A stretch of DNA of 39,758 nucleotides from Shigella phage SfIV. Positions 1 through 39,758 of the stretch are shown here, one piece after another. The translations under genes and the position numbers were made by a program. The stretch lies in the sequence record KC814930, one strand, 5' to 3'. Numbering within the stretch: the first letter of the stretch is position 1; the number at the start of each line of letters is the position of its first letter. Below the pieces are notes generated by a model. That model was not told the origin of the DNA. It did not search any database and was given only the letters and a program-made list of their open reading frames with translations.

Positions 1-10037: not shown

Positions 10038-11937
10038 TAATTTTCAGCTGAAAGCCATCATCACCGCTGTTGACAGGCTGTCCGGCCCGCTTAAAGGTAT
10101 GCAGCGTCAGCTTAAGGGATTTCAGAAAGAAGTCTCCAGCCTTGCTCTGGGCGCTGCCGGGGCGGGTACTGCAATAATGGGGGCACTGGCACTCCCTGTA
10201 AAATCAGCCATCACCCTTGAATCGAAGATGGCTGATGTCCGCAAAGTGGTGGACGGTCTGGATACGCCGGATGCGTTTAAGGCCATGACGGAGCAGGTAC
10301 GCGCTTTGTCTACTGAGCTTCCCATGTCTGCAGACGGGATCGCGGAAATTGTGGCGGCTGGCGGTCAGGCCGGGATTGCACGTGATGAACTGATGCAGTT
10401 TGCCACTGATGCGGTGAAGATGGGCGTGGCCTTTGATACCACGGCTGAAGAGTCCGGGCAGATGATGGCCCAGTGGCGTACTGCGTTTAATATGACGCAG
10501 GATGAAGTGGCCGGGCTGGCTGACAAAATCAACTACCTTGGTAATACCGGCCCAGCGAACGCGAAGAAAATCTCCGATATTGTTACGCGTATTGGTCCTT
10601 TAGGTGGTGTTGCAGGTGTGGCTTCCGGCGAAATCGCGGCAATGGGGGCAACCATTGCCGGGATGGGCGTGGAGTCAGAAATTGCCGCCACAGGGGTCAA
10701 GAACTTCATGCTTTCCCTGACCGCGGGAAATTCTGCGACAAAATCGCAGAAACAGGCATTGCGTTTTCTGCGGATCAATCCGAAGAAATTAGCTGCTGAT
10801 ATGCAGAAAGATGCCCGGGGCACCATGCTGTCTGTACTGGATGCGATGGCTAAAGTGCCTAAAGAAAAACAGGCAGCTGTGCTGAATGCCCTGTTCGGGA
10901 AAGAGTCTCTGGGCGCGATAGCACCTCTGCTGACTAACCTTGATTTGTTGCGTACCAACTTCAGGCGGGTTGCGGATTCCCAGCAGTATGGCAGTTCGAT
11001 GCAGAAGGAATATGCTTCGAGGGCAGCGACGACGGAAAACCAGCTTTTACTTCTGCAAAATCAACTTGATGCCATTTCTTCCACGCTGGGGGAAACGTTT
11101 CTTCCTGAGGTTAATGATGGTCTTGAAGCGGTAAAACCGCTCCTTGAGGAAGTGAGAACGTTTGTCCGTGAAAACCCGGAGCTCGTTAAGACCATTGCTA
11201 AAATCGGTCTGGCTTTACTGACAGTGGGGGCCGCTGCAGGCTCTTTGTCCAGAATCATGAAAGTTCTCGGCGGTGTGATGAATATGACGCCTGCTAAGGG
11301 GCTGATTGCTCTTCTGGTTGGTGGCGCTTACCTCATTATTGATAATTGGGAAACCGTAGGCCCTGTCATAAAAAAAGTCTGGCACGTGGTGGATGAAACG
11401 GCGCAGGTGATGGGGGGATGGGAAACTGTTCTGAAAGCGATTGCCCTGTTTATGGCAACCAAATGGGTTGCTGACGTTACCAAATCCATTACCGCAGTGA
11501 CCAGAGAGATGCGTACGCTGGGGAAGGTATCGGCAGAAACGGGATTGATGGGGAAAGGCCGCGGCTTTATCGGGAAGGCCGGGGTATATGGTTTTTTGGG
11601 AACCCTGATGTATGAGCCGGTTAAAGATACTCTGGAAAGTGTTGTTCCTGAAGATACGGTTAACTGGCTGGATAATAAAGGGCTGTTTCTGGCTTCAGAC
11701 TGGACGCCTTTTTTTGATCGTAAAGAGTACGAGCAGTATCAGGCCAGCCTGAGCCAGTACAAACCCAATGTTCCGCTGTTGAATCCATCTTCTTCCATGA
11801 CACAGCACAGCGAGCTGAAAGTCACGTTCGAGAATGCTCCGCTAGGTATGAAGATAATTGATGTACCGGGCAAAGCCGATCCCCTGATGAAAATCACGCA
11901 CGATGTGGGGTATTCCCCTTTTCGTTTTCCACGATAA
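10030..11937 (+). CDS. tail tape measure protein
   Basis: 635 aa, Ala/Gly-rich with long predicted helical segments, directly after the chaperone pair. Confidence 0.85.
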   Translation: MADNFQLKAIITAVDRLSGPLKGMQRQLKGFQKEVSSLALGAAGAGTAIMGALALPVKSAITLESKMADVRKVVDGLDTPDAFKAMTEQVRALSTELPMSADGIAEIVAAGGQAGIARDELMQFATDAVKMGVAFDTTAEESGQMMAQWRTAFNMTQDEVAGLADKINYLGNTGPANAKKISDIVTRIGPLGGVAGVASGEIAAMGATIAGMGVESEIAATGVKNFMLSLTAGNSATKSQKQALRFLRINPKKLAADMQKDARGTMLSVLDAMAKVPKEKQAAVLNALFGKESLGAIAPLLTNLDLLRTNFRRVADSQQYGSSMQKEYASRAATTENQLLLLQNQLDAISSTLGETFLPEVNDGLEAVKPLLEEVRTFVRENPELVKTIAKIGLALLTVGAAAGSLSRIMKVLGGVMNMTPAKGLIALLVGGAYLIIDNWETVGPVIKKVWHVVDETAQVMGGWETVLKAIALFMATKWVADVTKSITAVTREMRTLGKVSAETGLMGKGRGFIGKAGVYGFLGTLMYEPVKDTLESVVPEDTVNWLDNKGLFLASDWTPFFDRKEYEQYQASLSQYKPNVPLLNPSSSMTQHSELKVTFENAPLGMKIIDVPGKADPLMKITHDVGYSPFRFPR

Positions 11938-11961
11938 CGCAGTCCTTTTTGAGGTCAGTCT

Positions 11962-13338
11962 ATGGATTTATCCTCATTTCCCACCCGACCTTCATTACTT
12001 TCGTCGTCTTCAGGCTGGCGTGACAGACTTCAGGACGCGTCATTTCGCGGCGTGCCGTTTAAGGTTGAAGAAGAAAGTGCGGGAACCGGTCGCCGTGTGG
12101 AAACACATGAATACCCGAACCGCGACAAACCCTATACCGAAGACCTGGGGAAAATCACTTTTCGCCCGTCCATCACGGCTTATGTGGTGGGAGATGACTG
12201 CTTTGACCAGCGCGATCGCCTGATTGACGCGCTGAATAAACCCGGTCCCGGCACGCTTGTCCATCCGACATACGGTGAGCTGAAAGTCTGTGTTGACGGA
12301 GAAGTTCGGGTCAGCACATCGAAGAGTGAAGGGCGTATTGTCCGCTTTGACCTGAAGTTTGTCGAAGCGGGAGAACTCTCTTACCCCACATCAGGTGCGG
12401 CGACGGCGCAGACGCTGATGTCATCCTGTTCTGCACTGGATGACTGCATCAGTGACAGCTTCAGCGGTTTCAGTATCGATGGTGTGGCGGATTTCGTGCA
12501 GAACGACGTTATCGGTAATGCCAGCATAATGCTGGGGTATGTTTCTGATGCGATGAAAGTGGTGGATTCTGCCGTATCGGATGCCGCCAGGCTGTTGCAG
12601 GGGGATATCTCGGTACTTCTGCCGCCGCCATCGTCAGGCAAAAATTTCGTTGAGCAGGTGCAGAAAATGTGGCGTACCGGGAAACGCCTTTATGGTAACG
12701 CCAGCGACCTGGTCACCATGATCAAAACGCTTTCCGGTGTCAGCCTCGGCAGCGATCTGCAACCCCGCGGCGTCTGGAAAACGGACAGTAAAACCACCGC
12801 CACGGCGACGCAGCAGCGTAACGTGGTTGCCAGCACCCTTCGTACGACCGCAATCAGCGAAGCGGCGTATGCCGTCACCCGATTGCCTGCGCCAACAACT
12901 TCCGCGGTGATGCAGAATGCCGCAGTGGGGCAGGCAACAACACCCGCGCAGAGCACTTGCTGGCCTTCCGTCACGCATCCGGCACTGAACAATGCACCGG
13001 CGGTGAAAAACACGGTTGACCTGCCGACGTGGGAAGAACTGACTGACATTCGCGACACACTGAATACGGCAATTGATAAGGAGTTGTCCCGTACAACCAG
13101 CGATGCGCTGTTTCTGGCGCTGCGCCGGGTGAAAGCAGATCTGAATGCGGATATCAACACGCGCCTTGAACAGTCTGCACGGATCATTCAGCGCACACCG
13201 GATGAGGTTTTACCCGCGCTGGTGCTGGCGGCGACCTGGTTTGATAACGCGGCGCGTGACGCGGACATTATCCGGCGTAATGCCATTACGCATCCCGGCT
13301 TTGTGCCGGTGATCCCTCTGAAGGTGCCAGTGCAATGA
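11962..13338 (+). CDS. DNA circularization protein (Mu N-like)
   Basis: 458-aa ORF after tape measure and before the baseplate hub, the conserved position in Mu-type tail modules. Confidence 0.7.
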   Translation: MDLSSFPTRPSLLSSSSGWRDRLQDASFRGVPFKVEEESAGTGRRVETHEYPNRDKPYTEDLGKITFRPSITAYVVGDDCFDQRDRLIDALNKPGPGTLVHPTYGELKVCVDGEVRVSTSKSEGRIVRFDLKFVEAGELSYPTSGAATAQTLMSSCSALDDCISDSFSGFSIDGVADFVQNDVIGNASIMLGYVSDAMKVVDSAVSDAARLLQGDISVLLPPPSSGKNFVEQVQKMWRTGKRLYGNASDLVTMIKTLSGVSLGSDLQPRGVWKTDSKTTATATQQRNVVASTLRTTAISEAAYAVTRLPAPTTSAVMQNAAVGQATTPAQSTCWPSVTHPALNNAPAVKNTVDLPTWEELTDIRDTLNTAIDKELSRTTSDALFLALRRVKADLNADINTRLEQSARIIQRTPDEVLPALVLAATWFDNAARDADIIRRNAITHPGFVPVIPLKVPVQ

Positions 13339-14414
13339 ACGACAATGTCACGCTACGGGTAAATGGCCGGGAGTGGAATGGCTGGACATCGGTGCGCATC
13401 GGTGCCGGTATTGAACGGCTGGCGCGGGATTTCAGTGTGGAGATCACCCGCCAGTGGCCGGGAGATGAGGGTATTACCACGCTTCAGCCGCGCATTAAAA
13501 ACGGTTCAAAAGTGGAGGTGCTGATTGGTGATGAGCTGGTGATCACCGGCTGGGTGGAGGCGACGCCCGTTCGTTACGATGCCCGTTCGGTCAGCACCGG
13601 TATTGCCGGACGCAGTCTGACCGCTGACCTGATTGACTGTGCAGCCGAACCGACACAGTTTAACGGACGATCGCTGGTACAGATTGCGCAGGCGCTTGCT
13701 GCGCCTTTCGGCATTGAGGTGGTGAACAGCGGTGCGCCGTCGGGTGTTATTCCTGATGTTCAGCCTGATCACGGTGAAACGGTGATTGAGGTAATCAACA
13801 AAATACTCGGTCAGCAGCAGGCACTGGCTTACGACGACCCGCACGGCAGGCTGGTGATTGGCGGTATTGGCTCAACGCGGGCACATACTGCGCTGGTACT
13901 CGGGGAAAACATCCTTTCCTGCGATACGGAGAAGAGTATCCGGGAGCGATTTTCTGTTTACCAGGTGGCGGGGCAGCGTGCCGGAAACGACGATGATTTC
14001 GGTGAGGCCACCACCACCGCGCTGCGGGCCCGCACAGAGGACGCATTTATTGCCCGTTACCGTCCGATGTATATCAGGCAGACAGGGCAGGCTACGGGGG
14101 CAGGCTGTATTGCGCGTGCTGACTTTGAAGCCCGGCAACGGGCGGCGCGGACGGATGAAACCACCTATGTGGTGCAGGGCTGGCGACAGGGTAACGGTAC
14201 GCTGTGGCAGCCCAACCAGCGGGTGATTGTCTTTGATCCGGTCTGTGGTTTCGACAATACCGAACTGCTTGTTTCGGAAGTCACGTTTACTCAGGACCAG
14301 AACGGCACCCTGACGGAAATCCGTGTCGGCCCGCCTGATGCTTATCTGCCTGAACCCGAAGCCCCCGGCGCGCGGAAAAAGAAAAAAGCCAGAGTACAGG
14401 AGGACCCGTTCTGA
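13335..14414 (+). CDS. baseplate hub protein (Mu P-like)
   Basis: 359 aa, translationally coupled within the baseplate block. Confidence 0.7.
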   Translation: MNDNVTLRVNGREWNGWTSVRIGAGIERLARDFSVEITRQWPGDEGITTLQPRIKNGSKVEVLIGDELVITGWVEATPVRYDARSVSTGIAGRSLTADLIDCAAEPTQFNGRSLVQIAQALAAPFGIEVVNSGAPSGVIPDVQPDHGETVIEVINKILGQQQALAYDDPHGRLVIGGIGSTRAHTALVLGENILSCDTEKSIRERFSVYQVAGQRAGNDDDFGEATTTALRARTEDAFIARYRPMYIRQTGQATGAGCIARADFEARQRAARTDETTYVVQGWRQGNGTLWQPNQRVIVFDPVCGFDNTELLVSEVTFTQDQNGTLTEIRVGPPDAYLPEPEAPGARKKKKARVQEDPF

Positions 14415-14962
14415 TGAGGACGATTGAAGCCATGCAGCGACAACTCCTCGGCCTGATTGGGCGGGCAGTGGTGAAAAGCATCAGTGCCGCCACGAAATGT
14501 CAGACCGTGGATGTGTCCCTGATTGCCGGTGAACCCAAAGCCGGGATTGAACATCTTGAACCCTACGGTTTTACCGCAAGGGCAAACAGCGGTGCGGAAG
14601 CGGTGGTGTTGTTTCCGGATGGCGACCGTTCTCATGCGGTGGTTGTTACGGTGTCGGACCGGCGCTACCGCCTGAAAGGGCTGCAGACGGGTGAGGTGGC
14701 TGTCTATGACGATCAGGGGCAGTCTGTGACGCTGACCCGGGAGGGGATCGTGGTGGACGGTGCAGGTAAAACGATCACGTTTCGCAATGCGCCTAAGGCA
14801 CGTTTTGAAATGGACCTGGAAGTGACAGGACAGGTGAAAGACCTGTGCGACTCCGGCGGCACCACCATGTCAGCGATGCGGCTTGCCTATAACGGGCATC
14901 GTCACAGAGAGAACGGTCAGGGCAGTAACACCGACAAACCTGATAAAGCGATGGAGGCATGA
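14414..14962 (+). CDS. baseplate assembly protein V / spike
   Basis: 182 aa, position in baseplate block. Confidence 0.7.
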   Translation: MRTIEAMQRQLLGLIGRAVVKSISAATKCQTVDVSLIAGEPKAGIEHLEPYGFTARANSGAEAVVLFPDGDRSHAVVVTVSDRRYRLKGLQTGEVAVYDDQGQSVTLTREGIVVDGAGKTITFRNAPKARFEMDLEVTGQVKDLCDSGGTTMSAMRLAYNGHRHRENGQGSNTDKPDKAMEA

Positions 14963-15387
14963 TGGAACTGTGGCTGACGGTGAACGGTAAACGCACCTGC
15001 GCCAGCGCACCGCTGGATCCGCTGACCCGCGCCGTGGTGATTTCCCTGTTTACCTGGCGGCGGGCGGAGCCTGATGACAACGCCGACGTCCCGATGGGAT
15101 GGTGGGGGGATACCTGGCCTGCGGTACAGAATGACCGTTACGGCTCCCGACTGTGGCTGCTTCAGCGCAGCAAACTGACCAATCAGCTGGTGCAGACGGT
15201 AAGGGGATATATCCGCGAATGCCTGCAATGGATGATTGATGACGGCGTGGTGTCCCGTATTGATCTGGATATCCGCCGCACCGGGATTAATGAGCTGGGT
15301 AACAGTATCACCCTCTGGCGTCGTGATGGACCAGTAATGATTTCTTTTGATGATCTGTGGAGTGCGATAACGCATGGCGGACAGTGA
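14959..15387 (+). CDS. baseplate wedge protein (GPW/gp25-like)
   Basis: 142 aa, precedes the J-like baseplate gene as in Mu/P2 modules. Confidence 0.7.
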   Translation: MMELWLTVNGKRTCASAPLDPLTRAVVISLFTWRRAEPDDNADVPMGWWGDTWPAVQNDRYGSRLWLLQRSKLTNQLVQTVRGYIRECLQWMIDDGVVSRIDLDIRRTGINELGNSITLWRRDGPVMISFDDLWSAITHGGQ

Positions 15388-16432
15388 ATTTCAGCGCCCG
15401 ACGCTGGCAGAAAATATCAGTATGCTCCGTAACGATTTATTCGCCAGGCTGGACGTCAGCGACACGCTCCGGCGCATGGATGAAGACGTGCGGGCAAAGG
15501 TGTATGCGGCGGCGCTGCATACGGTTTACGGTTACATCGATTATCTGGCAATGAACATGCTGCCTGACCTGTGCGATGAGTCCTGGCTGGCGCGACATGC
15601 TGCGATGAAACGGTGTCCGCGCAAGGGGGCCACGGCTGCCAGCGGGTATATGCGCTGGGAAGGTGTCAGCGATGGCCTGAAGGTGACCGCCGGGAGTGTT
15701 ATTCAGCGCGATGACCTGGTGCAGTACACGGCAACTGCCGATGCAACCAGCACCGGTGGTGTCCTGCGCGTGCCGATCGCCTGCTCAAGTGCAGGCGCGG
15801 TCGGTAACGCTGACGACGGTACGTCATTAATCCTGGTCACGCCGGTGAATGGTCTGCCGTCTTCCGGCGTGGCAGATACCCTGACAGGTGGATTTGATAC
15901 TGAAGAGCTGGAAACGTGGCGCGCCCGCGTCATTGAGCGGTATTACTGGACGCCTCAGGGCGGGGCTGACGGGGACTATGTCGTCTGGGCTAAAGAAGTG
16001 CCCGGCATTACCCGCGCATGGACATACCGACACTGGATGGGAACGGGGACTGTCGGTGTGATGATTGCCGGCAGTGACCTGATTAATCCCATTCCGGAAG
16101 AATCAACGGAAACGGCGGCAAGACAACATATCGGGCCACTGGCCCCGGTGGCAGGCTCTGATTTGTATGTATTCAGGCCGGTGGCGCATAAAGTGGATTT
16201 TCATATCCGTGTGACGCCGGACACACCGGAAATACGGGCTGCCATTACCGCCGAGTTGCGTTCGTTCCTGCTGCGTGATGGTTATCCGCAGGGAGAACTG
16301 AAGGTGTCACGTATCAGTGAAGCGATTTCCGGTGCGAACGGGGAATACAGCCATCAGTTGCTTGCACCGGCGGACAATATCTCCATTGCAAAAAATGAAC
16401 TGGCGGTACTGGGGACGATTTCATGGACGTGA
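15374..16432 (+). CDS. baseplate J-like protein
   Basis: 352 aa, conserved position. Confidence 0.75.
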
Positions 16433-17007
16433 CAAACGATGATTACATCCGTCTGTTGTCGGCACTGTTGCCACCCGGTCCGGCGTGGTCAGCCAGAGAT
16501 CCGGCGATTGCCGGTGCGGCACCGTCATTAACCCGCGTTCATCAGCGTGCGGATGCCCTGATGCGGGAGCTGGATCCGCACACCACCACTGAACTGATAA
16601 ACCGCTGGGAGCGTCTGTGCGGTCTGCCGGATGAATGTATTCCCGCAGGGACACAGACCCTTCGCCAGCGTCAGCAACGACTGGATGCGAAGGTTAACCT
16701 GGCGGGCGGCATCAATGAGGATTTTTACCTTGCACAGCTTGCTGCCCTGGGCAGACCAGACGCTACCATCACGCGATACGACAAAAGCACGTTCACCTGC
16801 TCATCTGCCTGTACTGACGCGGTGAATGCGCCGGAATGGCGGTATTACTGGCAGGTCAACATGCCAGTCGCCACCAACACCACCTGGATGACATGTGGCG
16901 ATCCCTGTGATTCCGCGCTGCGCTTCTGGGGGGACACCGTTGTCGAGTGTGTGCTTAACAAACTCTGCCCGTCGCATACCTATGTGATTTTTAAATATCC
17001 GGAGTAA
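16423..17007 (+). CDS. tail protein (Mu gp48-like)
   Basis: 194 aa, last gene of the baseplate block before the tail fibre. Confidence 0.65.
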
Positions 17008-17010
17008 TCC

Positions 17011-17661
17011 ATGCATCGTATAGACACGAAAACCGCGCAGAAGGATAAGTTCGGCGCGGGTAAGAACGGTTTTACCCGTGGTAACCCCCAGACTGGCACG
17101 CCTGCCACCGATCTGGATGATGACTACTTTGACATGTTGCAGGAGGAGCTTTGCAGCGTGGTGGAGGCATCCGGTGCCAGCCTGGAGAAGGGGCGGCACG
17201 ATCAGTTGCTTACCGCACTTCGCGCGCTGCTGTTAAGCCGCAAGAATCCGTTTGGCGATATCAAATCGGATGGCACGGTGAAAACGGCTCTCGAAAACCT
17301 TGGTTTGGGAGAAGCAGCTAAAAGGAATGTAGGTACAGGGGCGAATCAGATACCTGATATGAGCCTGTTCGCGTCAAGTAATACCGCAACGGCTGCTGCG
17401 CAAAAATTTCCGTCTGGATTAATTTTACAGTGCGGTCAGTTGAATGGCTCCCCTAATGTATCTTCAACATACGGGATGAGGTTCCCGATGACATTCTCAA
17501 GAGTCCTTGCTGTCACAGTTACATTGAACGTTACTGGCGCGGCTGGGCAGCCGACTGTATCGGCGACAAATGTCCATAACACTGGATTTAATATTACTGT
17601 GTCGCCCGGTTCAGGATATGGTGCATCTTCTGATGCGTATTACATTGCAATGGGATATTAA
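17011..17661 (+). CDS. tail fibre protein (short)
   Basis: 216 aa, immediately followed by a tail-fibre assembly gene; unusually short for a tail fibre. Confidence 0.65.
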
Positions 17662-17665
17662 CGAA

Positions 17666-18085
17666 ATGTCATATTTTTATTCTGCATCGACAAACGGATT
17701 TTATTCGACTGAATTTCACGGCACCAATATTCCTGATGATGCAGTGGAAATCTCGGAATCAGAGTGGAAAACACTGATTAACTCACAGAGTGTAACAAAA
17801 ATGATTACCTGTGGTGAGAACGGTCATCCTGTCATTGTTGACCGTCCTTCTCCAACACCAGAACAATTAGCCTTAATAAATGATGAAAAGAAATCTGCAC
17901 TGATAGCAGAGGCAACGAATGTAATAGCGCCGCTTCAGGATGCGGTTGATTTAGGTATGGCAACAGATGATGAAACGAAACTGTTACTGGCATGGAAAAA
18001 ATATCGCGTGCTATTGATGCGTGTTAATACTTCAACAGCACTCGATATTGAATGGCCTACGCCTCCGGCAGTTCAGGCCAGATGA
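17666..18085 (+). CDS. tail fibre assembly protein (Tfa)
   Basis: ATG at 17666; C-terminus [28 protein letters not shown] is the Tfa signature; N-terminal part ...[14 protein letters not shown] is also typical. Confidence 0.8.
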
Positions 18086-18569
18086 CATCCGGCGCGGTGC
18101 TGGTATCTGTTGCCGTCACCGCGTCAATGTAATCCAGCACAGCGTTAAGGCGGGTTGTTTCTGCCTGCGTCAGTTTACGTCCGGCCTGCAATTTCAGCTG
18201 AATCAGACTGATGGAAGCCATAGCAGCATCAACCAGAGACTGGCGCTGTACTTCTGCTGCACCTACTGCGGCGCTATGCTGTGCCTCAGTATCCGTCACC
18301 CATTTCTCACCATCCCATTTATCATATGGCGTTAACGGGGCGATAGTGGTTGTATTTTCAGGGTAATCACCCAGAGCTGTGATTTCTTTCGATTCTCCTG
18401 TTTCGGTGCTATAAACGTTTTCACCGCGATGGTCTGGCACATATTCCCATGAGTTAAAATCTGCAGAACGGCAAATTGCATAACCAGCTTTATATGAGCC
18501 AGGAGCATCTAAACAGGAATATGCAGGGATACCGACACCCACAGCAAGATATTCAGTTGATGCAGAAAT
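18057..18569 (-). pseudogene. second tail fibre assembly gene, 5'-truncated by IS insertion
   Basis: Minus-strand reading frame ends ...[17 protein letters not shown] (Tfa signature), convergent with the plus-strand tfa; its 5' end runs into the IS3-family element at 18570 and the first ~45 codons of the track ORF are IS-derived. Confidence 0.7.
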
Positions 18570-18588
18570 ATGAATCGCCACAGATAAT

Positions 18589-19401
18589 CTAGACACTTCC
18601 GAGCCGCTGATAATATTGGTTTTCGTATTCAGTTGGTGGCATATGATCACTCGAACCATGCCGACGCTTACTGTTATAAAACATTTCGATGTAATCAAAA
18701 ATATCACCGCGAGCTTCTTCTCGCGTTCCGTAGATCTTTTTCTTTATCCGTTCACGTTTCAGTAGCTGGAAAAAACTTTCTGCGACTGCGTTGTCATGAC
18801 AGTTACCGCGACGGCTCATACTGCCCTCCAGCCCGTGTGATTTCAGGAACGACTGCCACTCATAGCTTGTGTACTGACTGCCTTGATCAGAATGAACCAG
18901 CACCTGCTTTTGAGGATTACGTCGCCACACGGCCATCAGAAGTGCATTCAGGACAATATCCTTTGTCATCCGGGGCTGCATTGACCAGCCAATAACTTTG
19001 CGCGAGAACAGGTCAACAACCACAGCCAGATACAGCCAGCCTTCGTGAGTCCGGATGTAGGTGATGTCCGTTACCCAACGCTCATCCGGTGCTTCCGAGT
19101 TGAACTGCCGCTGGAGCCTGTTGGGCGTCACGATGCTGGTTTCACCCTTACGTGCCCGTGGGCTACGGTACCCGACCTGAGCCCTTATCCCGGCACGCTT
19201 CATCAGTCGCCAGACACGGTTAACTCCGCACTGTTGTCCGGTATCCCGCAGGTCGAGGTGGATCTTGCGATAACCATAAACGCAACCCGACTCCAGCCAG
19301 AACTGCTTTATCAGCCCCGTCAGCCTCAGGTCAGCATGATGCCGCCGTGAATCCGGCTGCTGAAGCCAGGCGTAAAAACCACTCGGATGCACATCCAGCA
19401 C
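18589..19401 (-). CDS. IS3-family transposase OrfB (DDE catalytic domain)
   Basis: 270 aa; its frame is open upstream into the orfA 3' end, as expected for an OrfAB frameshift fusion. Confidence 0.85.
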   Translation of the reverse strand: MLDVHPSGFYAWLQQPDSRRHHADLRLTGLIKQFWLESGCVYGYRKIHLDLRDTGQQCGVNRVWRLMKRAGIRAQVGYRSPRARKGETSIVTPNRLQRQFNSEAPDERWVTDITYIRTHEGWLYLAVVVDLFSRKVIGWSMQPRMTKDIVLNALLMAVWRRNPQKQVLVHSDQGSQYTSYEWQSFLKSHGLEGSMSRRGNCHDNAVAESFFQLLKRERIKKKIYGTREEARGDIFDYIEMFYNSKRRHGSSDHMPPTEYENQYYQRLGSV

Positions 19402-19438
19402 CCGACAAAGCAGTCGGACAGGCCAGCAATGGGTGTTG

Positions 19439-19741
19439 TCACGGATAAAGGCGTACCTCAGTCGGACAGCTTTGCGAAGTACGCCGCTGTAGATTCAATA
19501 TGTCCCGTTCGTCGGTAACCCGCTTCAGCTCTTTCTGGAGGCGTCGGATCTCAGCCTGAGCGTCTGACTGGACTTTATTGGTTGAGGAATCCGGGCCATA
19601 TGCCTTTATCCAGGCATAAAGACTGTGGGTGGTGATACCGAGACGTGTTGCCACGCTGGAAACAGAATGGCCGCGATCAACAACCTGTTTTACCGCTTCA
19701 ATTTTAAACTCTTCGGGATAACGCTTACCGCTCATGGGCAC
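19439..19741 (-). CDS. IS3-family transposase OrfA (HTH)
   Basis: 100-aa ORF, N-terminal HTH-like segment, upstream of orfB within the IS. Confidence 0.8.
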   Translation of the reverse strand: MPMSGKRYPEEFKIEAVKQVVDRGHSVSSVATRLGITTHSLYAWIKAYGPDSSTNKVQSDAQAEIRRLQKELKRVTDERDILNLQRRTSQSCPTEVRLYP

Positions 19742-19904
19742 CTCTCTTTAAGTCATCTTAAATGACTCTGAGGTGTCTGTTAAACCTGTGGCGATTCATT
19801 ATTAACTCTAATTTTAACAATAATTCCAGCCAGTACCCCGTCAGCCAGGTTGTAGTATTGGGCGGTAATTATTCTTACCCGGAAGGGGTTAAGATGACAC
19901 TAGA

Positions 19905-20373
19905 GATGCGCGGTAATACCTGCCTTGGGGTTGGCTATACGGCAAGCGCATCGAGGCCAGATGTTAGTATAAGTGGATATTCCGCCAATGAGCAGGCTAT
20001 TTTTATCGATTATGATAACTTATGGATCCCATCACAATCACCGGTTGTGGATGCTACTGTTAAATGGAAAAGCTCTCCTGACTTCGCTTTTGGTGTGAGC
20101 GTTGTTGGTGCGACTGGAGCAATGGGAAACAGGAGAAATATACTCAGTGTTACAAGGGGAGCGACTGGGGTTTATACAGTAAATGCAAATCATGATATAG
20201 CAAACGTGGCTGTAGAAATAACTACTGTAGGGGTACCAGGATACGGAATAATAGGTGGTTATCCTACCGCAAACTCATTCGTTGTAAGGATGTACAATAC
20301 TGCAGGCGCTCCCACTGACATAGATTTCATAGCATTAGGAAAAGACTATAGAGCAAGATTTAACGCTACATAA
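19905..20373 (+). CDS. hypothetical protein
   Basis: ORF 19762..20373 begins inside the IS; the first ATG outside the IS is at 19905 with a purine-rich stretch upstream. Followed by a strong hairpin. Confidence 0.45.
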
Positions 20374-20374
20374 A

Positions 20375-20405
20375 ATCCCCCCCCCAGGATAACTGTGGGG
20401 GGGAT
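20375..20405. terminator. bidirectional stem-loop between convergent genes
   Basis: atccccccccc...gggggggat with about 9-bp G/C arms, between the 19905..20373 (+) gene and gtrC (-). Confidence 0.5.
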
Positions 20406-20407
20406 GT

Positions 20408-21721
20408 TTACTTATAAATTCCTGATGCTACCTTATCCAATATAATTGATAGTACTATAAATATCATTAGGTCAAATGAAAAGTTCATTGCAAAAAGATG
20501 CTTGTCTAAATCTCTATATCCTTCGCCAATGAAGCTAATATAAAACTGAGAGATGCTAAAAGCAGATAATGTAAAGATTGCAACAGAATATTTTTTTCGG
20601 ATAAAAATCAGTGATGCTATCATGGCTATAAATGCAACAGGAATCCTCACAGTTGATAGAGCAGAGTCTTTTATTTTTTGAACTTCATTCAAAAAAACAC
20701 TCTTACTTATTATTAGCTTATTTTCCTTGAAGACATGGAAGTAATCTTCAGTTAATTGGGTTCGAACTCCAGAATCAAAAGGAAGAAGGAGGAACATGGA
20801 AGGTTGCTTTAGCATCAAAAGCAAAGAATCCTTCAATCCCCTTTCTTTATTTTTTGCGAAGCAGGCTCCAGCATCTTTTGTGGTAACAGCTCCCTTATCC
20901 AAATCAAATTTATTTCCCCATGCATCAACACCAATGCATTCGTCCACGGCCCACGATGGATTTTCTTTTCCATTGCTTTTATTGTATAGCAAAGTCCCGA
21001 AATAAAGGGAGTGATAGCTGTTATATTTAGTTGCGCTTGGCGAGAAAAATGAAAATGACAATGCAATTATCGTCGCAATTACCATAGCTAAGTGAAATTT
21101 TTTATCTCTTATGTCAATAAATATTATTGAAATTAAAGAAATTAAAATGGGAATATAGAAGAACTGAGATTTTGATGTGGCGATTAGCGCTGCGCATGCA
21201 ACTAGTAATACTTTATCAAACCTTGATATTTCTTTTTTAAGAATTATATAAGTAATTACCGGAAGTAAAGTGATTACTATTTGCTCCTGATAAAATGCTG
21301 TGAATTGTGAAAGTATGGAAGGAGTAAATAGCAATAATGCTGATACCGGAAATAAAAGATAAGAATATTTTTTATTGTTTATTTCTACAAATAGTTTATA
21401 TAACGCACAAATATACACGATTTTGGAAAGAGATGACCATAACCTAAGATCAAATGTGTGTGTGAATATCGATATAACATAAGCGTATAAATAAAGAATA
21501 TAACTAAATGAGCTTTTATACTCATAGTTCACAATTGAACTGAAATTTTCCTTCAGGGTATAAAGTAATGTGCCATCATGTGAGAACTGTCTGATCCCAT
21601 TCATGAAAGGTGTTATGGCCCTATCGAAGTCGCCATTATTCATCATCCATATGTCAATTGACTCCTTGCACAGTAATGCACAAAAAATTGCAAGGAATAC
21701 ATACCTTATTCTTTCAGCCAT
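20408..21721 (-). CDS. serotype-specific O-antigen glucosyltransferase (GtrC-type, polytopic membrane protein)
   Basis: 437 aa, strongly hydrophobic with many predicted TM segments, very AT-rich, immediately downstream of gtrB and gtrA. Confidence 0.7.
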   Translation of the reverse strand: MAERIRYVFLAIFCALLCKESIDIWMMNNGDFDRAITPFMNGIRQFSHDGTLLYTLKENFSSIVNYEYKSSFSYILYLYAYVISIFTHTFDLRLWSSLSKIVYICALYKLFVEINNKKYSYLLFPVSALLLFTPSILSQFTAFYQEQIVITLLPVITYIILKKEISRFDKVLLVACAALIATSKSQFFYIPILISLISIIFIDIRDKKFHLAMVIATIIALSFSFFSPSATKYNSYHSLYFGTLLYNKSNGKENPSWAVDECIGVDAWGNKFDLDKGAVTTKDAGACFAKNKERGLKDSLLLMLKQPSMFLLLPFDSGVRTQLTEDYFHVFKENKLIISKSVFLNEVQKIKDSALSTVRIPVAFIAMIASLIFIRKKYSVAIFTLSAFSISQFYISFIGEGYRDLDKHLFAMNFSFDLMIFIVLSIILDKVASGIYK

Positions 21722-21722
21722 T

Positions 21723-22637
21723 TTATTTCTCTTTTAACAAGTAGCGAGGTCTCTGTTTAACTTCGGTATAAATCCGGCCAATGTACTCGCCCAAAACTCC
21801 GATACCAATGAGCTGCACACCACCGAGAAAAAGTATTGATACCAGCAATGATGGATAACCGCGCACAGGATTCCCGAATGCAAGCGTATCAATGATCATC
21901 CAGGCACCGTACAGGAAAGCCAGGCCTGCAACGAACAGGCCAATGTACGTCCACATGCGTAACGGAAATGTTGAGAAGCTGGTAATCCCTTCAAGCGCCA
22001 GGTTCCAGAGCTTCCAGCCATTAAACTTAGTGCTGCCAGCAACACGCTCAGCGCGAGCATATTCAACAACATCTGTACTCCCACCAACCCAGCTCAATAC
22101 TCCTTTCATGAACAGGTTGCGTTCTGGTAATAATTTAATGTTTTCCACAACTCCGCGAGACATTAGTCGGAAATCGCCGACGTTCTCCTCAATCTTTGGA
22201 TTGCTTATTTTATTGTGAAGTTTATAGAACCACTCAGCAGTCATGCGCTTCAGTCTTCCGTCTGTAGAACGGTCTGAGCGCTTAGCCAGTACCATATCAG
22301 CACCTGCCTGCCACTTTTCAATAAGATGAGGGATAACCTCAATCGGGTCCTGCAGATCGACATCAATAGGAATTACAGCATCGCCGCTTGCATGGTCTAA
22401 CCCTGCAAATAAGGCTGGTTCTTTACCAAAGTTGCGTGTAAATGACAGCGGAACAACTAGCGGGTCTGAAACAGCCAGCGCGTTAATAATTGACTCTGTG
22501 GCATCTTTACTTCCGTCATTTATGAATACAATTTCTACTTCATATGGCTTCAACTCTTGGAATTCACGTACCGTTTTATAGAAAACAGGTATCGCTTCTT
22601 CTTCATTGAAGACAGGAACGACAAGAGATATTTTCAT
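21723..22637 (-). CDS. gtrB: bactoprenol glucosyltransferase
   Basis: 304 aa; N-terminal GT2 features ([26 protein letters not shown]) and C-terminal TM helices. Confidence 0.85.
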
Positions 22638-22996
22638 TTCGCATCCCTAAAGACAATGAACTTTGAATAGACGAAACCGCACACCAGACTGATGGCGGAG
22701 AAGGTGATAAGAGTGACTATTGGAGGAAGTGAGCATTTATCAGCTGCCCAACCAACAATCACACTCAATATTCCCATAAATCCCACGTATAACATGTAGC
22801 GCATCGCTGTAGTCGATGCTTTGAATGTGAATCTTGCATTCGCGAAGAAGCTAAAGCTCACAGCCACTACGAAACCTGTGAAGTTTGCCAGAGCCTGACT
22901 GGTATGTGCGGCATAGATACATACACCAAAAACCACCCAGTGTATAAGTGTGTTCAGCACACCTATAGATGTGTACTTTACAAATAACTTTAACAT
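22634..22996 (-). CDS. gtrA: bactoprenol-linked glucose translocase (flippase)
   Basis: 120 aa, four predicted TM helices, overlaps the gtrB start. Confidence 0.8.
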
Positions 22997-23197
22997 TTAT
23001 TTAATCAATGAGCTCTGAAAGGCATGAAGTCTATCATCCAAGTCTCAATTGATCGATACTTGCTATGTCTGATGAGACAAAACTGAGACACATAAGGCCT
23101 CACAATGGCTTGCAAGGCTTTACATGTTTTGATGTGGTGGGACGTGTGAGCGCAGTGTTGATGGGGTAATGCTTTGAATTAGAATCGGATTCTTATA

Positions 23198-23243
23198 ATT
23201 CGTAATGCGAAGGTCGTAGGTTCGACTCCTATTATCGGCACCA
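23198..23243 (+). other. attP core: 3' 46 nt of tRNA-Thr (thrW-type)
   Basis: attcgtaatgcgaaggtcgtaggttcgactcctattatcggcacca matches the anticodon-stem-to-CCA portion of enterobacterial thrW as I recall it; the 5' half of the tRNA is absent; integrase gene ends 15 nt away. Confidence 0.8.
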
Positions 23244-23257
23244 TTAAAATCAATAAG

Positions 23258-24421
23258 TTACACATCATTAGTACCTTCCTTATTTTTTGACTGGGACAAA
23301 TTTGGGACCGATGGGTTCAGGATCGAGTCTATTTGCCGTGCGTGTTCGGTAAGGTGATTAGGTGCAAGGTGAGCATATCGACGAACCATTTCGATAGACT
23401 CCCAGCCTCCCATTTCCTGTAAAACTGACAACGGGACTCCGGCTTGAACCAGCCAACTTGCCCAGGTGTGTCTCAAGTCGTGAAATCTGAAATCATCAAT
23501 ACCAGCCCGTCTCAGCGCCGCTTTCCAGGCTGTGTTTGCGTCATACCGCATCTTCCTTACTGTTGGCGCTTTCGTTCCGTCTGGTTTGGTACAGCTTTCC
23601 TTGTACACAAATACCCAACGGTGATGATTCCCGATTTGTTTTTTCAATACGCGACATGCAGTATCATTCAGCGCAACGCCAATTGCGCGGTTTGATTTAC
23701 TCTCTTCCGGGTTTATCCATGCCACCCGGCGCTGCATATCTATTTGTTGCCATTCAAGGTTGATGATGTTCGAGCGTCTTAAGCCTGTTGCCAGTGCAAA
23801 TTCAACAACAGACTTTAATGGCTCCGGACATTCATCAATCAGCCTTTGTGCTTCATGGGGCTCCAGCCAGCGGATCCGTTTATTCTTTGGTTGAGGCACT
23901 TTAATAATTGGTGCCTTATCCAGCATTTTCCATTCACGCTCTGCGGCTCTTAGTAGGGCCTTTATAAATGAAAGATGCGTAGCCTTCGTTGCAACGGACG
24001 CTGGTTTTGGCGTGTATTCTGGAACAGGTTTCCCTTTTTTTCTGCATGCTTCTGCCCTGAGTTTCCAGTTTTCCTCATGACGCCGGTTCGTCATTTTCTG
24101 CATTGCTGAATAAATTTTTGATTCAGTAATGTCTCTTAGTTGCATTCCTGCGAAATGTTGAAGCCAGAATCCGATCCGGCTTTTGTCATCGTCCAGTGAT
24201 TTTTTATGTGCTTTCTCTTCAAGCCACCTGACACACGCTTCCTCGAACGTTATATCAGGTATTTCACCAAGTTTGCTGACCCGCCATGCTTCAGCCTTTA
24301 GCTTGTCATGGAGTTCTGTCGCCTGCCTTTTGTCCTTTGTTCCAAGAGACTGTTTAAATCTTTTACCGTTCGGCAATGTGAAACTGGCGTACCATATTTC
24401 ACCTCTGCGGAAGAGTGACAT
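23258..24421 (-). CDS. int: tyrosine integrase (P22-type)
   Basis: 387 aa; N-terminus [34 protein letters not shown] and C-terminal catalytic region ([10 protein letters not shown]...VRRYAHL) typical of phage tyrosine integrases; adjacent to attP. Confidence 0.9.
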
Positions 24422-24648
24422 TTTCTTTCCTCTGTTATGCCATCACCCGCGCTCACCTGGACAGTATGCAGCGGAGACTGAAGAGCCGCAATGCAGGCTT
24501 GTCGTGTTGTGAGGTAAGGAGATTTATTCTTAGTGGGATCTTTGCGTGTTGCCTGAAGACGCCCTGTGCGTATCCAGTTAATGGCAGTCGGTCTGGATAT
24601 CTTGAGAAAATGACAGGCCTCATCGAGTGTGAGGCTGTATGGCTCCAT
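24298..24648 (-). CDS. xis: excisionase-like HTH protein
   Basis: Internal ATG at 24648 gives [31 protein letters not shown], an excisionase-type HTH; overlaps the int 5' end. Boundaries uncertain. Confidence 0.55.
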
Positions 24649-24953
24649 TATTTCACCTCTTGCTGTGACATTGTTGAAAAATGGATACCAGCTCGTTGCT
24701 GCCAGACGATCCAACCGAGAGTCATATCCCATGCCATGTATTCGTTATCGCCGTTTTTTGCTCTCCGACGATCTACTAAGTCACCGAAACGCTTTTCCAT
24801 GAATAATTCATAAGCTTCGCGTTCATCTGGTTCTACTTCCAGAGATAGGAGTGCGATTTCATAAGCACGGCGCTCAATATCGTCTCGCACGTCAAGGCTG
24901 CTGATACGCTCTTTAATTTCTTTAATCAGTTCTTTGTCGGTAAAAGTGGTCAT
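24648..24953 (-). CDS. hypothetical early protein
   Basis: 101-aa ORF, in operon with neighbours on the minus strand. Confidence 0.45.
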   Translation of the reverse strand: MTTFTDKELIKEIKERISSLDVRDDIERRAYEIALLSLEVEPDEREAYELFMEKRFGDLVDRRRAKNGDNEYMAWDMTLGWIVWQQRAGIHFSTMSQQEVK

Positions 24954-25315
24954 TATGCTCCAGCCTCCGGTGCTTTTGGCATTACTGCCCAGTGAGTGAT
25001 ATTGACGTTTTCAAGGTCCCCGACCTGAAATGTCCACTGCCATTCTCCGGTTTCTTTTTGTCCCCAGGTGTACCAGAGAGAACGCCAGCCAATTAGCCAG
25101 CCTTCTCCGTTAGCATCGAATAACAAAACACTTTCATTTGCTGGTGGCAGTTCAGTTGACACTGGTATTACTTTGTTTTCCTGTGCTGCACATTTAGCTT
25201 CAAGCGCATCGAATTTACGCACCAGGTATTCAGCATCTGTTTCATTTACTTTCAGATCTCGCGGTACACATCTCCCACGAAGAAACCCTTCCATTTCGAA
25301 AACATTCATGCGCAT
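24953..25315 (-). CDS. hypothetical early protein
   Basis: 120-aa ORF, translationally coupled in the early-left operon. Confidence 0.45.
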   Translation of the reverse strand: MRMNVFEMEGFLRGRCVPRDLKVNETDAEYLVRKFDALEAKCAAQENKVIPVSTELPPANESVLLFDANGEGWLIGWRSLWYTWGQKETGEWQWTFQVGDLENVNITHWAVMPKAPEAGA

Positions 25316-25842
25316 TTGCGTAACTCCGATAACTCGTTAAAGCGTTCCATAAACATCCCGTAGGCATGGCCCGGTGCCAGTGGAATCACGTTGAACATCT
25401 CTGTTGCCGGGATACCTTCCAGTACAGGCCAGAAAGAGCCATCATCAAGCCCGAGATCGCGGCGTTCGGTTGCCAGCATGATGAGATCGGCATATTTCAC
25501 GGGCGTACTCATAACTGGGGGTAACCCGTATTTCTCACGGATTACGGCGTCTATTTTTTCTTCCATTTGTTTATAGTCAGGAAGAAGGCGTTTCAGTGGT
25601 GCGGGAATGTCCTGGCAATACGCTTCTGTTGCATCATGCATTAACGCTTCAAAAGCAAATTCCTGCGGCACCAACTGGCTGCAAAGAACCGCATGTTGGG
25701 CGACGCTGTAGAAGTGCGAAAGATGACCGGCAAAGCGACAGATATTTGAAAGGGAAACCGCGATATCGTTAATATCGATGTCGTCTTTATTTATCCTGTC
25801 ATAATAAAAATGCTTCCCGGAAAAAGTTTTAATAAATGACAT
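25306..25842 (-). CDS. HD-domain phosphohydrolase (YfdR-like)
   Basis: ATG at 25842 with SD ggag; contains H...HD metal-binding motifs (FAGHLSH..., ALMHDATEAY). Confidence 0.6.
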   Translation of the reverse strand: MSFIKTFSGKHFYYDRINKDDIDINDIAVSLSNICRFAGHLSHFYSVAQHAVLCSQLVPQEFAFEALMHDATEAYCQDIPAPLKRLLPDYKQMEEKIDAVIREKYGLPPVMSTPVKYADLIMLATERRDLGLDDGSFWPVLEGIPATEMFNVIPLAPGHAYGMFMERFNELSELRKCA

Positions 25843-25969
25843 TTTGTTCTCCACGTATATGCGCTGCACCGCGCTGAATTCTGGTAAAAAGAATCCCTCA
25901 CCATCCGGCGATTATTGAGTAAATTACGTTTCCATAAATGCCCCCGCAGGGGCATTTGCAGTAATGAAA

Positions 25970-26794
25970 TCAGGCGGTGAAAGTACCAATAAAGGTTTCT
26001 ACTTTGCTGTCCTTGAATTTCTCAACAAGCAGATCACGAAATTCGTTAGCCATTTCTTCCTGCACCGCCTCCAGCTGAATAATGCGCAGAACCAGTACAG
26101 GACGATCGCCAGTGATAATACTGAGGCGTAATTTAAACGGACGTTCTTTCAGACCTTCAAACGGAACGCATTTAAATTCAAATGCCACTGGCATAATGTC
26201 TTTGGTCTTCGCTTCGACAGACTCCATCAGGGAGCGTTTGCCGCTGAAGTCATTATCTTCAAAATCAGCGGTCTGGTTTGCTTCAATCGTGATTTTACGG
26301 ACAGCCGCAGCCGCTTTTGTTGCCTGAATAGCGTCACCATTAGCATCAAAGCCCACAAGATAGTCGGCCCAGTCTTCAATCCATTCTGCCAGTGACTTCT
26401 GGGAGTTACGCTCGCCGTTAACAGACAACAGAGCAGAGAACGGTGCTGTCTTTTTCAGTTTGAGTGTGGCGGTGTTATCTGCGTGACCTGGTTCATCAAT
26501 AGTACCCAGGTTAAGCACACTGACGGCACGCATATTATCAGCATCGATAAAGCAGCGGGTGCCTTCATCTGCAAGATCTTTAGAATAACGGGTAAAGTCA
26601 TCGATGCTGGCAGTGGAAAGCGCACCACGGAAACGGAAGCGATTTAAATTAAATTTTTCCAGATCATGAATGCGGAAATTCTCAGGCAATGCCACAGCAT
26701 CGGCACCAATCTTACTGATAATTTCATTAACACCCTGAGCAGAAATAAGGGCATGGATTTGATTAATTGCGGTTGCGTCTAAGTTCTGAGACAT
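25970..26794 (-). CDS. conserved prophage protein (YfdQ-like)
   Basis: 274-aa ORF with SD gagga upstream; recalled similarity to E. coli CPS-53 YfdQ, unverified. Confidence 0.5.
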
Positions 26795-26859
26795 AATAAG
26801 TCCTCACTATATAAAGATATTCAGTGATGAGATAAATAATCAGTTAATTAAAAACGATA

Positions 26860-27222
26860 TTAACGACCTGCTGCGCGGAGTTTTCCGTCAGGTTCACCGG
26901 CAAGAGTCAGTAACTGTCCCTGGTCTTCCTGCAGAATAGTCAGGCGACCACCGCGATTGACATACATCGGCGTTTCGGTGGTGTCTTCTTCGGAAATTTT
27001 CCCGCGGTTAGTCGGGCGAACATATGAGAGTTTGTGTTTGATTTTCACACGGTTCTCATCAAATGGTTCGATTTCCAGGTTGAGTGAGACCTTACCTTTG
27101 GTTTTCGTGTTCATCACACCGGAAGCGACTTCACTGAGAACTGCGCCGATTTTGGTTTCAAATACGCCGCCGTCCAGCTCCCCGATAAATGCCTGCACAT
27201 CAGTACTGCGTTCGCTAGCCAT
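26860..27222 (-). CDS. hypothetical early protein (YfdP-like)
   Basis: ORF 26860..27540; ATG at 27222 has SD gaggag upstream and gives a 120-aa protein; the upstream extension lies in GC-rich, structured, probably non-coding sequence. Confidence 0.5.
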   Translation of the reverse strand: MASERSTDVQAFIGELDGGVFETKIGAVLSEVASGVMNTKTKGKVSLNLEIEPFDENRVKIKHKLSYVRPTNRGKISEEDTTETPMYVNRGGRLTILQEDQGQLLTLAGEPDGKLRAAGR

Positions 27223-27690
27223 TTTGCTGCTCCTCATCATATCGACCCTGCAAGGCCGATTAGTTTCTCCACAAAACAGAGAAGAACACCTGCGGTGGCA
27301 GCCGCCCGGATGGATTGGGTTATGAGCCCGTCGTCCGGTGATGCTCTTCTCTGTTTTGTAAAAAGGACGGTACCAGCCGGAAGCAAGGGTACAAACTGGT
27401 ACCTCCAGGACTACACACAGCATAAAGTTGTGGTGCCGGGTGCCTCCCGGTGCCTGGCGAAGGTTGCACACCAGACGGGTGGGTATCCACAGAAGGTCGA
27501 CTGTCAGCCTCAACCTTAACCCGCGTGCGCTGAGCCGCATTCACCACAACGCTAAGGATTCTCTCTGGTTAAAAATACTTAGCTGTTATGTGCCTGCTTT
27601 TAGCCACATCAGGCGAGGTGGACCTGGTTATTTCCCAACAACAAGGATTCGGTTAATCTGGTTATCCCCAACAACGCAAAAGGAAAAGAA

Positions 27691-28125
27691 ATGTCCGGTA
27701 ATATCTACACGCTGTACAAATCCCACTGTGAAAATGTTGGAAAGTATCGGGGCATTGAAATCAGTGGGGTAGTGTCATCAGTCGAAATAAGCAAAGTGGA
27801 ATCAAGGGCAACATTACTTACTCTTCTGGACCTTGTCTTACATGAGCACCGGAAGAAATTCGGCACTCCCTATAATCAGTTGAATGGGAAAAAGGCTCTG
27901 GTTCACCTTATTCTGATGAAGCATCACTGGATGCCAAAACAGATTAATGAGATGAAATTTGATGAACTTCTTCTTTCAATTCAGGATGAACTCACACTTG
28001 ATAAAATAAGCGTAACCGCCCAGAAATTTTTAGATTATCGAGACTGGAGATCACAAATTCATCACTTTGATGATTTTGACGAAAATGAATGGGATCCTAA
28101 TTTGTCTGCACAATATCTAAAGTAA
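27691..28125 (+). CDS. hypothetical protein (AT-rich moron)
   Basis: 144-aa ORF on the opposite strand to the surrounding early-left operon, AT-rich, SD aaggaaaag upstream, two direct repeats in its upstream region. Confidence 0.55.
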   Translation: MSGNIYTLYKSHCENVGKYRGIEISGVVSSVEISKVESRATLLTLLDLVLHEHRKKFGTPYNQLNGKKALVHLILMKHHWMPKQINEMKFDELLLSIQDELTLDKISVTAQKFLDYRDWRSQIHHFDDFDENEWDPNLSAQYLK

Positions 28126-28303
28126 CATCCTGTGATAAAACCGTGATTTCCTGATCCAGTTTTTTTAAGGAGTCTATTGTTTCCTGTCGATAAGACAGCA
28201 CTTCACGAAGCTGGTTTATAGCTGCCAGCTTCTTTGCCATCCACTCGTAAATTTCCTCATTTGTGTATCCGGGCGCGACGATTTTGGGTTCTGTTTTGTG
28301 CAT
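28097..28303 (-). CDS. small protein at the first position of the leftward operon
   Basis: ATG at 28303 with strong SD gaggagg 6 nt upstream; 68 aa, predicted helical; no arginine-rich motif, so not an obvious N homologue. Confidence 0.5.
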   Translation of the reverse strand: MHKTEPKIVAPGYTNEEIYEWMAKKLAAINQLREVLSYRQETIDSLKKLDQEITVLSQDVTLDIVQTN

Positions 28304-28362
28304 TTCACACCTCCTCAAGTTATCAGTTACTTGTTGATGGGGACCAGATTGTTAAAGAGCTA

Positions 28363-28386
28363 AGCGTCCTGTAGGGCGCTTTTTTG
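28363..28386 (+). terminator. rho-independent terminator (plus strand)
   Basis: agcgtcc-tgta-gggcgct stem followed by TTTTTT. Confidence 0.5.
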
Positions 28387-28453
28387 TTGCTAACGAATCA
28401 CCCTAGACTTTATATGCCCCAGGCGGCTACTTCGTGGGCGTCCTGCCTGTTCG

Positions 28454-28483
28454 TTGTTTCTCTTGGGTACATTATGTATCTCG
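28454..28483. promoter_or_regulatory. putative OL-type operator repeats
   Basis: Two copies of tgggtacatt (28454..28463, 28474..28483) sharing the GGTACA core with the palindromes between cI and cro. Confidence 0.4.
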
Positions 28484-28500
28484 TGGGTACATTGTCAAGT

Positions 28501-28525
28501 ATAAAAAAACCTGCCGAAGCAGGTT
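28501..28525 (-). terminator. rho-independent terminator downstream of cI
   Basis: aacctgc-ttcg-gcaggtt followed on the minus strand by TTTTTAT, 13 nt after the cI stop. Confidence 0.6.
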
Positions 28526-28537
28526 CATAAACATTGA

Positions 28538-29212
28538 TTAGGCTTTGATTTTGTATCTTCTTGGTTTTCCTGAGAAAATCACAGTTCCAATTATAGAGCA
28601 ATTACCGTTGATCTTAATGTAAGGCTCAGGCCAGTTTGGGTTTAACGCTTTGAGATAACGCTGTGTCCCATCTTCTATCAACCTTTTGAAGGTGGTTTCA
28701 CCTGTATCGTGCATCAATGCAATAACGTCGTCACCGTGGCAGGCTGGTACTTCAGGATCGACAAAAATCATGTCTCCCGGGCGGTACTCATCAATCATTG
28801 AATCACCTATCACCCGCAAGATATAAGTCATTTCCCCACAGGGTACAGGGCAGGGATACGTTTCTGCTGTGCTCAAATCAACCTCAGAATATCCAACTTC
28901 TTTCCATGCTCCGGCCTGTACCCATGATATGACAGGGACTAATGTGATTTGTTTATTAGTGATTGAAACATCAGGTTTTTTTGTGATGTTCGTTGTCTGG
29001 TGTTCTTGATCGAGCCATCCAACAGGCAGGTCGAAACATTTTTCGATGTGTCGTGCCATGCTGTCACCGATATTTTTAGTAGCACCATCTCCCATAAACC
29101 TGCTGGTCTGGGTTGGCTCGCGATCAATCATAGTGGCAAAGGAAGAATTCCCGCCAACACCATCTCTCAGTTTTCTGGCGTTAGACCGCCGGATGTCATG
29201 GATTGTTTTCAT
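28538..29212 (-). CDS. cI: CI-type repressor (HTH + S24 LexA-like peptidase domain)
   Basis: 224 aa; N-terminal HTH region and C-terminal S24 signature (VIGDSMIDEYRPGDMIFVD ... TFKRL); divergent from a cro-like gene across palindromic operators. Confidence 0.85.
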   Translation of the reverse strand: MKTIHDIRRSNARKLRDGVGGNSSFATMIDREPTQTSRFMGDGATKNIGDSMARHIEKCFDLPVGWLDQEHQTTNITKKPDVSITNKQITLVPVISWVQAGAWKEVGYSEVDLSTAETYPCPVPCGEMTYILRVIGDSMIDEYRPGDMIFVDPEVPACHGDDVIALMHDTGETTFKRLIEDGTQRYLKALNPNWPEPYIKINGNCSIIGTVIFSGKPRRYKIKA

Positions 29213-29227
29213 AACGAAATTAAAACC

Positions 29228-29300
29228 CTTGTACCGTTAAGGTACAAGTATCTTGAAGGTTCATTTTAATCATGTAATATGTACACCGGAGGTACATATT
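29228..29300. promoter_or_regulatory. OR operator region with two palindromic operators
   Basis: cttgtacc-gttaa-ggtacaag (29228..29248) and aatatgtac-accggag-gtacatatt (29276..29300) in the 90-bp cI/cro intergenic region. Confidence 0.7.
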
Positions 29301-29302
29301 GT

Positions 29303-29503
29303 ATGAAAGCGTATTGGGACTCTTTAACCAAAGAACAGCAGGGCGAGTTGGCCGGAAAAGTTGGCTCAACACCTGGCTACTTACGGCTGGTTTTCAATGG
29401 CTATAAAAAAGCCAGTTTTGTGCTGGCTAAAAAACTTGAGCAATGCACGTCAGGTGCAATTACGAAATCTGACTTAAGACCGGATATCTATCCGAAAGAT
29501 TAG
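29303..29503 (+). CDS. cro: Cro-like HTH regulator
   Basis: ATG at 29303 immediately after the second operator; 66 aa; divergent from cI. Confidence 0.7.
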   Translation: MKAYWDSLTKEQQGELAGKVGSTPGYLRLVFNGYKKASFVLAKKLEQCTSGAITKSDLRPDIYPKD

Positions 29504-29534
29504 CAGAACACTTTCAATTTTTAACCACAGAACG

Positions 29535-30098
29535 ATGAGGCTAACCGTGGGTAAGCATCACTGGAAAGTAGAAAAACAGCCTGAGTGGTACGTGAAAGCT
29601 GTCAGAAAAACTATCGCAAAGTTGCCGGGTGGTTACGCTGAAGCAGCTGACTGGCTGGATGTAACAGAGAACGCATTATTTAACCGCCTTCGTGCCGATG
29701 GCGATCAGATTTTCCCGCTGGGATGGGCAATGATTTTGCAACGTGCTGGTGGAACTCACTTCATTGCTGACGCTGTGGCGCAGTCTGCAAATGGCGTCTT
29801 TGTGTCTCTTCCTGACGTCGAGGATGTGGACAACGCCGATATTAACCAGCGTCTGCTGGAAGTCATTGAACAGATCGGCAGTTATTCAAAACAGATTCGT
29901 TCAGCAATCGAAGACGGTGTAGTGGAACCGCATGAGAAGACAGCAATTAACGACGAGCTGTACCTCTCAATTTCGAAGCTGCAGGAGCATGCAGCACTGG
30001 TCTACAAAATTTTTTGCATTTCAGAAAGTAATGACGCCCGCGAGTGTGCAGCTCCGGGCGCCGTGGCGTGTCGTGACTGTGGAGAAACTAACGCATGA
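29535..30098 (+). CDS. regulatory protein in the CII position
   Basis: 187-aa ORF following cro; assignment is by position only. Confidence 0.4.
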
Positions 30099-30433
30099 AC
30101 AGTTTAACAACACACTACCGTCGCTCGCAACTGATTGCGCTTCCTGTACCGGGTGGAAAAGCGAAGGTGGAGTATTGCTATGCAGTGAATGTACCAGGTG
30201 ACAGGGAAATTGTAACCCACAGCTTTGCAGAGTGGGCTGTGGGGGATTTCAACCGGCAGAAGGAGACAGTCCTTTGCGACAAGTTAATCGCTGGTTCAAA
30301 GATCACTACGGAGTGCCCGTCAGAGTCATTCGTTGGGAGCCGGAAACACAACGGGTTATCTACCTCCGTGAAGGCTATGAGCATGAGTGCTTCAGCCCGC
30401 TCGAACAGTTTCGTCGTAAATTCAGGGAAATAG
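30095..30433 (+). CDS. hypothetical protein (frame ambiguity with 30274..30453)
   Basis: ATGA-coupled to the upstream gene; a second frame (TTG at 30274 with strong SD aaggaga) encodes a more protein-like 59-aa product ending at 30453. Confidence 0.35.
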
Positions 30434-30442
30434 AGGTCGGTC

Positions 30443-31384
30443 ATGAGCACTAAATTAACCGGCTATGTATGGGATGGTTGCGCAGCGTCAGGCATGAAAT
30501 TATCCAGCGTGGCAATTATGGCCCGCCTGGCTGATTTCAGTAATGACGAAGGTGTGTGCTGGCCATCAATTGAAACCATTGCCCGTCAGATTGGCGCGGG
30601 GATGAGTACCGTCAGAACGGCTATCGCACGGCTGGAAGCAGAAGGCTGGTTAACGCGTAAGGCGCGTCGCCAGGGTAACCGCAATGCGTCGAATGTTTAT
30701 CAGCTTAACGTTGCGAAGCTTCAGGCAGCGGCATTTTCTCAACTGTCAGATTCTGACCCGTCAAAATCTGACGCATCAAAATCTGACCCGTCAAAATTTG
30801 ATGCGTCGAAATCTGGCAAAAAAGCGGGTTTTCACCCGTCAGAATCTGGCGGGGATCCGTCAGTAAAATCAAAACATGATCCGTCAGATAAAAAAACTTC
30901 TCGTCCGGACGCTTCGCAACCGGACACGCAGACGGCTGAACAGGAGTTTTTAACTCGCCATCCTGATGCGGTTGTATTCAGCCCTAAAAAGCGCCAGTGG
31001 GGAACGCAGGATGATTTGACCTGCGCACAGTGGCTCTGGAAAAAAATCATCGCCCTGTACGAGCAGGCCGCCGAATGTGACGGCGAGGTGGTTCGTCCCA
31101 AAGAACCGAACTGGACAGCCTGGGCAAACGAAATTCGCCTGATGTGTGTGCAGGATGGTCGTACTCACAAACAAATCTGCGAGATGTACAGCCGCGTCAG
31201 CCGCGATCCGTTCTGGTGCCGTAACGTGCTCAGCCCGTCGAAGCTGCGGGAAAAATGGGATGAGCTTTCCCTGCGCTTATCGCCGTCCGTCAGCACGTAC
31301 ACAGAAAAACGCGAAGACCCGTACTTCAAAGCCAGTTACGACAACGTGGACTACAGCCAGATCCCGGCAGGATTCAGGGGGTGA
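30443..31384 (+). CDS. replication initiator (lambda O-like, iteron-binding)
   Basis: 313 aa; N-terminal HTH-like region; central low-complexity segment (SDSDPSKSDASKSDPSKFDASKSG) encoded by the iteron repeats. Confidence 0.7.
   Translation: MSTKLTGYVWDGCAASGMKLSSVAIMARLADFSNDEGVCWPSIETIARQIGAGMSTVRTAIARLEAEGWLTRKARRQGNRNASNVYQLNVAKLQAAAFSQLSDSDPSKSDASKSDPSKFDASKSGKKAGFHPSESGGDPSVKSKHDPSDKKTSRPDASQPDTQTAEQEFLTRHPDAVVFSPKKRQWGTQDDLTCAQWLWKKIIALYEQAAECDGEVVRPKEPNWTAWANEIRLMCVQDGRTHKQICEMYSRVSRDPFWCRNVLSPSKLREKWDELSLRLSPSVSTYTEKREDPYFKASYDNVDYSQIPAGFRG
30743..30897 (+). repeat. iteron array (candidate origin of replication) inside the O-like gene
   Basis: At least six direct copies of a ~15-bp unit (gacccgtcaaaatct, gacgcatcaaaatct, gacccgtcaaaattt, gatgcgtcgaaatct, cacccgtcagaatct, gatccgtcag...), followed by an A-rich run. 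Confidence 0.7.
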
Positions 31385-31386
31385 TC

Positions 31387-31875
31387 ATGAGTCTTTTGAA
31401 TGAAGTTCAGAAATACATTGAAGCCCATCCGGGGTGTACTTCCGGAGACATTGCGGATGCTTTTGCAGGTTACTCACGGCAGCGCGTTCTGCAGTCAGCA
31501 AGCAAGTTACGTCAGAGTGGGCGTGTGGCTCACCGTTGTGAAGGGGATACACGCAGACATTTCCCGCGCCTGACTGAGAGAGCGCAGGAGGCGGAACCGC
31601 AACCAGTTCGTGAAACCAGACCTGTGCGCAATTTCTATGTCGGCACTAACGACCCGCGGGAGATTTTGTGCCTGACCCGCCAGGCTGAAGAACTGGAGTC
31701 CAGGGGCTTATACCGTCGTGCTGCAACGGTGTGGATGGCGGCATTCCGTGAAAGCCACTCCCAGCCAGAACGAAACAATTTTCTGGCGCGTCGTGAGCAG
31801 TGTTTACGGAAAAGCAGCAAGCGCGCTGTATCGAGTGATGAGTGGTATCTGTCAGGGAATTACGTGGGGGCGTAA
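31387..31875 (+). CDS. PerC-family transcriptional regulator-like protein
   Basis: ATG at 31387; C-terminal half carries GLYRRAATVWMAAF, resembling the PerC/Pch core motif as I recall it; occupies the lambda P position. Confidence 0.45.
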   Translation: MSLLNEVQKYIEAHPGCTSGDIADAFAGYSRQRVLQSASKLRQSGRVAHRCEGDTRRHFPRLTERAQEAEPQPVRETRPVRNFYVGTNDPREILCLTRQAEELESRGLYRRAATVWMAAFRESHSQPERNNFLARREQCLRKSSKRAVSSDEWYLSGNYVGA

Positions 31876-32201
31876 TGACGACGTTAACTCAATGCCAGCA
31901 GCAGGTGCTGGATATGCTGATTTCTTATCAGAAAGAACGTGGCTTCCCGCCAACCAATCAGGAGGTGGCAACCATGCTGGGATACCGTTCGGTGAATGCA
32001 GCGGTGGAGCATCTTCGCGCACTGGAGAAAAAAGGCGTCATCACGATAAAGCGTGGTGTGGCCCGGGGGATCACGCTTCATACCGTGGTGAAGGACGACG
32101 ACAGCGAGGCGGTCGGGATTATCCGCTCACTGCTTGCCGGTGAGGAAAACGCCAGGCTGCGTGCAGCCCACTGGTTACATGAGAGGGGCCTGAAAGTATG
32201 A
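31875..32201 (+). CDS. LexA DNA-binding-domain-like protein (no S24 peptidase domain)
   Basis: ATG at 31875 overlapping the upstream stop; MTTLTQCQQQVLDMLISYQKERGFPPTNQEVATMLGYRSVNAAVEHLRALEKKGVITIKRGVARGI parallels the LexA N-terminal winged helix; only 108 aa. Confidence 0.65.
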   Translation: MTTLTQCQQQVLDMLISYQKERGFPPTNQEVATMLGYRSVNAAVEHLRALEKKGVITIKRGVARGITLHTVVKDDDSEAVGIIRSLLAGEENARLRAAHWLHERGLKV

Positions 32202-32593
32202 AGCTGATCCTTCCTTTTCCGCCCAGCGTGAACACGTACTGGCGACACCCCAACAAAGGGGCGTTTGCTGGTAAGAGCCTGATAAGCGCGGCGGGGTGAA
32301 AATTCCAGAGCGCGGCGTGCGCAGCAATAGTTGAGCAGTTACGTCGTCTGCCGAAACCAACGTCGGCACCTGCTTCAGTGGAGATCGTTTTGTTTCCTCC
32401 GGATAACCGGATCCGCGATCTGGACAACTATAACAAGGCGCTGTTTGACGCCCTGACCCACGCGGGTGTGTGGGAAGACGACAGTCAGGTGAAAAGAATG
32501 CTGGTGGAGTGGGGACCGGTTATCCCGGAGGGGAAGGTCGAGATCACTATCAGTAAGTACGAAAAAGCGAGTTGCAAATTAGCAACTCGGTAA
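32198..32593 (+). pseudogene. rusA: rusA-like Holliday junction resolvase with in-frame TGA at 32297..32299
   Basis: Reading from ATG 32198 gives MKLILPFPPSVNTYWRHPNKGAFAGKSLISAAG then TGA; the same frame continues with ...RDLDNYNKALFDALTHAGVWEDDSQV..., the RusA catalytic region. Confidence 0.65.
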
Positions 32594-32638
32594 CGGAATT
32601 GAGCAACACCCTAAATTTGGGTATTACCTCGTTAAAGA

Positions 32639-32658
32639 TACTGTATTTATGAACAGTA
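32639..32658 (+). promoter_or_regulatory. SOS box (LexA operator) upstream of the antirepressor gene
   Basis: tACTGTatttatgaACAGta: perfect CTGT-N8-ACAG core with flanking TA, about 100 nt upstream of the KilA-N gene start. Confidence 0.7.
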
Positions 32659-32755
32659 TATCCTTGATAACTATTAAAAATCGCAGTAAGTTCATCCTGC
32701 ATCAACGAAAAGGGAGTGCAGTCCCGCTCGTGGATAAAAATTTGTGGAGAAACCA

Positions 32756-33571
32756 ATGAATCAGTTGCTTGTAATTGATGGCGTTTCTGTGCGCCAGTAC
32801 TTCGAATCTAACTACTGTCTTAACGACCTTCAGAAAGCTGCTCTTCTTGCCGCTGGTGAGAATCGCTCCTCCCGTTCGCTGGAAGTTCACGAGTTTATGC
32901 GTCGTCCTGAAACGAAGGCTCTTGTGGAATTATTGGAAGAAGAAACTACGGGAGATTCCCGTAGTATTCCTGTCATCACCATTCAGGGGCGCAATGGTGG
33001 GACGTATGTCTGTAAAGAGCTGGTCTATGCATATGCAATGTGGATCAGCCCGGCATTCAGCTTAAAAGTGATACGTACTTTTGATGCGCTTCATAATTCA
33101 TCACCAGAAGAAACCACATCCGACAAAATTAAATCCGGGGTCATTCTGCTTGAATCAGCAGCAAAGACTCTAAATCTGTCAAACTCCTCGAAACTTGGTG
33201 CATACCAGAAATTATCAAAGGTAGCTGGTCTTCCTGAACTTATGCCGATCTATGCCATTGATGCACCTGCTGATGCGCCAGATGGTTCAAGCCGCCCTAC
33301 GCTGTCGCTGAGTGCACTGCTGAAGCAGTATGGTATCCGCCTGACGGCTAATCAGGCATATCACCAGATGGTGAAGCTGGGGATCGTCGAGCAGCGCGAA
33401 CGATACAGCCGTACCTCGATTAACAACATCAAAAAATTCTGGTCGCTGACAGCGAAAGGCTGCATGTTCGGCAAGAACATCACCAGTCCCGCAAATCCGC
33501 GCGAGACGCAGCCGCATTTCTTCGAATCCCGATTCCCTGAGCTGTTAAAGCTGCTCGATACCGTTCATTGA
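32756..33571 (+). CDS. KilA-N domain antirepressor-like protein
   Basis: ATG at 32756 with SD ggag; the N-terminal ~110 aa look like a KilA-N domain (recognised by eye); SOS box upstream. Confidence 0.6.
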   Translation: MNQLLVIDGVSVRQYFESNYCLNDLQKAALLAAGENRSSRSLEVHEFMRRPETKALVELLEEETTGDSRSIPVITIQGRNGGTYVCKELVYAYAMWISPAFSLKVIRTFDALHNSSPEETTSDKIKSGVILLESAAKTLNLSNSSKLGAYQKLSKVAGLPELMPIYAIDAPADAPDGSSRPTLSLSALLKQYGIRLTANQAYHQMVKLGIVEQRERYSRTSINNIKKFWSLTAKGCMFGKNITSPANPRETQPHFFESRFPELLKLLDTVH

Positions 33572-33572
33572 G

Positions 33573-34568
33573 GTGACTGTGAGAGCACTACTGACCCCTG
33601 AAATTGCCCCGCGTATGGGGATCGTATTGTTCAGACCTGGTTCAGAGCTGATGCCCCTGTTTATGCAGGGGCGTGTCCTGCTGGAGCCTGAGCCGGAACG
33701 TTATTCATCTTTCGCCAGCGGTGCCGTTCCGGCGGCATCACAACCGCTGGCGGATGATCCTGCCGTTCGGGCCGTGTTCCGCAATGAGGCAGTGATCCGT
33801 CGTGCTGGTGGCGTGGAATGTCTTGAAAGCTGGTTACTTCGTGAAAAAGGCTGCCAGTGGCCTCATTCCGACTGGCACAGCGAGAACATGACCACAATGC
33901 GACACGCTCCGGGCGCAATCCGTCTGTGCTGGCACTGCGATAACCAGCTGCGCGATCAGTTCACGGAACGGCTGGAATCAATGGCAACGGATAACTGTGC
34001 CCGCTGGGTGTTGTCTGTTGTGCGTCGGGATCTCGGTTTTGATGATAGTCACGTTGTGACAATGCCGGAACTGTGCTGGTGGCTGGTTCGTAATGACCTG
34101 GCGGATGCCTTACCGGAAAGTGCAGCCCGTAAGGCACTGAGATTACCAAAGCCTGTTGTGCCGTCTGTCACCCGGGAAAGTGACCTTGTGCCTTCGGTTC
34201 CTGCCACCAGCATCATCCAGGATAAGGCAAAAAAGGTGCTGGCGCTGAAAGTGGATCCGGAGTCGCCGGACTCTTTTATGTTACGCCCAAAACGTCGCCG
34301 CTGGGTTAACGAAAAGTACACGCGTTGGGTTAAGACGCAGCCGTGCGCATGTTGTGGAAAACCTGCTGATGATCCCCACCACCTGATAGGCCACGGTCAG
34401 GGGGGAATGGGTACAAAAGCGCATGACCTCTTTGTGTTGCCTTTGTGCAGAAAGCATCACGACGAGCTGCATGCGGATACCGTGGCATTTGAAGAGAAGT
34501 ATGGCTCTCAGCTGGAGCTGATATTTCGTTTTATCGATCGTGCGCTGGCAACTGGCGTGCTGGCCTGA
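33573..34568 (+). CDS. DUF968-type prophage protein with C-terminal Cys/His motif
   Basis: 331 aa; C-terminus CACCGKPADDPHHLIGHGQGGMGTKAHDLFVLPLCRKHHDELH is a zinc-binding/HNH-like signature. Confidence 0.5.
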   Translation: MTVRALLTPEIAPRMGIVLFRPGSELMPLFMQGRVLLEPEPERYSSFASGAVPAASQPLADDPAVRAVFRNEAVIRRAGGVECLESWLLREKGCQWPHSDWHSENMTTMRHAPGAIRLCWHCDNQLRDQFTERLESMATDNCARWVLSVVRRDLGFDDSHVVTMPELCWWLVRNDLADALPESAARKALRLPKPVVPSVTRESDLVPSVPATSIIQDKAKKVLALKVDPESPDSFMLRPKRRRWVNEKYTRWVKTQPCACCGKPADDPHHLIGHGQGGMGTKAHDLFVLPLCRKHHDELHADTVAFEEKYGSQLELIFRFIDRALATGVLA

Positions 34569-34585
34569 TTTTGTGGAGAAATTTG

Positions 34586-34948
34586 ATGCGTGATATTCAG
34601 ATGGTTCTTGAGCGTTGGGGGGGATGGGCTGCTAGTGATAATTCAGGCGTTGACTATTCTCCAATCGCAGCAGGATTTAAAGGGCTTTTACCACAAACAG
34701 GTAAAAACAGACTCTCATGTACTGATGCCGACGGATTAATCATTGAGGGGTGCCTTGCTCGGCTGAAGAAGAAAAAACCTTATGAGCATTCGTTACTAGT
34801 AGCACATTATTTGTATGGTCTTTCTAAGAGAAAAATTGCTAAAGAAAAGAAAAAGGACGAGAAACTTATACGCATTGAGATTAAAATGGCTGAAGGATTT
34901 ATCGAAGGTTGTCTTTCAATGTTGGATATTAGATTAGAAATGGATTGA
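34586..34948 (+). CDS. Q: late antiterminator Q
   Basis: ATG at 34586 with SD ggag; MRDIQMVLERWGGWAA... N-terminus; a late promoter/terminator pair lies downstream. Confidence 0.7.
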   Translation: MRDIQMVLERWGGWAASDNSGVDYSPIAAGFKGLLPQTGKNRLSCTDADGLIIEGCLARLKKKKPYEHSLLVAHYLYGLSKRKIAKEKKKDEKLIRIEIKMAEGFIEGCLSMLDIRLEMD

Positions 34949-34955
34949 AGAAAAC

Positions 34956-34985
34956 AAAAAGGCGGATTTCAATCCGCCTTTTTGT
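34956..34985. terminator. bidirectional rho-independent terminator
   Basis: aaaaaggcggatttcaatccgccttttt: 8-bp stem flanked by A-run and T-run, between the convergent Q and membrane-protein genes. Confidence 0.7.
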
Positions 34986-35240
34986 TTAATGAGTCTATAA
35001 ATTCTTTCGTTTTTTTATTCGCTTCAGCTCTGTGTAATAAGATGCTTTTAAATCTCTGTATTTCGCTGTTTATTGAGCTGATAAAGAAAAAAGAATACAT
35101 TGCAGCAGCAATGCCTCCTCCACAAGCAGATATAAAATATAGATAAACTATCGACTCTCTGGAAATAGCGAACATACCAATTGCTGGTGATGCTGCCAAC
35201 TTACTGATTTAGTGTATGATGGTGTTTTTGAGGTGCTCCA

Positions 35241-35516
35241 GTGGCTTCTGTTTCTATCAGCTGTCCCTCCTGTTCAGCTACTGACGGGGTGGTGCGTAAC
35301 GGCAAAAGCACCGCCGGACATCAGCGCTATCTCTGCTCTCACTGCCGTAAAACATGGCAACTGCAGTTCACTTACACCGCTTCTCAACCCGGTACGCACC
35401 AGAAAATCATTGATATGGCCATGAATGGCGTTGGATGCCGGGCAACAGCCCGCATTATGGGCGTTGGCCTCAACACGATTTTACGTCACTTAAAAAACTC
35501 AGGCCGCAGTCGGTAA
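35241..35516 (+). CDS. insA: IS1 InsA
   Basis: 91 aa, [43 protein letters not shown]... Confidence 0.9.
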
Positions 35517-35938
35517 CCTCGCGCATACAGCCGGGCAGTGACGTCATCGTCTGCGCGGAAATGGACGAACAGTGGGGCTATGTCGGGGCTAAATCGCGCC
35601 AGCGCTGGCTGTTTTACGCGTATGACAGTCTCCGGAAGACGGTTGTTGCGCACGTATTCGGTGAACGCACTATGGCGACGCTGGGGCGTCTTATGAGCCT
35701 GCTGTCACCCTTTGACGTGGTGATATGGATGACGGATGGCTGGCCGCTGTATGAATCCCGCCTGAAGGGAAAGCTGCACGTAATCAGCAAGCGATATACG
35801 CAGCGAATTGAGCGGCATAACCTAAATCTGAGGCAGCACCTGGCACGGCTGGGACGGAAGTCGCTGTCGTTCTCAAAATCGGTGGAGCTGCATGACAAAG
35901 TCATCGGGCATTATCTGAACATAAAACACTATCAATAA
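35435..35938 (+). CDS. insB: IS1 InsB frame (expressed as InsAB' by frameshift)
   Basis: 167-aa ORF overlapping the insA 3' end in the -1 frame. Confidence 0.9.
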
Positions 35939-36283
35939 GTTGGAGTCATTACCCCAATTGCTCCTGAAAAAGCAGCAATAAGATAAAAAAAGATAAGAAA
36001 TCCAAGATGTCTTTTTTTTGCATCAATTATCGGTCGTAATCTTCTTAGTTCATTATCTGATAGTGATGTGTTTTCGTCGGCTTCAGAAACTTTAAAAAAG
36101 GCTGCGATACAATAACTGAAAGGGAATGCTAATAAGGTTATTAATGACCATGGAGTAGATATGCCACTTAAGTCAATTTTTCTAGATGCAAAGTAAAATA
36201 TTGCAAACCCAAAAGCGAAGGCGGATAAGAATCTTATAATAAATTTAAAGAAGCTCATTTCCGCCTCCTGTTGGTTCTAGTTT

Positions 36284-37354
36284 TTAACTTTTACTTCTCC
36301 AGTTTGAACCTTTGAAGTCAGCCATTTGTAAATATAAATCATTTTCATCAATAAGTCCATTGTTATATTGGACGTTTACTTTACCGGATAGTTTTAAATC
36401 ACTGCCTTTAATTATGCCACCACCTTGAAGGTTTATACTAATATCTTCATTGTCTATATTTCTGAGTGAAGTTGCTAAAGTATCGAGTACACGTTGACCA
36501 TCTTTGTTTGTCTTGCGGAAATAGGTTATTTCTAGATTAACTTGTAAATTGGATTCATCAAGAGAATCTTCCAGTTGTAAATTATTAAACCATGCTTCGC
36601 CAAAAGCAGCTTTTATAATATCGCCACCTTTACCAGTTGGCATGAATTTTATTTTCTTAACTTTTTCGACCTGTTCTTTTATTGTTGTGGGGAGGTCGTT
36701 TGTGTTACTTATATTATTTATTTTAACTACATCTTCAGAATCAGAATTTTTGATTGGGATACTGCCGAAATTTATTTTCTTGACTGGACTTTCATGCATT
36801 TTTTTTATGGTGTCTTCAGTTGGTTTATCTTGAAGTACAAGGAAGTCGTCACCATTAAAAATAGTGCTAAATGAATGGATTAACCAATTAAGATGGCTTT
36901 CTATGTCTTTAGTCCTTAGAGCCGGTGATTGGACGATCATCACATGATTATCACGAATCCCAAAGTAAAGTATTGAATCAATAAATTCTCGTGTTATTTT
37001 TTGTTTTTCAGCTTCACTTATTTTTTCGTCTTCGGCTAATTTAATTTGCTTCGATGTTATAGCATTGATGTCATAATAATTGACATCATCAGCGATTGTC
37101 ATAAGTGTTTGGCTTTTACCTTGTTCAAACAAAATAAGTTGCCCGAATAACACTGTCTTGAAAGTGCTGCTGCGGTTAACCACTCTAAATCCACTATTGC
37201 TATCGGAGGGGTTAATCTGTTCTCTTCTTGCGCTAACTTTATAGGCTGCGCCATTTTCAGAAATTATAGATTCTATGATCTGTTGAAGCGTTGCTGTGCA
37301 ATTAGGGATGACTGCACGTTTATATTGAATGACCTTGCTGCGGCTTTCTTTCAT
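36284..37354 (-). CDS. hypothetical 356-aa protein, first gene of AT-rich two-gene module
   Basis: Long ORF with SD aaggaa upstream, very AT-rich, Lys/Asn/Ile-rich, no family or catalytic motif recognised by eye; immediately upstream of the split membrane gene. Confidence 0.6.
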   Translation of the reverse strand: MKESRSKVIQYKRAVIPNCTATLQQIIESIISENGAAYKVSARREQINPSDSNSGFRVVNRSSTFKTVLFGQLILFEQGKSQTLMTIADDVNYYDINAITSKQIKLAEDEKISEAEKQKITREFIDSILYFGIRDNHVMIVQSPALRTKDIESHLNWLIHSFSTIFNGDDFLVLQDKPTEDTIKKMHESPVKKINFGSIPIKNSDSEDVVKINNISNTNDLPTTIKEQVEKVKKIKFMPTGKGGDIIKAAFGEAWFNNLQLEDSLDESNLQVNLEITYFRKTNKDGQRVLDTLATSLRNIDNEDISINLQGGGIIKGSDLKLSGKVNVQYNNGLIDENDLYLQMADFKGSNWRSKS

Positions 37355-37464
37355 TAACTTTGTTCCTTATCTAGTTAATGTAATCATTTGATTTTTTGGT
37401 TTTTATGGTTTGGGTTGATATGATTTATAGGCAGTGGTTTCTTGTGTTCAATAAGATAAATCAA

Positions 37465-37510
37465 AAAGTTGAAAAAATCACTAACGCGGTCCGCATTTTC
37501 TAGATTACTG
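37465..37510 (+). promoter_or_regulatory. candidate late promoter (pR'-like)
   Basis: ttgaaa -35-like hexamer and downstream AT-rich -10 candidates about 50 nt upstream of a terminator and 250 nt upstream of the holin gene; exact hexamers uncertain. Confidence 0.3.
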
Positions 37511-37544
37511 TGTTAAGAGTGGTTACTTCGCCACACAGCTTAAA

Positions 37545-37571
37545 CCCGCCGTCGAGCGGGTTTTGTCGTTT
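37545..37571 (+). terminator. rho-independent terminator (tR'-like)
   Basis: aacccgc-cgtcga-gcgggtt followed by ttgtcgttt, upstream of the lysis genes where Q-dependent antitermination acts in lambdoid phages. Confidence 0.5.
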
Positions 37572-37715
37572 CTTGGGCTGGGGATTCGTTGGTCCTGGTC
37601 TATCCCACATTTATCCATTGACTCGGCTTCTTTGACGTTTCCGCTTCTGATGTGCGGTACGTGGTATTCCCTCAATTGGCACCTCCTGTATTGGCGAGGT
37701 GAGAGATAACTACAA

Positions 37716-38042
37716 ATGCCTCATAACCCAAATACTTGGCTGGAGTTGTTCCAGAGCTGGTGGCGTGGAGACACACCGCTGGGCGCAGTGATTATGTCGA
37801 TTGTTATGGCTGGTTTACGTATTGCCTATTTTGGCGGTGGTGGCGGCTGGAAGCGAAAAACACTCGAAATTCTACTCTGTGGCGCTCTGACGCTGACTTT
37901 TGCATCCGCTCTTGAGTATGTCGGATGGCCTAAATCACTATCTGTTGCCATTGGTGGTGGTGTGGGGCTGATCGGTGTTGATGCTATTCGTGGGGCTGCA
38001 ATGCGAGTAATCGGTAATAAGTTTGGTGGCTCTAAGGAGTAA
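37716..38042 (+). CDS. holin
   Basis: 108 aa with hydrophobic segments and charged C-terminus, first gene of the lysis cassette directly before the endolysin. Confidence 0.75.
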   Translation: MPHNPNTWLELFQSWWRGDTPLGAVIMSIVMAGLRIAYFGGGGGWKRKTLEILLCGALTLTFASALEYVGWPKSLSVAIGGGVGLIGVDAIRGAAMRVIGNKFGGSKE

Positions 38043-38045
38043 TTT

Positions 38046-38522
38046 ATGCAGGTACTAAATTCCCAGCGTATAGCTTTCCTCGATATGGTGGCATGGTCAG
38101 AAGGAACGGATAACGGGCGACAACCGACACGTAACCACGGTTATGATGTTATTGTTGGCGGCGAACTGTTTACTGATTACTCTGATCACCCTCGCAAACT
38201 TGTCACGCTAAACCCAAAACTCAAATCAACAGCCGCCGGACGTTACCAGCTTCTTTCCCGTTGGTGGGATGCCTATCGCAAGCAGCTTGGCCTGAAAGAC
38301 TTCTCTCCGAAAAGCCAGGACGCTGTGGCATTGCAGCAGATTAAAGAGCGTGGCGCTTTACCGATGATTGATCGCGGCGATATTCGTCAGGCTATCGATC
38401 GTTGCAGCAATATCTGGGCGTCGTTACCTGGTGCAGGTTACGGTCAGTATGAACATAAAATCGGTGACCTGATTTCCCGGTTTAAAGAGGCTGGTGGGGT
38501 GGTAAATGAAGTTGAGCTATAA
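38046..38522 (+). CDS. R: endolysin (lambda R-type lytic transglycosylase)
   Basis: 158 aa; FLDMVAWSEGTDNGRQPTRNHGYDVIVGGELFTDYSDHPRKLVTLNPKLKSTAAGRYQLLSRWWDAYRKQLGLKDFSPKSQDAVALQQIKERGALPMIDRGDIRQAIDRCSNIWASLPGAGYGQ closely matches lambda R as I recall it. Confidence 0.9.
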   Translation: MQVLNSQRIAFLDMVAWSEGTDNGRQPTRNHGYDVIVGGELFTDYSDHPRKLVTLNPKLKSTAAGRYQLLSRWWDAYRKQLGLKDFSPKSQDAVALQQIKERGALPMIDRGDIRQAIDRCSNIWASLPGAGYGQYEHKIGDLISRFKEAGGVVNEVEL

Positions 38523-38898
38523 GCTGGCTATCTCTGCATTCTTCTTTACTGTCATCGGTTCTTTCATCTGGTCTGCTAACCACTACTACAGCAAATATCA
38601 GCACGAAAAGAAACGTGCTGATGAGGCTGTACGAAATGCTGAATCAGCAACAGCCATTACCAATAACGTCCTGCAATCACTACAAATCGTCAATACAGTT
38701 CTGGAGGCTAACCAGCATGCAAAACAACAGATCGCACTGGAGTCACAGAGAACCCAGGCTGATATCAAAGTGGCTGTTGCGGATGATGATTGTGCTGTAC
38801 GCCCTGTGCCTGCTGCCGCTGCTGACCGGTTGCGAAAGTTCGCGGACAGTTTACGTGCCAGTTCCGGCTATACCGTTACCGGCGAGTCTGACCGCTGA
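38506..38898 (+). CDS. spanin inner-membrane subunit (Rz-like)
   Basis: 130 aa, N-terminal TM segment, overlaps the endolysin 3' end. Confidence 0.7.
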   Translation: MKLSYKLAISAFFFTVIGSFIWSANHYYSKYQHEKKRADEAVRNAESATAITNNVLQSLQIVNTVLEANQHAKQQIALESQRTQADIKVAVADDDCAVRPVPAAAADRLRKFADSLRASSGYTVTGESDR

Positions 38899-39058
38899 AA
38901 CCCCGCAACCAGCCATTTCTGAACCGCTGACTTATGCGGGTAGCCTAGATTTGAATGTCAGTCTGTTGTCGGCGCTAGGGCAGTGCAATCTGGATAAAGC
39001 GGGGATCAGAAGGATAGAGGCGAGCCGGTCAGGTAGAAGTGAATCAGGCTCAAAGTGA
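38783..39058 (+). CDS. spanin outer-membrane lipoprotein subunit (Rz1-like)
   Basis: +1 frame relative to Rz; MMIVLYALCLLPLLTGC lipobox signal, proline-rich mature region; extends beyond the Rz stop. Confidence 0.65.
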   Translation: MMIVLYALCLLPLLTGCESSRTVYVPVPAIPLPASLTAETPQPAISEPLTYAGSLDLNVSLLSALGQCNLDKAGIRRIEASRSGRSESGSK

Positions 39059-39349
39059 AGCGGAAAAGGTCTTCGGCATAAGGTGACGTAGTAATAATTA
39101 CAGTCAACTGACTTTTGGAACGAAGCATGTTGAACCTCCTTAATTGATGTTATTTGAGTGAGGAAGGCATTCTGTCCTTCTAAAGTGTCACCTAAATCAA
39201 GTAGGCAACTCGTCCAACGCGTTGGACATGCCTCCCCATTAGTGAGTCGTATTGATTGCGACTCTTCAAAGAATCCATTACTGCGTTGATGAAAAAGGTT
39301 TACTACGAATGAAGGCAGCTATTTCGCTGGTTTCTTCATTGGAGTACAT

Positions 39350-39700
39350 ATGCCCCCACGAACCCCAAAAGCCTGCCGTGTTCGCGGCTGCTCCCATACC
39401 ACCACTGACTCGTCAGGCTATTGCGAAAGCCACAAAAGCGAAGGCTGGAAGCAATACAAGCCAGGCCAGTCCCGTCATCAGCGCGGCTACGGTTCGAAGT
39501 GGGACTGTATCCGCGCGCGTGTCCTGAAGCGTGACAAAGGCCTGTGTCAGTTATGTCTGCGTGCTGGTGTGGTGCGTGAGGCGAAAACCGTTGACCACAT
39601 CATCCCTAAAGCGCGTGGCGGCACTGATGCCGACAGTAATCTACAGAGCCTGTGTTGGCCGTGTCATAAGGCGAAGACGGCCCGTGAATGGCTGAAGTAA
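39350..39700 (+). CDS. HNH endonuclease (terminase-associated)
   Basis: 116 aa; Cys-rich N-terminus and HNH core (VDHIIPKARGGTDADSNLQSLCWPCHKAKT); located just before the presumed cos and the terminase genes. Confidence 0.85.
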   Translation: MPPRTPKACRVRGCSHTTTDSSGYCESHKSEGWKQYKPGQSRHQRGYGSKWDCIRARVLKRDKGLCQLCLRAGVVREAKTVDHIIPKARGGTDADSNLQSLCWPCHKAKTAREWLK

Positions 39701-39758
39701 GAACCAGTTCCCACTGCCAGAGGGGAGGGGCGGGTCAAATCCCTGTGACCTGACGTCT

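Follow-up and report, generated by a model that had tools for sequence, protein, structure and literature searches.

A probable relic of an invertible host-range segment beside an IS3-family element and a tailspike gene fragment in Shigella phage SfIV

The window is the whole 39,758-bp stretch of phage SfIV DNA that was analysed. It has a short tail fibre gene and a tfa gene on the plus strand, and a second tfa gene that is convergent on the minus strand (17011-17661, 17666-18085 and 18057-18570), an arrangement that had been reported in a preliminary description of the sequence. The boundaries given there need small shifts: tfa2 extends to 18570 and not 18569, and the adjoining insertion sequence (IS) occupies 18571-19798 and not 18570..19799. 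The features of the region are as follows.

16423..17007, plus strand: Mu gp48/YmfQ-type baseplate gene, given for context (Pfam Phage_Mu_Gp48, E 2.1e-26)
17011..17661, plus strand: tail fibre gene, 216 aa (Pfam Gp53-like_C at aa 132-216, E 1.8e-13)
17289..17314, no strand: candidate orphan crossover site of Pin/Gin type, CTCTCGAAAACC TT GGTTTGGGAGAA, inside the fibre gene, by sequence match to the e14 repeat
17666..18085, plus strand: tfa1, intact, tail-fibre assembly chaperone gene of the expressed Sv (Caudo_TAP, E 1.9e-31)
18057..18570, minus strand: tfa2 relic (ORF-22 of the genome paper), putative chaperone gene of a lost alternative fibre tip (Caudo_TAP, E 2e-32)
18571..19798, minus strand: IS3-family insertion sequence, ISEhe3-like, 1228 bp (terminal inverted repeats TGAATCGCCACAG...; HTH_Tnp_1, rve, rve_2 and rve_3 domains)
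18589-19401, minus strand: IS orfB (rve)
19439-19741, minus strand: IS orfA (HTH_Tnp_1)
19799..20373, plus strand: tailspike gene fragment of P22-like podovirus type, the 3'-terminal ~190 of 681 codons, by identity to intact tailspikes
20372..20408, no strand: G+C-rich hairpin in the convergent gap between the tailspike fragment and gtrIV (inverted repeat I6, 16-nt arms, 88% complementary)
20408-21721, minus strand: gtrIV, an open reading frame identified in PMC3851460
21723-22637, minus strand: gtrB, an open reading frame
22634-22996, minus strand: gtrA, an open reading frame

The fibre gene, its crossover site and the tfa genes

The Mu gp48/YmfQ-type gene is the last conserved tail gene ahead of the fibre gene, with nt identities of 96-99% to SfI, SfII, SfV and Escherichia phage SKA5. 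The fibre gene consists of a constant part (Sc), positions 17011 to ~17288, and a variable receptor-binding part (Sv, the gp53-like C domain), positions 17315-17661. The first 100 aa of the fibre are 98-100% identical across the best 80 IMG/VR loci, with C-termini that differ. There are 4, 10 and 14 aa differences between the SfIV fibre and the fibres of SfI, SfII and SfV, respectively.

A crossover sequence of the known family is present at the boundary of the constant and variable parts. It is located at positions 17289-17314 and codes for ...LENLGLGE... within the fibre. Positions 17300-17315 are identical at 15 of 16 bases to the e14 P-segment repeat TTGGTTTGGGAGAAGG, which has been experimentally verified (PMC12529663). 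The sequence AAACCNNGGTTT has a single exact occurrence in the window, which is the crossover site, and the AAACCTTGGTTT core at 17295-17306 is unique in the window as well. The 26-mer of the SfIV site is also found in E. coli G3/10, LD27-1 and SKA5, where it is paired with a second, inverted site, and the homology of SfIV to G3/10 and LD27-1 begins at 17289-17291, i.e., at the crossover site. The search for crossover repeats proposed in the preliminary description thus yields one copy; two inverted sites of ~26 bp flanking a segment are not present in the window. The next-best match to the e14 repeat in the window is at 17846-17861, inside tfa1; it is inverted, has 3 mismatches and is without the core. 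As a candidate for a second crossover site it was judged to be due to chance, with ~0.24 such matches expected by chance. A literature search with the site sequence as a text string gave irrelevant matches only.

The true start of tfa1 is the ATG at 17666. The gene is common to SfI, SfII and SfV as far as position 18029, and the ancestral 3' end, which overlaps tfa2, is kept only in SfIV. Caudo_TAP (PF02413) scores are 109.4 bits for tfa1 and 112.5 bits for tfa2, both above the gathering cut-off of 22.1. The tail-to-tail overlap of the two genes is 29 nt and is the same in intact segments. The tfa2 gene is truncated at its 5' end; the first ~30 codons and its own start are gone. Against the complete TfaE of E. 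coli G3/10 (200 aa) its alignment spans residues 30-200 at 93% aa identity, and in phrog_105 the match covers positions 36-203 of 239. Homology to intact genes ends exactly at the edge of the IS.

The insertion sequence and the tailspike fragment

The element that follows tfa2 shows the properties of the IS3 family, i.e., terminal inverted repeats ending TG...CA, an orfA with an HTH domain and an orfB with a DDE (rve) domain. It had been described as IS911-like. The family is correct, but the element is not IS911; it was identified as ISEhe3 by the authors of the SfIV genome (PMC3851460). Many copies in E. coli are 98.9-99.7% identical to it. In SfIV the frameshift motif has been lost from positions 19488-19496. 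Four E. coli copies have A AAA AAG, where the SfIV window and CFSAN061762 have GAATCTACAG and a deletion of 1 bp, and orfB is in the +1 frame and not the -1 frame; a -1 programmed frameshift at A AAA AAG that would give OrfAB is absent from the SfIV element. The IS is flanked by ATA and TTA and has no 3-bp target duplication. This is uninformative because five other copies are likewise without a clean duplication, and target-site duplication was dropped as a test of an IS-mediated deletion. The joint between the IS and the tailspike fragment is carried by LD93-1 and NCTC9967, and three E. coli lineages plus SfIV have it. An exact search of IMG/VR with the two IS junction 24/25-mers gave no matches.

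A simple insertion of the IS into tfa2, with the minus strand of the right flank ("YYNLADG...") as the 5' end of tfa2, was considered and rejected. Alignment with intact tfa2 genes shows no real homology past the IS, and the plus strand of the flank is tailspike sequence.

Positions 19799-20373 were within the interval of the preliminary description but were left uninterpreted there; they represent foreign DNA, a tailspike fragment beside the gtrIV cassette. Both this identification and that of the joint are new in the present analysis, the fragment having been unannotated in SfIV. A 159-aa open reading frame at 19894-20373, with its own RBS and ATG at 19894, lies within the fragment and is labeled hypothetical in RefSeq. 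The fragment is 100% identical to the C-terminus of the protein P0001 and matches positions 321-568 of 568 in the phrog_17420 tail protein. Podovirus contigs L098/L099 and L010 encode a complete tailspike of 681 aa, with a Head_binding domain at the N-terminus (E 3.6e-43) that matches the N-termini of the Sf6 and P22 tailspikes in the PDB. SfIV has the C-terminal ~190 codons without the N-terminal head-binding domain, and thus a gene fragment and not a member of the P22-like tailspike family. Pfam and PDB sequence searches with the SfIV fragment gave no matches, and BLASTP of the 203-aa open reading frame against the fibre showed no significant similarity.

The tailspike fragment and the gtr cluster are contiguous at 95% identity with contigs L010, L098 and L099; window positions 19809-23121 are 95.1% identical to L010 positions 9080-12391. 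The O-antigen glucosylation cassette gtrIV-gtrB-gtrA appears to have come in together with the tailspike fragment, judging from this contiguity. The hairpin at 20372..20408 is a probable bidirectional terminator. The podovirus homology stops at 23121, short of the thrW-type attP as placed by the SfI annotation. Tandem prophages at thrW were considered as the origin of the hybrid and found to be unsupported, as the integrase of the donor-type podovirus is of the IntS (argW) type, 98.7% identical to K-12 IntS.

The missing half and the origin of the locus

The preliminary description stated that the gene for an alternative fibre C-terminus is missing and that there is no invertase gene, and both statements are borne out. 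A tblastn search of the 39.8-kb window with a Gin probe found nothing below E = 1, and as a positive control the same probe detected a recombinase fragment in locus L008 at E 1e-14. The 187-aa SKA5 invertase showed no match in the whole window at E <= 0.1 by tblastn, with a query sensitive enough to find the 39-aa invertase fragment that SfII keeps (E 7e-9). Three Sv' variants also had no tblastn match in the window. SfIV is therefore without two alternative C-termini that each have their own tfa in opposite orientation, as only Sv with tfa1 is complete, tfa2 being ~30 codons short and Sv' missing, and it is without an adjacent serine invertase gene (Resolvase N-terminal domain and HTH_7). In known systems the Fis-dependent recombinational enhancer sits within the invertase gene.

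Relatives of SfIV display complete, flipped and decayed forms of the segment. SKA5 is 96.2% identical to SfIV over positions 16000-17361, which comprise baseplate genes and the fibre N-terminus. Beyond the shared part it has Sv, tfa on the plus strand, and tfa and a Collar-domain Sv' on the minus strand, followed by a second inverted site and a 187-aa Resolvase and HTH_7 invertase, so that the intact segment and recombinase that were to be sought in related phages are both found. An SfV-like prophage of E. coli G3/10 carries the SfIV Sv-tfa1-tfa2 block (1281 nt, 95.8% identity) in the flipped, silent orientation, with the constant part (96.5%) joined to another tip and inverted sites at both ends of the segment. 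The G3/10 case was found in the set of E. coli genomes; among the best 80 IMG/VR loci none has the SfIV Sv-tfa1 block in silent orientation. The P2-like prophage LD27-1 has the same Sv-tfa1-tfa2 cassette (95.9%) together with Sv' and a recombinase fragment. Among 54 IMG/VR loci with the SfIV fibre N-terminus, a full-length invertase is found in 15, invertase fragments in 22 and both inverted sites in 25. Relatives with gtr genes form a decay series: SfII keeps the 39-aa invertase fragment, K-12 tfaS keeps residues 91-199 of tfa2, seven IMG/VR loci have 41-45 tfa2 codons left, and SfI and SfV have no remnant. The distal half is gone without an ISEhe3-like IS in K-12 CPS-53, in the seven IMG/VR loci and in SfI, SfII and SfV, and the end points differ.

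The crossover site, the intact segment of SKA5 and the flipped block of G3/10 argue for a decayed invertible host-range segment, as had been suggested for this locus. Positions 17011-18570 thus appear to be the surviving proximal half of a Pin/Gin-type segment ancestral to the SfV-like (Mu-tailed) temperate phages, a reading to which we assign a probability of about 0.85. In a working device of this type a serine invertase would recombine two inverted 26-bp sites, one in the fibre gene at the constant/variable boundary and the other beside the invertase gene. Inversion would join the constant N-terminus by turns to Sv (with tfa1) or Sv' (with tfa2). SfIV would have only the expressed orientation left, with Sc, the site, Sv and tfa1 intact, and would have lost the start of tfa2 (~30 codons), Sv', the distal site, the invertase and dinI. 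The replacement would consist of the ISEhe3-like IS3 element and ~190 last tailspike codons, and then gtrIV-gtrB-gtrA. The region appears to be an evolutionary fossil and not a working device. Because there is one site, no invertase and no Sv', the fibre appears locked, which is what the preliminary description had surmised; the segment is predicted to be unable to invert and SfIV to make a single fibre type. SfIV is a viable, plaque-forming phage (PMC3851460), therefore its fibre and tfa1 work.

Since the right flank is the end of a tailspike gene contiguous with gtrIV-gtrB-gtrA, as in the podovirus contigs, the IS would mark an illegitimate left-hand joint, at which a myovirus backbone gained a podovirus serotype-4a gtr cassette and a neighboring scrap of tailspike. 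On the right-hand side, the joint could simply have formed by homologous recombination within conserved gtrB/gtrA. The anatomy, the homologies, the single site and the lack of an invertase are direct observations; we infer the ancestral state, the direction in which the cassette moved and any part that the IS played as a cause. The preliminary description had the segment truncated by the IS. The IS does lie at the break, but because IS-free relatives have lost the same half independently it cannot be assigned as the cause of the loss. IS-free relatives with the same arrangement had been given beforehand as evidence against the description as a whole, and CPS-53, the seven IMG/VR loci, SfI, SfII and SfV formally qualify; as intact relatives exist, they weaken the causal role of the IS and not the identification of the segment.

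The distal half may instead have been gone before the gtr capture, and the IS may have landed later at or near the old joint as a bystander. This would agree with the loss of Sv' and the invertase beside gtr clusters, without this IS, in CPS-53, the seven IMG/VR loci, SfI and SfV, and with the age of the IS/tailspike joint, which SfIV has in common with three E. coli lineages (LD93-1, NCTC9967). However, both flanking genes are cut exactly at the IS ends and are mutually unrelated, and an IS that came later would have had to insert precisely at an existing tfa2/tailspike joint; the missing target duplication is uninformative. No IS-free ancestor of the exact tfa2/IS/tailspike joint of SfIV was found. 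A bystander IS is possible, though we consider it unlikely.

The authors of the SfIV genome regarded tfa2 (ORF-22) as a unique extra chaperone and noted that it is absent from SfI, SfII and SfV, which differ in host range (PMC3851460). A functional additional assembly protein that widens or alters the host range would fit several properties of the gene. The relic has 170 Tfa codons without an internal stop or frameshift, and the open frame runs 45 codons further, into the IS. The dN/dS against intact alleles is 0.15-0.20, on a par with the 0.14 between intact alleles, so tfa2 was either recently truncated or is still constrained. It is downstream of the IS transposase genes on the same strand, with a GTG at 18581, and a promoter-like site of those genes (19783-19755) could read through into it, so expression of the relic may be possible. 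Yet the relic has lost ~30 residues from its N-terminus together with its own start, the cognate tip Sv' is absent, and SfI, SfII and SfV are infectious without ORF-22. In the systems known (Mu U/U', e14 tfaE/tfaP), every Tfa works on the tip whose gene adjoins its own. The ever shorter relics in relatives (the K-12 tfaS pseudogene and the stubs of 41-45 codons) fit neutral erosion. A function for ORF-22 in host range is thus improbable, and the published reading is better corrected to a truncated relic of the silent half, not an extra chaperone that likely explains host range.

A separate arrival of tfa2, e.g., with the IS or gtr module, might be proposed as SfI, SfII and SfV carry a single tfa and phages often exchange tfa genes, but it is contradicted by the contiguous 1281-nt Sv-tfa1-tfa2 block, which shares 95.8-95.9% identity with the inner part of complete segments, starts right at the crossover site and shows the identical 29-nt overlap, and by a podovirus source of the gtr-side flank that has no tfa; we give it very little credence. 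Least probable of all is continued inversion by a host or prophage Pin-type invertase and a cryptic second site: the e14 segment does respond to PinQ, PinR and PinE acting in trans (PMC12529663), but the weak inverted match at 17846-17861 is without the GGTTT core and one whole half-site, was judged to be due to chance, and lies inside tfa1, so that inversion would wreck both the fibre and tfa1, and no other candidate was found in the window.

Several implications follow from the locus read as a decayed segment. It would represent a concrete case of the transfer of a serotype-converting gtr cassette from a P22-like podovirus into a Mu-tailed myovirus, with an IS at the joint. The SfV-like phage family would ancestrally have had a Pin-type host-range switch, with repeated losses in the gtr-carrying lineages. 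This is of use for phage annotation and for the study of Shigella serotype evolution, and it involves no new mechanism. More speculatively, the orphan site in the fibre genes of SfIV, SfI, SfII, SfV and CPS-53 might serve as a substrate for Pin-family invertases acting in trans from other prophages, letting Sv-tfa cassettes swap between unrelated prophages, and the leftover receptor-binding fragments (the tailspike C-terminus and the tfa2 relic) might be produced in lysogens and keep other phages from adsorbing. We consider this proposal improbable. Swapping at the site, if true, would account for the start of SfV-like/P2-like prophage homology exactly at the 26-mer. StfE2 of e14 reportedly blocks adsorption by other phages.

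Comparison with known systems

The SfIV insertion sequence resembles ISEhe3 and the IS3 family in its 1.23-kb length, TG...CA ends, orfA (HTH) and orfB (DDE rve), and is ~99% identical to many E. coli copies; it differs in that the slippery motif A AAA AAG is gone along with 1 bp, which leaves orfB in the +1 and not the -1 frame. Location of gtr genes beside a tailspike gene is the layout of serotype-converting podoviruses. In tailspikes of the P22/Sf6 type (gp9/gp14), the intact 681-aa homologue of the SfIV fragment carries the head-binding domain of P22 (E 3.6e-43) and adjoins gtr genes, whereas SfIV has the C-terminal ~190 codons without that domain, in a myovirus unable to use a tailspike.

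The Mu G segment with Gin and the P1 C segment with Cin are, like that of SfIV, in myoviruses, with Mu-like baseplate genes (gp45-48) directly upstream. The likeness extends in intact relatives such as SKA5 to the order Sc/Sv-U/U'-Sv' and an invertase just outside the segment. Unlike the Mu and P1 fibres, the SfIV fibre is short (216 aa) and the tips are different; SfIV keeps Sc-Sv-U and most of U'. SKA5 (OR670062) and similar SfV-like prophages have baseplate genes and a fibre constant part 96% identical to those of SfIV and an identical proximal 26-bp site, but other Sv and Sv' tips, a complete segment, the invertase, dinI and int, and no gtr cassette.

CPS-53 (KpLE1) of E. coli K-12, with the order gtrS-yodE-tfaS'-yfdK-yfdL', has the same tail-module family beside a gtrABC cassette. 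It has the same crossover site (positions 5884-5909 of locus L009) and a convergent tfa pair with a 5'-truncated second tfa, and as in SfIV there is no Sv' and no invertase. It differs in that no IS is found at the joint and tfaS is cut at residue ~91 compared with ~30. CPS-53 integrates at argW and is an otherwise defunct prophage, whereas SfIV is infectious.

The e14 P segment with PinE in E. coli K-12 (stfP-tfaP / tfaE-stfE) shares with SfIV a constant fibre N-terminus, a crossover site in the coding sequence, a convergent tfa pair and gp53-like tips. The crossover sequences are nearly identical (15 of 16 bases to TTGGTTTGGGAGAAGG), and the G3/10 homologue of tfa2 is annotated as tfaE. The e14 segment has both sites, both tips and pinE, and inverts experimentally, whereas in SfIV a single site and a single tip are left, the second tfa is truncated and an invertase is missing. 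The SfIV segment is a decayed example of an already known kind of device.

The fibre locus and its crossover site

The gene order in the 39,758-bp window, with Mu-type baseplate genes, fibre, gtr cluster and int, is that of the cos-linear SfV-like phages. Length, ISEhe3 ORFs, gtrIV and the "extra tail fiber assembly protein ORF-22" agree with the published SfIV genome (PMC3851460). Nucleotide identity over positions 16400-18029 is 99.0% to SfI, 98.5% to SfII and 95.4% to SfV, and a prophage of E. coli CFSAN061762 is 99.7% identical over 17000-21800, IS included. All four elements listed in the preliminary description are found:

17011-17661, plus strand, fibre gene with a Gp53-like_C domain
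17666-18085, plus strand, tfa1 (Caudo_TAP), chaperone gene of the fibre tip Sv
18057-18570, minus strand, tfa2 (Caudo_TAP), chaperone gene of the alternative tip Sv'; ends ...[12 protein letters not shown]
18571-19798, IS element, orfA/orfB on the minus strand, imperfect terminal inverted repeats TGAATCGCCACAG...

The fibre has 4, 10 and 14 residue differences from its SfI, SfII and SfV counterparts, respectively. Positions 17289-17314 in the fibre gene hold CTCTCGAAAACC-TT-GGTTTGGGAGAA; the exact sequence AAACCNNGGTTT occurs once in the window, within this site. Positions 17300-17315 agree at 15/16 bases with TTGGTTTGGGAGAAGG, the repeat that was shown by experiment to flank the P segment of e14, which Pin inverts (PMC12529663). 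The proposed search for crossover repeats thus reveals a Pin-type site inside the fibre gene. The window has no credible second site. A candidate inside tfa1 (17846-17861, minus strand) was rejected: it is a weak inverted match with three mismatches to the Pin repeat, it resembles one half-site only, and 0.24 such matches are expected by chance per window.

The preliminary description saw neither an invertase gene nor a second fibre tip, and both absences are borne out in the window: a Gin probe gives E >= 1 throughout (1e-14 for the positive control, a recombinase fragment), and Sv' was not found. With invertase, Sv' and a credible second site all missing, the segment cannot invert, and the fibre is locked, as had been suggested, as the constant part Sc joined to Sv, with tfa1. 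SfIV is reported to be an inducible, plaque-forming myovirus (PMC3851460), therefore the expressed fibre genes work.

Intact, flipped and eroded relatives

Comparison with related phages locates an intact segment with its invertase in Escherichia phage SKA5. SKA5 and SfIV share 96.2% identity across the baseplate genes and up to 17361. Next in SKA5 come a plus-strand tfa, a minus-strand tfa, a minus-strand fibre tip with a Collar domain, a second site, inverted (TTCTCCCAAACC-AA-CCTTTCAAATAT), an invertase of 187 aa (Resolvase and HTH_7 domains), dinI and int. In the SfV-like prophage of E. coli G3/10 the constant fibre part (96.5% identity to SfIV) is joined to another tip, followed by tfaE; the SfIV-type Sv-tfa1-tfa2 block (1281 nt, 95.8%) is silent by orientation there and is bracketed by inverted sites. 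The P2-like prophage of LD27-1 has the same block (95.9%), plus Sv' and a recombinase fragment. Homology of SfIV to both prophages starts at the crossover site. The tail-to-tail overlap of tfa1 and tfa2 is 29 nt, identical in the intact segments of relatives.

A population set was formed from 54 IMG/VR loci with 98-100% aa identity in the fibre N-terminus and at least 4.5 kb downstream. Both inverted sites are present in 25/54, and the invertase is full-length in 15/54. The reading of the SfIV locus as a decayed invertible segment is supported by the sequence of its crossover site, intact SKA5, flipped G3/10 and this population. In 22/54 loci only fragments of the invertase are left, often just the first ~37 aa; such decay in cis is frequent also among loci that retain an undamaged four-gene segment with its two sites. 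The pattern is consistent with other prophages providing the inversion activity in trans, which PinQ/PinR have been shown to do for e14 (PMC12529663).

Beyond ...LLMRV (18000-18085), the tfa1 3' end has one version in SfI and SfV and another in SfII (positions 7600-7680 of the comparison loci L001-L003). Among these four phages, only SfIV has kept the version overlapping tfa2. In the others, deletions or replacements appear to have reached into tfa1 and then been patched with other tfa tails.

The IS element and the podovirus joint

The element is of the IS3 family, as described, but is ISEhe3-like and not IS911-like. A substitution cluster and a 1-bp deletion at 19488-19496 replace the A AAA AAG -1 frameshift motif, which is present in four other E. 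coli copies and altered alike in the identical CFSAN061762 copy. As orfB is now +1 relative to orfA, the OrfAB transposase is probably not made, and this copy may be immobile. PGAP still labels it 'programmed frameshift'. Target duplications are absent from its flanks and from those of five other copies.

To the right of the IS, in DNA that the preliminary description did not interpret, the plus-strand frame is open to 20373. In RefSeq, 19894-20373 encodes a hypothetical protein of 159 aa; its ORF is preceded by a good RBS (AAGGGG N5 ATG) and has no annotation in the SfIV paper (PMC3851460). All 159 aa are 100% identical to part of a 267-aa protein encoded on contigs of P22-like podoviruses (gp7/gp20/gp16 homologues, Mnt/Arc). 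Their tailspike has a P22/Sf6 head-binding domain and is directly followed by a gtr-specific gene, gtrB, gtrA and integrase. It is a single 681-aa ORF in two IMG/VR contigs (L098/L099, 4759-6804). In Logan contig L010 (7600-9644) a frameshift splits it into 421-aa and 267-aa ORFs; since the intact contigs are 98.6-99.97% identical to L010, this split is a mutation or assembly error. Window positions 19809-23121 align uninterrupted with the podovirus contigs at 95.1% identity. This alignment and the intact ORF identify 19799-20373 as the 3'-terminal ~190 codons of a tailspike gene from a podovirus, beside its native neighbours gtrIV-gtrB-gtrA.

The fragment covers positions 321-568 of a 568-position PHROGs tail-protein profile. 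The tailspike C-terminus shows 79.6% identity to the last 265 aa of the fibre protein encoded by T7-like Providencia phage EPr2 (OM256482, 5001-5795), indicating a receptor-binding module common to different podovirus families and genera. The putative 159-aa ORF is unchanged even in E. coli LD93-1 and NCTC9967, whose prophage remnants have undergone extensive deletion and share the IS/tailspike joint. Where the tailspike fragment and gtrIV converge, a C8/G7 hairpin (20372-20408) is probably a bidirectional terminator inherited with the podovirus block.

With tailspike fragment and gtrIV cassette on its far side, the IS marks a myovirus/podovirus recombination joint. Probably, an SfV-like myovirus with a full invertible segment swapped the region distal to its fibre with a podovirus that carried gtrIV. 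The joint on the left, occupied by the IS, would be illegitimate, with tfa2 broken off near codon 30 and the tailspike near codon 490; the right joint would need no special mechanism because gtrB-gtrA are 94-95% identical among SfIV, SfI, SfV and the podovirus. The left joint could have formed by IS-mediated adjacent deletion, by recombination between two copies of the element or by later insertion of the IS; parental junctions were not found. An origin from tandem prophages at thrW is unsupported, as the donor-type podovirus carries an argW (IntS-type) integrase.

The segment is truncated at the IS, as first proposed: tfa2 aligns to residues 30-200 of intact 200-aa TfaE proteins, and the homology breaks off exactly where the IS begins. 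A causal role of the IS is unproven, as IS-free relatives also lost the distal half. K-12 CPS-53 has gtrS-yodE-tfaS' (residues 91-199)-yfdK-yfdL' and the same crossover site, without an IS. Seven IMG/VR loci retain 41-45 codons of the second tfa adjoining gtr genes. SfII (NC_021857) has at 9588-9704, between an acyltransferase gene and ISSfl9, a 39-aa Pin-type invertase fragment (aa 74-112, 54% identity, E 7e-9), also found in several gtr-carrying IMG/VR loci (L046, L049, L054, L062, L079, L082). SfI and SfV have no distal-half remnant, and even the tfa1 3' end is replaced. These differing remnants imply that gtr-carrying lineages eroded the segment repeatedly, with differing end points. In SfIV the boundary is the IS, though it is not a necessary cause of the loss.

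ORF-22 and the standing of the locus

ORF-22 (tfa2) was proposed as an extra chaperone accounting for host range (PMC3851460). The relic is free of stop codons, its dN/dS (0.15-0.20) is the same as between intact alleles (0.14), and read-through from the IS transposase promoter is possible. However, it lacks its own start and a cognate fibre tip, and relatives have shorter relics; the proposed role is therefore unlikely. The SfIV locus is best viewed as a decayed example of a well-known type of system, of annotation and evolutionary value and of modest interest.

Follow-up and report, generated by a model that had tools for sequence, protein, structure and literature searches.

A defective IS3-family element in the Shigella phage SfIV genome with an IS30 footprint at its frameshift site

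The element and its surroundings

The window analyzed here, the whole 39,758-nucleotide stretch of record KC814930 from Shigella phage SfIV, contains a defective insertion sequence (IS) of the IS3 family whose sense strand is the minus strand of the window. The features of the locus, together with the phage genes that provide its context, are as follows:

18571..19798, minus strand: defective IS3-family insertion sequence, 1228 bp, recognized by its TG...CA ends, the Pfam domains HTH_Tnp_1 and rve, and NCBIfam model NF033516
19786..19798, minus strand: left terminal inverted repeat (IRL), TGAATCGCCACAG, from comparison of the ends
18571..18583, minus strand: right terminal inverted repeat (IRR), ...CTGTGGCGATTCA, likewise from comparison of the ends
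19439..19735, minus strand: orfA', 98 codons plus stop, with its ATG at 19735, characterized by comparing its translation with intact OrfA
18589..19494, minus strand: orfB frame, encoding the DDE (rve) transposase domain, which starts just past a TGA made by the scar described below and overlaps orfA'
18057..18570, minus strand: tfa', a tail-fiber assembly pseudogene (Pfam Caudo_TAP, PF02413) that lacks about 85 nt of its 5' end and is cut exactly at the IRR tip
19799..20373, plus strand: 3' fragment of a podovirus-type tailspike gene, its last ~190 codons, identified by protein homology and cut exactly at the IRL tip
20408..22996, minus strand: O-antigen modification cassette gtr(type)-gtrB-gtrA (context)
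about 23198-23261: attP core (context)
23258-24421: integrase gene (context)

The window as a whole is a circular permutation of a prophage of ~39 kb that resides at thrW in Escherichia coli CFSAN061762. The two sequences are 99.3-99.9% identical, apart from two replaced or extra segments, and the copy of the element in CFSAN061762 is 100% identical to the 1228-bp IS of the window. Two independent sequences thus contain the scar described below.

The element belongs to the IS3 family by its proteins, its ends and its close relatives, while two defining functional features of the family, the frameshift signal and the target duplication, are absent from it. Upstream of orfB, the orfA product contains a helix-turn-helix domain (HTH_Tnp_1, PF01527, E=2e-19), and the orfB product matches both the DDE (rve) domain PF00665 (E=3e-32) and the "IS3 family transposase" model NF033516 (E=1e-99), with the motifs WVTD, HSDQGSQY and DNAVAES visible in its translation. 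This OrfB is only 35% identical to an OrfB of the IS629 type, and the element is given neither an ISfinder name nor a subgroup here, ISKpn52 being a lead from the literature and ISEhe3 no more than a guess. Its closest intact relatives, which look active, are 1229 bp long, one nucleotide longer than the window copy, and share 99.1% nucleotide identity with it; they occur in many E. coli strains under the PGAP label "IS3 family transposase, programmed frameshift," and the closest of them (E. coli, Klebsiella) encode protein WP_094283415.1. A second type of relative, ~89.5% identical to the window IS, is mostly plasmid-borne.

Comparison with these relatives fixed the ends at 18571 and 19798, where the element reads 5'-TG...CA-3'. 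The initial annotation had recognized an IS3-family element and a 14-bp inverted repeat (18570-18583 and 19786-19799). Both exist, but the outermost A/T pair of that repeat is flanking DNA; the bounds of 18570-19799 therefore include one base too many on each side, and the repeat proper is 13 bp. Beyond these 13 perfectly matched base pairs, the terminal inverted repeats extend to ~34 nt at 76% complementarity, and imperfect inverted repeats ending in 5'-TG...CA-3', as found here, are a trait of the IS3 family. Position 12 of the IRL is A in the window copy and G in other copies. With intact IS3-family copies the element shares an HTH_Tnp_1 OrfA, an rve/DDE OrfB, TG...CA ends, imperfect repeats of ~34 nt and a downstream hairpin, whereas it differs from them in having no slippery heptamer, an orfB in the +1 instead of the -1 phase, a foreign 18-residue OrfA tail, nine bases of IS30 and no target duplication.

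IS30 sequence at the frameshift site

The heptamer AAAAAAG does not occur on either strand within 18571-19798, in agreement with the initial annotation, which had reported no A6G slippery motif. That annotation had looked for the frameshift site at 19400-19470, whereas the heptamer of the relatives maps to positions 19487-19496. In intact copies, the site reads ATATT-AAAAAAAGCC-GCGGCG, with the orfA frame running ...ATA TTA AAA AAA GCC... and the heptamer being A AAA AAA; in the window, the corresponding sequence is ATATT-GAATCTACA-GCGGCG. Both intact types (99.1% and 89.5%) read ATATTAAAAAAAGCCGCGGCG where the window has ATATTGAATCTA-CAGCGGCG. In a wider context, GGGACATATT-AAAAAAA-GCC-GCGGCGTAC of both intact types corresponds to GGGACATATT-GAATCTACA-GCGGCGTAC, and the sequence of the window copy at the site is TTGAATCTACAGCGG. 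The window shows 11 differences from copies of the 99% type, and six of them sit in a single 11-bp stretch (P ~3e-7, corrected for all positions). The features at the site are the following:

19488..19496, plus strand: IS30 footprint TGTAGATTC, which is GAATCTACA on the IS sense strand and replaces AAAAAAAGCC (slippery heptamer plus GCC)
19486..19487, minus strand: GC, the surviving copy of a putative 2-bp IS30 target duplication, at the center of the palindrome GCCGCGGC; nested copies on contigs L029-L032 duplicate these bases (IS positions 313-314)
19450..19485, minus strand: predicted stem-loop (GGCGTAC...GTACGCC), intact, located 3' of the slippery site in intact copies, with the same prediction in both copies

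The 9-mer GAATCTACA is the terminal 9 nt of the IS30 inverted repeat and matches both IS30 tips at 9/9 positions, a match that chance would produce at one given place with a probability of 4e-6. Neither the IS30 transposase gene nor a second IS30 inverted repeat is present in the window, and the insert of 9 bp represents an IS30 footprint rather than an IS30 copy; the initial annotation had not foreseen this cause of the missing heptamer. The nine remaining nucleotides fit IRR and IRL of IS30 alike, and our assignment of IRR as their probable source rests on the better 7/8 repeat described below and on a 99%-type relative (L024). Two other origins of the cluster were considered. Templating from a local donor or a quasi-palindrome was dropped after the IS30 match, the window offering only 8-9-mers at chance level and the arm of the downstream hairpin fitting imperfectly; a likeness of the cluster to the element's own IRL (TGAATC..ACAG) was judged coincidental. 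The predicted stem (GGCGUAC...GUACGCC) measures 10-11 bp in the window copy as well as in an intact copy, with an overall z-score that is not significant, and folding of the mutant and intact frameshift regions gave the same hairpin, with no informative difference.

The lead to IS30 came from plasmid matches that break off near IS position 313. For instance, plasmid pLAO22 reads ...CCAATTGAATCTACA directly followed by GCGGCGTAC (the break lying between ...GTTGACCAATTGAATCTACA and GCGGCGTAC), which joins another element to IS position 313. This abutting element is IS30: it matches NF033563 and shares 100% identity with loci labeled "IS30-like element IS30." Its ends could be read directly as TGTAGATTCAATTGGTC... 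(IRL) and ...GACAGATTGAATCTACA (IRR). Complete nested copies are found on four IMG/VR contigs (L029-L032), each consisting of IS3-like positions 1-314, IS30 (1221 bp) and IS3-like positions 313-1229, with the GC duplicated; IS30 lies in either orientation among them, and on one contig the inserted element is a relative of IS30 with only 90% identity. An "ISKpn52:IS30" has also been reported (PMC6872532; MN310378), ISKpn52 being for us a lead to a name only. Half-junctions occur in 99%-type plasmid fragments (L024, with the IRR end, and L025, with the IRL end), in Kluyvera georgiana and in one MAG, and on the CFSAN061762 chromosome itself IS30 adjoins positions 1-312 of an 89%-type copy. The junction of each orientation is found with 100% identity in plasmids of several genera (468 and 497 records, counts that overlap because the two queries have 52 of 80 nt in common). 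Similarly, more than 10 IS30-carrying loci have the junction with GCGGCGTAC that the 9-mer forms in the window.

The GC duplicated in the nested copies (IS positions 313-314) lies within GCCGCGGC, and the window retains one copy of this dinucleotide; two half-junctions (L025 and L022) have GT or AC beside IS30 where the others have GC. These junctions indicate that the GCCGCGGC site is a recurrent IS30 target. IS30 is known to favor near-palindromic hot spots, inserting at their central 2 bp and generating 2-bp duplications (PMC9333248). The site described here resembles the hot-spot targeting published by the Olasz/Kiss group (PMC9333248) in its use of the central 2 bp of a near-palindrome, in both orientations and with a 2-bp duplication. 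It differs in the target itself, as we know of no earlier description of a hot spot formed by GCCGCGGC and adjoining the A7 heptamer in an IS3-family element. An independent scar at the same site was found in Ca. Symbiopectobacterium, in an IS that is 80% related, where ~37-44 nt of an IS30-like IRR are left and about as much of the 3' part of orfA is gone.

A route from a nested copy to the window sequence can be proposed. IS30 would first have inserted at the central GC of GCCGCGGC, directly 3' of the A7 heptamer, and would then have been lost imprecisely through a 1224-bp deletion from GACATATT to GACAGATT. Such a deletion would remove the heptamer, GCC, one copy of GC and 1212 of the 1221 bp of IS30, leaving GAATCTACA; its net effect of -1 nt would send orfA into the third frame, where it would stop after 18 foreign codons, and place orfB at +1. 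When we deleted these 1224 bp in silico from a nested structure with IRR beside the orfB half, as in L031, the product was 1228 bp long and identical to the window over positions 250-400. The endpoints, which form the 7/8 repeat, are GACATATT (IS3-like positions 295-302, just 5' of the heptamer) and GACAGATT (IS30 positions 1205-1212, within the IRR and 9 nt from the IS30 tip). The deletion is approximately IS-length (1221 + 2 + 1) but shifted, with 12 nt of the left flank removed and 9 nt of the inverted repeat kept.

Losses of this kind have been described. ISApl1, a member of the IS30 family, and IS30 itself undergo imprecise IS-length deletions at microhomologies of 1-4 bp that leave inverted-repeat remnants, and these have been ascribed to template switching in abortive copy-out transposition (PMC5821093; bioRxiv 10.1101/2023.06.07.543989); examples are the loss of ISApl1 from Tn6330 (Snesrud et al. 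2018, PMC5821093) and the excision of IS30 (Szabo et al. 1999, as cited in PMC5821093 and bioRxiv 10.1101/2023.06.07.543989). The event proposed for the window has in common with them an IS-length deletion displaced by a few to tens of bases, a short microhomology, a single inverted-repeat fragment left behind and an equal stretch of flank removed, and a similar template switch or abortive transposition may have produced it. It differs in that the lost flank is the frameshift signal of another IS, so that the host IS would be permanently disabled. We therefore regard it as very probable that IS30 landed on the frameshift signal and left imprecisely, and that a separate rearrangement joint, considered below, explains the missing duplication. 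A direct progenitor, that is, the same prophage with an intact IS30 within the IS, was not found. Among 5426 E. coli genomes, the exact scar (as a 27-mer) is found only in CFSAN061762, and it is absent from the GTDB representative genomes and from IMG/VR.

Gene conversion could also have brought in the scar from a diverged IS relative with a pre-existing IS30 remnant, which would alter only the place of the deletion and not its nature. In support, nesting of the IS3-like::IS30 kind is common among plasmids, and a different genus has a scar of independent origin; nevertheless, the sequence on both sides of the scar is of the 99% type, with no patch of the 89% or 80% type, and the exact 27-mer occurs nowhere else, which makes this origin improbable. 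Decay of the slippery site by point mutations, or by a local burst together with a 1-nt homopolymer deletion, would leave IS30 without any role. Homopolymer runs are indeed prone to indels, and one nucleotide is missing just 3' of the A run in a degenerate copy on plasmid pTB212. Against such decay stand the clustering of the differences noted above, a new 9-mer that is an IS30 tip and abuts GCGGCG exactly as IS30 ends do at many loci, the success of the exact reconstruction, and the absence of intermediates with subsets of the substitutions from the 5426 E. coli genomes, the GTDB representatives and IMG/VR; we consider it highly unlikely. A sequencing or assembly artefact is the least credible of all, since, error-prone as some platforms are at homopolymers, the change is a complex substitution rather than a homopolymer length error, and the identical 1228-bp IS with its flanks recurs in the independent CFSAN061762 assembly, which differs by 0.1-0.7% elsewhere.

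Reading frames and transposase production

Residues 1-80 of orfA', comprising the helix-turn-helix and coiled-coil part, are identical to intact OrfA, whereas its last 18 residues (NLQRRTSQSCPTEVRLYP) are out-of-frame read-through past the scar, up to the TGA at 19441-19439. The scar itself created a TGA in the orfB frame, which is consequently open from 19494 and no further upstream. Its extension upstream into orfA, which the initial annotation had noted, is thus real in that the frame overlaps orfA', but its phase relative to orfA' is +1, as opposed to -1 in intact copies. OrfB otherwise departs from intact OrfB by only two substitutions, P->S and K->N. The arrangement for programmed -1 frameshifting, with 0/-1 phases and a slippery heptamer of the form A AAA AAG or A AAA AAA, is present in the intact copies L001 and L002 and absent in the window.

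Since there is no slippery motif and orfB lies in the wrong phase, OrfAB could not be made by the -1 frameshifting of the family, and the window copy is predicted to be unable to make the OrfAB transposase by itself. The suspicion that this copy is defective was accordingly borne out, with the heptamer gone and orfB out of phase. As neither its ends nor the remainder of orfB is damaged, the copy could move at most with help in trans; it is best described as non-autonomous and possibly mobilizable in this way. Despite this, PGAP tags the identical CFSAN061762 copy as a "programmed frameshift" CDS, a tag that is a homology-based join and no evidence of recoding.

It might still be supposed that the element is autonomous and produces a fusion transposase through a +1 event of a non-canonical type. 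A candidate site would be CCG-UGA-C, where the orfB frame has a GAC codon 1 nt downstream of the end of orfA'. In its favor, orfB is intact at +1, the orfA' stop overlaps the orfB frame, and the PGAP label points the same way. However, no slippery motif or known motif prone to +1 shifts is present, the arrangement is an accidental by-product of the IS30 deletion and is confined to one lineage, and the CFSAN061762 chromosome has no second full copy of the IS, as expected if the element is immobile. We therefore hold such autonomy to be very unlikely. The missing slippery site is better understood as the footprint of a second IS than as a new recoding mechanism, and the automatic "programmed frameshift" annotation is wrong for the window copy, which should be treated as non-autonomous.

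Nested insertion sequences, IS30 hot spots and the imprecise excision of IS30-family elements are already known. What we believe to be new, and modest, is a hot spot located on the frameshift signal of another IS, with repeated hits in both orientations and scars that leave frameshift-dead copies. Such a hot spot would explain many of the "split" copies in Enterobacteriaceae plasmids and would represent a clean natural case of one IS inactivating another.

The flanks and the missing target duplication

With its ends corrected, the IS, read in its own orientation, is flanked by TAA and TAT (ATA and TTA on the plus strand), and the absence of a 3-bp target duplication, already suspected in the initial annotation, holds. 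Alignment to intact IS3-family relatives, which had been proposed as a check, located the frameshift window and fixed the ends, and it revealed neither an intact slippery site nor a canonical duplication. By comparison, intact relatives present as simple insertions have 3-bp duplications, namely ggt (L002), ggt (L010) and ttg (L012), while several copies of the IS that lie between different genes likewise have none.

Intact tfa homologues are 603 nt long and continue from ...GAAATA into TATTCCCG... at the point where tfa' meets the IS; PGAP describes tfa' as "incomplete, missing N-terminus." On the other side, the tailspike fragment aligns at 57% identity (E=6e-65) with a 679-aa tailspike that has a P22 Head_binding domain; the aligned part of that protein spans residues 493-665, and the homology begins 2 codons from the IRL tip. 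The fragment is also 70% identical to the C-terminus of the tail fiber of the T7-like Providencia phage EPr2. Both tfa' and the tailspike fragment point outward from the IS and are missing their 5' parts. Since the tips of the IS abut two unrelated 5'-truncated genes, the element is a deletion or recombination joint rather than a simple insertion, and at such a joint no duplication is expected. The prophage that carries this joint is a serotype-converting one similar to SfV, SfI and SfII.

A simple insertion whose 3-bp duplication drifted by one base would account for triplets that match at two of three positions. It is hard to reconcile with flanks that are different genes, each without its 5' part and reading away from the IS, with the lack of any genome that joins these flanks, or with the other copies that lie between different genes and are also devoid of duplications; we give it very little credence. 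Among the 5426 E. coli genomes, none has an empty site or otherwise joins both flanks. The right flank was not found without the IS; only three genomes carry it, all with the same IS junction. Neither parental arrangement, an intact tailspike with this gtr cassette or the IS in an intact tfa, was found.

The initial annotation had suggested recombination between two copies with loss of adjacent phage DNA. The loss is evident from the two 5'-truncated flanking genes, and recombination between two IS copies and IS-mediated adjacent deletion fit the joint equally well. Its two alternatives, a defective copy and recombination with DNA loss, are thus essentially right, and they represent two separate facts.

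A comparison of the flanks with related phages, as had also been proposed, places the joint in a broader context. The baseplate and tail-fiber genes of the window are 95-99% identical to those of Shigella phages SfI, SfII and SfV, and the layout gtrA-gtrB-gtr(type)-attP-int is the same in SfV, SfI and SfII as in the window. In SfI and SfV, however, tfa is directly followed by gtr, whereas in the window the tfa' relic, the IS and the tailspike fragment lie in between. A tailspike followed by an opposite gtr cassette, attP and int is the arrangement of P22. This likeness suggests that the gtr module was derived from a podovirus-type prophage, while tfa' is a relic of a myovirus tail-fiber switching segment, and at the flanks, tail genes of a myovirus would have been joined in a mosaic to an O-antigen modification module of podovirus origin. 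No homologue of the gtr(type) protein was found among 50,697 phage records, and the sole find in a search for phages with the tailspike fragment and gtr was the tail fiber of the T7-like Providencia phage.

A more far-reaching reading would combine two propositions, and taken together we regard them as possible but rather less probable than not. According to the first, the frameshift signal is a genuine natural IS30 hot spot that has been hit independently many times, in both orientations, in several genera and in several IS variants. On this view, IS30 would inactivate a rival IS systematically, and its imprecise loss would leave permanently frameshift-dead, immobilized copies, of which two independent scars have been seen. 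According to the second, the IS joint made a new serotype-converting phage. An SfV-type myovirus would have gained the tailspike'-gtr module, with a gtr(type) gene that lacks homologues in current phage records, from a prophage of the podovirus type that occupied the thrW site as well.

The age of the joint can be gauged from prophage remnants in strains LD93-1 and NCTC9967, in which only thrW-int'-ISEc52-[first ~248 bp of a window-type IS]-tailspike'-gtr is left. Both remnants have the same IRL variant and the same junction between IS and tailspike fragment as the window, and this joint is therefore older than these lineages.

Reading frames and genes beside the insertion sequence

Both ends of the defective IS3-family element carry start codons in frame with the gene fragments that they adjoin. 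The reading frame of tfa', the 5'-truncated tail-fibre assembly gene, is in phase with a GTG at 18707 within the element's end (ORF 18057-18707, minus strand), and the tailspike 3' fragment is in phase with an ATG at 19762 within the opposite end (ORF 19762-20373, plus strand); mechanically delimited ORFs therefore run out of each end of the element into the adjacent fragment. Between 17570 and 18570, two convergent tail-fibre assembly genes overlap by 29 nt (18057-18085), the same arrangement of convergent, overlapping assembly genes as in invertible tail-fibre segments, such as the e14-like locus L014 with pinE. An invertase gene and an alternative fibre tip are both absent from the window.

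Copies of the element and other IS30 traces

A clean 3-bp duplication was not seen at either of two intact copies, one located between yicC and an HTH-domain gene (L001, gac/aac) and the other inside the ehaB autotransporter adhesin gene (L008, gtt/ttc). A full-length copy with 98.9% identity is present in the record of Klebsiella phage RCIP0114 (OR532908.1, 32109-33338), so this element also occurs in other phage genomes.

A separate scar was observed at the same site in an 80%-related IS3-family element of Ca. Symbiopectobacterium (L026, NZ_JAGFPE010000004.1, about 311-354), where approximately 37-44 nt of an IS30-like IRR stand in place of the slippery heptamer together with orfA's 3' end; this scar is independent of that in the window. 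On the chromosome of E. coli CFSAN061762 (1865294-1866829, L022/L023), the IRR of a complete IS30 adjoins positions 1-312 of an IS3-like copy of the approximately 89.5%-identical type, and its opposite flank is unrelated DNA. The two nucleotides adjoining this IS30 are AC, not GC, and the equivalent position in the compared locus L025 reads GT.

The O-antigen modification cassette

The cassette includes the following gene:

20408-21721, minus strand, serotype-specific Gtr protein, 437 aa

All Pfam matches of this protein (DUF2142, GT87) are sub-threshold, and a tblastn search of 50,697 phage records yielded no homologue. The protein may be responsible for an O-antigen modification not described before.

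Phage form and related prophages

The whole window is a circular permutation, in phage form with gtrA-attP-int unbroken, of the CFSAN061762 prophage at thrW. A 64-bp overlap in their alignment marks the att core at 23198-23261. Segments 28456-29522 and 35186-35953 do not align to this prophage, which is elsewhere 99.3-99.9% identical; they represent a mosaic replacement plus an indel.

A shrunken remnant of the same prophage is carried by E. coli LD93-1 and NCTC9967 (loci L004 and L005, about 3340-5000), ordered as thrW, an int fragment, a frameshifted ISEc52, the first ~248 bp of the IS3-family element, the tailspike fragment and gtr. Nearly the entire prophage appears to have been lost there by an ISEc52-associated deletion.

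What the first reader, a model, noticed from the sequence alone, without database searches (positions are those of the whole stretch)
20408..23243. gtrA-gtrB-gtrC serotype-conversion cassette next to attP(thrW)
Three minus-strand genes encode the flippase GtrA, the GT2 transferase GtrB, and a very AT-rich polytopic GtrC-type transferase. They lie next to an attP that holds the 3' 46 nt of tRNA-Thr, with a P22-type integrase beside it. This is the established layout of Shigella and Salmonella serotype-converting phages. The GtrC protein sets the glucosylation specificity, and I cannot tell which serotype from the sequence.
Basis: partly seen in the sequence, partly recalled or inferred. Interest (0 to 1): 0.5.

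Follow-up and report, generated by a model that had tools for sequence, protein, structure and literature searches.

The report
Phage SfIV gtrA-gtrB-gtrIV serotype-conversion operon

Summary
Three co-oriented minus-strand genes are present: gtrA (22634-22996), gtrB (21723-22637) and a 437-aa polytopic protein (20408-21721, 32.6% GC against 50.3% for the window). Next to them lies an exact 46-nt copy of the 3' end of tRNA-Thr thrW (23198-23243), followed by an integrase 90% identical to P22 Int.

It is type IV. The 437-aa protein is 434/437 identical to UniProt Q93TY7 (GtrIV-Sf). GtrB is identical to Q93TY8 (GtrB-IV). The window length equals the published 39,758-bp genome of S. flexneri phage SfIV, whose lysogens convert serotype Y to 4a. 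GtrIV adds glucose alpha-1,6 to the GlcNAc of the O-unit.

New but minor points:
- It belongs to the YfdI/WsfD-like family (40% identical to K-12 YfdI) and has no detectable similarity to GtrI, GtrII, GtrV or P22 GtrC.
- The model fits a 10-TM topology better than the published 8-TM plus re-entrant-loop model.
- An unannotated tailspike remnant suggests the cassette came from a P22-like podovirus.

Verdict: already known, low interest.

The parts
20408..21721 (-). gtrIV (SfIV orf-25): serotype IV-specific, GT-C fold, UndP-glucose-dependent alpha-1,6 glucosyltransferase acting on GlcNAc of the O-unit; 437 aa, 32.6% GC
21723..22637 (-). gtrB (SfIV orf-26): GT2 bactoprenol (undecaprenyl-phosphate) glucosyltransferase, 304 aa
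   Evidence: PF00535 E 2.6e-30. The exact sequence is named GtrB-IV, Q93TY8. 93-94% identical to GtrB of SfI, SfII and SfV; 89% to P22 GtrB and K-12 YfdH.
22634..22996 (-). gtrA (SfIV orf-27): small membrane protein, proposed UndP-glucose flippase, 120 aa; 4-nt overlap with gtrB
   Evidence: PF04138 E 1.9e-14. The exact sequence equals GTRA_BPSF5. 100% identical to GtrA of SfI and SfV.
20372..20408 (.). G/C-rich hairpin between the convergent stop codons of gtrIV and the tailspike remnant; likely bidirectional intrinsic terminator ending the gtr operon
   Evidence: Inverted repeat I2. RNA fold -23.9 kcal/mol, z -3.06, followed by a U-run on the minus strand.
23084..23118 (-). Terminator-like hairpins between int and gtrA. 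A terminator is annotated at the equivalent place in SfII. They would insulate the gtr operon from int transcription.
   Evidence: Consensus scan. SfII annotation at L007 4836-4882. Function inferred.
23198..23243 (+). attP core: 46 nt identical to the 3' end (nt 31-76) of tRNA-Thr thrW
   Evidence: Exact 46/46 match; the same core occurs twice (attL and attR) around the integrated element in E. coli NCTC9967. PMC3851460 reports a 46-bp attP identical to SfI and SfV.
23258..24421 (-). int (orf-28): P22-type tyrosine integrase, 387 aa
   Evidence: PF00589 E 3.2e-48. 89.9% identical to P22 Int and 98.5-99.5% to Sf-phage integrases.
24298..24732 (-). xis (orf-29): excisionase with an HTH_17 domain, overlapping the 5' end of int
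   Evidence: PF12728 E 3e-08. Same position as xis in SfII, SfV, SfI and P22.
19762..20373 (+). Remnant of a tailspike gene: residues 13-203 match the C-terminal 191 aa of a 681-aa tailspike. The first 12 codons come from the IS terminal repeat. It converges on gtrIV.
   Evidence: 97% identity to residues 491-681 of P0050. IS inverted repeat at 19766-19799. P22 has gene 9 (tailspike) convergent with gtrC at the same place. Not listed among the paper's orfs.
18570..19799 (-). IS3-family insertion sequence (ISEhe3 in the paper; orfA 19439-19741, orfB 18589-19401) bounded by 34-nt imperfect inverted repeats. It marks the junction between the tail-fibre module and the tailspike-remnant/gtr module.
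   Evidence: Pfam HTH_Tnp_1 and rve. Inverted repeat I1. PMC3851460 orf-23 and orf-24.

Best explanation
The region is the O-antigen glucosylation (serotype-conversion) operon gtrA-gtrB-gtrIV of the temperate Shigella flexneri myovirus SfIV. The window appears to be that phage's complete 39,758-bp genome.

How it works:
1. In a lysogen, the phage is integrated at thrW through the 46-bp attP core and the P22-type integrase.
2. GtrB, a GT2 enzyme on the cytoplasmic face, makes undecaprenyl-phosphate-beta-glucose from UDP-glucose.
3. GtrA is thought to flip this lipid-linked donor to the periplasmic face.
4. GtrIV, a polytopic GT-C fold transferase, moves the glucose onto O-6 of the GlcNAc residue of the O-antigen repeat in alpha configuration. 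This turns serotype Y (group antigen 3,4) into serotype 4a (type IV antigen).

What rests on what:
- Shown here: gene identities, operon layout, attP core, GT-C fold, family relations.
- Shown in the literature: Y to 4a conversion by SfIV lysogeny and by cloned gtrIV; loss of function on deleting the periplasmic loops.
- Quoted from the literature, where the papers themselves word it cautiously: the alpha-1,6-to-GlcNAc linkage is stated as background, and the GtrB step is described there as hypothesised.
- Inferred: the flippase role of GtrA, and the catalytic role of the invariant periplasmic residues (D31, R34, E146, K184, H408).
For: - GtrIV identity: 434/437 to Q93TY7 'GtrIV-Sf'. The exact sequence is on record as 'serotype specific glucosyltransferase'.
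- GtrB is an exact match to Q93TY8 'GtrB-IV', and GtrA an exact match to GTRA_BPSF5.
- Window length 39,758 equals the published SfIV genome length. The paper describes orf-25/26/27 as gtrIV/gtrB/gtrA, orf-28/29 as int/xis, ISEhe3 as orf-23/24, an extra tail fibre assembly gene, a 46-bp attP and 50.29% GC. All of these are seen in the window.
- The backbone is collinear with SfII, SfI and SfV at 95-98% identity.
- Pfam: GtrA_DPMS_TM, Glycos_transf_2 and Phage_integrase, all above their cut-offs.
- Homologues sit in gtrA-gtrB-gtrC operons elsewhere, for example Pantoea (58% identical, beside wzz/gnd) and K-12 CPS-53 yfdGHI (40%).
- Biochemistry and serology from the literature: PMC3259042, PMC3851460, and the three-component model in PMC11127046.
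Against: Nothing substantive.

- The SfIV GenBank record is not in the phage collection. Identity with SfIV therefore rests on the exact length, gene content and protein identities, not on a base-by-base alignment.
- The window's GtrIV differs from Q93TY7 at three residues (E146/D, Y233/N, K282/E). Function of this exact allele is inferred from the SfIV lysogen phenotype reported in the paper.
- No sigma-70 consensus promoter was found on the coding strand upstream of gtrA.
- The curated Pfam and NCBIfam models available locally score GtrIV just below their cut-offs.
Confidence: 0.97

Rival explanations
1. The third gene is not a glucosyltransferase but an O-antigen acetyltransferase or other modifier that merely sits in a gtr operon. 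(From my own knowledge, some Salmonella 'GtrC' proteins are acyltransferases.)
For: The 437-aa protein has no above-threshold Pfam or NCBIfam hit in the local libraries. It has no similarity to GtrI, GtrII, GtrV or P22 GtrC.
Confidence: 0.01
2. The cassette is a decayed, non-functional remnant. It sits beside an IS element and a truncated tailspike gene, and cryptic remnants of the same cassette exist in E. coli.
For: An IS3-family element and a tailspike fragment lie immediately 3' of gtrIV. Two of the three E. coli genomes carrying the cassette have only a remnant prophage.
Against: All three gtr ORFs are intact and of full length, with coupled junctions and a terminator. The window is a complete phage genome with an intact attP. 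SfIV was induced, plaque-purified and shown to convert Y to 4a. Even remnant gtr clusters are typically expressed (4a strains).
Confidence: 0.01
3. The window is not Shigella phage SfIV itself but a near-identical SfIV-like prophage from E. coli, computationally circularised. The host O-antigen, and hence the serological outcome, could then differ.
For: E. coli CFSAN061762 carries the same tail module, IS3, tailspike remnant and gtrIV-B-A at thrW, with 99.8-99.9% identity over 20300-23261. The SfIV record could not be aligned directly.
Against: The window length is exactly the published 39,758 bp. The orientation (starting at terminase, ending at cos) and the intact attP match the way the SfIV sequence was constructed. 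The exact GtrIV sequence is recorded mostly from S. flexneri contigs. Either way, the cassette and its enzymology are the same.
Confidence: 0.03

Closest known systems
gtrA-gtrB-gtrIV of S. flexneri serotype 4a / phage SfIV (UniProt Q93TY7, Q93TY8; Jakhetia et al. 2013, PMC3851460; Nair et al. 2011, PMC3259042)
   Same: Essentially identical. GtrIV 434/437. GtrB and GtrA exact. Same genome length, attP, int/xis, ISEhe3 and extra tail-fibre-assembly gene.
   Different: Three conservative or surface substitutions relative to the Q93TY7 allele (E146 versus D, Y233 versus N, K282 versus E). E146 is the family consensus residue.
gtr cassettes of phages SfI, SfII and SfV (gtrI, gtrII, gtrV)
   Same: Same operon order, same position between the tail module and attP-int-xis, same thrW core. 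GtrA 99-100%, GtrB about 93%, Int 98.5-99.5% identical.
   Different: The type-specific proteins share no detectable sequence similarity with GtrIV (BLASTP E >= 0.1; family profile E = 5). They target rhamnose residues rather than GlcNAc, except GtrI, which adds alpha-1,4 to GlcNAc (linkages from my own knowledge and the literature). SfIV alone has the IS plus tailspike remnant at the junction.
E. coli K-12 CPS-53 (KpLE1) yfdG-yfdH-yfdI
   Same: YfdI is a true homologue of GtrIV: 40% identity over 431 residues, E 4e-92, with the same Pfam family YfdI_N (PF27133) on GtrIV-family members. YfdH is 89% and YfdG 88% identical. Opposed tail-fibre-assembly genes lie nearby.
   Different: It is integrated at argW with a different integrase (intS). 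The prophage is cryptic. The acceptor specificity of YfdI is not known to me, and K-12 lacks O-antigen.
WsfD of Paenibacillus alvei (S-layer glycan branching glucosyltransferase; NCBIfam NF051875)
   Same: Distant member of the same family: several GtrIV homologues are named WsfD, and GtrIV scores 75 bits against NF051875. The proposed chemistry is the same: alpha-1,6 glucose from a lipid-phosphate carrier onto an N-acetylhexosamine (ManNAc) (PMC2943079).
   Different: Below the curated cut-off (80 bits). About 22% identity to the Paenibacillus homologue. Gram-positive S-layer glycoprotein pathway with no GtrA in the cluster, and not phage-borne.
P22 gtrABC next to tailspike gene 9
   Same: The layout tailspike(+) then gtrC(-) gtrB gtrA attP(thrW) int xis is the same as the window's tailspike remnant then gtrIV gtrB gtrA attP int xis. 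Int 90%, GtrB 89%, GtrA 78% identical.
   Different: P22 is a podovirus with an intact tailspike. P22 GtrC is unrelated in sequence to GtrIV.

Membership tests
Gtr three-component O-antigen glucosylation cassette (gtrA-gtrB-gtr(type)) | Small GtrA-family membrane protein encoded first in the operon | tested here: met
   PF04138 54.3 bits against cut-off 26.1; exact match to GTRA_BPSF5.
Gtr three-component O-antigen glucosylation cassette (gtrA-gtrB-gtr(type)) | GT2 polyprenyl-phosphate glucosyltransferase (GtrB) encoded second | tested here: met
   PF00535 106 bits against cut-off 23.3; exact match to Q93TY8; 93% identical to Sf-phage GtrB.
Gtr three-component O-antigen glucosylation cassette (gtrA-gtrB-gtr(type)) | Third gene encodes a polytopic GT-C fold transferase with periplasmic loops | tested here: met
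Gtr three-component O-antigen glucosylation cassette (gtrA-gtrB-gtr(type)) | Located beside attP and int of a temperate phage | tested here: met
   attP core at 23198-23243 and int at 23258-24421.
Gtr three-component O-antigen glucosylation cassette (gtrA-gtrB-gtr(type)) | Lysogens or clones change the O-antigen serotype | not testable with these tools
   Reported in the literature: SfIV lysogens of serotype Y agglutinate with type IV antiserum (PMC3851460), and gtrIV deletion mutants lose conversion (PMC3259042).
GtrIV (type IV-specific glucosyltransferase) | Sequence identity with the characterised GtrIV-Sf (Q93TY7) | tested here: met
   434/437 identical with no gaps.
GtrIV (type IV-specific glucosyltransferase) | Adds alpha-1,6-linked glucose to GlcNAc of the O-unit | not testable with these tools
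Phage SfIV | Genome of 39,758 bp and about 50.3% GC with the described gene set (gtrIV, ISEhe3, extra tail fibre assembly gene, 46-bp attP) | tested here: met
   Window 39,758 b, 50.3% GC; genes; description.
Phage SfIV | Base-by-base identity with the deposited record | not testable with these tools
   The record is absent from the phage collection.
Pfam YfdI_N (PF27133) | Match to the family model | tested here: inconclusive
   The model is not in the local Pfam copy. The precomputed annotation marks PF27133 on the 100%-identical partial P0002 and on 70 of the 71 listed homologues. GtrIV is 40% identical to YfdI itself.
NCBIfam NF051875 glycan biosynthesis hexose transferase WsfD (subfamily) | Score at or above the curated cut-off (80 bits) | tested here: not met
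   75 bits, E 4.7e-21. A relative, but not a member by NCBI's cut-off.
Pfam DUF2142 (PF09913) / GT87 (PF09594) | Score at or above the gathering threshold | tested here: not met
   26.3 against 30.1 bits and 17.6 against 25 bits. These show GT-C clan-level resemblance only.
P22-type thrW-integrating tyrosine recombinase module | Integrase homologous to P22 Int, and attP core identical to the thrW 3' end | tested here: met
   89.9% identity to P22 Int; 46/46 core; integrated copies lie at thrW beside proA in E. coli.

The most novel reading that the evidence does not exclude
The cassette is known, but two details may be new.

(a) GtrIV may be a canonical GT-C enzyme with 10 TM helices, N-in and C-in, and an active site built from invariant periplasmic residues (D31/R34 in loop 1, Y144-Q145-E146, K184, N234/Y236/H237, E400-H408). 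That would contradict the published 8-TM plus re-entrant-loop topology and the suggestion that GtrIV works differently from other Gtrs.

(b) The gtrIV module, together with the 3' end of a tailspike gene and their shared terminator, may have been captured by a SfV/SfII-like myovirus from a P22-like podovirus, with the ISEhe3 element at the junction.
Probability: 0.55. Interest if true: 0.25.

Novelty: already known. Interest (0 to 1): 0.08.

Why it matters
S. flexneri serotype is defined by these phage-borne modifications, and protective immunity and vaccine design are serotype-specific. Recognising gtrIV therefore has practical typing value, but the gene, the phage and the phenotype were all published between 2001 and 2013.

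The residual value lies in three places:
- A confident structural model places GtrIV in the GT-C fold and in the YfdI/WsfD-like family, and it nominates specific catalytic residues for mutagenesis.
- There is a likely correction to the published membrane topology.
- The tailspike remnant records module exchange between podoviral and myoviral converting phages.

SfIV-like prophages carrying gtrIV also occur, rarely (3 of 5,426), in complete E. coli genomes.

Tried and rejected
- tblastn of GtrIV against 50,697 phage records gave no match at E <= 1e-3. At first this suggested a novel transferase. The cause is that SfIV itself is absent from that collection and no other deposited phage there encodes a YfdI-family Gtr.
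- phmmer against PDB sequences gave only chance hits. The fold had to be established from a model.
- Foldseek against predicted viral structures (BFVD) gave nothing at E <= 0.001, so there is no structural neighbour among viral proteins in that library.
- Pairwise BLASTP and a family HMM against GtrI, GtrII, GtrV and P22 GtrC found no similarity.
- The promoter scan found no consensus sigma-70 site on the coding strand upstream of gtrA. Only one GATC lies in the gtrA-int intergenic region (23051). From my own knowledge, Salmonella gtr operons are phase-variable through several paired GATC sites bound by Dam and OxyR, so this arrangement is not evident here. I did not pursue it further.
- A literature check for a link between gtrIV and E. 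coli O13, O129 or O135 found only general statements. The serogroups of the three E. coli carriers were not determined.
Full report
**1. Observation**

The ORF list shows three co-oriented minus-strand genes exactly as described:
- 22634-22996, 120 aa
- 21723-22637, 304 aa
- 20408-21721, 437 aa

They are followed by a 387-aa gene at 23258-24421 and an overlapping 144-aa gene at 24298-24732.

Pfam assigns these families:
- GtrA_DPMS_TM to the 120-aa protein (54.3 bits, cut-off 26.1)
- Glycos_transf_2 to the 304-aa protein (106 bits)
- Phage_integrase to the 387-aa protein (164 bits)
- HTH_17 to the 144-aa protein (excisionase-like)
- only sub-threshold DUF2142 and GT87 hits to the 437-aa protein

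gtrA and gtrB overlap by 4 nt. The gtrB stop and the gtrIV start are 1 nt apart.

The third gene is strongly AT-rich: 32.6% GC, against 45.1% for gtrB, 43.0% for gtrA and 50.3% for the window.

The intergenic region between gtrA and int contains, at 23198-23243, a 46-nt stretch identical to nt 31-76 of thrW tRNA-Thr. The same core occurs at both ends of the integrated element in E. coli NCTC9967. ARAGORN finds no complete tRNA in the window.

**2. Identity**

An exact-sequence look-up gave these results:
- The 437-aa protein is on record as 'serotype specific glucosyltransferase'. It is seen on 283 contigs, mainly S. flexneri.
- Its 90% cluster contains UniProt Q93TY7, 'GtrIV-Sf'. The two differ at 3 of 437 residues.
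- GtrB is an exact match to Q93TY8, 'GtrB-IV'.
- GtrA is an exact match to GTRA_BPSF5.

The rest of the window is collinear with phages SfII, SfI and SfV at 95-98% identity, from terminase to the right end. The window is therefore a whole phage genome.

Its length, 39,758 bases, is exactly that published for S. flexneri phage SfIV (PMC3851460). That paper describes the following features, all seen in the window:
- orf-25/26/27 as gtrIV/gtrB/gtrA
- orf-28/29 as int/xis
- orf-23/24 as ISEhe3
- an additional tail-fibre-assembly gene, orf-22
- a 46-bp attP identical to that of SfI and SfV
- 50.29% GC
- no tRNA genes

The SfIV record itself is not in the phage collection available here. A base-by-base confirmation was therefore not possible.

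**3. Mechanism**

The literature gives the three-component model (PMC3259042; PMC11127046):
1. GtrB makes UndP-glucose from UDP-glucose on the cytoplasmic face.
2. GtrA is proposed to flip it to the periplasm.
3. The type-specific GT-C enzyme attaches the glucose to the O-antigen in the periplasm.

PMC3259042 states that GtrIV adds glucose alpha-1,6 to GlcNAc, converting serotype Y to 4a. SfIV lysogens of a serotype Y strain acquire type IV agglutination. Deleting either large periplasmic loop of GtrIV abolishes conversion.

I tested the structural premise directly:
- A search of the large protein collection returned 71 homologues. Most carry Pfam PF27133 (YfdI_N), and several are named WsfD-like hexose transferases.
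- A 48-sequence alignment gave an AlphaFold2 model with mean pLDDT 94.1 and pTM 0.93.

GtrIV is therefore a GT-C fold enzyme that uses a polyprenyl-phosphate-sugar donor.

**4. Relations**

- GtrIV is 40% identical over its full length to E. coli K-12 YfdI, the Gtr(type) protein of prophage CPS-53 (E 4e-92).
- It is 58% identical to a Pantoea protein encoded in a chromosomal gtrA-gtrB-gtrC operon beside wzz/gnd.
- It scores 75 bits against NCBIfam NF051875 (WsfD), just under the 80-bit cut-off.
- WsfD of Paenibacillus alvei is the putative alpha-1,6 glucosyltransferase that decorates ManNAc from a lipid carrier (PMC2943079). That is the same regio- and stereochemistry on an N-acetylhexosamine as stated for GtrIV.
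- GtrIV shows no detectable similarity to GtrI, GtrII, GtrV or P22 GtrC by BLASTP (E >= 0.1) or by a family HMM (E = 5). Meanwhile GtrA (99-100%), GtrB (about 93%) and Int (98.5-99.5%) are nearly identical to those of SfI, SfII and SfV.
- This agrees with the published statement that the type-specific proteins share no similarity.
- Foldseek against predicted viral structures found nothing significant.

**5. Minor additions beyond the literature**

(a) Topology.
- The helices of the model and the charge distribution fit 10 TM helices: 2-20, 92-114, 120-141, 147-161, 167-183, 190-202, 207-225, 359-372, 379-400 and 410-436.
- Both termini would be cytoplasmic, and the large periplasmic regions would be 21-91 and 226-358.
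- This is the in-silico consensus model that Nair et al. abandoned in favour of 8 TM plus a re-entrant loop.
- In the 10-TM arrangement, every short cytoplasmic loop carries 2-3 Lys/Arg.
- All nine invariant residues (D31, R34, K184, N234, Y236, G242, G399, G401, H408) and nearly all of the 33 near-invariant residues lie on the periplasmic side.
- D31 and R34 sit in the first periplasmic loop, where GT-C enzymes usually carry their catalytic acid. This is inference. The orientation was not computed from coordinates, and none of these residues appears to have been point-mutated.

(b) Origin of the module.
- The 203-aa ORF at 19762-20373(+) is not among the paper's orfs.
- Its residues 13-203 are 97% identical to the last 191 residues of a 681-aa tailspike.
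- Its first 12 codons lie in the right inverted repeat of the IS3-family element at 18570-19799.
- It converges on gtrIV across a strong shared hairpin at 20372-20408 (-23.9 kcal/mol, z -3.1).
- This is the P22 arrangement, gene 9 (tailspike) followed by gtrC on the opposite strand.
- It suggests that the gtrIV module, with its terminator and the tailspike 3' end, was acquired from a P22-like podovirus, with the IS at the junction.

(c) Distribution.
- Only 3 of 5,426 complete E. coli genomes carry gtrIV, always at thrW next to proA.
- CFSAN061762 carries the same tail module, IS3, tailspike remnant and gtr cassette as the window.
- LD93-1 and NCTC9967 hold IS-truncated remnants.

**6. Verdict**

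The finding is real and correctly interpreted, and it is already known. It is the gtrA-gtrB-gtrIV operon of phage SfIV, which specifies S. flexneri type IV antigen (serotype 4a).

Interest is low. The structural and family assignment, the probable topology correction and the tailspike remnant are incremental.

Noticed in passing
window 19762-20373 (+): Unannotated 203-aa ORF. Residues 13-203 are 97% identical to the C-terminal 191 aa of a 681-aa tailspike, and the first 12 codons derive from the IS inverted repeat. It converges on gtrIV exactly as P22 gene 9 converges on gtrC. This points to capture of the gtrIV module from a P22-like podovirus. The same remnant accompanies gtrIV in all three E. 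coli carriers.
   Followed up: partly
window 18570-19799: IS3-family element (ISEhe3 in the SfIV paper) with 34-nt imperfect inverted repeats (76% complementary). orfA is at 19439-19741 and orfB at 18589-19401, presumably joined by a programmed frameshift. It truncates both the minus-strand tail-fibre-assembly gene and the tailspike remnant.
   Followed up: partly
window 17570-18085 (+) and 18057-18707 (-): Two opposed tail-fibre-assembly (Caudo_TAP) genes meet tail to tail. The minus-strand one loses its 5' end to the IS. This resembles a decayed invertible tail-fibre segment. A similar tfaS'/yfdK pair lies next to yfdI in K-12 CPS-53 (L006 6804-7518). I did not search for an invertase gene or crossover sites. 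The paper suggests the extra gene may explain SfIV's distinct host range.
   Followed up: no
window 20408-21721 (GtrIV protein): The AF2 model and charge pattern fit a 10-TM, N-in/C-in GT-C topology rather than the published 8 TM plus re-entrant loop. The invariant residues D31, R34, K184, N234, Y236 and H408 and the near-invariant pair C262/C287 (possible periplasmic disulfide) are untested candidates for function.
   Followed up: partly
L002 (E. coli CFSAN061762, NZ_CP042901.1 3753056-3772977); L001, L003: An E. coli from raw-milk cheese carries the same tail module, IS3, tailspike remnant and gtrIV-B-A arrangement as the window, at thrW. Two other E. coli (LD93-1, NCTC9967) carry a remnant: int', ISEc52, tailspike', gtrIV-B-A. 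Whether these strains have a flexneri-type O backbone (O13, O129 or O135) was not determined.
   Followed up: partly
L004 3725-6314 (Pantoea sp. 1.19, MRBS01000001.1): A GtrIV homologue (58% identical) sits in a gtrA-gtrB-gtrC operon embedded in the chromosomal O-antigen region, between the his operon and wzz/gnd, with no phage genes in the 11-kb locus fetched. This family of Gtr(type) enzymes is therefore not confined to prophages.
   Followed up: no
window 22997-23257: The gtrA-int intergenic region holds a single GATC (23051) and no consensus sigma-70 promoter on the gtr strand. Terminator-like hairpins at 23084-23118 (-) lie downstream of int. The gtr promoter remains unlocated.
   Followed up: no

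Follow-up and report, generated by a model that had tools for sequence, protein, structure and literature searches.

We analyzed the gap upstream of yfdP (27223-27690) in a 39,758-nt stretch of Shigella phage SfIV DNA (sequence record KC814930; the whole stretch is called the window). Every structure in the gap reads on the minus strand, the direction in which the early-left operon is transcribed; a preliminary description of this DNA had left the strand of its elements unassigned. Reading toward yfdP, the gap holds a conserved upstream block, a small hairpin, a five-helix domain, an unpaired linker, an intrinsic terminator, a long inverted-repeat hairpin and the yfdP leader (Table 1). The gap had been described as noticeably GC-rich, which is true of 27360-27550 (58.1% GC), a local peak inside the gap, but not of the gap as a whole (52.1% compared to a window mean of 50.3%); the adjoining moron has a GC content of 38.6%. 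The gap region is found at a coverage of at least 80% in 1,626 of 5,426 complete E. coli genomes. Its existing annotation across genomes consists of nothing, of assorted hypothetical proteins or of a frameshifted pseudogene.

Table 1. Features of the gap upstream of yfdP and of the gene that follows it (positions in the window).
Feature	Position	Strand	Basis or remarks
Conserved upstream block CCACCTCGCCTGATGTGGCTAAAAGCAGGCACATAAC	27585..27621	-	Found in E. coli, Salmonella sal3, Cronobacter phiES15 and Klebsiella phages
5'-flanking hairpin GCUAAG...CUUAGC	27551..27583	-	Sequence reading; inside the STnc100 match (starts 27580)
Predicted sRNA, ~190 nt	27360..27550	-	Predicted 5' end 27550, 3' end in U-run 27364-27360; homology to sRNA-17
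Conserved five-helix 5' domain	27427..27550	-	Covariation in alignment A1, model R1
Unpaired linker, candidate seed UUUAUGCUGUGUGUAGUCCUGG	27405..27426	-	Unpaired in minimum-energy and centroid folds
Intrinsic terminator	27360..27406	-	Hairpin fold -18.5 kcal/mol and U5 at 27364-27360
Long inverted-repeat hairpin	27271..27359	-	23-25 bp stem and two inner hairpins
yfdP leader proper	27223..27270	-	Sequence reading and fold
yfdP, first gene 3' of the RNA module	26860..27222	-	Annotation; PGAP start 27222

The hairpin ggtaccag/ctggtacc noted in the preliminary description is present at 27369-27376 / 27396-27403 and, together with the UUUUU that follows it on the minus strand, constitutes an intrinsic terminator with the stem GGAGGUACCAG / CUGGUACCGUCC (core 27403-27396 / 27376-27369). 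A generic terminator scan missed it because of its 19-nt loop, and this loop, together with a U-run of only five residues, makes the efficiency of termination and the binding of Hfq uncertain. The terminator aligns to that of the Rfam STnc100 model. Furthermore, the terminator stems of the E. coli, Salmonella (ST64B) and Cronobacter (phiES15) alleles are unrelated and a U-run comes after each of them, the replacement stems of ST64B and phiES15 still being trailed by U5-7.

The perfect 15-bp inverted repeat reported previously is real, with 15/15 matches between its arms (27271-27285 / 27345-27359), and its arms can be prolonged to 25 nt (27271-27295 / 27335-27359) with 84% of positions Watson-Crick complementary, two of the four mismatches in the DNA becoming G.U pairs in the minus-strand RNA. 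The longest perfect arm in 200 shuffles of the region was at most 11 nt, placing the 15-bp repeat far above chance, and a folding energy of -59.5 kcal/mol (z = -5.8) was calculated for the RNA 27362..27223. In an alignment of 14 variants of the hairpin (A2), 95.8% of cells were paired and four pairs were changed on both sides, while the G.U pairs were invariant. The repeat was said to end 24 nt before the start codon; the actual distance is 48 nt from the PGAP ATG of yfdP (27222), and the repeat stops 31 nt short of an in-frame ATGATG at 27239. The yfdP leader contains GGAGAAAC (27270-27263), a small hairpin (27260-27241) and the Shine-Dalgarno sequence GAGGAG (27235-27230). The long hairpin and GGAGAAAC trail the sRNA terminator ahead of several different genes; judged by these arrangements, the hairpin is tied to the sRNA terminator, not to yfdP, and may be a site for RNase III or a 5' stabilizer of the downstream mRNA. 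Two leads were discarded: an 11-nt match, GACGGGCTCAT, between the hairpin loop and an unrelated gene start at other loci was judged to be due to chance, and CPS-53 of K-12 was rejected as a model, lacking both the sRNA and the inverted repeat, with homology that begins 19 nt before yfdP.

The five-helix domain is closed by P1, which pairs 27550-27542 with 27435-27427 (GUUGUGGUG / CACCACAAC). P2 is formed by UGCG/CGCA, P3 surrounds a variable insert and is followed by P4, and P5 is the hairpin CCGGGAGGCACCCGG at 27450-27436, one of several additional GC hairpins that bear out the "further GC palindromes" of the earlier account. The P5 loop carries a GGAGG that is invariant across the alignment. 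In an alignment of 34 diverse homologues (A1), which were gathered with a fixed 22-nt pattern so that P2 was unable to vary, 96% of cells were paired and both-sided changes occurred in 15 of the 30 pairs (91 cells). None of 500 shuffles scored as high, and slid controls were paired in only 28-39% of cells. The proposed check by structure prediction and covariation across related phages thus revealed conserved paired segments with strong covariation, and the many G.U pairs assign the domain to the minus strand. The minimum-energy fold of the predicted sRNA consists of a closed multi-helix domain, an unpaired stretch and the terminator. This fold is thermodynamically unexceptional (z = -1.3), and since this score is non-significant the case for the structure of the sRNA rests on covariation.

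Promoter signals upstream of the domain are weak. A scan for the sigma-70 consensus on both strands of 27223-27700 found no promoter, and by eye we found only weak candidates, namely the -10-like GAGAAT (27563-27558), 7 nt 5' of the predicted RNA start, and CTGATG-16/17-CATAAC in the conserved upstream block, which may serve as a promoter region or fold as an RNA hairpin. As there is no convincing sigma-70 promoter and the upstream sequence varies between alleles, the 5' end of the sRNA may be processed rather than primary. The 5'-flanking hairpin is missing from Klebsiella-type alleles. RpoN binding has been reported at STnc100 copies; a sigma-54 reading of TGGC-N9-GGCA was dropped, as its spacing shifts by 1 nt between alleles.

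We next compared the element to known RNA families. At the gathering threshold, Rfam gave no match in the whole window. In a permissive search, STnc100 (RF02076) matched 27580..27358 on the minus strand only, over the full model (1-206), with 38.4 bits (E 9.3e-7) against a gathering threshold of 47 bits. The covariance-model search advocated in the preliminary description therefore supports a relation to STnc100 at permissive settings but stays below the level of family assignment. Sub-threshold STnc100 matches occur at the same place in SfV, ST64B, sal3, phiES15 and Kp4884-1. A covariance model (R1) built solely from early-left and dicB-type domains scored 91.9 bits on the window and, reciprocally, recovered the bona fide STnc100 of phage 933W (2798-2928, 95 nt 3' of stxB2; 54.3 bits, E 4e-15). 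The 933W copy has the layout seen in the window, a domain followed by an unpaired stretch and a terminator, and the model alignment, the fold and a side-by-side comparison with this copy all gave the STnc100 architecture. On these comparisons, the window domain is related to Rfam STnc100. Late-region RNAs of the STnc100 type, EcOnc27 / sRNA103 and PasD, are discrete RNAs for which Hfq binding has been reported.

A second relative is sRNA-17 of E. coli K1 RS218, a 193-nt RNA from an mEp460-like prophage that was mapped by RACE and Northern blotting (PMC7719688). The ends of this transcript were fixed from the supplementary alignment and primers of that publication, and, measured from GTTGTGGTGAATGCG to CTCTTTT, the mEp460 allele has exactly the 193 nt determined by RACE; the corresponding segment of the window is 190-191 nt, a match in ends and length that is made by homology only. 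The terminator, the inverted repeat and yfdP accompany the sRNA at this locus, and mEp460 and its relatives have 96% identity to window positions 27223-27407, a segment that takes in the inverted repeat. The identity does not extend to the body and the seed. R1 finds the sRNA-17 domain in mEp460 with 26.4 bits, so that the internal helices of the two RNAs are linked at the model level only. By sequence, the window carries another allele of sRNA-17, with a different body and a different seed. The evidence for sRNA-17 itself is modest (4 RNA-seq reads mapped), its expression and its control by ArcA were demonstrated for the RS218 allele only, and the publication reports no Rfam relative and leaves connections to STnc100, DicF and RprA unmentioned (PMC7719688). 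A search of the literature on the seed sequence, RprA-like and DicF-like prophage sRNAs and yfdP returned no description of the window allele.

When the sRNA-17 body was replaced, read counts increased from 0.5 to 47 for yfdP and from 0 to 8.5 for yfdR (PMC7719688). The rise in yfdP may be an effect of the cassette, as the mutant carried a Cm cassette and the terminator was left in place.

The unpaired linker of the window contains a further likeness, to the host sRNA RprA. Positions 27422-27409 (UGCUGUGUGUAGUC) match K-12 RprA at 14 of 14 positions, and this motif lies within RprAproc, the last 47 nt of RprA (PMC9262595). Stretches of 13-20 nt of the motif are also found in phiES15, ST64B and Qin-type prophage alleles, and the motif is present in 57 of 148 related elements examined. 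The identity is located outside the regions that RprA uses for rpoS, hdeD and the translation start of narP. The Rfam RprA model (RF00034, gathering threshold 70 bits) had no match in the window; the phiES15 allele scored 41 bits against it. Within the phage, no stretch of at least 10 nt complementary to the seed occurs elsewhere in the window, and an RNAduplex scan for in-phage targets was uninformative.

Taken together, the minus-strand gap is probably an sRNA gene of the STnc100 / PasD / sRNA-17 kind followed by a terminator and a yfdP-leader hairpin. Of the options listed in the preliminary description, it is the sRNA that the data favor: a predicted RNA of ~190 nt that ends in a terminator, carries a covarying, STnc100-related 5' domain and has sRNA-17 as its counterpart at the same locus. 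As for the underlying observations of that description, the repeat and the hairpins stand, and the distance to the start codon, the extent of GC richness and the statement on ORFs required correction.

It is very improbable that the region is instead a protein-coding gene or the remnant of one. Candidates are a frameshifted hypothetical protein that PGAP calls as a pseudogene at 27237..27547(-) and a plus-strand 74-aa ORF at 27295..27519 (mEp460 gp36), and hypothetical proteins are annotated over the region in several phage records. The claim that there is no convincing ORF was therefore too sweeping, as ORFs of 75, 49, 74 and 114 aa overlap the gap in addition to the pseudogene, but none of them has a coding signature. 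One minus-strand frame of ST64B is open for ~130 codons, and the plus-strand ORF is uninterrupted in E. coli as well as in ST64B, as its indels add up to 21 nt; however, GC-rich sequence leaves frames open by chance, and locally the frames are disrupted by indels of 1, 1 and 20 nt. The three codon positions differ little in the number of substitutions between the window and ST64B (23/21/25 in the minus frame and 15/20/16 in the plus-strand ORF), whereas the coding control yfdP gave 25/35/77 in the same comparison. Moreover, the domain occurs in 17 different lengths (126-152 nt) across the family, the ORFs have no Pfam or NCBIfam match, and the paired columns covary as RNA helices, G.U pairs included. 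Thus, by codon periodicity, integrity of the frames and family matches, we found no conserved coding frame of the kind that had been named as evidence against an RNA element. The sRNA reading has likewise to be weighed against an RNA-based processive antiterminator like HK022 putL/putR, in which the nascent RNA would bind RNA polymerase and substitute for N. In line with the earlier remark that no N-like antiterminator is evident, we saw no such gene in the interval from the pL-like promoter (28498..28471) to the element; the first ORF there (73 aa) is only weakly matched by protein families, below the curated cut-off. The element is also a conserved structured RNA immediately 5' of an intrinsic terminator in an operon that is needed after induction, and, like the HK022 put RNAs, it is a structured RNA that lies before terminators in an early operon of a lambdoid phage lacking N. 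One stretch of 22 nt has 82% identity to part of putL, but with E = 0.5; BLAST against HK022 putL and putR gave no significant similarity, HK022 has no STnc100 match and R1 has none in the HK022 immunity region. The put RNAs are ~70 nt with two stems and are situated at the promoter or 270 nt after it (PMC9378689). In contrast, the window element comprises five helices over ~125 nt and lies ~900 nt from the pL-like promoter; it thus differs from the put RNAs in sequence, model, size, fold and position relative to promoter and terminators, and neither their sequence nor their two-stem structure was found in it. Qin-type loci, furthermore, have the domain 3' of the dicF terminator, late-region copies sit inside Q-antiterminated operons, and the terminator right after the domain sets the 3' end of the sRNA-17 allele. 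With similarity missing in BLAST, Rfam and R1 searches and with a different architecture and position, the suggestion of an HK022 put-like element can hardly be sustained. The suggestion of a leader attenuator fared better in part: transcription toward yfdP does pass a terminator and a long hairpin, but no alternative antiterminator fold was found.

A more serious, though still rather unlikely, alternative is that the structured domain acts mainly in cis in the early-left mRNA, on processing, stability or translation of the next gene, the terminated RNA being a by-product and the terminator and hairpin serving to gate or insulate yfdP-yfdQ-yfdR-xis-int. Most of the 74 distinct domains are followed, without a terminator, by a Shine-Dalgarno sequence and a varied gene start 30-50 nt past the 3' strand of P1, with dicB of the K-12 Qin prophage among the genes right after the domain; as a gene without a terminator follows the domain at most homologous loci, its primary role may be cis-acting. 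The invariance of GGAGG in the P5 loop points the same way, as do the processing of DicF and its neighbours from one polycistronic transcript in which an internal promoter was not found, the absence of a clear promoter upstream of 27550 and the fact that the RS218 body replacement affected chiefly the cis-downstream yfdP and yfdR. In the window, however, the domain is separated from yfdP by ~200 nt that include the terminator and the 25-bp hairpin. EcOnc27 / sRNA103 and PasD, which share this layout, are discrete and reportedly Hfq-binding, mapping of sRNA-17 gave a discrete RNA of 193 nt, and the motif in the unpaired stretch recurs in sRNA modules and in RprAproc. Roles of the domain in cis and in trans are mutually compatible.

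If the gap is an sRNA gene, the ~22-nt unpaired stretch that follows the five-helix domain would be its candidate seed and the terminator would end the RNA. The full RNA, or a 3' fragment of ~60-65 nt trimmed by RNase E and analogous to DicF and RprAproc, would probably pair in trans with host or phage mRNAs, presumably with the assistance of Hfq. In the lysogen, the terminator would also block most upstream transcription ahead of yfdP-yfdQ-yfdR. Transcripts that read through it would fold the 15-bp repeat, extended to 25 bp, into the long hairpin, which would likely be cut by RNase III or cap the 5' end of the yfdP mRNA, and in this way the sRNA would be separated from the mRNA. A terminator and hairpin before yfdP would moreover offer an explanation in cis for the rise of yfdP and yfdR in the sRNA-17 mutant.

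A broader reading, which we put forward tentatively and consider rather unlikely, is that lambdoid prophages carry a modular early-left sRNA cassette in which an STnc100-like five-helix scaffold is combined with an exchangeable seed, a terminator of the DicF type and a hairpin of the RNase III type. Recombination would exchange the seeds, and the seed of the window, like the 20-nt Qin-like seeds, would mimic RprAproc and thereby tap into or compete with the Rcs/RprA regulon, the prophage RNA acting on the targets of RprAproc or as a decoy; the five-helix domain would be a functional module beyond a scaffold. RprAproc activates ricI in Salmonella, and the 5' end of narP is a responsive target in E. 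coli. The match of the seed to the active, processed form of RprA suggests that temperate phages may reach into the envelope-stress and biofilm regulon. The five-helix domain is also present in E. coli K-12, between dicF and dicB, where so strongly covarying an element lends itself to easy genetic study. Recognition of an sRNA gene would correct the annotation of the region and connect the so far separate literatures on STnc100 / PasD, sRNA-17, DicF and RprA.

The window element shares with STnc100 and PasD a P1-closed multi-helix domain, a GUGAAU junction and the CCGGGAGGCACCCGG hairpin, followed by an unpaired stretch of ~25 nt and an intrinsic terminator, ~200 nt overall, and all three are carried by lambdoid prophages. 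It differs from STnc100 in the P2 hairpin and in the seed; diversity of seeds on a common scaffold has been reported for PasD compared to STnc100. The window copy is located in the early-left region, between cI-proximal genes and yfdP, whereas STnc100 and PasD belong to the late region, where their published context, not shared by the window copy, has Q or stx on one side and the sialate esterase and lysis genes on the other. With sRNA-17 the element shares locus and orientation: both are early-left elements that immediately precede the hairpin and yfdP. Their initial 22 nt (GUUGUGGUGAAUGCG...) are almost the same, with the 5' end GTTGTGGTGAATGCG common to both, and the P1 closing helix and the terminator (GGUACCAG...CUGGUACC) are the same. 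In contrast, MAFFT aligned only P1 and AAUGCG of the bodies, and the seeds differ, being AGCCACUGCUUUGG in sRNA-17 but UUUAUGCUGUGUGUAGUCCUGG in the window.

Like RprAproc, the element carries the RprA motif as an unpaired part immediately 5' of a terminator hairpin. It does not resemble RprA in the 5' and central portions, where RprA pairs with rpoS, hdeD and the start region of narP, and it is prophage-borne, whereas RprA is an Rcs-controlled core gene. An Rfam search for DicF (RF00039) gave no match at E <= 10 in 27100-27800, and the seed of the window is unrelated to the ftsZ-pairing seed of DicF. The two nevertheless have much in common: both DicF, from the dicBF operon of Qin, and the window element consist of a seed and an intrinsic terminator in the pL-equivalent operon of a lambdoid prophage, and their terminators are alike (GGCGGUAUCAGUUU in DicF and GG(A/C)GGUACCAGUUU in the window). 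Both sRNA modules adjoin the same structured domain, in inverted order: in Qin the sRNA module precedes the domain, while in the window it comes after it.

The 468-bp gap between the moron and yfdP is a real RNA feature, for which a prophage sRNA gene of the STnc100/PasD/sRNA-17 kind has the best support. An sRNA had been one of several options in the preliminary description, and it is favored by a relation to STnc100, a covarying domain, a terminator and the presence of sRNA-17 at the homologous locus. The gap had also been called GC-rich, which holds locally (58% in 27360-27550) but not over its whole length (52%, against a window mean of 50%). The window is an SfV/ST64B-like lambdoid prophage whose early-left genes around the gap lie on the minus strand, with xis and int following yfdR in near-identical genomes. 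The strong promoter-like site TTGACA-16-CATAAT is likely pL, and transcription starting there would cross the moron in antisense before reaching the sRNA. The 3' ends of the 73-aa ORF and the moron overlap by 29 nt (28097-28125), and the two are thus convergent.

Coordinates of features in and around the gap between the moron and yfdP
Feature	Coordinates	Strand	Remark
LexA-like repressor	28538-29212	-	early-left gene
Terminator-like hairpin	28526..28507	-	end of repressor gene, directly before TTGACA-16-CATAAT site
Promoter-like TTGACA-16-CATAAT	28498..28471	-	consensus-like; 3' of the repressor's terminator
73-aa ORF	28097-28318	-	early-left gene
Moron, ECs1072 family	27691-28125	+	inserted against the operon
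Direct repeats CTGGTTATyyCCCAACAAC	27617-27642, 27651-27675	+	two copies, 34 bp apart
Block CCACCTCGCCTGATGTGGCTAAAAGCAGGCACATAAC	27585-27621	-	upstream of structured domain
STnc100 (RF02076) match	27580..27358	-	full model
Window RNA, predicted by homology	27550..27360	-	candidate sRNA
Stretch UGCUGUGUGUAGUC	27422..27409	-	in unpaired stretch
yfdP Shine-Dalgarno	27235-27230	-	unpaired in predicted fold
yfdP	26860-27222	-	early-left gene; yfdQ, yfdR next

Covariance-model searches and covariation analysis had been proposed as checks, and both support an RNA. Rfam at curated gathering thresholds gave no match anywhere in the window's 39.7 kb, while a permissive search gave one clear match, to STnc100 (38.4 bits, E 9e-7; gathering score 47 bits). 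The second hairpin described earlier, ggtaccag/ctggtacc, is present, and together with its UUUUU aligns to the terminator of the STnc100 model. SfV, ST64B, 118970_sal3, Cronobacter phiES15 and a Klebsiella phage each have the sub-threshold STnc100 match at the equivalent position. SfV (locus L002, 6987-7175) and ST64B also carry isrK and C4 RNA genes above Rfam thresholds in the right operon; the window is SfV-like on its left arm, yet has no match at the gathering threshold.

Loci with the element's 5' motif numbered at least 141 (21 from species-representative genomes and at least 120 from viral contigs). Adding the window copy and those of loci gathered before brings the set to at least 148 elements, containing at least 74 distinct versions of the structured domain, 126-152 nt in length. 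RNAalifold on a MAFFT alignment of 34 diverse versions yielded five helices, P1-P5, in which 96% of cells were paired and 15 of 30 pairs had changed on both sides (91 cells). This level was reached by none of 500 shuffles, and slid controls were only 28-39% paired. The frequency of G.U pairs assigns the RNA to the window's minus strand. P2 was invariant across the collected domain sequences, which says nothing either way, since P2 sits within the collecting pattern. The covariance model built from this alignment, R1, scored 91.9 bits on the window, by construction because the window is in the training set. Outside the training set, R1 scored 54.3 bits on phage 933W, at the STnc100 site 95 nt downstream of stxB2, and 26.4 bits on the corresponding RNA of phage mEp460.

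The RNA's extent was derived from sRNA-17 of E. coli K1 RS218, a 193-nt RNA defined by 5'/3' RACE and Northern blot, which is located in an mEp460-like prophage, is higher in stationary phase and is ArcA-repressed according to its authors (PMC7719688). From the supplementary alignment and primers, its 5' end is GUUGUG(A/G)UGAAUGCGCAGGC and its 3' end CUGGUACCGCUCUUUU (PMC7719688), and exactly 193 nt lie between these motifs in mEp460. The window aligns to sRNA-17 at both ends, and by homology its RNA would be 190-191 nt long. The two RNAs are alike in the 5' strand of the closing helix P1, the terminator and everything downstream, whereas the internal helices and the unpaired stretch differ; the window shares with mEp460 and many Stx2c phages only 27223-27407 (~96% identity), comprising the yfdP leader, the inverted repeat and the terminator hairpin. 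In the predicted fold, the P1-closed domain is followed by ~22 unpaired nucleotides and the terminator, the same layout as in 933W STnc100. We read the window RNA as a known kind of sRNA, present here as a new allele or seed variant.

No promoter for the window RNA passed a consensus scan, and the sequence upstream of the RNA differs between alleles. Phages of E. coli, Salmonella, Cronobacter and Klebsiella all keep block CCACCTCGCCTGATGTGGCTAAAAGCAGGCACATAAC, and just past it they have different morons inserted. A weak promoter and a hairpin, GCCUG...CAGGC, are candidate roles for the block; a strict sigma-54 promoter is disfavored by a 1-nt indel in the spacer. The direct repeats between the moron start and the sRNA, also kept in Klebsiella phage Kp4884-1 (L008), contain ArcA-type GTTA half-sites and might serve for protein binding or belong to a divergent promoter region.

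We then weighed other readings of the gap. ORFs do overlap it, and PGAP calls a frameshifted pseudogene there, contrary to the earlier statement that it holds no convincing ORF; in ST64B (L003) one frame is open for ~130 codons across the whole RNA region. The conserved coding frame named beforehand as counter-evidence to an RNA was, however, not found, and a protein-coding reading gained no support: comparing the window with ST64B shows substitutions spread evenly over the codon positions (minus strand 23/21/25, plus strand 15/20/16, compared with 25/35/77 in yfdP), indels of 1, 1 and 20 nt break the frame, domain length takes 17 different values across the family among the matches listed, and the gap ORFs have no Pfam or NCBIfam match. 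Frames stay open in a GC-rich stretch, which explains the hypothetical-protein and pseudogene annotations. In 118970_sal3 (L004, 2094-2627), the annotated yfdP-like gene has an N-terminal extension across the inverted-repeat hairpin; this extension and the ST64B frame are an annotation hazard of GC-rich structured RNA. The suggested HK022 put-like antitermination element was likewise unsupported, as we found no similarity, a different architecture and the wrong placement relative to terminators; R1 had no match in the HK022 immunity region.

A cis-acting leader role of the structured domain stays alive, since at most loci a ribosome-binding site and gene directly follow the domain, and for the window allele such a role can coexist with an sRNA. 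When a Cm cassette replaced the sRNA-17 body in RS218, yfdP rose from 0.5 to 47 reads and yfdR from 0 to 8.5 (PMC7719688). Because both genes lie immediately downstream in cis, this points to control of transcription into yfdP/yfdR by the locus. The deletion primers spare the terminator and the cassette was retained (PMC7719688); the rise, a pointer only, could stem from loss of the RNA itself, from read-through out of the cassette or from a disturbed context for termination. Caution is advisable with the expression and regulon data of that study. The sRNA-17 qPCR forward primer is also the reverse primer of the 'promoter' fragment (supplementary tables, PMC7719688), so the amplicon reaches upstream of the RACE 5' end, and sRNA-17 was covered by only 4 RNA-seq reads in LB (PMC7719688).

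The perfect 15-bp inverted repeat of the preliminary description is present where it was placed and extends to 25 nt at 84% complementarity, but it ends 48 nt, not 24 nt, before the annotated yfdP ATG. A perfect arm of more than 11 nt occurred in 0 of 200 shuffles, and the RNA containing the repeat has a folding z of -5.8, with a 23-25 bp stem around two small hairpins predicted on the minus strand. An alignment of 14 variants, taken from phages of E. coli, Salmonella and Citrobacter, had 95.8% of its cells paired, with two-sided changes in four pairs and no variation in the G.U pairs, which is moderate evidence given the limited diversity. The hairpin and the following GGAGAAAC remain joined to the sRNA terminator across differing downstream genes (yfdP, an rdgC-like gene in F1055, and others); thus, the hairpin is part of the RNA module rather than of yfdP. 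Continuous duplexes of at least 20 bp are classical RNase III substrates. Read-through transcripts could be cut at the hairpin, or capped by it, which would uncouple the sRNA from the mRNA. K-12 CPS-53 keeps yfdP-yfdT without the sRNA and the inverted repeat: its yfdO-yfdP gap (L155, 3241-3640) has TGACGG-type short repeats instead, and homology to the window reaches no farther than 19 nt ahead of the yfdP ATG.

Within the candidate seed, UGCUGUGUGUAGUC is identical to K-12 RprA, and allelic and related modules share more of the RprA motif. In the phiES15 allele the shared stretch is 19 nt, and the RprA model gives this allele 41 bits. For sRNAs at the DicF position in some Qin-like prophages it is 20 nt, AUUGCUGUGUGUAGUCUUUG, and matches the unpaired part of processed RprA over its entire length. 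Carriers of AUUGCUGUGUGUAGUCUUUG include the viral contigs L147, L150 and L070, where it lies ~60-100 nt upstream of the domain with a DicF-type terminator after it. Among the matches listed, 57 of 148 elements carry the motif, on one side of the structured domain or the other. RprAproc, the last 47 nt of RprA with this motif as its unpaired part, is present alongside full-length RprA and active by itself on narP (PMC9262595). The central region of RprA, used for hdeD and the narP start site, is not the motif copied in the window. RprAproc reportedly also activates ricI in Salmonella. We found no description in the literature of a prophage RNA with this RprA-like seed.

In Qin-type prophages, including that of E. 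coli K-12, the structured domain lies between dicF and dicB in the pL-equivalent operon; we found no description of it in the dicBF literature consulted. The K-12 dicF-dicB intergenic region (L152, 2436-2609) is a full five-helix STnc100-like copy (R1, 142 bits), with the dicB ribosome-binding site ~25 nt after it. DicF comes from a polycistronic transcript with no internal promoter found, is processed by RNase III to a 190-nt species and by RNase E to 53 nt, and has its 3' end from a terminator. By analogy, the window RNA may be trimmed in its A/U-rich linker to a 3' fragment of ~60-65 nt, and processing, instead of transcription initiation, may generate its 5' end. The terminators are alike (GG(A/C)GGUACCAGUUU in the window, GGCGGUAUCAGUUU in DicF), but the seed and terminator module precedes the domain in Qin-type prophages and follows it in the window. 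Altogether, the window sRNA is best read as combining a DicF-like terminator with an RprAproc-like seed; after it, the leader of the genes downstream has a long hairpin that is conserved.

Follow-up and report, generated by a model that had tools for sequence, protein, structure and literature searches.

The early operon of Shigella phage SfIV is read leftward from PL, and an AT-rich gene for a 144-aa protein is placed in it in the opposite orientation, with two direct repeats in front of it. The question raised by this locus is whether those repeats are regulatory sites of that gene, as the original prediction had proposed, and how PL transcription would cross a gene that is read against it. 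The question was addressed in the window, which is the whole stretch of DNA that was analysed (39,758 nucleotides, sequence record KC814930). The 144-aa gene is best read as a moron that is expressed in the lysogen and occupies a plug-in slot close to PL on its downstream side. The features of the slot and of its neighbours are shown in Table 1.

Table 1 Positions in the window of the features of the SfIV slot and of the elements next to it
Feature	Position	Strand	Remarks
STnc100/PasD-like sRNA element	27358..27580	-	Adjoins the bracket, PL-sense downstream; terminator-like 3' end
Repeat 1	27624..27642	+	CTGGTTATTTCCCAACAAC; additional copy of the arm motif, constant within the conserved left flank
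-10-like hexamer GTTAAT	27652..27657	+	Between the repeats; putative cargo promoter
Helix 3' strand in the PL transcript	27655..27675	-	Contains repeat 2 (27658-27675)
Cargo gene	27691..28125	+	144 aa; ATG start, AGGA 8-11 nt upstream
68-aa gene (phrog_1744)	28097..28303	-	Strong SD GAGGAGG
Helix 5' strand in the PL transcript	28330..28350	-	Inverted third repeat copy, AAUCUGGUCCCCAUCAACAAG
rrn-type boxA	28349..28360	-	Exact 12-mer GCUCUUUAACAA, PL-sense; core GCTCTTTA
Intrinsic terminator of the cargo transcript	28362..28386	+	Predicted; 8-pair stem and T run
Structured PL leader	28388..28459	-	~70 nt, directly downstream of PL; outside the cassette
PL promoter	28471..28498	-	TTGACA-16-CATAAT, 11/12 matches

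The cargo gene and its protein

The opposite-strand open reading frame was confirmed. Its neighbours run leftward on the minus strand, namely cI, the 68-aa gene, and the yfdP/yfdQ/yfdR-like genes. The gene is AT-rich as had been stated: its GC content is 38.6% and that of the cassette 39.8%, whereas the window reaches 50.3% and the left flank 54.1%. The statement that the protein has no recognisable family holds for Pfam, PADLOC, and PDB. It does not hold for NF033230 and phrog_5286, both of which match over the full length. The match to NCBIfam NF033230 (ECs1072 family, phage-associated) scored 157.8 bits against a cut-off of 70 (E 1.7e-46) and aligned protein residues 4-144 with model positions 2-142. 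The match to phrog_5286 had an E-value of 1.5e-90. Both are family names only and neither carries a function. The ECs1072 family consists of 76 representatives at 50% clustering.

The protein is predicted to be all-alpha (AF2 pLDDT 82, pTM 0.82). Searches of Pfam, PADLOC, PDB sequences, and PDB profiles with the 144-aa protein gave no match, and no fold match was found either. No homology to a core early function was found. The HD and HEPN folds were considered and rejected because their scores were insignificant and their motifs (Rx4-6H; H...HD...D) are not conserved. Membership in known anti-phage defence (PADLOC) or toxin-antitoxin systems was also rejected, given that no profile matched the 144-aa or the 68-aa product; in PADLOC, both were without a match at E up to 1. 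The family member of Sakai prophage Sp4, ECs1072, lies antisense within the PR operon without the boxA bracket. ECs1072 exhibits a significant expression change at growth transitions in a microarray of the lysogen in glucose minimal medium.

In the ECs1072-type cassette, the first gene to be translated from the PL transcript is the 68-aa gene. The overlap of 29 nt that had been noted between the 3' end of the cargo gene and this convergent gene is correct. Homologues of the 68-aa product were found only in Escherichia and Shigella, none of them annotated, and neither an arginine-rich motif nor a Pfam match was found in the product. In the E. albertii cassette, the N-terminal 48 aa of this product are 94% identical and the cargo protein only 72%.

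An exchangeable slot just downstream of PL

In Kati, PhiR29_1, CFSAN002236, and M10, other cargo is located between the same flanks, and conserved flanks with a replaced centre were identified in SfV, PhiR29_1, CFSAN002236, and M10; relatives with these flanks have either other genes or no gene between them. The left flank was found in 125 IMG/VR and phage loci, and 104 of these also have the right arm and the boxA, where the co-occurrence and conservation of boxA and outer arm arise partly by selection because the right anchor used for locus collection contained both. The cargo length across the slot loci is 319-795 bp. Four recurrent and mutually unrelated cargo protein families were identified in addition to singletons, and the main ORF is antisense to PL in all four. 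The cargo has a single orientation in 99/99 loci with these families. The full-length E. coli cassette matches that were examined are collinear single-piece alignments. The ECs1072 cassette was found in 407 of 5426 complete E. coli genomes (7.5%), and the same boxA and helix architecture was found in Scandinavium. Both e14 and SfV are entirely without the bracket; e14 nonetheless has the antisense gene ymfI at the slot position.

The other cargo proteins, SfV orf33, and e14 ymfI/ymfJ have no significant family match. PADLOC searches with the other cargo proteins and the e14 products gave three faint, non-significant matches alone (E 0.002-0.063). Guilt by association therefore yields no function.

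These findings support the 144-aa gene as accessory, moron-like cargo of the prophage. The original prediction had described it as an independently regulated accessory gene; the accessory part is upheld by the slot swaps, the composition, and the gene's own predicted plus-strand terminator, and the part that made the repeats its regulator sites is not upheld as it was stated.

The repeats and the left flank

Both direct repeats are present, namely ctggttatttcccaacaac (27624-27642) and ctggttatccccaacaac (27658-27675), and a direct repeat of like quality (18 nt, <=2 edits, within 60 nt) occurred in 0/200 shuffles of 27200-28700. All related copies of the gene at this locus have them. The repeats are conserved parts of the slot rather than sites that belong to the 144-aa gene. 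In SfV/e14-like prophages, they precede at least four mutually unrelated cargo genes on the opposite strand, all of them located at this one place just downstream of PL. The repeat search also revealed an inverted third copy at 28330-28350 on the far side of the cargo (pairs I3 and I11), which had been missed before.

The inner part of repeat 1, ATTCCCCAACAAC, is kept in 125 loci, partly by selection as the search anchor overlaps it, and its outer part, CTGGTT, varies among loci. No long-range partner for repeat 1 was found in the PL RNA; a weak local hairpin is predicted instead (P ~0.55). Repeat 1 could possibly be a relic arm, the -35/spacer region of a cargo promoter, or an operator. The hexamer GTTAAT between the repeats is a candidate promoter element of the cargo gene, and in the variants that were compared, the M10-type slot has TATAAT at this position, as does the region ahead of the family member in Sakai Sp4. 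A promoter scan of the plus strand found no consensus sigma-70 promoter upstream of the cargo gene.

A predicted long-range helix brackets the cargo

Repeat 2 and the inverted copy are located ~650 nt apart on opposite sides of the cargo, and in PL RNAs of 875 nt and 1125 nt, 27655-27675 pairs with 28333-28350 at P 0.8-0.99. The predicted helix is 19-27 bp long, and every cargo type has the inverted arm on its right. In the alignment of 22 arm types (A5), 86.3% of cells are paired, compared to 25-52% when the partner is slid. Changes on both sides were observed in 9/19 pairs, and 0/500 shuffles reached this level of covariation. Matched changes in both arms include CTGGAT/ATCCAG, CTGGT/ACCAG, CTGAAT/ATTCAG, and CTGGATGACT/AGTCATCCAG. 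The complementarity of the arms runs on into cargo-specific sequence, with bulges and internal loops. If the repeats were simply two regulator sites of the plus-strand gene, the covariation of repeat 2 with a distant inverted copy beside a boxA would be left unexplained.

The pairing was compared between both strands. On the PL strand, it has P 0.78-0.98 in 12/12 cargo types, whereas on the plus strand it ranges over 0.01-0.93 and is never above that of the PL strand. An excess of G-U pairs was found on the PL strand (32 vs 10, p = 0.0009); it was downgraded as evidence for the strand since base composition predicts ~68% if the substitutions are mainly in the right arm. The strand assignment thus rests mostly on the adjacency of boxA and on one locus, L128, which was collected by protein similarity only. 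This locus lies in an unrelated prophage, and it encodes a homologue of ECs1072 with 56% identity, without the 68-aa partner, and exhibits the same boxA and helix (P ~1.0). Its U-G and G-U pairs are on the boxA-sense strand, where the duplex has -26.1 kcal/mol compared to -20.0 kcal/mol on the other strand. Judging from its length, the helix is a likely substrate of RNase III.

The boxA and its match to the host rrn operons

The exact boxA has a single match in the window, which is on the PL strand and ~100 nt downstream of the predicted PL, and the helix 5' strand begins inside it. This boxA and the AAUCUGG(AU) that follows it are the same as the boxA region of the host 16S-23S spacer. Of 120 genome matches to GCTCTTTAAMAATMTGG, 86 are rrn spacer boxA sites, 68 of which have a 23S 5' end within 600 nt. 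A hairpin (28381-28362) is located directly 5' of the boxA, where rrn sites have their boxB; it is weaker on the PL strand, with a C-A mismatch in place of a U-G pair, and is a better terminator on the plus strand. A second boxA was not found on the PR side, where a match with two mismatches inside cro was the only one.

Long-range helices close 16S and 23S in rrn operons and are cleaved by RNase III. Antitermination in those operons involves the boxB-boxA order and a complex of NusB, NusE, SuhB, and S4. In rrn operons of six genera, the segment after boxA pairs ~3.0-3.15 kb downstream, between 23S and 5S. The computed duplexes have energies of -22 to -35 kcal/mol, with covariation of the partner from one genus to another. 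The 3' strands of both the SfIV helix and its rrn counterpart end with CAGAUUAA. It has been reported that boxA and Nus factors shield untranslated transcripts from Rho (PMC12360218). The rRNA-like boxA and stalk probably let early PL transcription cross the antisense cargo.

Neighbouring elements

The plus-strand terminator that had been proposed is borne out at the level of a consensus prediction (stem 28362-28381 and T run), and its sequence is conserved in all bracket-type loci. It would shield OL/PL and cI from cargo transcription. The structured PL leader is conserved across at least six immunity types and also in ST64B, ZF40, YeP1, and other phages, and its consensus fold exhibits three co-varying pairs. 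Repeated operator-like motifs (repeat family D2) are located at 28455-28493.

The sRNA element matches Rfam RF02076 over the full length of the model with 38.4 bits (E 1.8e-6), which is below the gathering score of 47; at gathering thresholds, Rfam gave no match within the window. Background on the STnc100/PasD sRNA family is available (bioRxiv 10.64898/2026.05.13.724894).

Proposed mechanism

We give an even chance to the model as a whole, in which an exchangeable antisense cargo is accompanied by a boxA and a helix that would let PL transcription cross it. In the lysogen, where PL would be repressed, the cargo would be transcribed rightward from a weak putative promoter in the conserved left flank, and this transcription would end at the plus-strand terminator. 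Upon induction, transcription from PL would proceed leftward through the structured leader and then through the rrn-type boxA (28360-28349), right after which the helix 5' strand (28350-28330) would emerge. The polymerase would traverse the cargo in antisense, with translation of the 68-aa gene in the ECs1072-type cassette. The helix 3' strand with repeat 2 (27675-27655) would be transcribed last, and the strands would then pair and leave the antisense cargo in a loop. Such a closure would parallel that of 23S in the rrn operons, which is brought about by pairing of the 23S-5S spacer with the bases just behind the spacer boxA.

The boxA may recruit NusB/NusE and the rrn-type antitermination machinery. 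The antitermination complex would guard the long untranslated antisense stretch from Rho, and the boxA complex would hold the 5' strand near the polymerase until its partner emerges. RNase III may then cut the helix, which would part the RNA antisense to the cargo from the sRNA and the early genes that follow. Convergent PL transcription would silence the cargo gene during lytic growth. The put-like leader may already supply antitermination, in which case boxA would be redundant for read-through.

A wider proposal is more tentative, and we hold its chance to be somewhat below even. SfV/e14-like prophages may have copied the boxA of the host 16S-23S spacer and the base of the 23S stalk as a generic socket. 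Any opposite-strand accessory gene between the arms would be looped out of the PL transcript, which would be protected from Rho by the rRNA antitermination/chaperone machinery and trimmed by RNase III, and lysogen-expressed cargo would be swappable without polarity in the essential early operon. ECs1072 and the three other recurrent orphan families would then be a pool of lysogeny-phase, possibly immunity, factors that are off upon induction.

Alternative explanations

The direct repeats may instead be operator or activator sites for a regulator of the plus-strand gene promoter, with the third copy serving the 68-aa gene or DNA looping. Relative to GTTAAT, the repeats would be at about -40 to -22 and -6 to +12, which would be a classic occlusion geometry, and in this cassette the third copy precedes the 68-aa gene with the same relative orientation. 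The left motif (GGTTAAT, ~8 nt, CCCCAACA) persists in at least 13 loci without the right arm and boxA, with a plus-strand gene still there, so the bracket is dispensable and the left arm must do something by itself. The family member in Sakai Sp4, which is located in another operon, also has a related motif, TATAATCTGTGGTTCCCAATC, upstream. However, no candidate regulator is identifiable, and the cargo proteins are mutually unrelated, which means that no cargo protein can bind the sites in all types. Repeat 1 is not conserved in its outer half, other cargo types are without a minus-strand (PL-sense) gene beside the third copy, and a consensus promoter was not detected. The two-sided changes of the arms and their complementarity into cargo sequence would not be yielded by independent protein sites. 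We consider this explanation unlikely. The same helix could also act in the plus-strand cargo mRNA, where pairing between 5' UTR and 3' UTR would stabilise the mRNA or control its translation. Its pairs are mostly Watson-Crick, so the plus-strand RNA also folds (P 0.57-0.93 in 11/12 cargo types), and the right arm is just ahead of the plus-strand terminator. However, use of GTTAAT/TATAAT would put the transcription start within the left arm, and the mRNA would then be without the co-varying outer 8 bp. The boxA is on the opposite strand only, the wobble pairs of L128 favour the boxA strand, and at another locus (L067) the pairing has P 0.01 on the plus strand vs 0.91 on the PL strand. We therefore regard a role in the cargo mRNA as quite improbable.

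An element that acts at the DNA level, either as terminal repeats of a transposon- or MITE-like mobile cassette or as sites of a recombinase or invertase, would account for the divergence of the cargo types inside or just inward of both arms. The arms also co-vary as terminal inverted repeats do, and repeat 1, a direct extra copy, could be a recombination scar. A transposon or MITE was rejected because no transposase or recombinase was found in or beside the cassette, target-site duplication is absent, and the cassettes are all at one single site among the loci examined. An invertible segment was rejected because the opposite cargo orientation was found in none of the 99 loci with recurrent families and the E. 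coli matches are collinear. The outer arm, moreover, is common to host rrn sequence and fused to boxA, and the bulges and internal loops of the extended pairing are like those of an RNA helix. We consider any such DNA-level element very improbable. The preferred reading remains the boxA and helix in the PL transcript.

Comparison with known systems

Morons, in the sense attributed to Juhala and Hendrix, are reportedly units of promoter, gene, and terminator. Similar to morons, the SfIV cargo is a single small gene of deviant composition that is located between conserved phage genes and is absent or replaced in relatives. It also has its own predicted terminator and runs counter to the lytic operon. 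Accessory genes in antisense orientation are typical morons, and antisense accessory loci have been reported in Salmonella prophages (PMC7067206). The SfIV slot differs in that it has conserved RNA signals of its own on the PL strand, which are the boxA and the co-varying bracketing helix, and in that the cargo promoter is not a recognisable consensus promoter.

The SfIV element and the rrn operons both exhibit an exact boxA followed by AAUCUGG(AU). The hairpin ahead of the SfIV boxA, weaker on the PL strand, would correspond to the order in rrn and not to that in lambda. In both, the bases after boxA are predicted to form the 5' strand of a long-range helix. In contrast to rrn operons, the loop in SfIV is 0.3-0.8 kb of antisense protein-coding cargo instead of rRNA, and it is located in a phage PL operon. 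A boxA in the PL leader of a lambdoid prophage is shared with lambda nutL. However, the SfIV boxA has the rrn consensus instead of the weakened lambda form and is followed by a helix strand instead of a boxB hairpin. No N-like arginine-rich protein is encoded beside PL, where the first gene is the 68-aa orphan and the other cargo types have none, and the module is absent from the close relatives SfV and e14. A lambda-type nut site was rejected on the basis of the helix strand after boxA and the lack of an N-like arginine-rich protein.

The position and size of HK022 putL have been reported (PMC9378689). Similar to put RNA, the SfIV leader (28388-28459) is ~70 nt long, structured, and located right after PL in phages that have no N gene, and no sequence similarity between this leader and HK022 put could be shown. 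The leader differs in being a neighbour of the cassette and not part of it.

The noncontiguous operon of Tha and Ith in S. aureus prophages consists of a lysogeny gene and a small overlapping antisense inhibitor gene (PMC11087260). Both pairs exhibit a larger and a small gene that converge and overlap and that would be expressed in opposite phases. This convergent overlap suggests, by analogy, a factor and its lytic-phase inhibitor. Our working guess is that the 144-aa protein may benefit the lysogen, for example as a superinfection-immunity factor, and that the 68-aa PL-sense product may be its lytic-phase antagonist. However, the 144-aa protein has no significant sequence or fold similarity to Tha (HEPN), with a best Foldseek E-value of ~0.8. 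The small gene and not the large one has the sense of the operon in SfIV, and the partner is absent at L128, a distant family member.

Significance

If the mechanism is true, it shows how a phage hosts backward accessory genes inside an essential operon. A long untranslated antisense stretch normally invites Rho-dependent polarity, and the phage would have borrowed the solution that the cell uses for rRNA, which combines an antitermination and chaperone complex nucleated by boxA with a long-range processing helix. The rrn-type boxA would thereby acquire a new role outside rRNA operons, in phages that have no N protein at this position. The slot would also provide a searchable signature, where boxA and AAUCUGG are followed after ~0.3-0.8 kb by CCAGAUU, for a hot spot of unexplored lysogeny-phase genes. 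The annotation is corrected at two points: a yfdP-like ORF had been over-extended over the sRNA, and cargo ORFs had been extended across the repeats.

Conserved slot for exchangeable antisense cargo

Just downstream of PL, we have identified a conserved slot for exchangeable antisense cargo. In the PL transcript, the cargo is enclosed by a co-varying helix with an rrn-type boxA at its start. The surprising and directly testable part is this slot architecture; the protein by itself is ordinary. In our incomplete coverage of the literature, no description was found of a phage early operon in which an rrn-type boxA and a stalk enclose antisense cargo. The coordinates of the features are listed in the table.

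Features of the SfIV slot and its surroundings, and of the related loci
Feature	Location	Strand	Remark
Early genes yfdP, yfdQ (DUF2303), yfdR-like		leftward
226-aa ORF	26860-27540	-	CDS in phage Kati annotation
120-aa YfdP part	26860-27222	-	only part annotated in SfV and RefSeq
STnc100-like element	27358-27580	-	Rfam STnc100 match
Degenerate third repeat unit	27539-27575	+
Repeat 1	27624-27642
Repeat 2	27658-27675		inside left arm
Helix	28350-28333 x 27655-27675	PL-sense
Cargo gene, 144 aa	27691-28125	+
Convergent ORF, 68 aa	28097-28303	-	29-nt overlap with cargo gene
Inverted repeat copy (right arm)	28330-28350
boxA, rrn-type, GCUCUUUAACAA	28360-28349	PL strand	exact rrn consensus; directly 5' of helix
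Terminator	28362-28386	+
Leader	28388-28459	-	directly downstream of PL
GGTACA/TGTACC-based operator-like motifs	28455-28493; 29228-29248
PL, near-consensus	28498-28471	-	TTGACA-16-CATAAT; operator-like repeated motifs adjoining
cI, LexA-like	28538-29212	-	Peptidase_S24
YdaS/Cro-like gene	29279	+
e14 slot pair, ymfI (113 aa) and ymfJ (102 aa)	L127 (E. coli K-12 e14) 3998-4585	ymfI +, ymfJ -	convergent, overlapping
Family namesake, old ECs1072, now ECs_5703, 151 aa	L250 (Sakai Sp4) 19361-19816	antisense
boxA cores (GCTCTTTA) of L128	4793-4800; 4573-4580	early-operon
Palindrome AAATTTAGCTGAC...GTCAGCTAAATTT of L128	~4494-4524		within loop

The 144-aa ORF is present as the original prediction described it. 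Its AT-richness (38.6% GC versus 50.3% in the window) is borne out, its overlap with the 68-aa ORF is correct, and the unit is an accessory gene of the kind commonly called a moron. The statement that it has no recognisable family is wrong. The protein belongs to an uncharacterised family that does have a name: it scores 157.8 bits (cut-off 70) against NCBIfam NF033230, "ECs1072 family phage-associated protein", and matches phrog_5286 over its full length. Among 1.84 billion representatives, a profile search found 76 members, almost all of them 145-155 aa long with a single domain; the positions conserved in the family are L50, R54, L64, G66, A69, H72, and W134. The AlphaFold model is confident and all-alpha (pLDDT 82, pTM 0.82), and the Pfam, PADLOC, PDB sequence, and PDB profile searches gave zero matches. 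The ECs1072 cassette is found in 407 of 5426 complete E. coli genomes (coverage of at least 80%).

The family namesake, from the O157 Sakai prophage Sp4, also lies on the opposite strand but in the PR operon, between a cII-like gene and replication gene O. Its upstream sequence TATAATCTGTGGTTCCCAATC resembles repeat 2 and exhibits a perfect -10, and there is no boxA nearby. A lysogen transcriptome study reported that expression of the namesake, along with that of other genes, changed significantly at growth transitions.

Repeats as a property of the slot

Both direct repeats and the plus-strand terminator were confirmed; a direct repeat of comparable quality occurs in none of 200 shuffles. The inverted-repeat search added a third, inverted copy. 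Relatives share the flanks and differ in the centre. SfV and e14 have orf33/ymfJ-type genes in the slot without the repeats. In PhiR29_1, CFSAN002236, and M10, both repeats recur ahead of unrelated plus-strand genes, and an inverted copy lies right of the cargo in each. The repeats are a property of the slot, not of the ECs1072 gene.

A left-flank 20-mer was used to scan IMG/VR for further loci. The right arm is present in 104 of the 125 loci, a conservation estimate that is biased because the collection anchors include boxA and the outer arm; the L128 and rrn analyses described below are unaffected. The cargo is 319-795 bp long and comprises singletons and four recurrent unrelated families: ECs1072 (58 loci), a coiled-coil protein of 171-175 aa carrying a CxxC...CxxC zinc ribbon at its C-terminus (27 loci), a 159-aa protein with predicted membrane helices that is followed by a 78-aa ORF (10 loci), and a 167-aa protein (four loci). 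The main ORF is antisense to PL in all four. No significant known family was obtained for the cargo proteins other than ECs1072, and the last three of these recurrent cargo types (L003, L004, L005, L067, and more IMG/VR loci) are orphans in Pfam and PADLOC. In PhiR29_1, the annotation of the coiled-coil/zinc-ribbon cargo gives a 242-aa CDS whose start lies before the repeats, so that it runs across them; this start is probably wrong.

A degenerate copy of the unit CAAC..AAGGATTC..CTGGTTA lies within the 5' part of the sRNA-like element, and the stretch 27539-27675 resembles ~2.5 tandem decayed copies of this unit, which may be scars of past cassette turnover.

Co-varying long-range helix

From one cargo type to the next, changes in repeat 2 are matched by changes in the inverted copy. 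The matched changes include CTGGAT/ATCCAG, CTGGT/ACCAG, CTGAAT/ATTCAG, CTTGAT and its partner, and CTGGATGACT/AGTCATCCAG. The complementarity often reaches into cargo-specific sequence, up to 25-27 bp with bulges. In the alignment of 22 distinct arm pairs, 86.3% of the cells are paired versus 25-52% with the partner slid, both sides are changed in nine of 19 pairs, and none of 500 shuffles attain these values.

Partition-function folds of 875-nt and 1125-nt PL-sense RNA of the window pair the two arms with P 0.8-0.99. The PL-sense helix has P 0.78-0.98 in all 12 cargo types, and the plus-strand helix has P 0.01-0.93, with PL-sense never lower. G-U pairs are more numerous on the PL strand (32 versus 10), but this says little on the functional strand because base composition predicts about the same excess if the substitutions occurred mostly in the right arm.

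Likeness to the rrn spacer

The boxA is the only exact copy in the window and is preceded on the PL strand by the plus-strand terminator hairpin. Scanning one genome per species for GCTCTTTAAMAATMTGG gave 120 matches, 86 of which are 16S-23S spacer boxA sites (Enterobacterales, Aeromonas, and Vibrionaceae), including 68 with a 23S 5' end within 600 nt; the E. coli counterpart is GCTCTTTAAAAATCTGGATCAAGCTG. Since the matches are mostly rrn spacer boxA, the phage sequence is a copy of the host spacer boxA that extends into the bases beyond it. In the rrn of six genera, the bases immediately following the spacer boxA form a duplex (-22 to -35 kcal/mol) with a partner that lies ~3.0-3.15 kb downstream, in the 23S-5S spacer, and that co-varies among these genera. 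This pairing is the base of the helix closing 23S. The phage slot shares the design: boxA, a 5' strand starting AAUCUGG, a loop, and a 3' strand ending CCAGAUUAA. The bracket exhibits the boxA consensus, adjacency, long-range complementarity, and covariation of rrn, and judging from its sequence it may resemble the rrn spacer antiterminator and 23S stalk in its working.

Two independent confirmations of the boxA and helix arrangement were obtained. L128, an unrelated prophage with a 56%-identical ECs1072 homologue that was found through the protein only, exhibits boxA and the helix (P ~1.0), with U-G and G-U pairs on the boxA-sense strand (duplex -26.1 versus -20.0 kcal/mol). A Scandinavium prophage exhibits the same order of hairpin, boxA, arm, antisense cargo, and arm. 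L128 has two boxA cores, ~220 nt apart, with the helix fused to the promoter-distal core, and its perfect palindrome acts as the cargo terminator.

A lambda-type nut site was rejected as the identity of the bracket because there is no boxB and no N. A transposon or invertible element was also rejected for the bracket or cassette. The original prediction took the repeats for regulator binding sites. Sites specific to this gene are not what was found, as slots with unrelated cargo share them, but the left side may still have a regulatory role. In at least 13 loci, the left motif (GGTTAAT, ~8 nt, CCCCAACA) persists next to a plus-strand gene although the right arm and boxA are missing. Because of this persistence, the left arm must have a function of its own, for example in a promoter, an operator, or a 5' UTR. 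Counted from a -10-like hexamer, the repeats span about -40 to -22 and -6 to +12. Repeat 1 has no long-range partner in the PL-sense RNA fold, its outer half is not conserved, and it may be a relic arm. The antisense ymfI of e14 occurs without any bracket, boxA included, and neither ymfI nor ymfJ gave a family match.

Proposed mechanism

In the lysogen, the cargo would be expressed from a weak left-flank promoter, with a -10-like GTTAAT (TATAAT in variants), and its transcription would end at its own terminator. After induction, the PL transcription complex would be loaded at boxA with a Nus/rrn-type complex, the general principle of which has been reviewed (PMC12360218), and this complex would withstand Rho over the untranslated antisense stretch. 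The tethered 5' strand would pair with its partner upon the emergence of the latter, RNase III could trim the loop from the downstream STnc100-like sRNA and early genes, and convergent transcription would switch off the cargo gene.

The 68-aa orphan gene of this cassette type has a strong SD. Its homologues are restricted to Escherichia/Shigella, and it is kept in E. albertii. It would be translated from the PL transcript, overlapping the cargo 3' end. The closest known paradigm for this gene pair is Tha/Ith of S. aureus prophages (PMC11087260); by analogy, we would guess that ECs1072 acts in the lysogeny phase and is antagonised in the lytic phase by the 68-aa product.

PL leader and surrounding region

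Conservation of the ~70-nt leader spans at least six immunity types and extends to the distant phages ST64B, SEN34, SPN3UB, Pectobacterium ZF40, Yersinia YeP1, and Pantoea AH07. Its consensus fold has three co-varying pairs. Sequence comparison with HK022 put gave no link; as its position and size equal those of HK022 putL (PMC9378689), the leader may be an RNA antiterminator, and a conserved structured leader in this position may already give terminator read-through.

The window is of the SfV/e14-like lambdoid prophage type, with a cII of CP76 type. Among the operator-like motifs, two direct 19-mers overlay PL and the palindrome CTTGTACC-N5-GGTACAAG adjoins PRM/PR; the GGTACA/TGTACC motifs are presumably the cI/cro operators of the SfIV immunity type.

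The match to STnc100, a PasD-related prophage sRNA family, is full-length and sub-threshold (38.4 bits versus a gathering score of 47; E 1.8e-6). The element has a terminator-like 3' end, lies just downstream of the bracket in the PL sense, and is conserved in SfV, e14, ST64B, and many Stx phages. The 226-aa ORF spans this element and a GC-rich non-coding stretch; its remainder beyond the YfdP part is a frameshifted pseudogene in RefSeq, and the long ORF is probably an over-extension.

Follow-up and report, generated by a model that had tools for sequence, protein, structure and literature searches.

A covarying RNA element in the PL leader of Shigella phage SfIV: a candidate for early transcription without N

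How a lambdoid phage that lacks N keeps its early transcription processive has, to our knowledge, been answered for HK022 only, by way of its put RNAs. HK022 putL and putR are cis-acting RNAs that bind the zinc-binding domain of the RNA polymerase beta' subunit and bring about processive antitermination independently of any protein. The same question is raised by the immunity region of Shigella phage SfIV (record KC814930; the whole stretch of 39,758 nt analysed here is called the window), since SfIV, SfII and SfV are reported to lack CII, cIII and N (PMC3851460). Late antitermination in SfIV is conventional, with a Q protein (PF06530, Pfam) at 34571..34948, and a CII-like protein (PF06892, Pfam) was found at 29535..30098 despite the published statement that SfIV lacks CII.

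The immunity switch and its operators

The region is a lysis-lysogeny switch of the type found in SfV and in e14 of E. coli K-12, and has already been described as such. The cI gene (28538..29212, - strand) encodes a LexA-like repressor of 224 aa that was assigned to PHROG 4 (transcriptional repressor), and both an S24 peptidase domain at the C-terminus (PF00717, E=1.5e-26, residues 93-212, Pfam) and an N-terminal DNA-binding part with matches to repressor PHROGs are present in the protein. SfIV cI was reported to be 100% identical to SfV cI (PMC3851460), and e14 ymfK has the same length and the same immunity region. A cro-like gene of 66 aa (29303..29503, + strand) starts at an internal ATG of the ORF at 29279..29503, with the Shine-Dalgarno sequence GGAGG 10 nt 5' of this ATG; its product was assigned to PHROG 35 (transcriptional repressor, 3e-15), and its YdaS/HTH_3 matches were weak and under the Pfam cut-offs. 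The promoter scan detected PL (28471..28498, - strand; TTGACA-N16-CATAAT, an 11/12 match), which is identical in e14, and the terminator scan detected the intrinsic terminator of cI (GAACCTGCTTCGGCAGGTTT followed by a T run; 28507..28526, - strand). Because the score of PR (29253..29280, + strand; TTGAAG-N16-TAATAT, an 8/12 match to the consensus) lay under the threshold of the promoter scan, we infer this promoter from a reading of the sequence.

The two palindromes that a first-pass annotation of this DNA had placed between cI and cro are present there, as CTTGTACC/GGTACAAG at 29228-29248 and ATATGTAC/GTACATAT within 29270-29306. The direct repeats that it had described after the cI terminator are also real, but they are 19 nt long rather than 10 nt; they read TGTTTCTCTTGGGTACATT and TGTATCTCGTGGGTACATT, lie at 28455-28473 and 28475-28493 with an offset of 20 bp, and each belongs to an imperfect palindrome, of which it forms the strong half. 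Four putative operators of 17 bp result. OR-left (TGTACCGTTAAGGTACA, 29230..29246), a perfect 6+6 palindrome, overlaps the presumed PRM start region, and OR-right (TGTACACCGGAGGTACA, 29280..29296) overlaps the PR -10 hexamer, the transcription start and the cro Shine-Dalgarno sequence. On the other side of cI, OL1 (TGTACCCACGAGATACA on the - strand, 28475..28491) lies between the -35 and -10 hexamers of PL, and OL2 (TGTACCCAAGAGAAACA on the - strand, 28455..28471), in which the second half-site is weak, lies over the PL start site.

The four sites share the pattern TGTACM-N5-GRWACA, and a motif scan for further operators found it confined to them in SfIV, with no other copy in 39.8 kb and 0.01 expected, a statistic that is circular because the pattern was derived from the four sites themselves. 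Exact copies of the form TGTAC-N7-GTACA were limited to the two cI-cro sites, and allowing one mismatch added 28475-28491 alone; with two mismatches, the total was at chance level (14 copies versus 10.8 expected). GGTACA, previously proposed as the repressor half-site, was enriched in the window (22 copies versus 12.3 expected), with seven copies within 28466-29296. That proposal was supported in taking the repeats for operators, and the half-site is better given as TGTACC within a 17-bp TGTACC-N5-GGTACA.

Comparison with relatives agreed with this assignment. The operators were found in all 15 distinct PL regions adjoining a CI at least 82% identical to that of SfIV and in none of the 128 adjoining other repressors, and in relatives with an 82–88% identical CI, OL1 is a better palindrome, TGTACC-N5-GGTACA. 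OR-left and OR-right were 50 bp apart (centre to centre) in 10/10 relatives with fixed half-sites, and the 5-bp spacer of OR-left varied freely among them. Taken together, this strict co-occurrence with an SfV-type CI supports the assignment of the four sites as CI operators, to which CI is predicted to bind. Neither the operator reading nor the absence of N is new: the SfV GenBank record already carries a “putative operator region”, and the lack of N is stated in the SfIV genome paper. The assignment provides a predicted CI/YmfK binding site for serotype-converting Shigella phages, Stx2c phages and e14.

The leftward transcript without N

The absence of a recognisable N gene from SfIV, noted in the first-pass annotation, was borne out by every search made. 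No arginine-rich ORF of the N type was found in the SfIV early regions, no N family was found among 20 early ORFs in PHROGs or among the 10 of them also scanned in Pfam, and tblastn with the N proteins of lambda, P22 and phage 21 (approximate query sequences) gave no match.

The first ORF of the PL transcript encodes an acidic protein of 68 aa (SfIV ORF36; 28097..28303, - strand; PHROG 1744, unknown function). As described earlier, the gene has a strong Shine-Dalgarno sequence (GAGGAGG, 6 nt before the ATG) and its product, lacking an arginine-rich motif, is not of the N type; the protein had no match in Pfam or PADLOC. The gene is convergent with a 144-aa gene (SfIV ORF35; 27691..28125, + strand; PHROG 5286, unknown function), the 3' ends overlapping by 29 nt, and PL transcription must traverse the latter in antisense. 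The 68-aa gene was always paired with the 144-aa gene, in ~21 of ~190 related loci, and the convergent overlap was kept in pairs only 31–42% identical. Since this cassette is present in a minority of relatives only, the 68-aa protein is unlikely to be an antiterminator. The suggestion that early-left transcription might need it thus found little favour: the gene is half of a convergent cassette, and a general antitermination role was rejected on the lack of the arginine-rich motif and of any family annotation together with the narrow distribution. An anti-phage defence role for the cassette was likewise set aside, as PADLOC returned no match.

A structured RNA element and a boxA in the PL leader

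The two features of the PL leader most relevant to antitermination had been missed at first, a conserved RNA at 28387-28457 (- strand) and a boxA at 28348-28360 (- strand). The former is a structured element of 71 nt, defined by a covariance model and by covariation, that begins ~6–10 nt into the PL transcript. Its helix P1 is formed by 28450-28455 pairing with 28392-28397, and P3 by 28419-28423 pairing with 28402-28406 around a 12-nt loop, GGCRUAYGAANN; a near-invariant core of 23 nt (GGCAGGACGCCCACGAAGUAGCC) occupies 28425-28447, and a UGA lies at 28398-28400. The covariance model scored 84.5 bits (E=1.7e-24) at this sole copy in the window and 72.8 bits in K-12 e14, where the element lies at 1,202,107-1,202,178 of NC_000913.3, between ymfK and ymfJ. 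When six heteroimmune phages were aligned, the core was invariant and the changes in the stems were compensatory. In a 33-sequence alignment, 94.8% of the cells of P1 and P3 were paired and 10 pairs had changed on both sides; none of 500 shuffles scored as high, and slid controls were 19–45% paired. The single-sequence folding energy was unremarkable (z = 0.04), and none of the 26 variants found by forced-mismatch scans showed compensation for a pairing of the core GGC with either GCC or for a loop-loop pseudoknot. By-hand comparison with a K-turn, a hammerhead, the RfaH ops element and anticodon-loop mimicry gave no fit, and no diverged second copy turned up when as many as 5 substitutions were allowed across 1.87 Mb of related loci.

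The assignment of the element to the - strand rests on its promoter context, as the counts of G.U and A.C (20 versus 18) leave the folding strand undecided. This statistical ambivalence, the flagging of the core as a weak terminator-like hairpin (28434-28450) and the frequency of convergent genes downstream are all compatible with a structure that acts on the + strand or as DNA, for example as an insulator or terminator against convergent moron transcription into PL and cI. We regard such a role as highly improbable, as a hairpin of 3–5 bp with a poor U tract needs no 70 conserved nucleotides, SfIV already has a strong dedicated + strand terminator 50 nt before the element, the orientation of the element and its distance to a strong - strand promoter are fixed, and one G.U pair in the P3 of the window would turn into A.C on the + strand.

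No match at gathering score was found in Rfam 15 over the whole window, and at E up to 10 the segment 28250-28540 gave only terminator-like chance matches. The lack of an Rfam match does not imply that the element is undescribed, because Rfam also lacks put; the element was unannotated in all genome records examined, and a full-text literature search for the core sequence gave no match. Known small RNAs (AgvB, AsxR, STnc, svsR/co293) were rejected on the absence of an Rfam match, svsR lying on the opposite strand at the 3' end of cI. The size, closing helix, conserved internal region and variable hairpin of the element are typical of aptamers and small ribozymes, and would suit a ligand- or signal-sensing attenuator of the riboswitch kind or a ribozyme that cleaves itself and so processes the PL leader. 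This is nevertheless very improbable: no family matched even at the relaxed E value, mapping of a hammerhead by hand failed, and no expression platform is conserved, the sequences diverging into 141 variants within a few nucleotides 3' of P1. As these 141 distinct sequences directly 3' of P1 are highly variable, the element appears to be self-contained.

The exact 23-nt core was present in more than 120 IMG/VR viral contigs and in 72 Enterobacterales species representatives, and the element was present in 1517 of 5426 complete E. coli genomes (~28%), K-12 with its e14 included. It occurred once per prophage and always 3' of a repressor gene, in heteroimmune phages across Enterobacterales. A promoter with at least a 9/12 match preceded it in 91 of 159 distinct upstream regions, and in 66 of these 91 the -10 hexamer ended 12–15 nt before P1. 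The upstream ORFs fell into 34 protein clusters, so the element is far from restricted to one type of repressor; among seven cluster representatives scanned in Pfam, six had HTH domains, two of them with S24. Ayreon, cdtI and Stx2c phages share this cI and OL but carry a different long non-coding leader where the element would stand. Some similarity to put stem I was seen in the Ayreon-type leader.

N was absent from 136 of 139 distinct regions downstream of the element. In three Xenorhabdus prophages, the element is followed by a canonical nutL, with boxA and boxB, and by the gene of an arginine-rich protein resembling N; it is therefore not simply a substitute for N. This coexistence also suits a role as a platform for a conserved host protein that binds RNA (such as CsrA, Hfq, ProQ, an RNase or a ribosomal protein); instead of acting on RNA polymerase, the bound protein would determine how stable the early-left transcript is, how it is processed or how well it is translated. 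That 23 nt should be nearly invariant throughout Enterobacterales points to a conserved host macromolecule that recognises them, the extreme 5' position is where 5'-end-dependent decay is controlled, and the CAGGACG of the core, in a possible GGC/GCC hairpin loop, resembles CsrA sites. On the other hand, 23 fixed nucleotides exceed the normal need of CsrA or Hfq sites, and the second GGA (that of GGAUGA) is not conserved, its place being taken by GGGUGA in the window, by GAAUGA in the mEp237 type and by AGAUGA in ZF40, which led us to reject a two-site CsrA model. Overall, we consider the platform reading unlikely.

A quite improbable alternative is that the element acts in trans or as a decoy, an RNA expressed early to titrate out a host factor, a defence system or a small RNA, or else that it is the shared target of superinfection-exclusion functions. 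It would be the first RNA made after induction or infection, it is modular and swapped among heteroimmune phages, and prophage regions are known to give rise to both small RNAs and anti-sRNAs (PMC4104026; PMC12803456). Against this reading, no terminator that could free a discrete small RNA consistently follows the element, its downstream sequence being variable, and neither AgvB, AsxR nor any other Rfam small RNA was matched.

The boxA (GCTCTTTAACAAT, 28348..28360, - strand) is identical over 13 nt to the boxA of the E. coli rrnH leader (MG1655). It contains, at 28349-28360, an exact 12-mer match to the consensus GCUCUUUAACAA, the sole exact match in the window, and lies ~105 nt 3' of the PL start and ~45 nt 5' of the ATG of the 68-aa gene. 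A PR-side candidate at 29319-29330, with two mismatches, inside cro and not conserved in relatives, was put down to chance. For the convergent 144-aa gene, the terminator scan identified a + strand intrinsic terminator (AAGCGTCCTGTAGGGCGCTT followed by TTTTTT; 28362..28387), and the same hairpin stands in the PL transcript just 5' of the boxA. The + strand forms it better, consistent with a terminator: a U.G wobble there is a C.A mismatch on the - strand, and the A6/T6 run is conserved. A minimum-free-energy fold of the single sequence predicted a 5-bp hairpin, CAAGU..ACUUG, ~20 nt 3' of the boxA; a true boxA plus boxB (GCGCUGAAAAAGCGC) was found only in Xenorhabdus locus L174.

boxA is known to recruit NusB/NusE and is the key element for the anti-Rho activity of rrn operons (PMC12360218). 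The SfIV boxA might therefore suffice by itself for rrn-like Nus-factor antitermination, the element being a passenger with a role unrelated to elongation; besides the 13-nt identity, boxA was commoner where a convergent gene follows (19/22 versus 63/109). That boxA alone accounts for early transcription is nonetheless improbable in our view. boxA-like motifs followed the element in only 27 of the 141 distinct downstream variants, some of them without the hairpin, and a passenger would not retain covarying helices and a fixed core across a bacterial order. In K-12, e14 has no boxA after the element, yet the SOS response induces its ymfJ and also its distal intE, both at a late stage (PMC11002266).

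Possible mechanism and relation to known systems

Our data described above led us to favour, tentatively, the reading that the element is a cis-acting RNA that may make early-left transcription processive or Rho-resistant, like put in its action and structurally unrelated to it. That it further represents a second class of antiterminator or anti-Rho RNA that needs no protein, unrelated to put in structure and acting in cis on RNA polymerase, is possible, although somewhat unlikely on present analysis. In keeping with a need for processivity, stretches without a same-strand ORF were longer in the early-left regions (median 460 nt versus 195 nt on the right side), a crude difference between loci that are not independent; the late SOS induction of both ymfJ and the distal intE in e14 points the same way. 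An enrichment of predicted intrinsic terminators in the early-left regions was looked for and not found (0.51 versus 0.90 per 3.5 kb on the right side).

In the mechanism that we propose, CI at OR-right would block PR and may activate PRM, CI at OR-left would limit PRM, and CI at OL1 and OL2 would block PL. Upon SOS-induced cleavage of CI, PL would fire, and the element, from ~+6 to +10, would be the first RNA to leave the polymerase. Once folded, it might work in cis, in the manner of HK022 putL, on either the transcript or the elongation complex, so that transcription could cross ~0.9 kb of untranslated RNA (the 144-aa antisense and an STnc100-like region) and reach xis, int and the homologues of yfdP/yfdQ. 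The SfIV boxA would add an anti-Rho modification of the rrn type by NusB/NusE, N would be dispensable, and the 68-aa protein would be cargo rather than machinery.

The leader RNA together with a ribosomal-type boxA may thus explain early transcription without N, and the element is a candidate answer for the large group of SfV, ST64B, Gifsy-like phages and e14. If so, it would represent a class of RNA far more widespread than put, carried by Enterobacterales prophages and by over a quarter of the complete genomes of E. coli. Should it prove not to be an antiterminator, a covarying RNA of 70 nt with a 23-nt core fixed from Escherichia to Xenorhabdus would still be worth curating, and it probably reflects a conserved interaction with the host that is used as prophage induction begins. 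Because K-12 itself carries the element, reporter assays, mutational tests and in vitro transcription should be straightforward.

The switch resembles the lambda-type CI/Cro switch in its divergent cI and cro genes and self-cleaving S24 (LexA-like) repressor, in its 17-bp, partly palindromic operators over PR, PRM and PL, and in flanking operons that in e14 are induced in an SOS-dependent manner. It differs in having two operators per side instead of three, with the OR sites 50 bp apart, a TGTACC half-site and a Cro of the YdaS/HTH_3 type, and in lacking N and cIII.

With regard to boxA, suhB is likewise a protein-coding gene with such a site in its 5' leader. Near a ribosome-binding site, a boxA can also repress translation or favour termination by Rho, and the suhB boxA does both according to the account of Baniulyte et al. 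(2017) given in PMC12360218. The SfIV leader shares with the rrn leader site the 13-nt boxA (rrnH), a promoter-proximal position and a hairpin 3 nt upstream, and with nutL of lambda and P22 the same boxA core. In contrast to these, SfIV has no N and no conserved boxB 3' of the boxA, no boxC was identified, and the hairpin 5' of the boxA is more readily accounted for by termination of the convergent gene on the + strand.

The closest comparison is with HK022 put, although membership of the put family was rejected: the covariance model found nothing in the HK022 put regions, no register could be aligned, and the topology differs, a closing helix around the core plus one hairpin in the element versus two side-by-side stem-loops in put. 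HK022 also has putR, whereas the element has no PR-side copy in the window or in the 1.87 Mb of related loci, and the element, unlike put, sometimes occurs alongside nutL and N. Nevertheless, both are modular, self-contained RNAs of ~70 nt with a short GGAUGA motif, situated at the 5' extreme of the PL transcript of a lambdoid phage without N.

Operators, early genes and the absence of N

The 39,758-bp window is, by its length, its gene order from the small terminase and its gtr/int module, the Shigella flexneri serotype-converting phage SfIV, for which the same length and layout have been reported (PMC3851460). Assigned genes were cI (28538..29212, − strand; S24 peptidase domain), cro (29303..29503, +; weakly YdaS/HTH-like), a gene for a CII-like protein (29535..30098, +; family PF06892) and one for a Q antiterminator (34571..34948, +; family PF06530). 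The immunity region was 93–97% identical to those of SfV, PhiR29/PhiR49, Ayreon, cdtI and a set of Stx2c phages. Between Q and the lysis genes, a transposase-like ORF (35435-35938, +) and a 356-aa ORF (PHROG 3482; 36284-37354, −) were found in the stretch described as a low-GC “moron” of SfIV (PMC3851460). The E. coli K-12 prophage e14 (ymfK-ymfT) agreed with the window in operators, PL and leader element, and a “putative operator region” is already annotated in the GenBank entry of SfV. The switch has the SfV/e14 immunity type, a previously known variant of the lambda design with two operators.

The two palindromes between cI and cro and the two direct repeats near PL (19 nt each, 20 bp apart), which the first-pass annotation had proposed to share a repressor half-site, were found in the sequence at the positions it gave. 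One 17-bp operator pattern, TGTACM-N5-GRWACA, fitted all four sites and had no further match in the window. Because this pattern was post hoc, built from the sites themselves, independent support was sought in a second motif, in PL regions and in ten relatives. TGTAC-N7-GTACA matched exactly only at 29230-29246 and 29280-29296 and with one mismatch only at 28475-28491, while the count at two mismatches was at chance level; one half-operator-like sequence with two mismatches, TTTCCCCACAGGGTACA, lies within the cI coding sequence (28831-28847, +). Among about 145 distinct PL regions gathered from related prophages, the sites were present in 15/15 adjoining a CI at least 82% identical and in 0/128 adjoining other repressors. 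The 50-bp spacing and the half-sites of both cI-cro sites were kept in the ten relatives, in which the left-site spacer varied freely. Repressor operators would be expected to leave such a footprint, and we infer that CI, whose type the sites track, binds them.

PL is a near-consensus promoter (TTGACA-N16-CATAAT; 28471-28498, −), with OL1 (28475-28491) between its -35 and -10 and OL2 over its transcription start. OR-right (29280-29296) covers the -10 and start of a putative PR (TTGAAG-N16-TAATAT) as well as the cro ribosome-binding site, and OR-left (29230-29246) covers the start region of the sole plausible PRM candidate read from the sequence (ATTACA-N18-GATACT).

No early ORF of the window matched the N family, and none in the early region carried an arginine-rich motif, even at loose thresholds. 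The earlier view that no N gene is recognizable thus held, as did the description of the first leftward ORF (68 aa) as preceded by a strong Shine-Dalgarno sequence and devoid of an arginine-rich motif. The annotation was correct on the operators and the absence of N, but both were already on record, N having been reported absent from SfIV (PMC3851460).

The 68-aa ORF (−) belongs to PHROG 1744, a family label without function, and is invariably paired with a convergent 144-aa gene (27691..28125, +) that it overlaps by 29 nt. This arrangement was found in 21 loci, and the convergent overlapping layout was retained between pairs as low as 31–42% identical. Analogous convergent pairs occupy the same place in SfV (orf33 and an unannotated + strand ORF, about 2540-2975 of the collected locus) and in e14 (ymfJ/ymfI, 2498-3085 of its locus). 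The pair is missing in most phages having the leader element, and the cassette (27691-28303) had no Pfam or PADLOC match. We read it as a cargo cassette, not as transcription machinery.

A conserved structured RNA in the PL leader

A BLAST search with the PL leader revealed a short block conserved across phages with quite different repressors and hosts, including ST64B, SEN34, SPN3UB, mEp237, ZF40 (Pectobacterium), YeP1-3 (Yersinia), AH07 (Pantoea) and Klebsiella phages. In all cases examined, the block lay 100–170 nt past the repressor gene on the same strand. The alignment contained an invariant stretch of 26 nt, a hairpin with compensatory arms (CCUGG/CUAGG, CCGGU/ACCGG, UCCGG/CCGGA and CUACC/GGUAG) and a covarying outer helix (ACGAA/UUCGU, CCACC/GGUGG and UCAUC/GAUGG). 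Across 33 distinct sequences, 94.8% of the cells in the two helices were paired and 10 pairs had changed on both sides; 0/500 shuffles reached the observed values, and sliding the partner columns lowered pairing to 19–45%. A covariance model placed the element at 28387-28457 (−; 84.5 bits) with no second copy in the window. No Rfam family matched it, and a full-text search of the available papers did not find the core sequence; since Rfam also lacks put, the cis-acting antitermination RNAs of HK022, we stop short of calling the element undescribed. What is new here is this widespread structured RNA, which lacks annotation and of which we found no description.

The 23-nt core GGCAGGACGCCCACGAAGUAGCC was found exactly in at least 120 IMG/VR contigs and in 72 stretches from GTDB species-representative genomes, of Escherichia, Shigella, Enterobacter, Citrobacter, Kosakonia, Yersinia, Serratia, Pantoea, Erwinia, Pectobacterium, Photorhabdus and, repeatedly, Xenorhabdus. 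A 121-nt query (element, hairpin and boxA) matched 1517/5426 complete E. coli genomes, with no annotated feature under it among the matches listed. The K-12 MG1655 copy lies between ymfK and ymfJ (1,202,107-1,202,178; 72.8 bits). In the Rac prophage of K-12, a degenerate remnant (8.6 bits; 3013-3053 of the locus, −) sits at the PL-leader position between racR and ydaG and retains AGGCAG, AAGUAGCC and the hairpin; KilS, an annotated small RNA, follows farther downstream, ahead of kilR. Exact cores also occurred in two non-Enterobacterales assemblies, labelled Chryseobacterium sp. 18061 and Pseudomonas lundensis; a hairpin-boxA module of the E. coli type accompanies the former copy, pointing to contamination and not to a genuine extension of the host range.

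A strong sigma-70 promoter preceded the element in 91/159 distinct upstream sequences, and in 66 of those 91 the -10 ended 12–15 nt before the outer helix, so that the element starts about 6–10 nt into the transcript. The upstream ORFs formed 34 protein clusters, with HTH domains in 6/7 representatives scanned against Pfam and an S24 domain too in two. Directly 3' of the outer helix were 141 distinct variants, drawn from many unrelated modules, and each prophage held one copy, with no copy on the side of PR. Early-left transcripts thus carry the element at their 5' end as a self-contained module, which heteroimmune phages have exchanged.

boxA and other features of the leader region

About 27 nt past the element, GCTCTTTAACAAT (−) is the sole exact boxA 12-mer in the window and is identical to the MG1655 rrnH leader over 13 nt. 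As in rrn, a hairpin lies 3 nt before it. On the + strand this hairpin ends in a T6 run and contains a U.G wobble, which is a C.A mismatch on the − strand, and it is therefore in the first place the terminator of the convergent 144-aa gene. boxA-like motifs followed the element in 27/141 downstream variants, those of Kluyvera and Xenorhabdus having no hairpin, and were commoner where a convergent gene follows (19/22 vs 63/109). The e14 leader has no boxA. A boxA-like sequence with two mismatches inside the 5' end of cro (ACTCTTTAACCA; 29319-29330, +) was not conserved in relatives and is probably due to chance.

A GC-rich non-coding stretch of about 370 nt (27225-27600, −), common to SfV and Ayreon, is situated upstream of a yfdP-like gene (26860..27222), along the route of PL transcription. 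It folded far better than shuffled sequence (z = -5.09), with a sub-threshold match to Rfam STnc100 (best at 27358-27580; 38.4 bits vs a gathering score of 47). Weak small-RNA-like matches to STnc370 and STnc50 (E about 2) were seen at 28457-28536 (+), on the strand opposite the 3' end and terminator of cI, close to where svsR, a prophage small RNA, was located in NC-SV in 2026 (PMC12803456).

A possible role in early-left transcription

We tentatively propose for the element a cis-acting processivity or antitermination role, a plausible reading somewhat short of probable. Upon CI cleavage, the PL transcript would start with the element, which would modify either the elongation complex or the RNA and thereby let transcription reach the distal genes and xis/int, across the 68-aa gene, some 0.9 kb of untranslated RNA (the 144-aa gene antisense) and the 370-nt structured region. 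In SfIV, Rho resistance would be contributed in addition by a complex of NusB/NusE with boxA. Observed parts of this scheme are the operators, the promoter, the structured conserved element, boxA and the absence of N. Indirect support comes from a position resembling that of putL, the lack of N both in the window and in 136/139 distinct downstream regions, untranslated stretches that are longer on the left side (median 460 vs 195 nt on the right), and, in e14, the SOS induction of ymfJ as well as of the distal intE (PMC11002266).

Against a processivity role, intrinsic terminators were not enriched on the left side, PR has no copy, wobble pairs did not fix the strand of the element, and natural core variants showed no compensation. 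Three Xenorhabdus chromosomal prophages (L174, L168 and L175) also count against this role, as they carry the element upstream of a canonical nutL and of N-like proteins, whose arginine-rich motifs include NARKRRHERRKEL and AARRYERRAAFLAKK. In L174, nutL consists of boxA and boxB GCGCUGAAAAAGCGC, and two ORFs, perhaps a transposase, come in between and displace the N gene. Coexistence with N/nut is thus possible, and the element is not simply an N substitute. The remaining weight is shared by a host-protein platform, a trans-acting or decoy RNA, a sensor or ribozyme, and a function of the opposite strand.

The first-pass annotation had left the early antitermination mechanism open; it was right that N is absent, but it missed the conserved leader element and boxA. 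The element makes the question of early antitermination in N-less lambdoid phages directly testable in E. coli K-12.

Ayreon (2440-2995 of the collected locus, −), cdtI and Stx2c phages have an SfIV-type cI and OL without the element, and carry in its place another long non-coding PL leader, whose first stem in the Ayreon type (ACGGCG...CAUGCGUCG; ACGGCGUAUG-GCA-CAUGCGUCGU) resembles HK022 put stem I. The element itself was rejected as a put member in every comparison by covariance model and alignment, its likeness to putL being one of position. The SfIV boxA, which occurs without N, is a bona fide sequence match to the boxA of rrn and nut.

Follow-up and report, generated by a model that had tools for sequence, protein, structure and literature searches.

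A predicted replication origin on the lambda plan inside the initiator gene of Shigella phage SfIV

Shigella phage SfIV probably replicates from an origin that lies inside its own initiator gene, as phage lambda does. Our comparisons indicate that positions 30745-30899, taken as a whole, are best explained as this origin on the lambda plan, a reading to which we give a probability of about 0.85. The region consists of six dyad-symmetric repeats and an AT-rich tract, and the repeats are almost certainly, as predicted from sequence, the binding sites of a phage replication origin. A lambda-like origin inside the initiator gene had been proposed in a first-pass annotation, and comparison supports the claim through synonymous conservation, covariation and a position equivalent to that in lambda. 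All positions refer to the window, that is, the whole stretch analysed; at 39,758 bp it is exactly as long as the complete genome of SfIV, an isolated phage. The features are listed in Table 1.

Table 1. Features of the predicted SfIV origin region and its surroundings
Feature	Position	Strand	Description
rep, replication initiator, 313 aa	30443..31384	+	ORF; Pfam HTH_36; phrog_391; lambda O C-terminal match
Alternative-frame ORF, 60 aa, spurious	30684..30866	+	Frame open across repeats
Iteron 1	30745..30757	none	GTCAGATTCTGAC, perfect 6+1+6 palindrome
Iteron 2	30760..30772	none	GTCAAAATCTGAC
Iteron 3	30775..30787	none	ATCAAAATCTGAC
Iteron 4	30790..30802	none	GTCAAAATTTGAT
Iteron 5	30805..30817	none	GTCGAAATCTGGC
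Iteron 6	30838..30850	none	GTCAGAATCTGGC, 33 bp 3' of iteron 5
Candidate DNA-unwinding element	30853..30899	none	AT-rich tract, GC minimum
Dam site GATC no. 1	30854..30857	none	Conserved; codons GAT CCG
Dam site GATC no. 2	30878..30881	none	Conserved; 24 bp from no. 1
C-terminal tail SQIPAGFRG codons, candidate docking peptide for DnaC-type loader	31355..31381	+	Likeness to DnaT and YdaU tails
PerC-family (yfdN-like) gene, at the position of P in lambda	31387..31875	+	Pfam PerC 7e-10; phrog_1324; RefSeq label yfdN

Organization of the iteron array

The six units are 13 bp long, follow the dyad-symmetric pattern GTCA(A/G)AATCTGAC and lie at 30745-30850, entirely within rep. Iterons 1 to 5 are set at a pitch of 15 bp. 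Repeat searches with find_repeats and TRF detected the 15-bp period across 30743-30817 and one further copy at 30836-30850; the 15-bp call of TRF covers 30752-30815 (4.3 copies, 81% matches), and a period of 30 bp scores higher (88%). Over the whole window TRF reported two tandem arrays only, the other being two 20-bp copies adjoining cI. When the window was searched with the consensus CCGTCAAAATCTGAC, allowing up to three mismatches, eight matches were obtained that represent six sites, all in 30743-30852; two of the six, the repeat unit being palindromic, are matched on both strands. In 100 shuffled controls the average was 1.34 matches and the highest count 5, and none reached 8. Partial units (GATCCGTCAG) are present at 30854 and 30878, 3' of the six full units, so the count of six or seven direct repeats of about 15 bp given originally is a fair one. 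The array occupies nucleotides 301-410 of rep, between the codons of the N-terminal and C-terminal domains. Lambda's annotated iterons, at nucleotides 349-433 of gene O, were recovered by the same repeat tool.

Several other elements were sought around the array. A sigma-70 scan found no internal promoter in the origin, and neither an IHF consensus nor a DnaA box was found near it; the sequence TTWTNCACA occurs in the window at 22141 and 34353 only. Half-sites CCGTCAGA at 30317, 30583 and 30609 were rejected as accessory Rep sites, as they are not kept in homologues, and the same holds for a terminator-like hairpin at 30838-30825 on the minus strand.

The initiator protein and its linker

Rep is encoded in a cro-cII-rep early operon and comprises a winged-helix HTH_36 N-terminal domain (aa 1-101; Pfam 4e-11), a linker (aa 102-161), a lambda-O-type C-terminal domain (aa 163-280) and a tail (aa 284-313), with both linker and tail predicted to be disordered. 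The database label of the product is merely 'helix-turn-helix domain-containing protein'. That the gene hosting the repeats is O-like, as first annotated, is substantiated by a match to phrog_391 ('replication initiation O-like') at 1.6e-135 and by 35% identity between Rep aa 131-277 and the C-terminal domain of lambda O (tblastn 4e-18). An alignment of lambda-O-type C-terminal domains, lambda O included, has 28 invariant columns. Pfam gave no model for the C-terminal domain, its profile gave no PDB match up to E 10, and the best 50 Foldseek matches of Rep all fell on the N-terminal winged helix. The predicted structure of the N-terminal domain matches MarR/ArsR-type winged-helix dimers. Rep has no match to the Phage_rep_O/TIGR01610 N-terminal domain, and lambda O matches TIGR01610 at 5e-39.

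The array encodes aa 101-152 of Rep (SDSDPSKSDASKSDPSKFDASKSG...), and AlphaFold2 gave residues 102-161 a pLDDT below 50, which agrees with the earlier description of the repeats as codons of a low-complexity linker. A pitch of 15 bp amounts to five codons, so the array doubles as the codons of a flexible (D-P/A-S-K-S)n linker, which would tolerate shifts in the number of units.

Evidence for selection on the repeats as DNA

Where Rep and four diverged homologues have identical amino acids, the codon is also the same at 43, 48, 34 and 37% of positions in the N-terminal domain vs 87, 95, 83 and 72% in the repeat region, a contrast to be read with the caveat that recent common origin can make tandem repeats look conserved. 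The corresponding Fisher p-values are 3e-6, 3e-8, 2e-6 and 3e-3, and these are optimistic because the compared lineages are not phylogenetically independent. Among the homologues the repeats have a higher nucleotide than amino-acid identity, and third codon positions in the unit carry as much information as first and second positions. The evidence, which is comparative throughout, points to selection on the repeats as DNA and not as codons alone.

One explanation to be weighed is that the repeats arose by replication slippage and serve just as a low-complexity linker in the protein, with no function as DNA. They do encode a predicted disordered linker, and their number is polymorphic, as expected of slippage-prone repeats. 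We consider this very improbable, since synonymous sites in the repeats are kept where those of the flanking N-terminal domain are near saturation, and since the unit always uses TCA and TCT for Ser while the variable position is the non-synonymous Pro/Ala one. The dyad symmetry of the units, and the change of repeat sequence together with the DNA-binding domain (see below), also argue against slippage.

A genuine overlapping gene could likewise conserve the DNA, either in the plus frame 30684-30866 or in the minus frame 30705-30872, and in the window and several homologues neither frame is interrupted within the repeats. The plus frame is open only because the unit, read in that frame, contains no stop codon; it is not conserved, with a stop in the start region in phiNP and another inside the repeats in EKP1, and in several homologues the minus-strand frames are interrupted. 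The chance that either frame is a real gene is therefore negligible, and the plus-strand ORF is spurious, as the first-pass annotation had held.

Covariation of iterons and DNA-binding domain

The array layout is kept among relatives. In SfII and phiNP it starts at gene nucleotide 303 with the SfIV spacing of 15, 15, 15, 15 and 33 bp, and Kp4873 and P0077 share this layout but have a larger number of tandem units, Kp4873 carrying one extra unit ahead of the offset iteron. The 33-bp offset before the last iteron is found in SfII, phiNP and P0077, and also in P0097, where the iteron sequence is different. Among near-identical Rep proteins the number of units ranges from 1 to about 10; the database variants P0017 and P0019, in which at most one tandem unit remains, may represent dead prophages. 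The rep gene was found in 1,576 of 5,426 complete E. coli genomes, as well as in the Shigella serotype-converting phages SfII and SfIV.

Five types of N-terminal domain correspond to five families of iterons, all at one gene position. Besides the SfIV type, these are the P0097 type (TCCAGAAnCTGRA, spacing 15, 15, 15 and 33 bp), the P0101 type (TCAAnnnnTTGA), the SfV type (GTGCAnnnnnTTCAC) and the unrelated P0118 type, in which GGTCAAARTG recurs every ~23 bp and is followed by AT-rich repeats. The SfIV-type motif has 0-1 matches in genes with the other N-terminal domains. Three of the types are joined to a lambda-O-type C-terminal domain, and phiNP and Eeyore keep the SfIV-type N-terminal domain and repeats with the C-terminal domain swapped for Phg_2220_C. 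Iteron sequence thus tracks the N-terminal domain type independently of the C-terminal domain, and the alignments show, or at the least strongly imply, that N-terminal domain and iterons are exchanged as a single cassette among different C-terminal modules. The cassette is found with P, with a DnaC-like loader or without any loader.

The AT-rich tract and its GATC sites

The tract at 30853-30899 lies immediately 3' of the array and is 72% A+T. GC content falls to 27.5% in its 40-nt window 30860-30899, lower than anywhere else from 30300 to 31500, and an A7 run lies at 30890-30896, so that the A-rich tract noted after the repeats is real. Two 15-mers of the form GATCCGTCAG(T/A)(A/T)AAA lie within it (30854-30868 and 30878-30892), and it is unpaired in predicted single-strand folds. 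In most homologues of the same type the gene-wide GC minimum falls directly 3' of the array, and in lambda O it has an equivalent position (nucleotide 418 in rep vs 436 in O).

These observations bear on the possibility that the units are Rep sites for autoregulation, copy-number control or incompatibility, the true origin being elsewhere in the genome. Plasmid iterons do have such roles, and sites within the protein's own gene could block its transcription. We regard this as improbable, somewhat less so than slippage: the iteron motif occurs nowhere else and the window's one other tandem repeat is the pair of copies by cI; the local GC minimum follows directly on the array, as in lambda; and in position the layout corresponds to the origins of lambda and Stx phages, which were defined by experiment (PMC7466680).

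A feature new in the present analysis is that the two GATC sites of the tract are, judging from the alignments, maintained through codon choice. At Asp-Pro sites the Asp codon is GAT in 26 of 28 cases in the AT-rich tract vs GAC in 20 of 21 in the array (p = 1.6e-10). Functionally important GATC sites are also present in the unwinding region of P1 oriR and of oriC. The maintenance of two Dam sites via codon choice suggests that Dam methylation or SeqA may control the SfIV phage origin, as at oriC and P1 oriR.

A proposed mechanism

By analogy with lambda, Rep would be made from the rightward early operon, whose transcription would also cross the origin. Its winged-helix N-terminal domain would recognise the six dyad-symmetric sites, a step strongly implied by the comparisons above. 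Rep dimers would then fill the array, and the resulting complex would melt the AT-rich tract, again as in lambda. In the most speculative step, the disordered tail (..DYSQIPAGFRG) would recruit the host DnaB-DnaC complex, while relatives with a Trp-acidic tail would use P in place of this host loader route.

The gene downstream of rep and the supply of a helicase loader

The absence of a helicase or loader gene after rep, as first annotated, was confirmed and extends to the whole window. PHROGs and Pfam revealed no P, DnaC or DnaB gene after rep or elsewhere, including both early arms, and tblastn in six frames over the whole window gave no P, DnaC or YdaV-like sequence below E = 0.1. The adjacent gene had been called PerC-like, and it does match Pfam PerC (Table 1); its product is transcription-factor-like and not a loader. 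As an obligatory analogue of P it was rejected, since other genes take its place in Kp4873, phiNP, Eeyore, P0097, P0077, P0075 and P0085; in a Klebsiella homologue, for example, a Dam methylase does so. The close relatives P0045, P0068, P0100 and P0104 have the same N-terminal domain and repeats followed by a lambda P homologue (PF06992). Because relatives with its N-terminal domain and iterons precede lambda P, Rep appears to play the role of O.

The tail of Rep offers one candidate route to the helicase. E. coli DnaT ends in SQIPPGFRG, identical to the Rep tail at 8 of 9 residues, and YdaU of the Rac prophage ends in SAIPPGFRG. dnaT lies directly upstream of dnaC, and YdaU likewise directly upstream of a DnaC-type loader (YdaV); SfIV has the DnaT-like tail and no DnaC-like gene next to rep. 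Among lambda-O-type initiators, P follows in 9/9 of those with a Trp-acidic tail and in 0/13 of those ending in IPxGFRG, a link between tail and loader that is a correlation over n=22 cases. This apparent rule, by which Trp-acidic tails go with P and IPxGFRG tails go without it, is new in the present analysis. Tail type separates the two groups perfectly, and the globular C-terminal domain is common to both. The GFRG-type tail is kept as protein, with differing codons.

The likeness to DnaT and YdaU is confined to the tail. Homology of the globular C-terminal domain to that of DnaT was rejected, as hhalign aligned the last 17 residues only, and K-12 Rac YdaU, considered as a member of the Rep family with a link to oriJ, proved to be an unrelated DUF1376 protein. 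In some phages, the AGGGGG that encodes Arg-Gly is also the ribosome-binding site of the next gene.

IPxGFRG could be a portable docking motif for DnaB-DnaC, shared by DnaT, YdaU and many phage initiators of unrelated folds, with the exchange for a Trp-acidic tail making an initiator P-dependent. In general form the proposed motif would read (I/L)P-x(1-3)-GFR-x, placed at the very C-terminus. We put this forward tentatively, as a possibility well short of even odds. DnaT itself has been proposed to recruit DnaB/DnaC, in a manner yet to be explained (PMC13377028, PMC4132743), and a 2026 structure paper favours the DnaT N-terminal domain for this recruitment (PMC13377028).

It is nearly an even chance that the origin works as proposed while the helicase arrives without the GFRG tail and DnaC. 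Rep might contact DnaB through its lambda-O-type C-terminal domain; a PriA/PriB/DnaT route might be triggered by the iteron strands, which are prone to form hairpins, or by an R-loop that early transcription leaves behind; or the phage might encode an unrecognised loader. Direct contact has a precedent in plasmid iteron initiators, which bind DnaB themselves. Compared with shuffles, either single strand of the origin folds much better (z = -5.2 and -4.7), but such hairpin potential is an automatic outcome of tandem palindromes and is thus no independent evidence. Several early ORFs of SfIV have no known function, and the gene adjoining rep varies among relatives. The phage also carries a yfdQRST-like cluster, the K-12 YfdR protein being known to block the DnaA-DnaB interaction (PMC4776307). 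The perfect division of P-dependent from P-less relatives by tail type, despite their common C-terminal domain, also speaks against loading without the tail.

Comparison with known replicons

Lambda initiates through an O-some and P-mediated recruitment of DnaB. The predicted SfIV origin resembles that of lambda in lying in the middle of the initiator gene, in codons that link a DNA-binding N-terminal domain to the C-terminal domain, and in having dyad-symmetric iterons with an AT-rich tract directly downstream at the same gene position. The C-terminal domains are homologous, and both genes have a cro-cII-rep-type early operon location. SfIV differs in its N-terminal domain (HTH_36, not Phage_rep_O/TIGR01610), in its units of 13 bp at a 15-bp pitch vs ~19 bp at 20-24 bp in lambda, in the two conserved GATC sites, in having no P gene and in ending in IPAGFRG where lambda O ends in NTDWIYGVDL. 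Lambda's spacing is about two helix turns, whereas the 15-bp pitch puts neighbouring SfIV sites on nearly opposite faces of the helix, so the Rep-iteron complex need not resemble the lambda O-some. Origins in gene O of lambda and Stx phages have 4 or 6 iterons and an AT-rich tract (PMC7466680), and there too the iteron number differs between relatives; synonymous recoding of this kind of unit has been carried out in phage P27 (PMC7466680). Phage phi80 is similar in having four gp15 binding sites annotated inside initiator gene 15 and a lambda-O-type C-terminal domain in gp15 (35% identity to SfIV Rep), and unlike SfIV in having a P-like gp14 and a Trp-acidic tail (..NTDWAYGVIR).

The iteron plasmids, exemplified by pSC101 RepA, R6K pi, F RepE and RK2 TrfA and grouped here with P1 oriR, share with SfIV a single winged-helix initiator of their own, tandem iterons by an AT-rich unwinding element and, as proposed for SfIV, use of host DnaB/DnaC with no loader of their own. 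In these replicons the origin is located outside rep and in most cases depends on DnaA boxes, of which the SfIV origin has none nearby, and the lambda-O-type C-terminal domain of SfIV Rep sets it apart from their initiators. HTH_36 Rep proteins with iterons have reportedly been found on Paracoccus plasmids. The DnaT-DnaC and YdaU-YdaV pairs have the same extreme C-terminal peptide as Rep; their globular domains are unrelated to it, and SfIV has no DnaC-like gene by rep.

In Stx phages, the Eru5, 6, 8, 11 and 13 replication regions are built around HTH_36 proteins (PMC8951638). What SfV and the Eru6 phages share with SfIV is limited to the rep 3' end and the block of downstream genes; the 3' end is shared by the Eru6 representative Stx2a_WGPS2, and the gene block by its close relative Stx2a_1447. 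Our comparisons show the HTH_36 Eru-type regions to be predicted lambda-plan origins with a swapped DNA-binding domain.

Implications

The core finding is ordinary in that origins inside the initiator gene are textbook lambda biology. Recent Stx-phage literature, however, treats HTH_36 modules as non-lambdoid, with a replication mechanism that is unknown, and a lambda-plan origin with a swapped DNA-binding domain would give these phages a concrete, testable origin and initiator. As a natural domain-swap series, the rep family is a good system in which to study the choice of helicase loader by an initiator. The tail in common with DnaT also suggests a specific answer to an open question about replication restart. 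If the docking reading is true, the motif would point to how DnaT recruits DnaB/DnaC, an open matter according to the 2026 preprimosome structure paper, and SfIV-type phages would be replicons on the lambda plan that mimic DnaT and so need only one phage protein to fire.

An iteron array within the replication gene

The first-pass annotation had described direct repeats followed by an A-rich tract inside the O-like gene as a candidate origin, and both elements were recovered here. A repeat search and TRF detected a 15-bp period with an additional 30-bp super-period, and the array lies inside the ORF at 30443-31384, which encodes the putative initiator Rep. With up to three mismatches allowed, the 15-mer consensus matched the window eight times, in every case within 30743-30852; shuffled sequences averaged 1.34 matches and never exceeded 5. 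The core of every unit is 13 bp long and dyad-symmetric (6+1+6), and unit 1 is a perfect palindrome. The repeat search also recovered the four annotated iterons of lambda. The 40-nt segment at 30860-30899 is a local minimum of 27.5% GC, and two 15-mers, GATCCGTCAG(T/A)(A/T)AAA, lie 24 bp apart 3' of unit 6. This segment is kept even where the iterons differ, as in the homologues P0097 and P0101. Elsewhere in the genome TRF found a single tandem repeat, two 20-bp copies by cI.

Features of the SfIV origin region, its surroundings and related modules
Feature	Coordinates	Strand	Sequence or remark
Repeat units 1-5	from 30743		CTGTCAGATTCTGAC CCGTCAAAATCTGAC GCATCAAAATCTGAC CCGTCAAAATTTGAT GCGTCGAAATCTGGC, in this order
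Repeat unit 6	18-nt spacer after GCGTCGAAATCTGGC		CCGTCAGAATCTGGC
Tract after unit 6	to 30897		GGG GATCCGTCAGTAAAA TCAAAACAT GATCCGTCAGATAAA AAAAC
GATC (Dam) sites in AT-rich tract	30854-30857, 30878-30881
Unit-number variants	array 30743-30817		homologues P0006, P0008, P0015, P0017, P0019, P0047
Tail codons of Rep	31355-31381	+	SQIPAGFRG; like tails at comparison loci L015:3451-3477 and L026:2979-3005 (-)
Alternative-frame ORF	30684-30866		rejected as a gene
Upstream half-sites	30317, 30583, 30609		CCGTCAGA; rejected
Terminator-like hairpin	30825-30838	-	CGGGTGAAAACCCG then T6; rejected
Second tandem repeat	28455-28493		20-mer TGTATCTCGTGGGTACATTA, two copies, directly 3' of the cI-like repressor gene
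3' end of rep	31309-31384		last 76 bp
PerC-like gene	31387-31875	+	RefSeq name yfdN
yfdT/S/R/Q-like cluster	24648-26794	-	leftward early operon
Transposase-like ORF	35435-35938	+	phrog_720, 4e-79
Rac-like prophage module	L012:3001-4701		ydaS-ydaT context
EKP1 module	L005:2316-5375		labelled Elizabethkingia phage
P0097-type iterons			TCCAGAAnCTGRA; spacing 15,15,15,33 as in the window type
P0101-type iterons			TCAAnnnnTTGA
SfV orf39 iterons			GTGCAnnnnnTTCAC
P0118 iterons			GGTCAAARTG, ~23-bp spacing, then AT-rich 12-bp repeats; N-terminal domain unrelated
Gene after rep, phage Kp4873			Dam
Gene after rep, phages phiNP and Eeyore			methyltransferase or PAPS-reductase genes
Gene after rep, P0097			DUF1627
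Gene after rep, P0077 and P0075			ParB-like protein

Among near-identical Rep proteins the number of tandem units ranges from about 10 to 1 or 0, the proteins differing by whole 5-aa units. Variable unit number is also seen in lambdoid origins, with four iterons in lambda and six in Stx phages (PMC7466680), and the GenBank record of phi80 marks four gp15-binding sites within gene 15. Certain unit-number variants carry a deletion spanning unit 1 to unit 6 and may represent dead prophages.

Other readings of the region were considered. The alternative-frame ORF had been called spurious, and we agree: it stays open solely because no stop codon falls within the unit in that reading frame, the region around its start is broken in phiNP and a stop occurs within the EKP1 repeats. 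The half-sites upstream of the array are not conserved in homologues. Neither Kp4873 nor phiNP keeps the hairpin between iterons 5 and 6 (33-bp spacer), and it is probably a chance match. No promoter-like sites were found within the origin, and no DnaA box or IHF consensus near it.

Constraint on the repeat DNA

Codons were compared between the window and Klebsiella phage Kp4873-4 (73% amino acid identity), Citrobacter phage phiNP, Escherichia phage Eeyore and phage EKP1. Across these four comparisons, amino acid identity in the N-terminal domain was 63-88% and the same codon was used at only 34-48% of identical residues; synonymous sites in that domain are nearly saturated. Within the repeats, amino acid identity was lower, at 56-85%, yet codon identity at identical residues was 72-95% (Fisher p 3e-8 to 3e-3 against the N-terminal domain) and nucleotide identity exceeded amino acid identity. 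The unit consensus, (C/G)CG TCA (A/G)AA TCT GAC, carries as much information at third-codon positions as at first and second positions (profile, n=31 units); variation is greatest at the non-synonymous Pro/Ala codon separating the cores and at the last base of the Asp codon. This pattern is the opposite of what a purely protein-level constraint would leave, and the comparison indicates that the repeats are constrained as DNA.

At the two Asp-Pro positions of the AT-rich tract, 26 of 28 Asp codons from 14 lineages, some with different iterons, are GAT and so form GATC, whereas 20 of 21 at Asp-Pro positions within the tandem array are GAC (Fisher p = 1.6e-10); positions were scored by a simple last-two-Asp-Pro rule, and on inspection the three exceptions (Eeyore, P0075) are artefacts of that rule. 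The two Dam sites are thus maintained through synonymous codon choice. The pattern resembles the 13-mers of oriC, which carry GATC, and the GATC repeats of P1 oriR. Many relatives carry a Dam methylase gene among those directly after rep or P, the lambda helicase loader gene. Methylation or SeqA may play a role at these sites.

The N-terminal domain and the iterons as a cassette

In homologues with the window-type N-terminal domain, the array starts at gene nt 303, and in most of them the GC minimum of the whole gene lies just 3' of it. The spacing of 15,15,15,15,33 is exact in SfII and phiNP, and Kp4873 and P0077 have the window layout with extra tandem units. Variant N-terminal domains have other repeats at the same gene position, and the window-type motif gave 0-1 matches in P0097-, P0101-, SfV- and P0118-type genes. 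phiNP and Eeyore combine the window-type N-terminal domain and repeats with a different C-terminal domain, Phg_2220_C/TIGR02220. Since the repeats change with the N-terminal and not the C-terminal domain, the N-terminal domain and repeats are inherited as one cassette that is independent of the C-terminal module, which is classical behavior for lambdoid origins. EKP1 carries an enterobacterial-style DUF4222 gene, an HTH_36 rep of the window iteron family and, after rep, a gene for a toprim-domain protein; its host label or module history looks odd.

The Rep protein and its C-terminal tail

Pfam assigns the 313-aa Rep protein an HTH_36 domain (4e-11), and in PHROGs it hits phrog_391, 'replication initiation O-like' (1.6e-135). 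Over residues 131-277, Rep is 35% identical to lambda O in its C-terminal domain (4e-18), in an alignment that starts at lambda iteron 4; for this domain we found no Pfam model and, by sequence, no solved relative. In an AlphaFold2 model built from 32 homologues, the predicted winged-helix N-terminal domain spans aa 1-101 (pLDDT about 80) and is followed by a disordered stretch at aa 102-161 (below 50), a helical C-terminal domain modeled with confidence at aa 163-280 (85-92) and a tail of low confidence. The N-terminal domain resembles dimeric winged-helix proteins of the MarR/ArsR type, which fits the palindromic predicted binding sites.

The absence of a helicase or loader gene after rep, reported in the first-pass annotation, extends to the whole genome by PHROGs, Pfam and tblastn. 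In both early arms, PHROGs and Pfam revealed no helicase, primase or loader, and tblastn with lambda P, a P homologue, E. coli DnaC, Rac YdaV and a prophage DnaC-like protein returned nothing at E < 0.1. The PerC-like gene after rep was rejected as a conserved partner, as other genes hold this position in relatives.

Among 22 initiators, the tail predicts whether lambda P is next. A P homologue follows all nine initiators with a Trp-containing acidic tail (..NTDWIYGVDL, ..NTDWAYGVIR, ..HWNSPEGWETVL), namely lambda, 4A7, phi80, Eho59, Brookers, P0045, P0068, P0100 and P0104, with Brookers gp50 counted by its annotation, 'putative DNA replication protein', alone. The window-type N-terminal domain is found in four of the nine, of which P0045, P0068 and P0100 also have the window-type array. 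P follows none of the 13 initiators ending in ..(I/L)P-x-GFR-x; a DnaC-like AAA+ protein is next in two (P0101 and K-12 Rac YdaU/YdaV) and nothing recognizable as a loader in 11. Across the 22 initiators the association gives a Fisher p of 2e-6, kinship ignored. At least four unrelated C-terminal architectures carry the GFRG tail (lambda-O-type, Phg_2220_C, SfV-type and DUF1376), and its codons vary by lineage (Arg AGG, CGC, AGA; Gly GGA, GGG, GGC), which favors a peptide motif over a DNA junction held in common.

E. coli DnaT ends in ..NTVSEPDSQIPPGFRG, sharing eight of nine residues with the Rep tail. The tails of DnaT (SQIPPGFRG) and Rac YdaU (SAIPPGFRG) belong to proteins otherwise unrelated to Rep, each encoded just upstream of a DnaC-type loader; dnaT directly precedes dnaC on the same strand, and the two are reported to share an operon (PMC13377028). 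By hhalign, Rep and DnaT match over the last 17 residues only (E = 3e-4, probability 39%). DnaT lacking residues 154-179 showed only modestly changed cooperative ssDNA binding, and we noted no other role for them there (PMC4132743). Because of the correlation between tail and loader, our working hypothesis is that the GFRG tail serves as a docking site for a DnaC-type loader or the DnaB-DnaC complex, which SfIV-type phages would borrow from the host. In the Rac-like prophage module at L012, an HTH_36/lambda-O-type rep ending in ..EIPPGFRG is followed by a DnaC-like AAA+ gene, a natural intermediate between the loader-less and YdaU-YdaV designs.

Genome context

The published SfIV genome is 39,758 bp, identical to the window (PMC3851460), so the subject is a functional, isolated temperate phage. 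SfV and SfII share ~95% nucleotide identity with its right half (56-61% of the query covered); the methylase of their replication modules is missing from SfIV (PMC3851460) and likewise from the window. Of 5,426 complete E. coli genomes, 1,576 contain rep, labeled in RefSeq simply 'helix-turn-helix domain-containing protein'. The 3' end of rep is 97-99% identical in SfV, mEp460, Ayreon and Stx2a_WGPS2 'Eru6', with rep otherwise different, which marks a sharp recombination boundary within the gene; the downstream gene block (31387-31875) is the same in SfV, Ayreon and Stx2a_1447, at the same coordinates. The transposase-like ORF, between the Q-like antiterminator and lysis genes, may be an insertion-sequence remnant.

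Proposed mechanism and relation to known systems

Sequence and comparison show the architecture, the constraint on the repeats as DNA, their covariation with the N-terminal domain, a C-terminal domain homologous to that of lambda O, the lack of a loader gene and the tail rule. In the model we propose from the lambda analogy (PMC7466680), dimers of Rep would occupy the six sites, the complex would melt 30853-30899, and early rightward transcription across rep may activate the origin. Control by Dam or SeqA via the two GATC sites, recruitment of host DnaB-DnaC via the DnaT-like tail and assistance from the yfdQRST-like cluster are speculative. The cluster encodes a DUF2303 protein (2e-92) and a YfbR-like HD 5'-nucleotidase. 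K-12 YfdR is reported to bind DnaA and to block the DnaA-DnaB interaction (PMC4776307), so SfIV may turn off initiation in its host.

The literature that could be searched (the SfV genome paper of 2002 lies outside it) yielded no account of the SfIV origin, which goes unmentioned in the genome papers on SfI and SfIV. The Stx-phage 'Eru' papers class HTH_36 modules, including Stx2a_WGPS2, which has the 3' end of rep in common with SfIV, as non-lambdoid with replication mechanism unknown; they do not mention iterons. The proposal that the origin is laid out as in lambda is borne out by its position, iterons, AT-rich tract, covariation and C-terminal domain, and we predict that SfIV has a lambda-plan origin. 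It differs from a strict lambda O-P module in having HTH_36 instead of Phage_rep_O as N-terminal domain and in lacking P. A lambda-plan origin is ordinary as a concept and solidly supported; the twist lies in the loader-less design and the DnaT-like tail.

Follow-up and report, generated by a model that had tools for sequence, protein, structure and literature searches.

What is encoded directly downstream of the replication initiator gene in Shigella phage SfIV (sequence record KC814930)? In the window, that is, the whole stretch of 39,758 nucleotides analysed here, this place is taken by a gene whose product had been described in the initial annotation as resembling the PerC/Pch-type activators, and which lies where lambdoid phages usually encode the helicase loader. 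The question is whether this product regulates transcription or serves replication. Judged by its sequence, the gene is of the yfdN type, a PerC-family regulator gene that is common in prophages and already catalogued. We hold, with about even confidence, that its product serves as an accessory regulator made from the early operon, or as a modulator of the nucleoid, and not as a helicase loader. The gene and the run preceding it are as follows.

31387..31875, + strand: yfdN-type coding sequence, 162 aa plus stop, matched over its full length (aa 1–161) by phrog_1324 (E 2.7e-76)
31376–31381, + strand: AGGGGG, a Shine–Dalgarno-like run read from the sequence

The open reading frame that had been proposed is real: it extends on the + strand from the ATG at 31387 to the TAA at 31873–31875. 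The size given for its product, 163 aa, has to be corrected to 162 aa, as the stop codon had been counted among the 163 codons. RefSeq/PGAP uses an alternative start, the GTG at 31381, which lies six bases upstream and yields 164 aa. However, the ATG at 31387 is the better start, since MS(L/I/M) forms the N-terminus of every homolog aligned, down to about 25% identity, and since the AGGGGG run is located 5 nt before this ATG. The stop codon of the initiator gene (TGA, 31382–31384) is separated from the ATG by a gap of 2 nt, which makes the translational coupling to the initiator gene, also claimed in the initial annotation, plausible. At the other end, the stop codon overlaps the ATG of the next gene (TAATG at 31873–31877). 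Together, the 2-nt spacing and this overlap point to a coupled gene chain. In RefSeq, the close chromosomal copies bear the name "yfdN: PerC family transcriptional regulator", and PHROG 1324, which is labelled 'transcriptional activator', was matched by all of 27 diverse two-domain homologs.

The assignment to the PerC family concerns the C-terminal half of the protein, in which two features are located.

31654..31827, + strand: PerC domain, aa 90–147, a basic three-helix, TPR-like bundle
31705..31746, + strand: core motif GLYRRAATVWMAAF, aa 107–120, at the centre of the PF06069 match; it aligns to GFYRRAADRWAEIM of EPEC PerC

The resemblance of this segment to PerC, which had been put forward in the initial annotation, was borne out by the HMM check: the Pfam model PF06069 (PerC) matched aa 98–152 with 39.4 bits (gathering cutoff, 22.6; E 7.4e-10; model positions 5–59 of 90), and it also matched 26 of 27 diverse full-length two-domain homologs. 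The motif put forward is the actual core of the PerC family, G-(F/L)-(Y/W)-R-R-A-A-x-x-W in helix 2, which reads GLYRRAATVW in the window protein over GFYRRAADRW in EPEC PerC. L103, R111, and A112 are invariant in the 27 diverse homologs, and BLASTP against EPEC PerC (plasmid pMAR7) gave 32% identity over 56 aa (E 2e-7). Two outcomes had been named beforehand as contradicting the assignment, the lack of a PerC match and a confident match to a replication protein family; neither was seen in Pfam, NCBIfam, PHROGs, or PADLOC. The protein differs from the known members mainly in its size. The PerC/Pch proteins are typically single-domain proteins of about 90–105 aa, a range that is no formal criterion, and the Pch proteins have about 104 aa. 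EPEC PerC has 89 aa and carries the PerC domain N-terminally, without a winged helix. The window protein, of 162 aa, has the PerC domain and the core G(F/L)YRRAA..W in common with EPEC PerC, but it is extended by a Ren-like winged helix of 60 aa, by a linker, and by the conserved tail LxGNYVG. These additional parts are located as follows.

31387..31566, + strand: N-terminal winged-helix domain, Ren-like, aa 1–60
31576..31635, + strand: linker, variable, acidic, and probably disordered, about aa 64–83
31843..31869, + strand: C-terminal tail WYLSGNYVG, aa 153–161

In an AlphaFold model based on a 12-sequence alignment, residues 1–60 are predicted to form a winged helix composed of three helices and a beta hairpin (pLDDT 77–91), residues 64–83 a disordered linker, and residues 90–147 three helices. 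The linker, whose length and sequence differ among the homologs, and the C-terminal tail, which is modelled as unstructured, both have pLDDT values below 50. The tail follows the pattern LxG(N/R)(Y/F)xG: among 27 homologs, G157 is conserved in 22, G161 in 23, and Y/F159 in 23, while EPEC PerC has no such conserved tail. Both domains are basic, with a median net charge of +2 for the N-terminal domain and +6 for the PerC domain. A profile search of 1.84 billion representative proteins gave 154 matches, among which many proteins of 140–165 aa with both domains and also short proteins consisting of the PerC part only were found. A sequence search of the PDB with the family profile gave no match at E values up to 10.

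As for the N-terminal domain, a relationship to the Ren-like proteins is suggested. The phrog_142 (Ren-like) profile matched the window protein with E 0.0024 and 6 of the 27 homologs, the best one with E 2.4e-5. In hhalign comparisons, the domain was matched with 96% probability to an ORF of 100 aa at the Ren position of Klebsiella phage Kp4856-1, behind its P-like gene, and with a marginal 48% (E 1.8e-4) to lambda Ren. The N-terminal winged helix of the window protein aligns with the Ren-like proteins (lambda Ren and phrog_142) over about 62 residues, and in the early-right operon, Ren as well as yfdN comes after the replication genes; on the other hand, Ren has about 96–100 aa and no PerC domain, and the likeness of lambda Ren itself to the window protein is marginal. 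The two-domain description, the Ren-like relationship, the evidence that the gene is dispensable and encodes no loader (see below), and the conserved tails (that of the initiator included) are what is added here, a modest extension for a gene that was itself already known.

The upstream neighbour has a structure of its own, which can be described by three features.

30443..31384, + strand: replication initiator, 313 aa, with an HTH_36 N-domain and a lambda-O-like C-domain; phrog_391 'replication initiation O-like', E 1.6e-135
30731..30853, + strand: iteron array inside the initiator gene, 15-bp units, six copies at 15-nt spacing with a last gap of 33 nt; consensus TCAAAATCTGACCCG
31349..31381, + strand: C-terminal tail of the initiator, DYSQIPAGFRG, conserved at the ends of differing initiators upstream of yfdN-like genes

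Over residues 131–277, the initiator shares 34.9% identity with the C-domain of lambda O (E 4e-18). In lambda, the iterons lie inside O, and those of the window likewise lie inside the initiator gene; the array is probably the phage origin. At the protein level, the array encodes a repetitive DPSKSDASKS stretch of the initiator. Between the YmfL/CII-like gene and the initiator gene (positions 30095–30433 and 30232–30453), a 112-aa ORF (phrog_1170) was also noted, where RefSeq has only a 59-aa DUF4222 protein in an overlapping frame, so that the gene call there is uncertain.

The tail of the initiator is shared among otherwise different proteins. Among 80 loci of IMG/VR whose yfdN is nearly identical, the initiators belong to at least three N-domain types and at least two C-domain types, and all 80 have the last approximately 23 residues in common (EDPYFKASYDNVDYSQIPAGFRG). 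In Salmonella phage F1055, whose YfdN is 44% identical, a DnaD-type initiator ends with ...VDTTIPEGFRG. For the metagenomic homologs (31–33% identity), the upstream gene ends with IPxGFRG plus 0–3 residues, and the same was found in Citrobacter, Franconibacter, and Kosakonia genomes, three lineages being excepted; the bacterial genome loci come from a genome-contig scan that yielded 9 loci. The bodies found upstream of yfdN comprise initiators of 313, 272, and 330 aa, the DnaD/TIGR02220-like one of F1055, and metagenomic ones of 290 and 305–308 aa, that is, at least five types, nearly all of which end with (D/T)(Y/T)xxIPxGFRG plus 0–3 residues. In the IPxGFRG tail, synonymous changes are seen among the Arg, Gly, Ile, and Pro codons, and the spacing between the tail and the start of yfdN is not constant either; thus, the conservation acts on the peptide and not only on a ribosome-binding site. 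A different tail, ..LD.NNTDWIYGV.., is found where an initiator with a lambda-O-like C-domain precedes a P-like loader (lambda, Erwinia phage Eho59, and Klebsiella phage Kp4856-1). The DNA pattern for DYxxIPxGFRG, which misses the DTTIP, AYTIP, and DKxIP tail variants, gave 120 matches in IMG/VR, all located at ORF ends, and a yfdN-like gene follows in 114 of the 117 informative ones; this sample is dominated by related enterobacterial prophages and is phylogenetically narrow, so that inherited gene order inflates the association between the tail and yfdN. As partners of the tail, a factor of the host, YfdN, and the LexA-DBD-like protein encoded next come into consideration. In phages whose modules have no helicase loader gene, the IPxGFRG peptide may offer a handle on how the host replication machinery is recruited.

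Is yfdN then the helicase loader gene of this module? The remark on its position in the initial annotation stands, as the gene directly follows the initiator gene and is coupled to it, but it can be refined: since the N-domain appears to be related to the Ren-like proteins, which follow P in lambda-type modules, the gene looks as if it filled, in enlarged form, the 'ren slot' of a P-less module, and not as a replacement of P. Neither P nor DnaC nor DnaB genes were found in the replication module of the window with Pfam, NCBIfam, and PHROGs. The window protein itself matched none of the loader and helicase families (lambda P, PF06992; DnaC/IstB-like; DnaB) at E ≤1 in Pfam/NCBIfam or at E ≤0.01 in PHROGs, and PADLOC gave no match for it. 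The likeness to lambda P is one of position only, directly after and coupled to an O-type initiator gene whose product has a lambda-O-homologous C-domain, whereas no sequence or family similarity is seen between the two proteins. Furthermore, tail-bearing initiators occur without yfdN. In phage mEp390, which we take to be a plaque-forming isolate, the initiator ending with ...NTDYSRIPAGFRGANS is followed at once by the LexA-DBD-like gene. In the 3 of the 117 informative IMG/VR tail contigs that have no yfdN, a methyltransferase or LexA-like gene lies directly after the tail. In phage cdtI, reportedly an inducible prophage to judge from the title of Asakura et al. 2007, an in-frame deletion has left only aa 1–26 plus YVGD of yfdN. 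Given the lack of a family match, together with the yfdN-less phages and contigs that keep the initiator tail, we reject the helicase-loader reading. For tail-bearing initiators, yfdN is dispensable in natural phages, and we read it as an accessory, non-essential insertion that lies after the initiator gene and before the conserved LexA-DBD-like and RusA genes, at a place corresponding to the ren slot.

Even so, a purely transcriptional role leaves the very tight linkage to one initiator tail unexplained, and this counts against the regulator reading. The linkage could be accounted for if the product were an adaptor of the replication module, whose TPR-like PerC domain docks on the IPxGFRG tail and aids or regulates the recruitment of the host helicase, in the role of lambda P. 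Several observations are consistent with such an adaptor: yfdN lies directly after, and is coupled to, the initiator gene in all close and distant relatives examined; nearly all of the initiators carry the tail, irrespective of their several body types; the synonymous codon changes indicate selection on the peptide; the P-followed lambda-O-type initiators have the other tail; the yfdN-like gene follows the tail in nearly all informative IMG/VR matches; the module has no P, DnaC, or DnaB gene; and the PerC domain has a TPR/MIT-like fold, a kind of fold that often binds terminal peptides. However, mEp390 and the contigs in which the methyltransferase or LexA-DBD-like gene comes next keep the tail without yfdN, the cdtI gene is almost wholly deleted in a phage that is reportedly inducible, the co-occurrence in related enterobacterial prophages may reflect an inherited order of genes, and the protein has no sequence similarity to loaders. 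On account of mEp390, the three contigs, the cdtI deletion, and the narrow sample, we keep the adaptor as a minority view and consider it unlikely. A bolder form of it, which seems to us very unlikely, is that the winged-helix/PerC protein is an unrecognised replication component of P-less lambdoid phages, in which the PerC domain or the LxGNYVG tail reads the IPxGFRG peptide and thereby links initiation with the recruitment of the helicase or with a de-silencing of the nucleoid at the origin. If this were true, the PerC fold would primarily be a replication-linked peptide-binding module that was later co-opted for the virulence regulators PerC and Pch.

Two further explanations start from the individual domains. 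From the N-terminal side, the protein may be a Ren-like factor for anti-exclusion or host takeover, in which the N-domain shields the phage from exclusion by a resident prophage and the PerC domain is an added effector or targeting module. The phrog_142 matches and the hhalign results described above, the operon place relative to the replication genes, which corresponds to that of Ren, and the dispensability of yfdN all suit this explanation; but lambda Ren itself was only weakly matched, no PADLOC or anti-defence family was hit, the winged-helix fold is generic, and the analogy with Ren predicts little, so we regard it as improbable. From the C-terminal side, the PerC-like domain may act as an anti-activator in the manner of the ANR family (Aar-type AraC negative regulators), inactivating a regulator of the AraC/XylS type or of the phage, in which case the regulation would be negative. 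The ANR proteins consist of a small basic helical domain as is also found in the window protein, but they are single-domain proteins of less than 10 kDa, which the window protein is not. The NCBIfam model ANR_neg_reg (NF033650) detected weak similarity over aa 96–142, with 22.3 bits against a curated cutoff of 32. The PerC model was passed and the ANR model was not, and no AraC-family gene is adjacent in the module. A small helical fold suits protein–protein binding, and a PICI-encoded PerC-family protein represses LEE1, for which its authors suspected ANR-like behaviour (PMC11773190). To this anti-activator explanation, too, we give little credence.

We return to the accessory regulator, which we prefer. 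The gene would be expressed from the repressor-controlled early-right operon of this SfV-like temperate phage, and its product would be made upon prophage induction or infection, alongside the replication proteins. By analogy with PerC/Pch, the winged helix and the basic PerC domain may bind DNA or nucleoprotein, and either H-NS-type silencing complexes would be remodelled or another regulator would be bound. Transcription of phage genes, and possibly of host genes, would thereby be modulated during lytic development, while the initiator would work without the yfdN product, which would not serve as a helicase loader. Family membership, architecture, place in the operon, wide conservation, and dispensability in natural phages are seen directly, whereas we infer that the protein binds DNA and relieves silencing or counteracts a regulator, and likewise in which direction and on which targets it acts. 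Two basic domains, one of them a winged helix, would suit a protein that binds DNA or nucleoprotein, as Pch is reported to do. The Pch proteins associate with DNA at many loci and displace H-NS/StpA/Hha from the LEE1 promoter; co-precipitation of H-NS with Pch was not detected (PMC4764244), which counts against the regulator reading. The family is also mixed in its behaviour: PerC and Pch activate LEE1, PchA–C activate ler while PchD/E barely do so (PMC5931665), and the PICI-encoded member represses. Thus, the direction of regulation is not predictable from family membership.

With respect to expression, a crude promoter scan revealed no independent + strand promoter for yfdN, and the same scan also missed the PR-type promoter. 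Because yfdN lies inside the repressed early-right operon, its expression in a stable lysogen, and hence an action on host genes there, is doubtful. In the literature, no study testing a YfdN-type protein was found; such proteins appear only as traces in screens, and the experiments concern short PerC-only proteins. In uropathogenic E. coli CFT073 under nitric oxide stress, yfdN was up 12.6-fold and was listed with other prophage-region genes, a rise that fits induction-linked expression. In another screen, overexpression of yfdN altered glycogen. One paper (PMC5931665) names the gene 'the K12 unique PerC homologue', and as a safeguard it had been removed from the ler-lacZ reporter strain of K-12 used there. 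The possibility that pchD/pchE are themselves of the YfdN type was considered and judged unlikely, since in citing papers the non-activating PerC-like genes are assigned to satellite islands (PICIs).

The gene is widely conserved. Of 5426 complete E. coli genomes, 2820 contain a match to the 4.4-kb region around it, with 98–99% identity in the best cases, and the RefSeq feature underlying a 98.8% identical DNA match is yfdN. Orthologs that are 92.6–96.9% identical occur in E. coli and Shigella phages, namely mEp460, SfV (orf40, 'transcriptional activator'), and SfII, the converting phages for Stx2c and Stx2a, and others; the identity of the window protein to Sb43 of Salmonella phage ST64B is 65%. 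In the protein collection, many clusters at 94–98% identity were found, some with thousands of sequences, and all of them bear the name PerC family regulator. E. coli YfdN (CPS-53/KpLE1 prophage) and the ORFs of SfV, SfII, mEp460, ST64B, and the Stx phages agree with the window in family, architecture, and post-initiator position, while the flanking genes reveal mosaicism: the upstream initiator has 313 aa in the window and 272 aa in SfV/ST64B, and the downstream gene is LexA-DBD-like in the window and encodes a Dam-type methylase in SfV/ST64B. Related copies lie in a large share of the complete E. coli genomes and in phages that convert for Stx or serotype. A regulator of the PerC type that is turned on when a prophage is induced could act on genes for virulence or biofilm formation, in the way of PchA–E.

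It was also observed that yfdN is often damaged in prophages: besides the in-frame deletion in phage cdtI, one split ORF and deletion fusions were found, the latter joining the N-terminus of the initiator to the rest of YfdN (database entries of 234 and 186 aa). Longer database entries that looked like natural fusions of the initiator tail to YfdN were rejected, being frameshift or deletion artefacts in other frames.

Finally, the window as a whole is an SfV-like serotype-converting prophage, with genes for a terminase, a contractile tail sheath, an integrase, and an S24-peptidase repressor, and with gtrA/gtrB and a type-specific gtr gene. It also carries the genes for the YmfL/CII-like protein, the initiator, YfdN, a LexA-DBD-only protein, RusA, KilA-N, DUF968/HNH, and Q. 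The neighbouring genes referred to are the following.

31875..32201, + strand: LexA DNA-binding-domain-only protein, 108 aa; PF01726, E 2.9e-19; phrog_362
20408–21721, − strand: type-specific membrane protein (gtr), 437 aa
21723–22637, − strand: gtrB, family-2 glycosyltransferase
22634–22996, − strand: gtrA, O-antigen modification cassette
23258–24421, − strand: integrase, adjoining the O-antigen cassette typical of SfV/SfII-type serotype-converting phages

The LexA-DBD-only protein has no peptidase domain, and its gene is coupled to both yfdN and rusA; in the module, it is even more widely conserved than yfdN, and mEp390 as well as the Citrobacter and Kosakonia loci have it. The rusA gene (32198–32593) is broken by a premature stop, CGA having changed to TGA at 32297 as compared with the 99% identical intact gene of E. 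coli F467, and the Pfam match of RusA is limited to a C-terminal 71-aa ORF (32378–32593). Downstream of the Q antiterminator gene (34571–34948), an IS1 transposase ORF (35435–35938; PF03400, E 5.9e-78) was found, a sign that an IS1 element has inserted into the late-regulatory or moron region.
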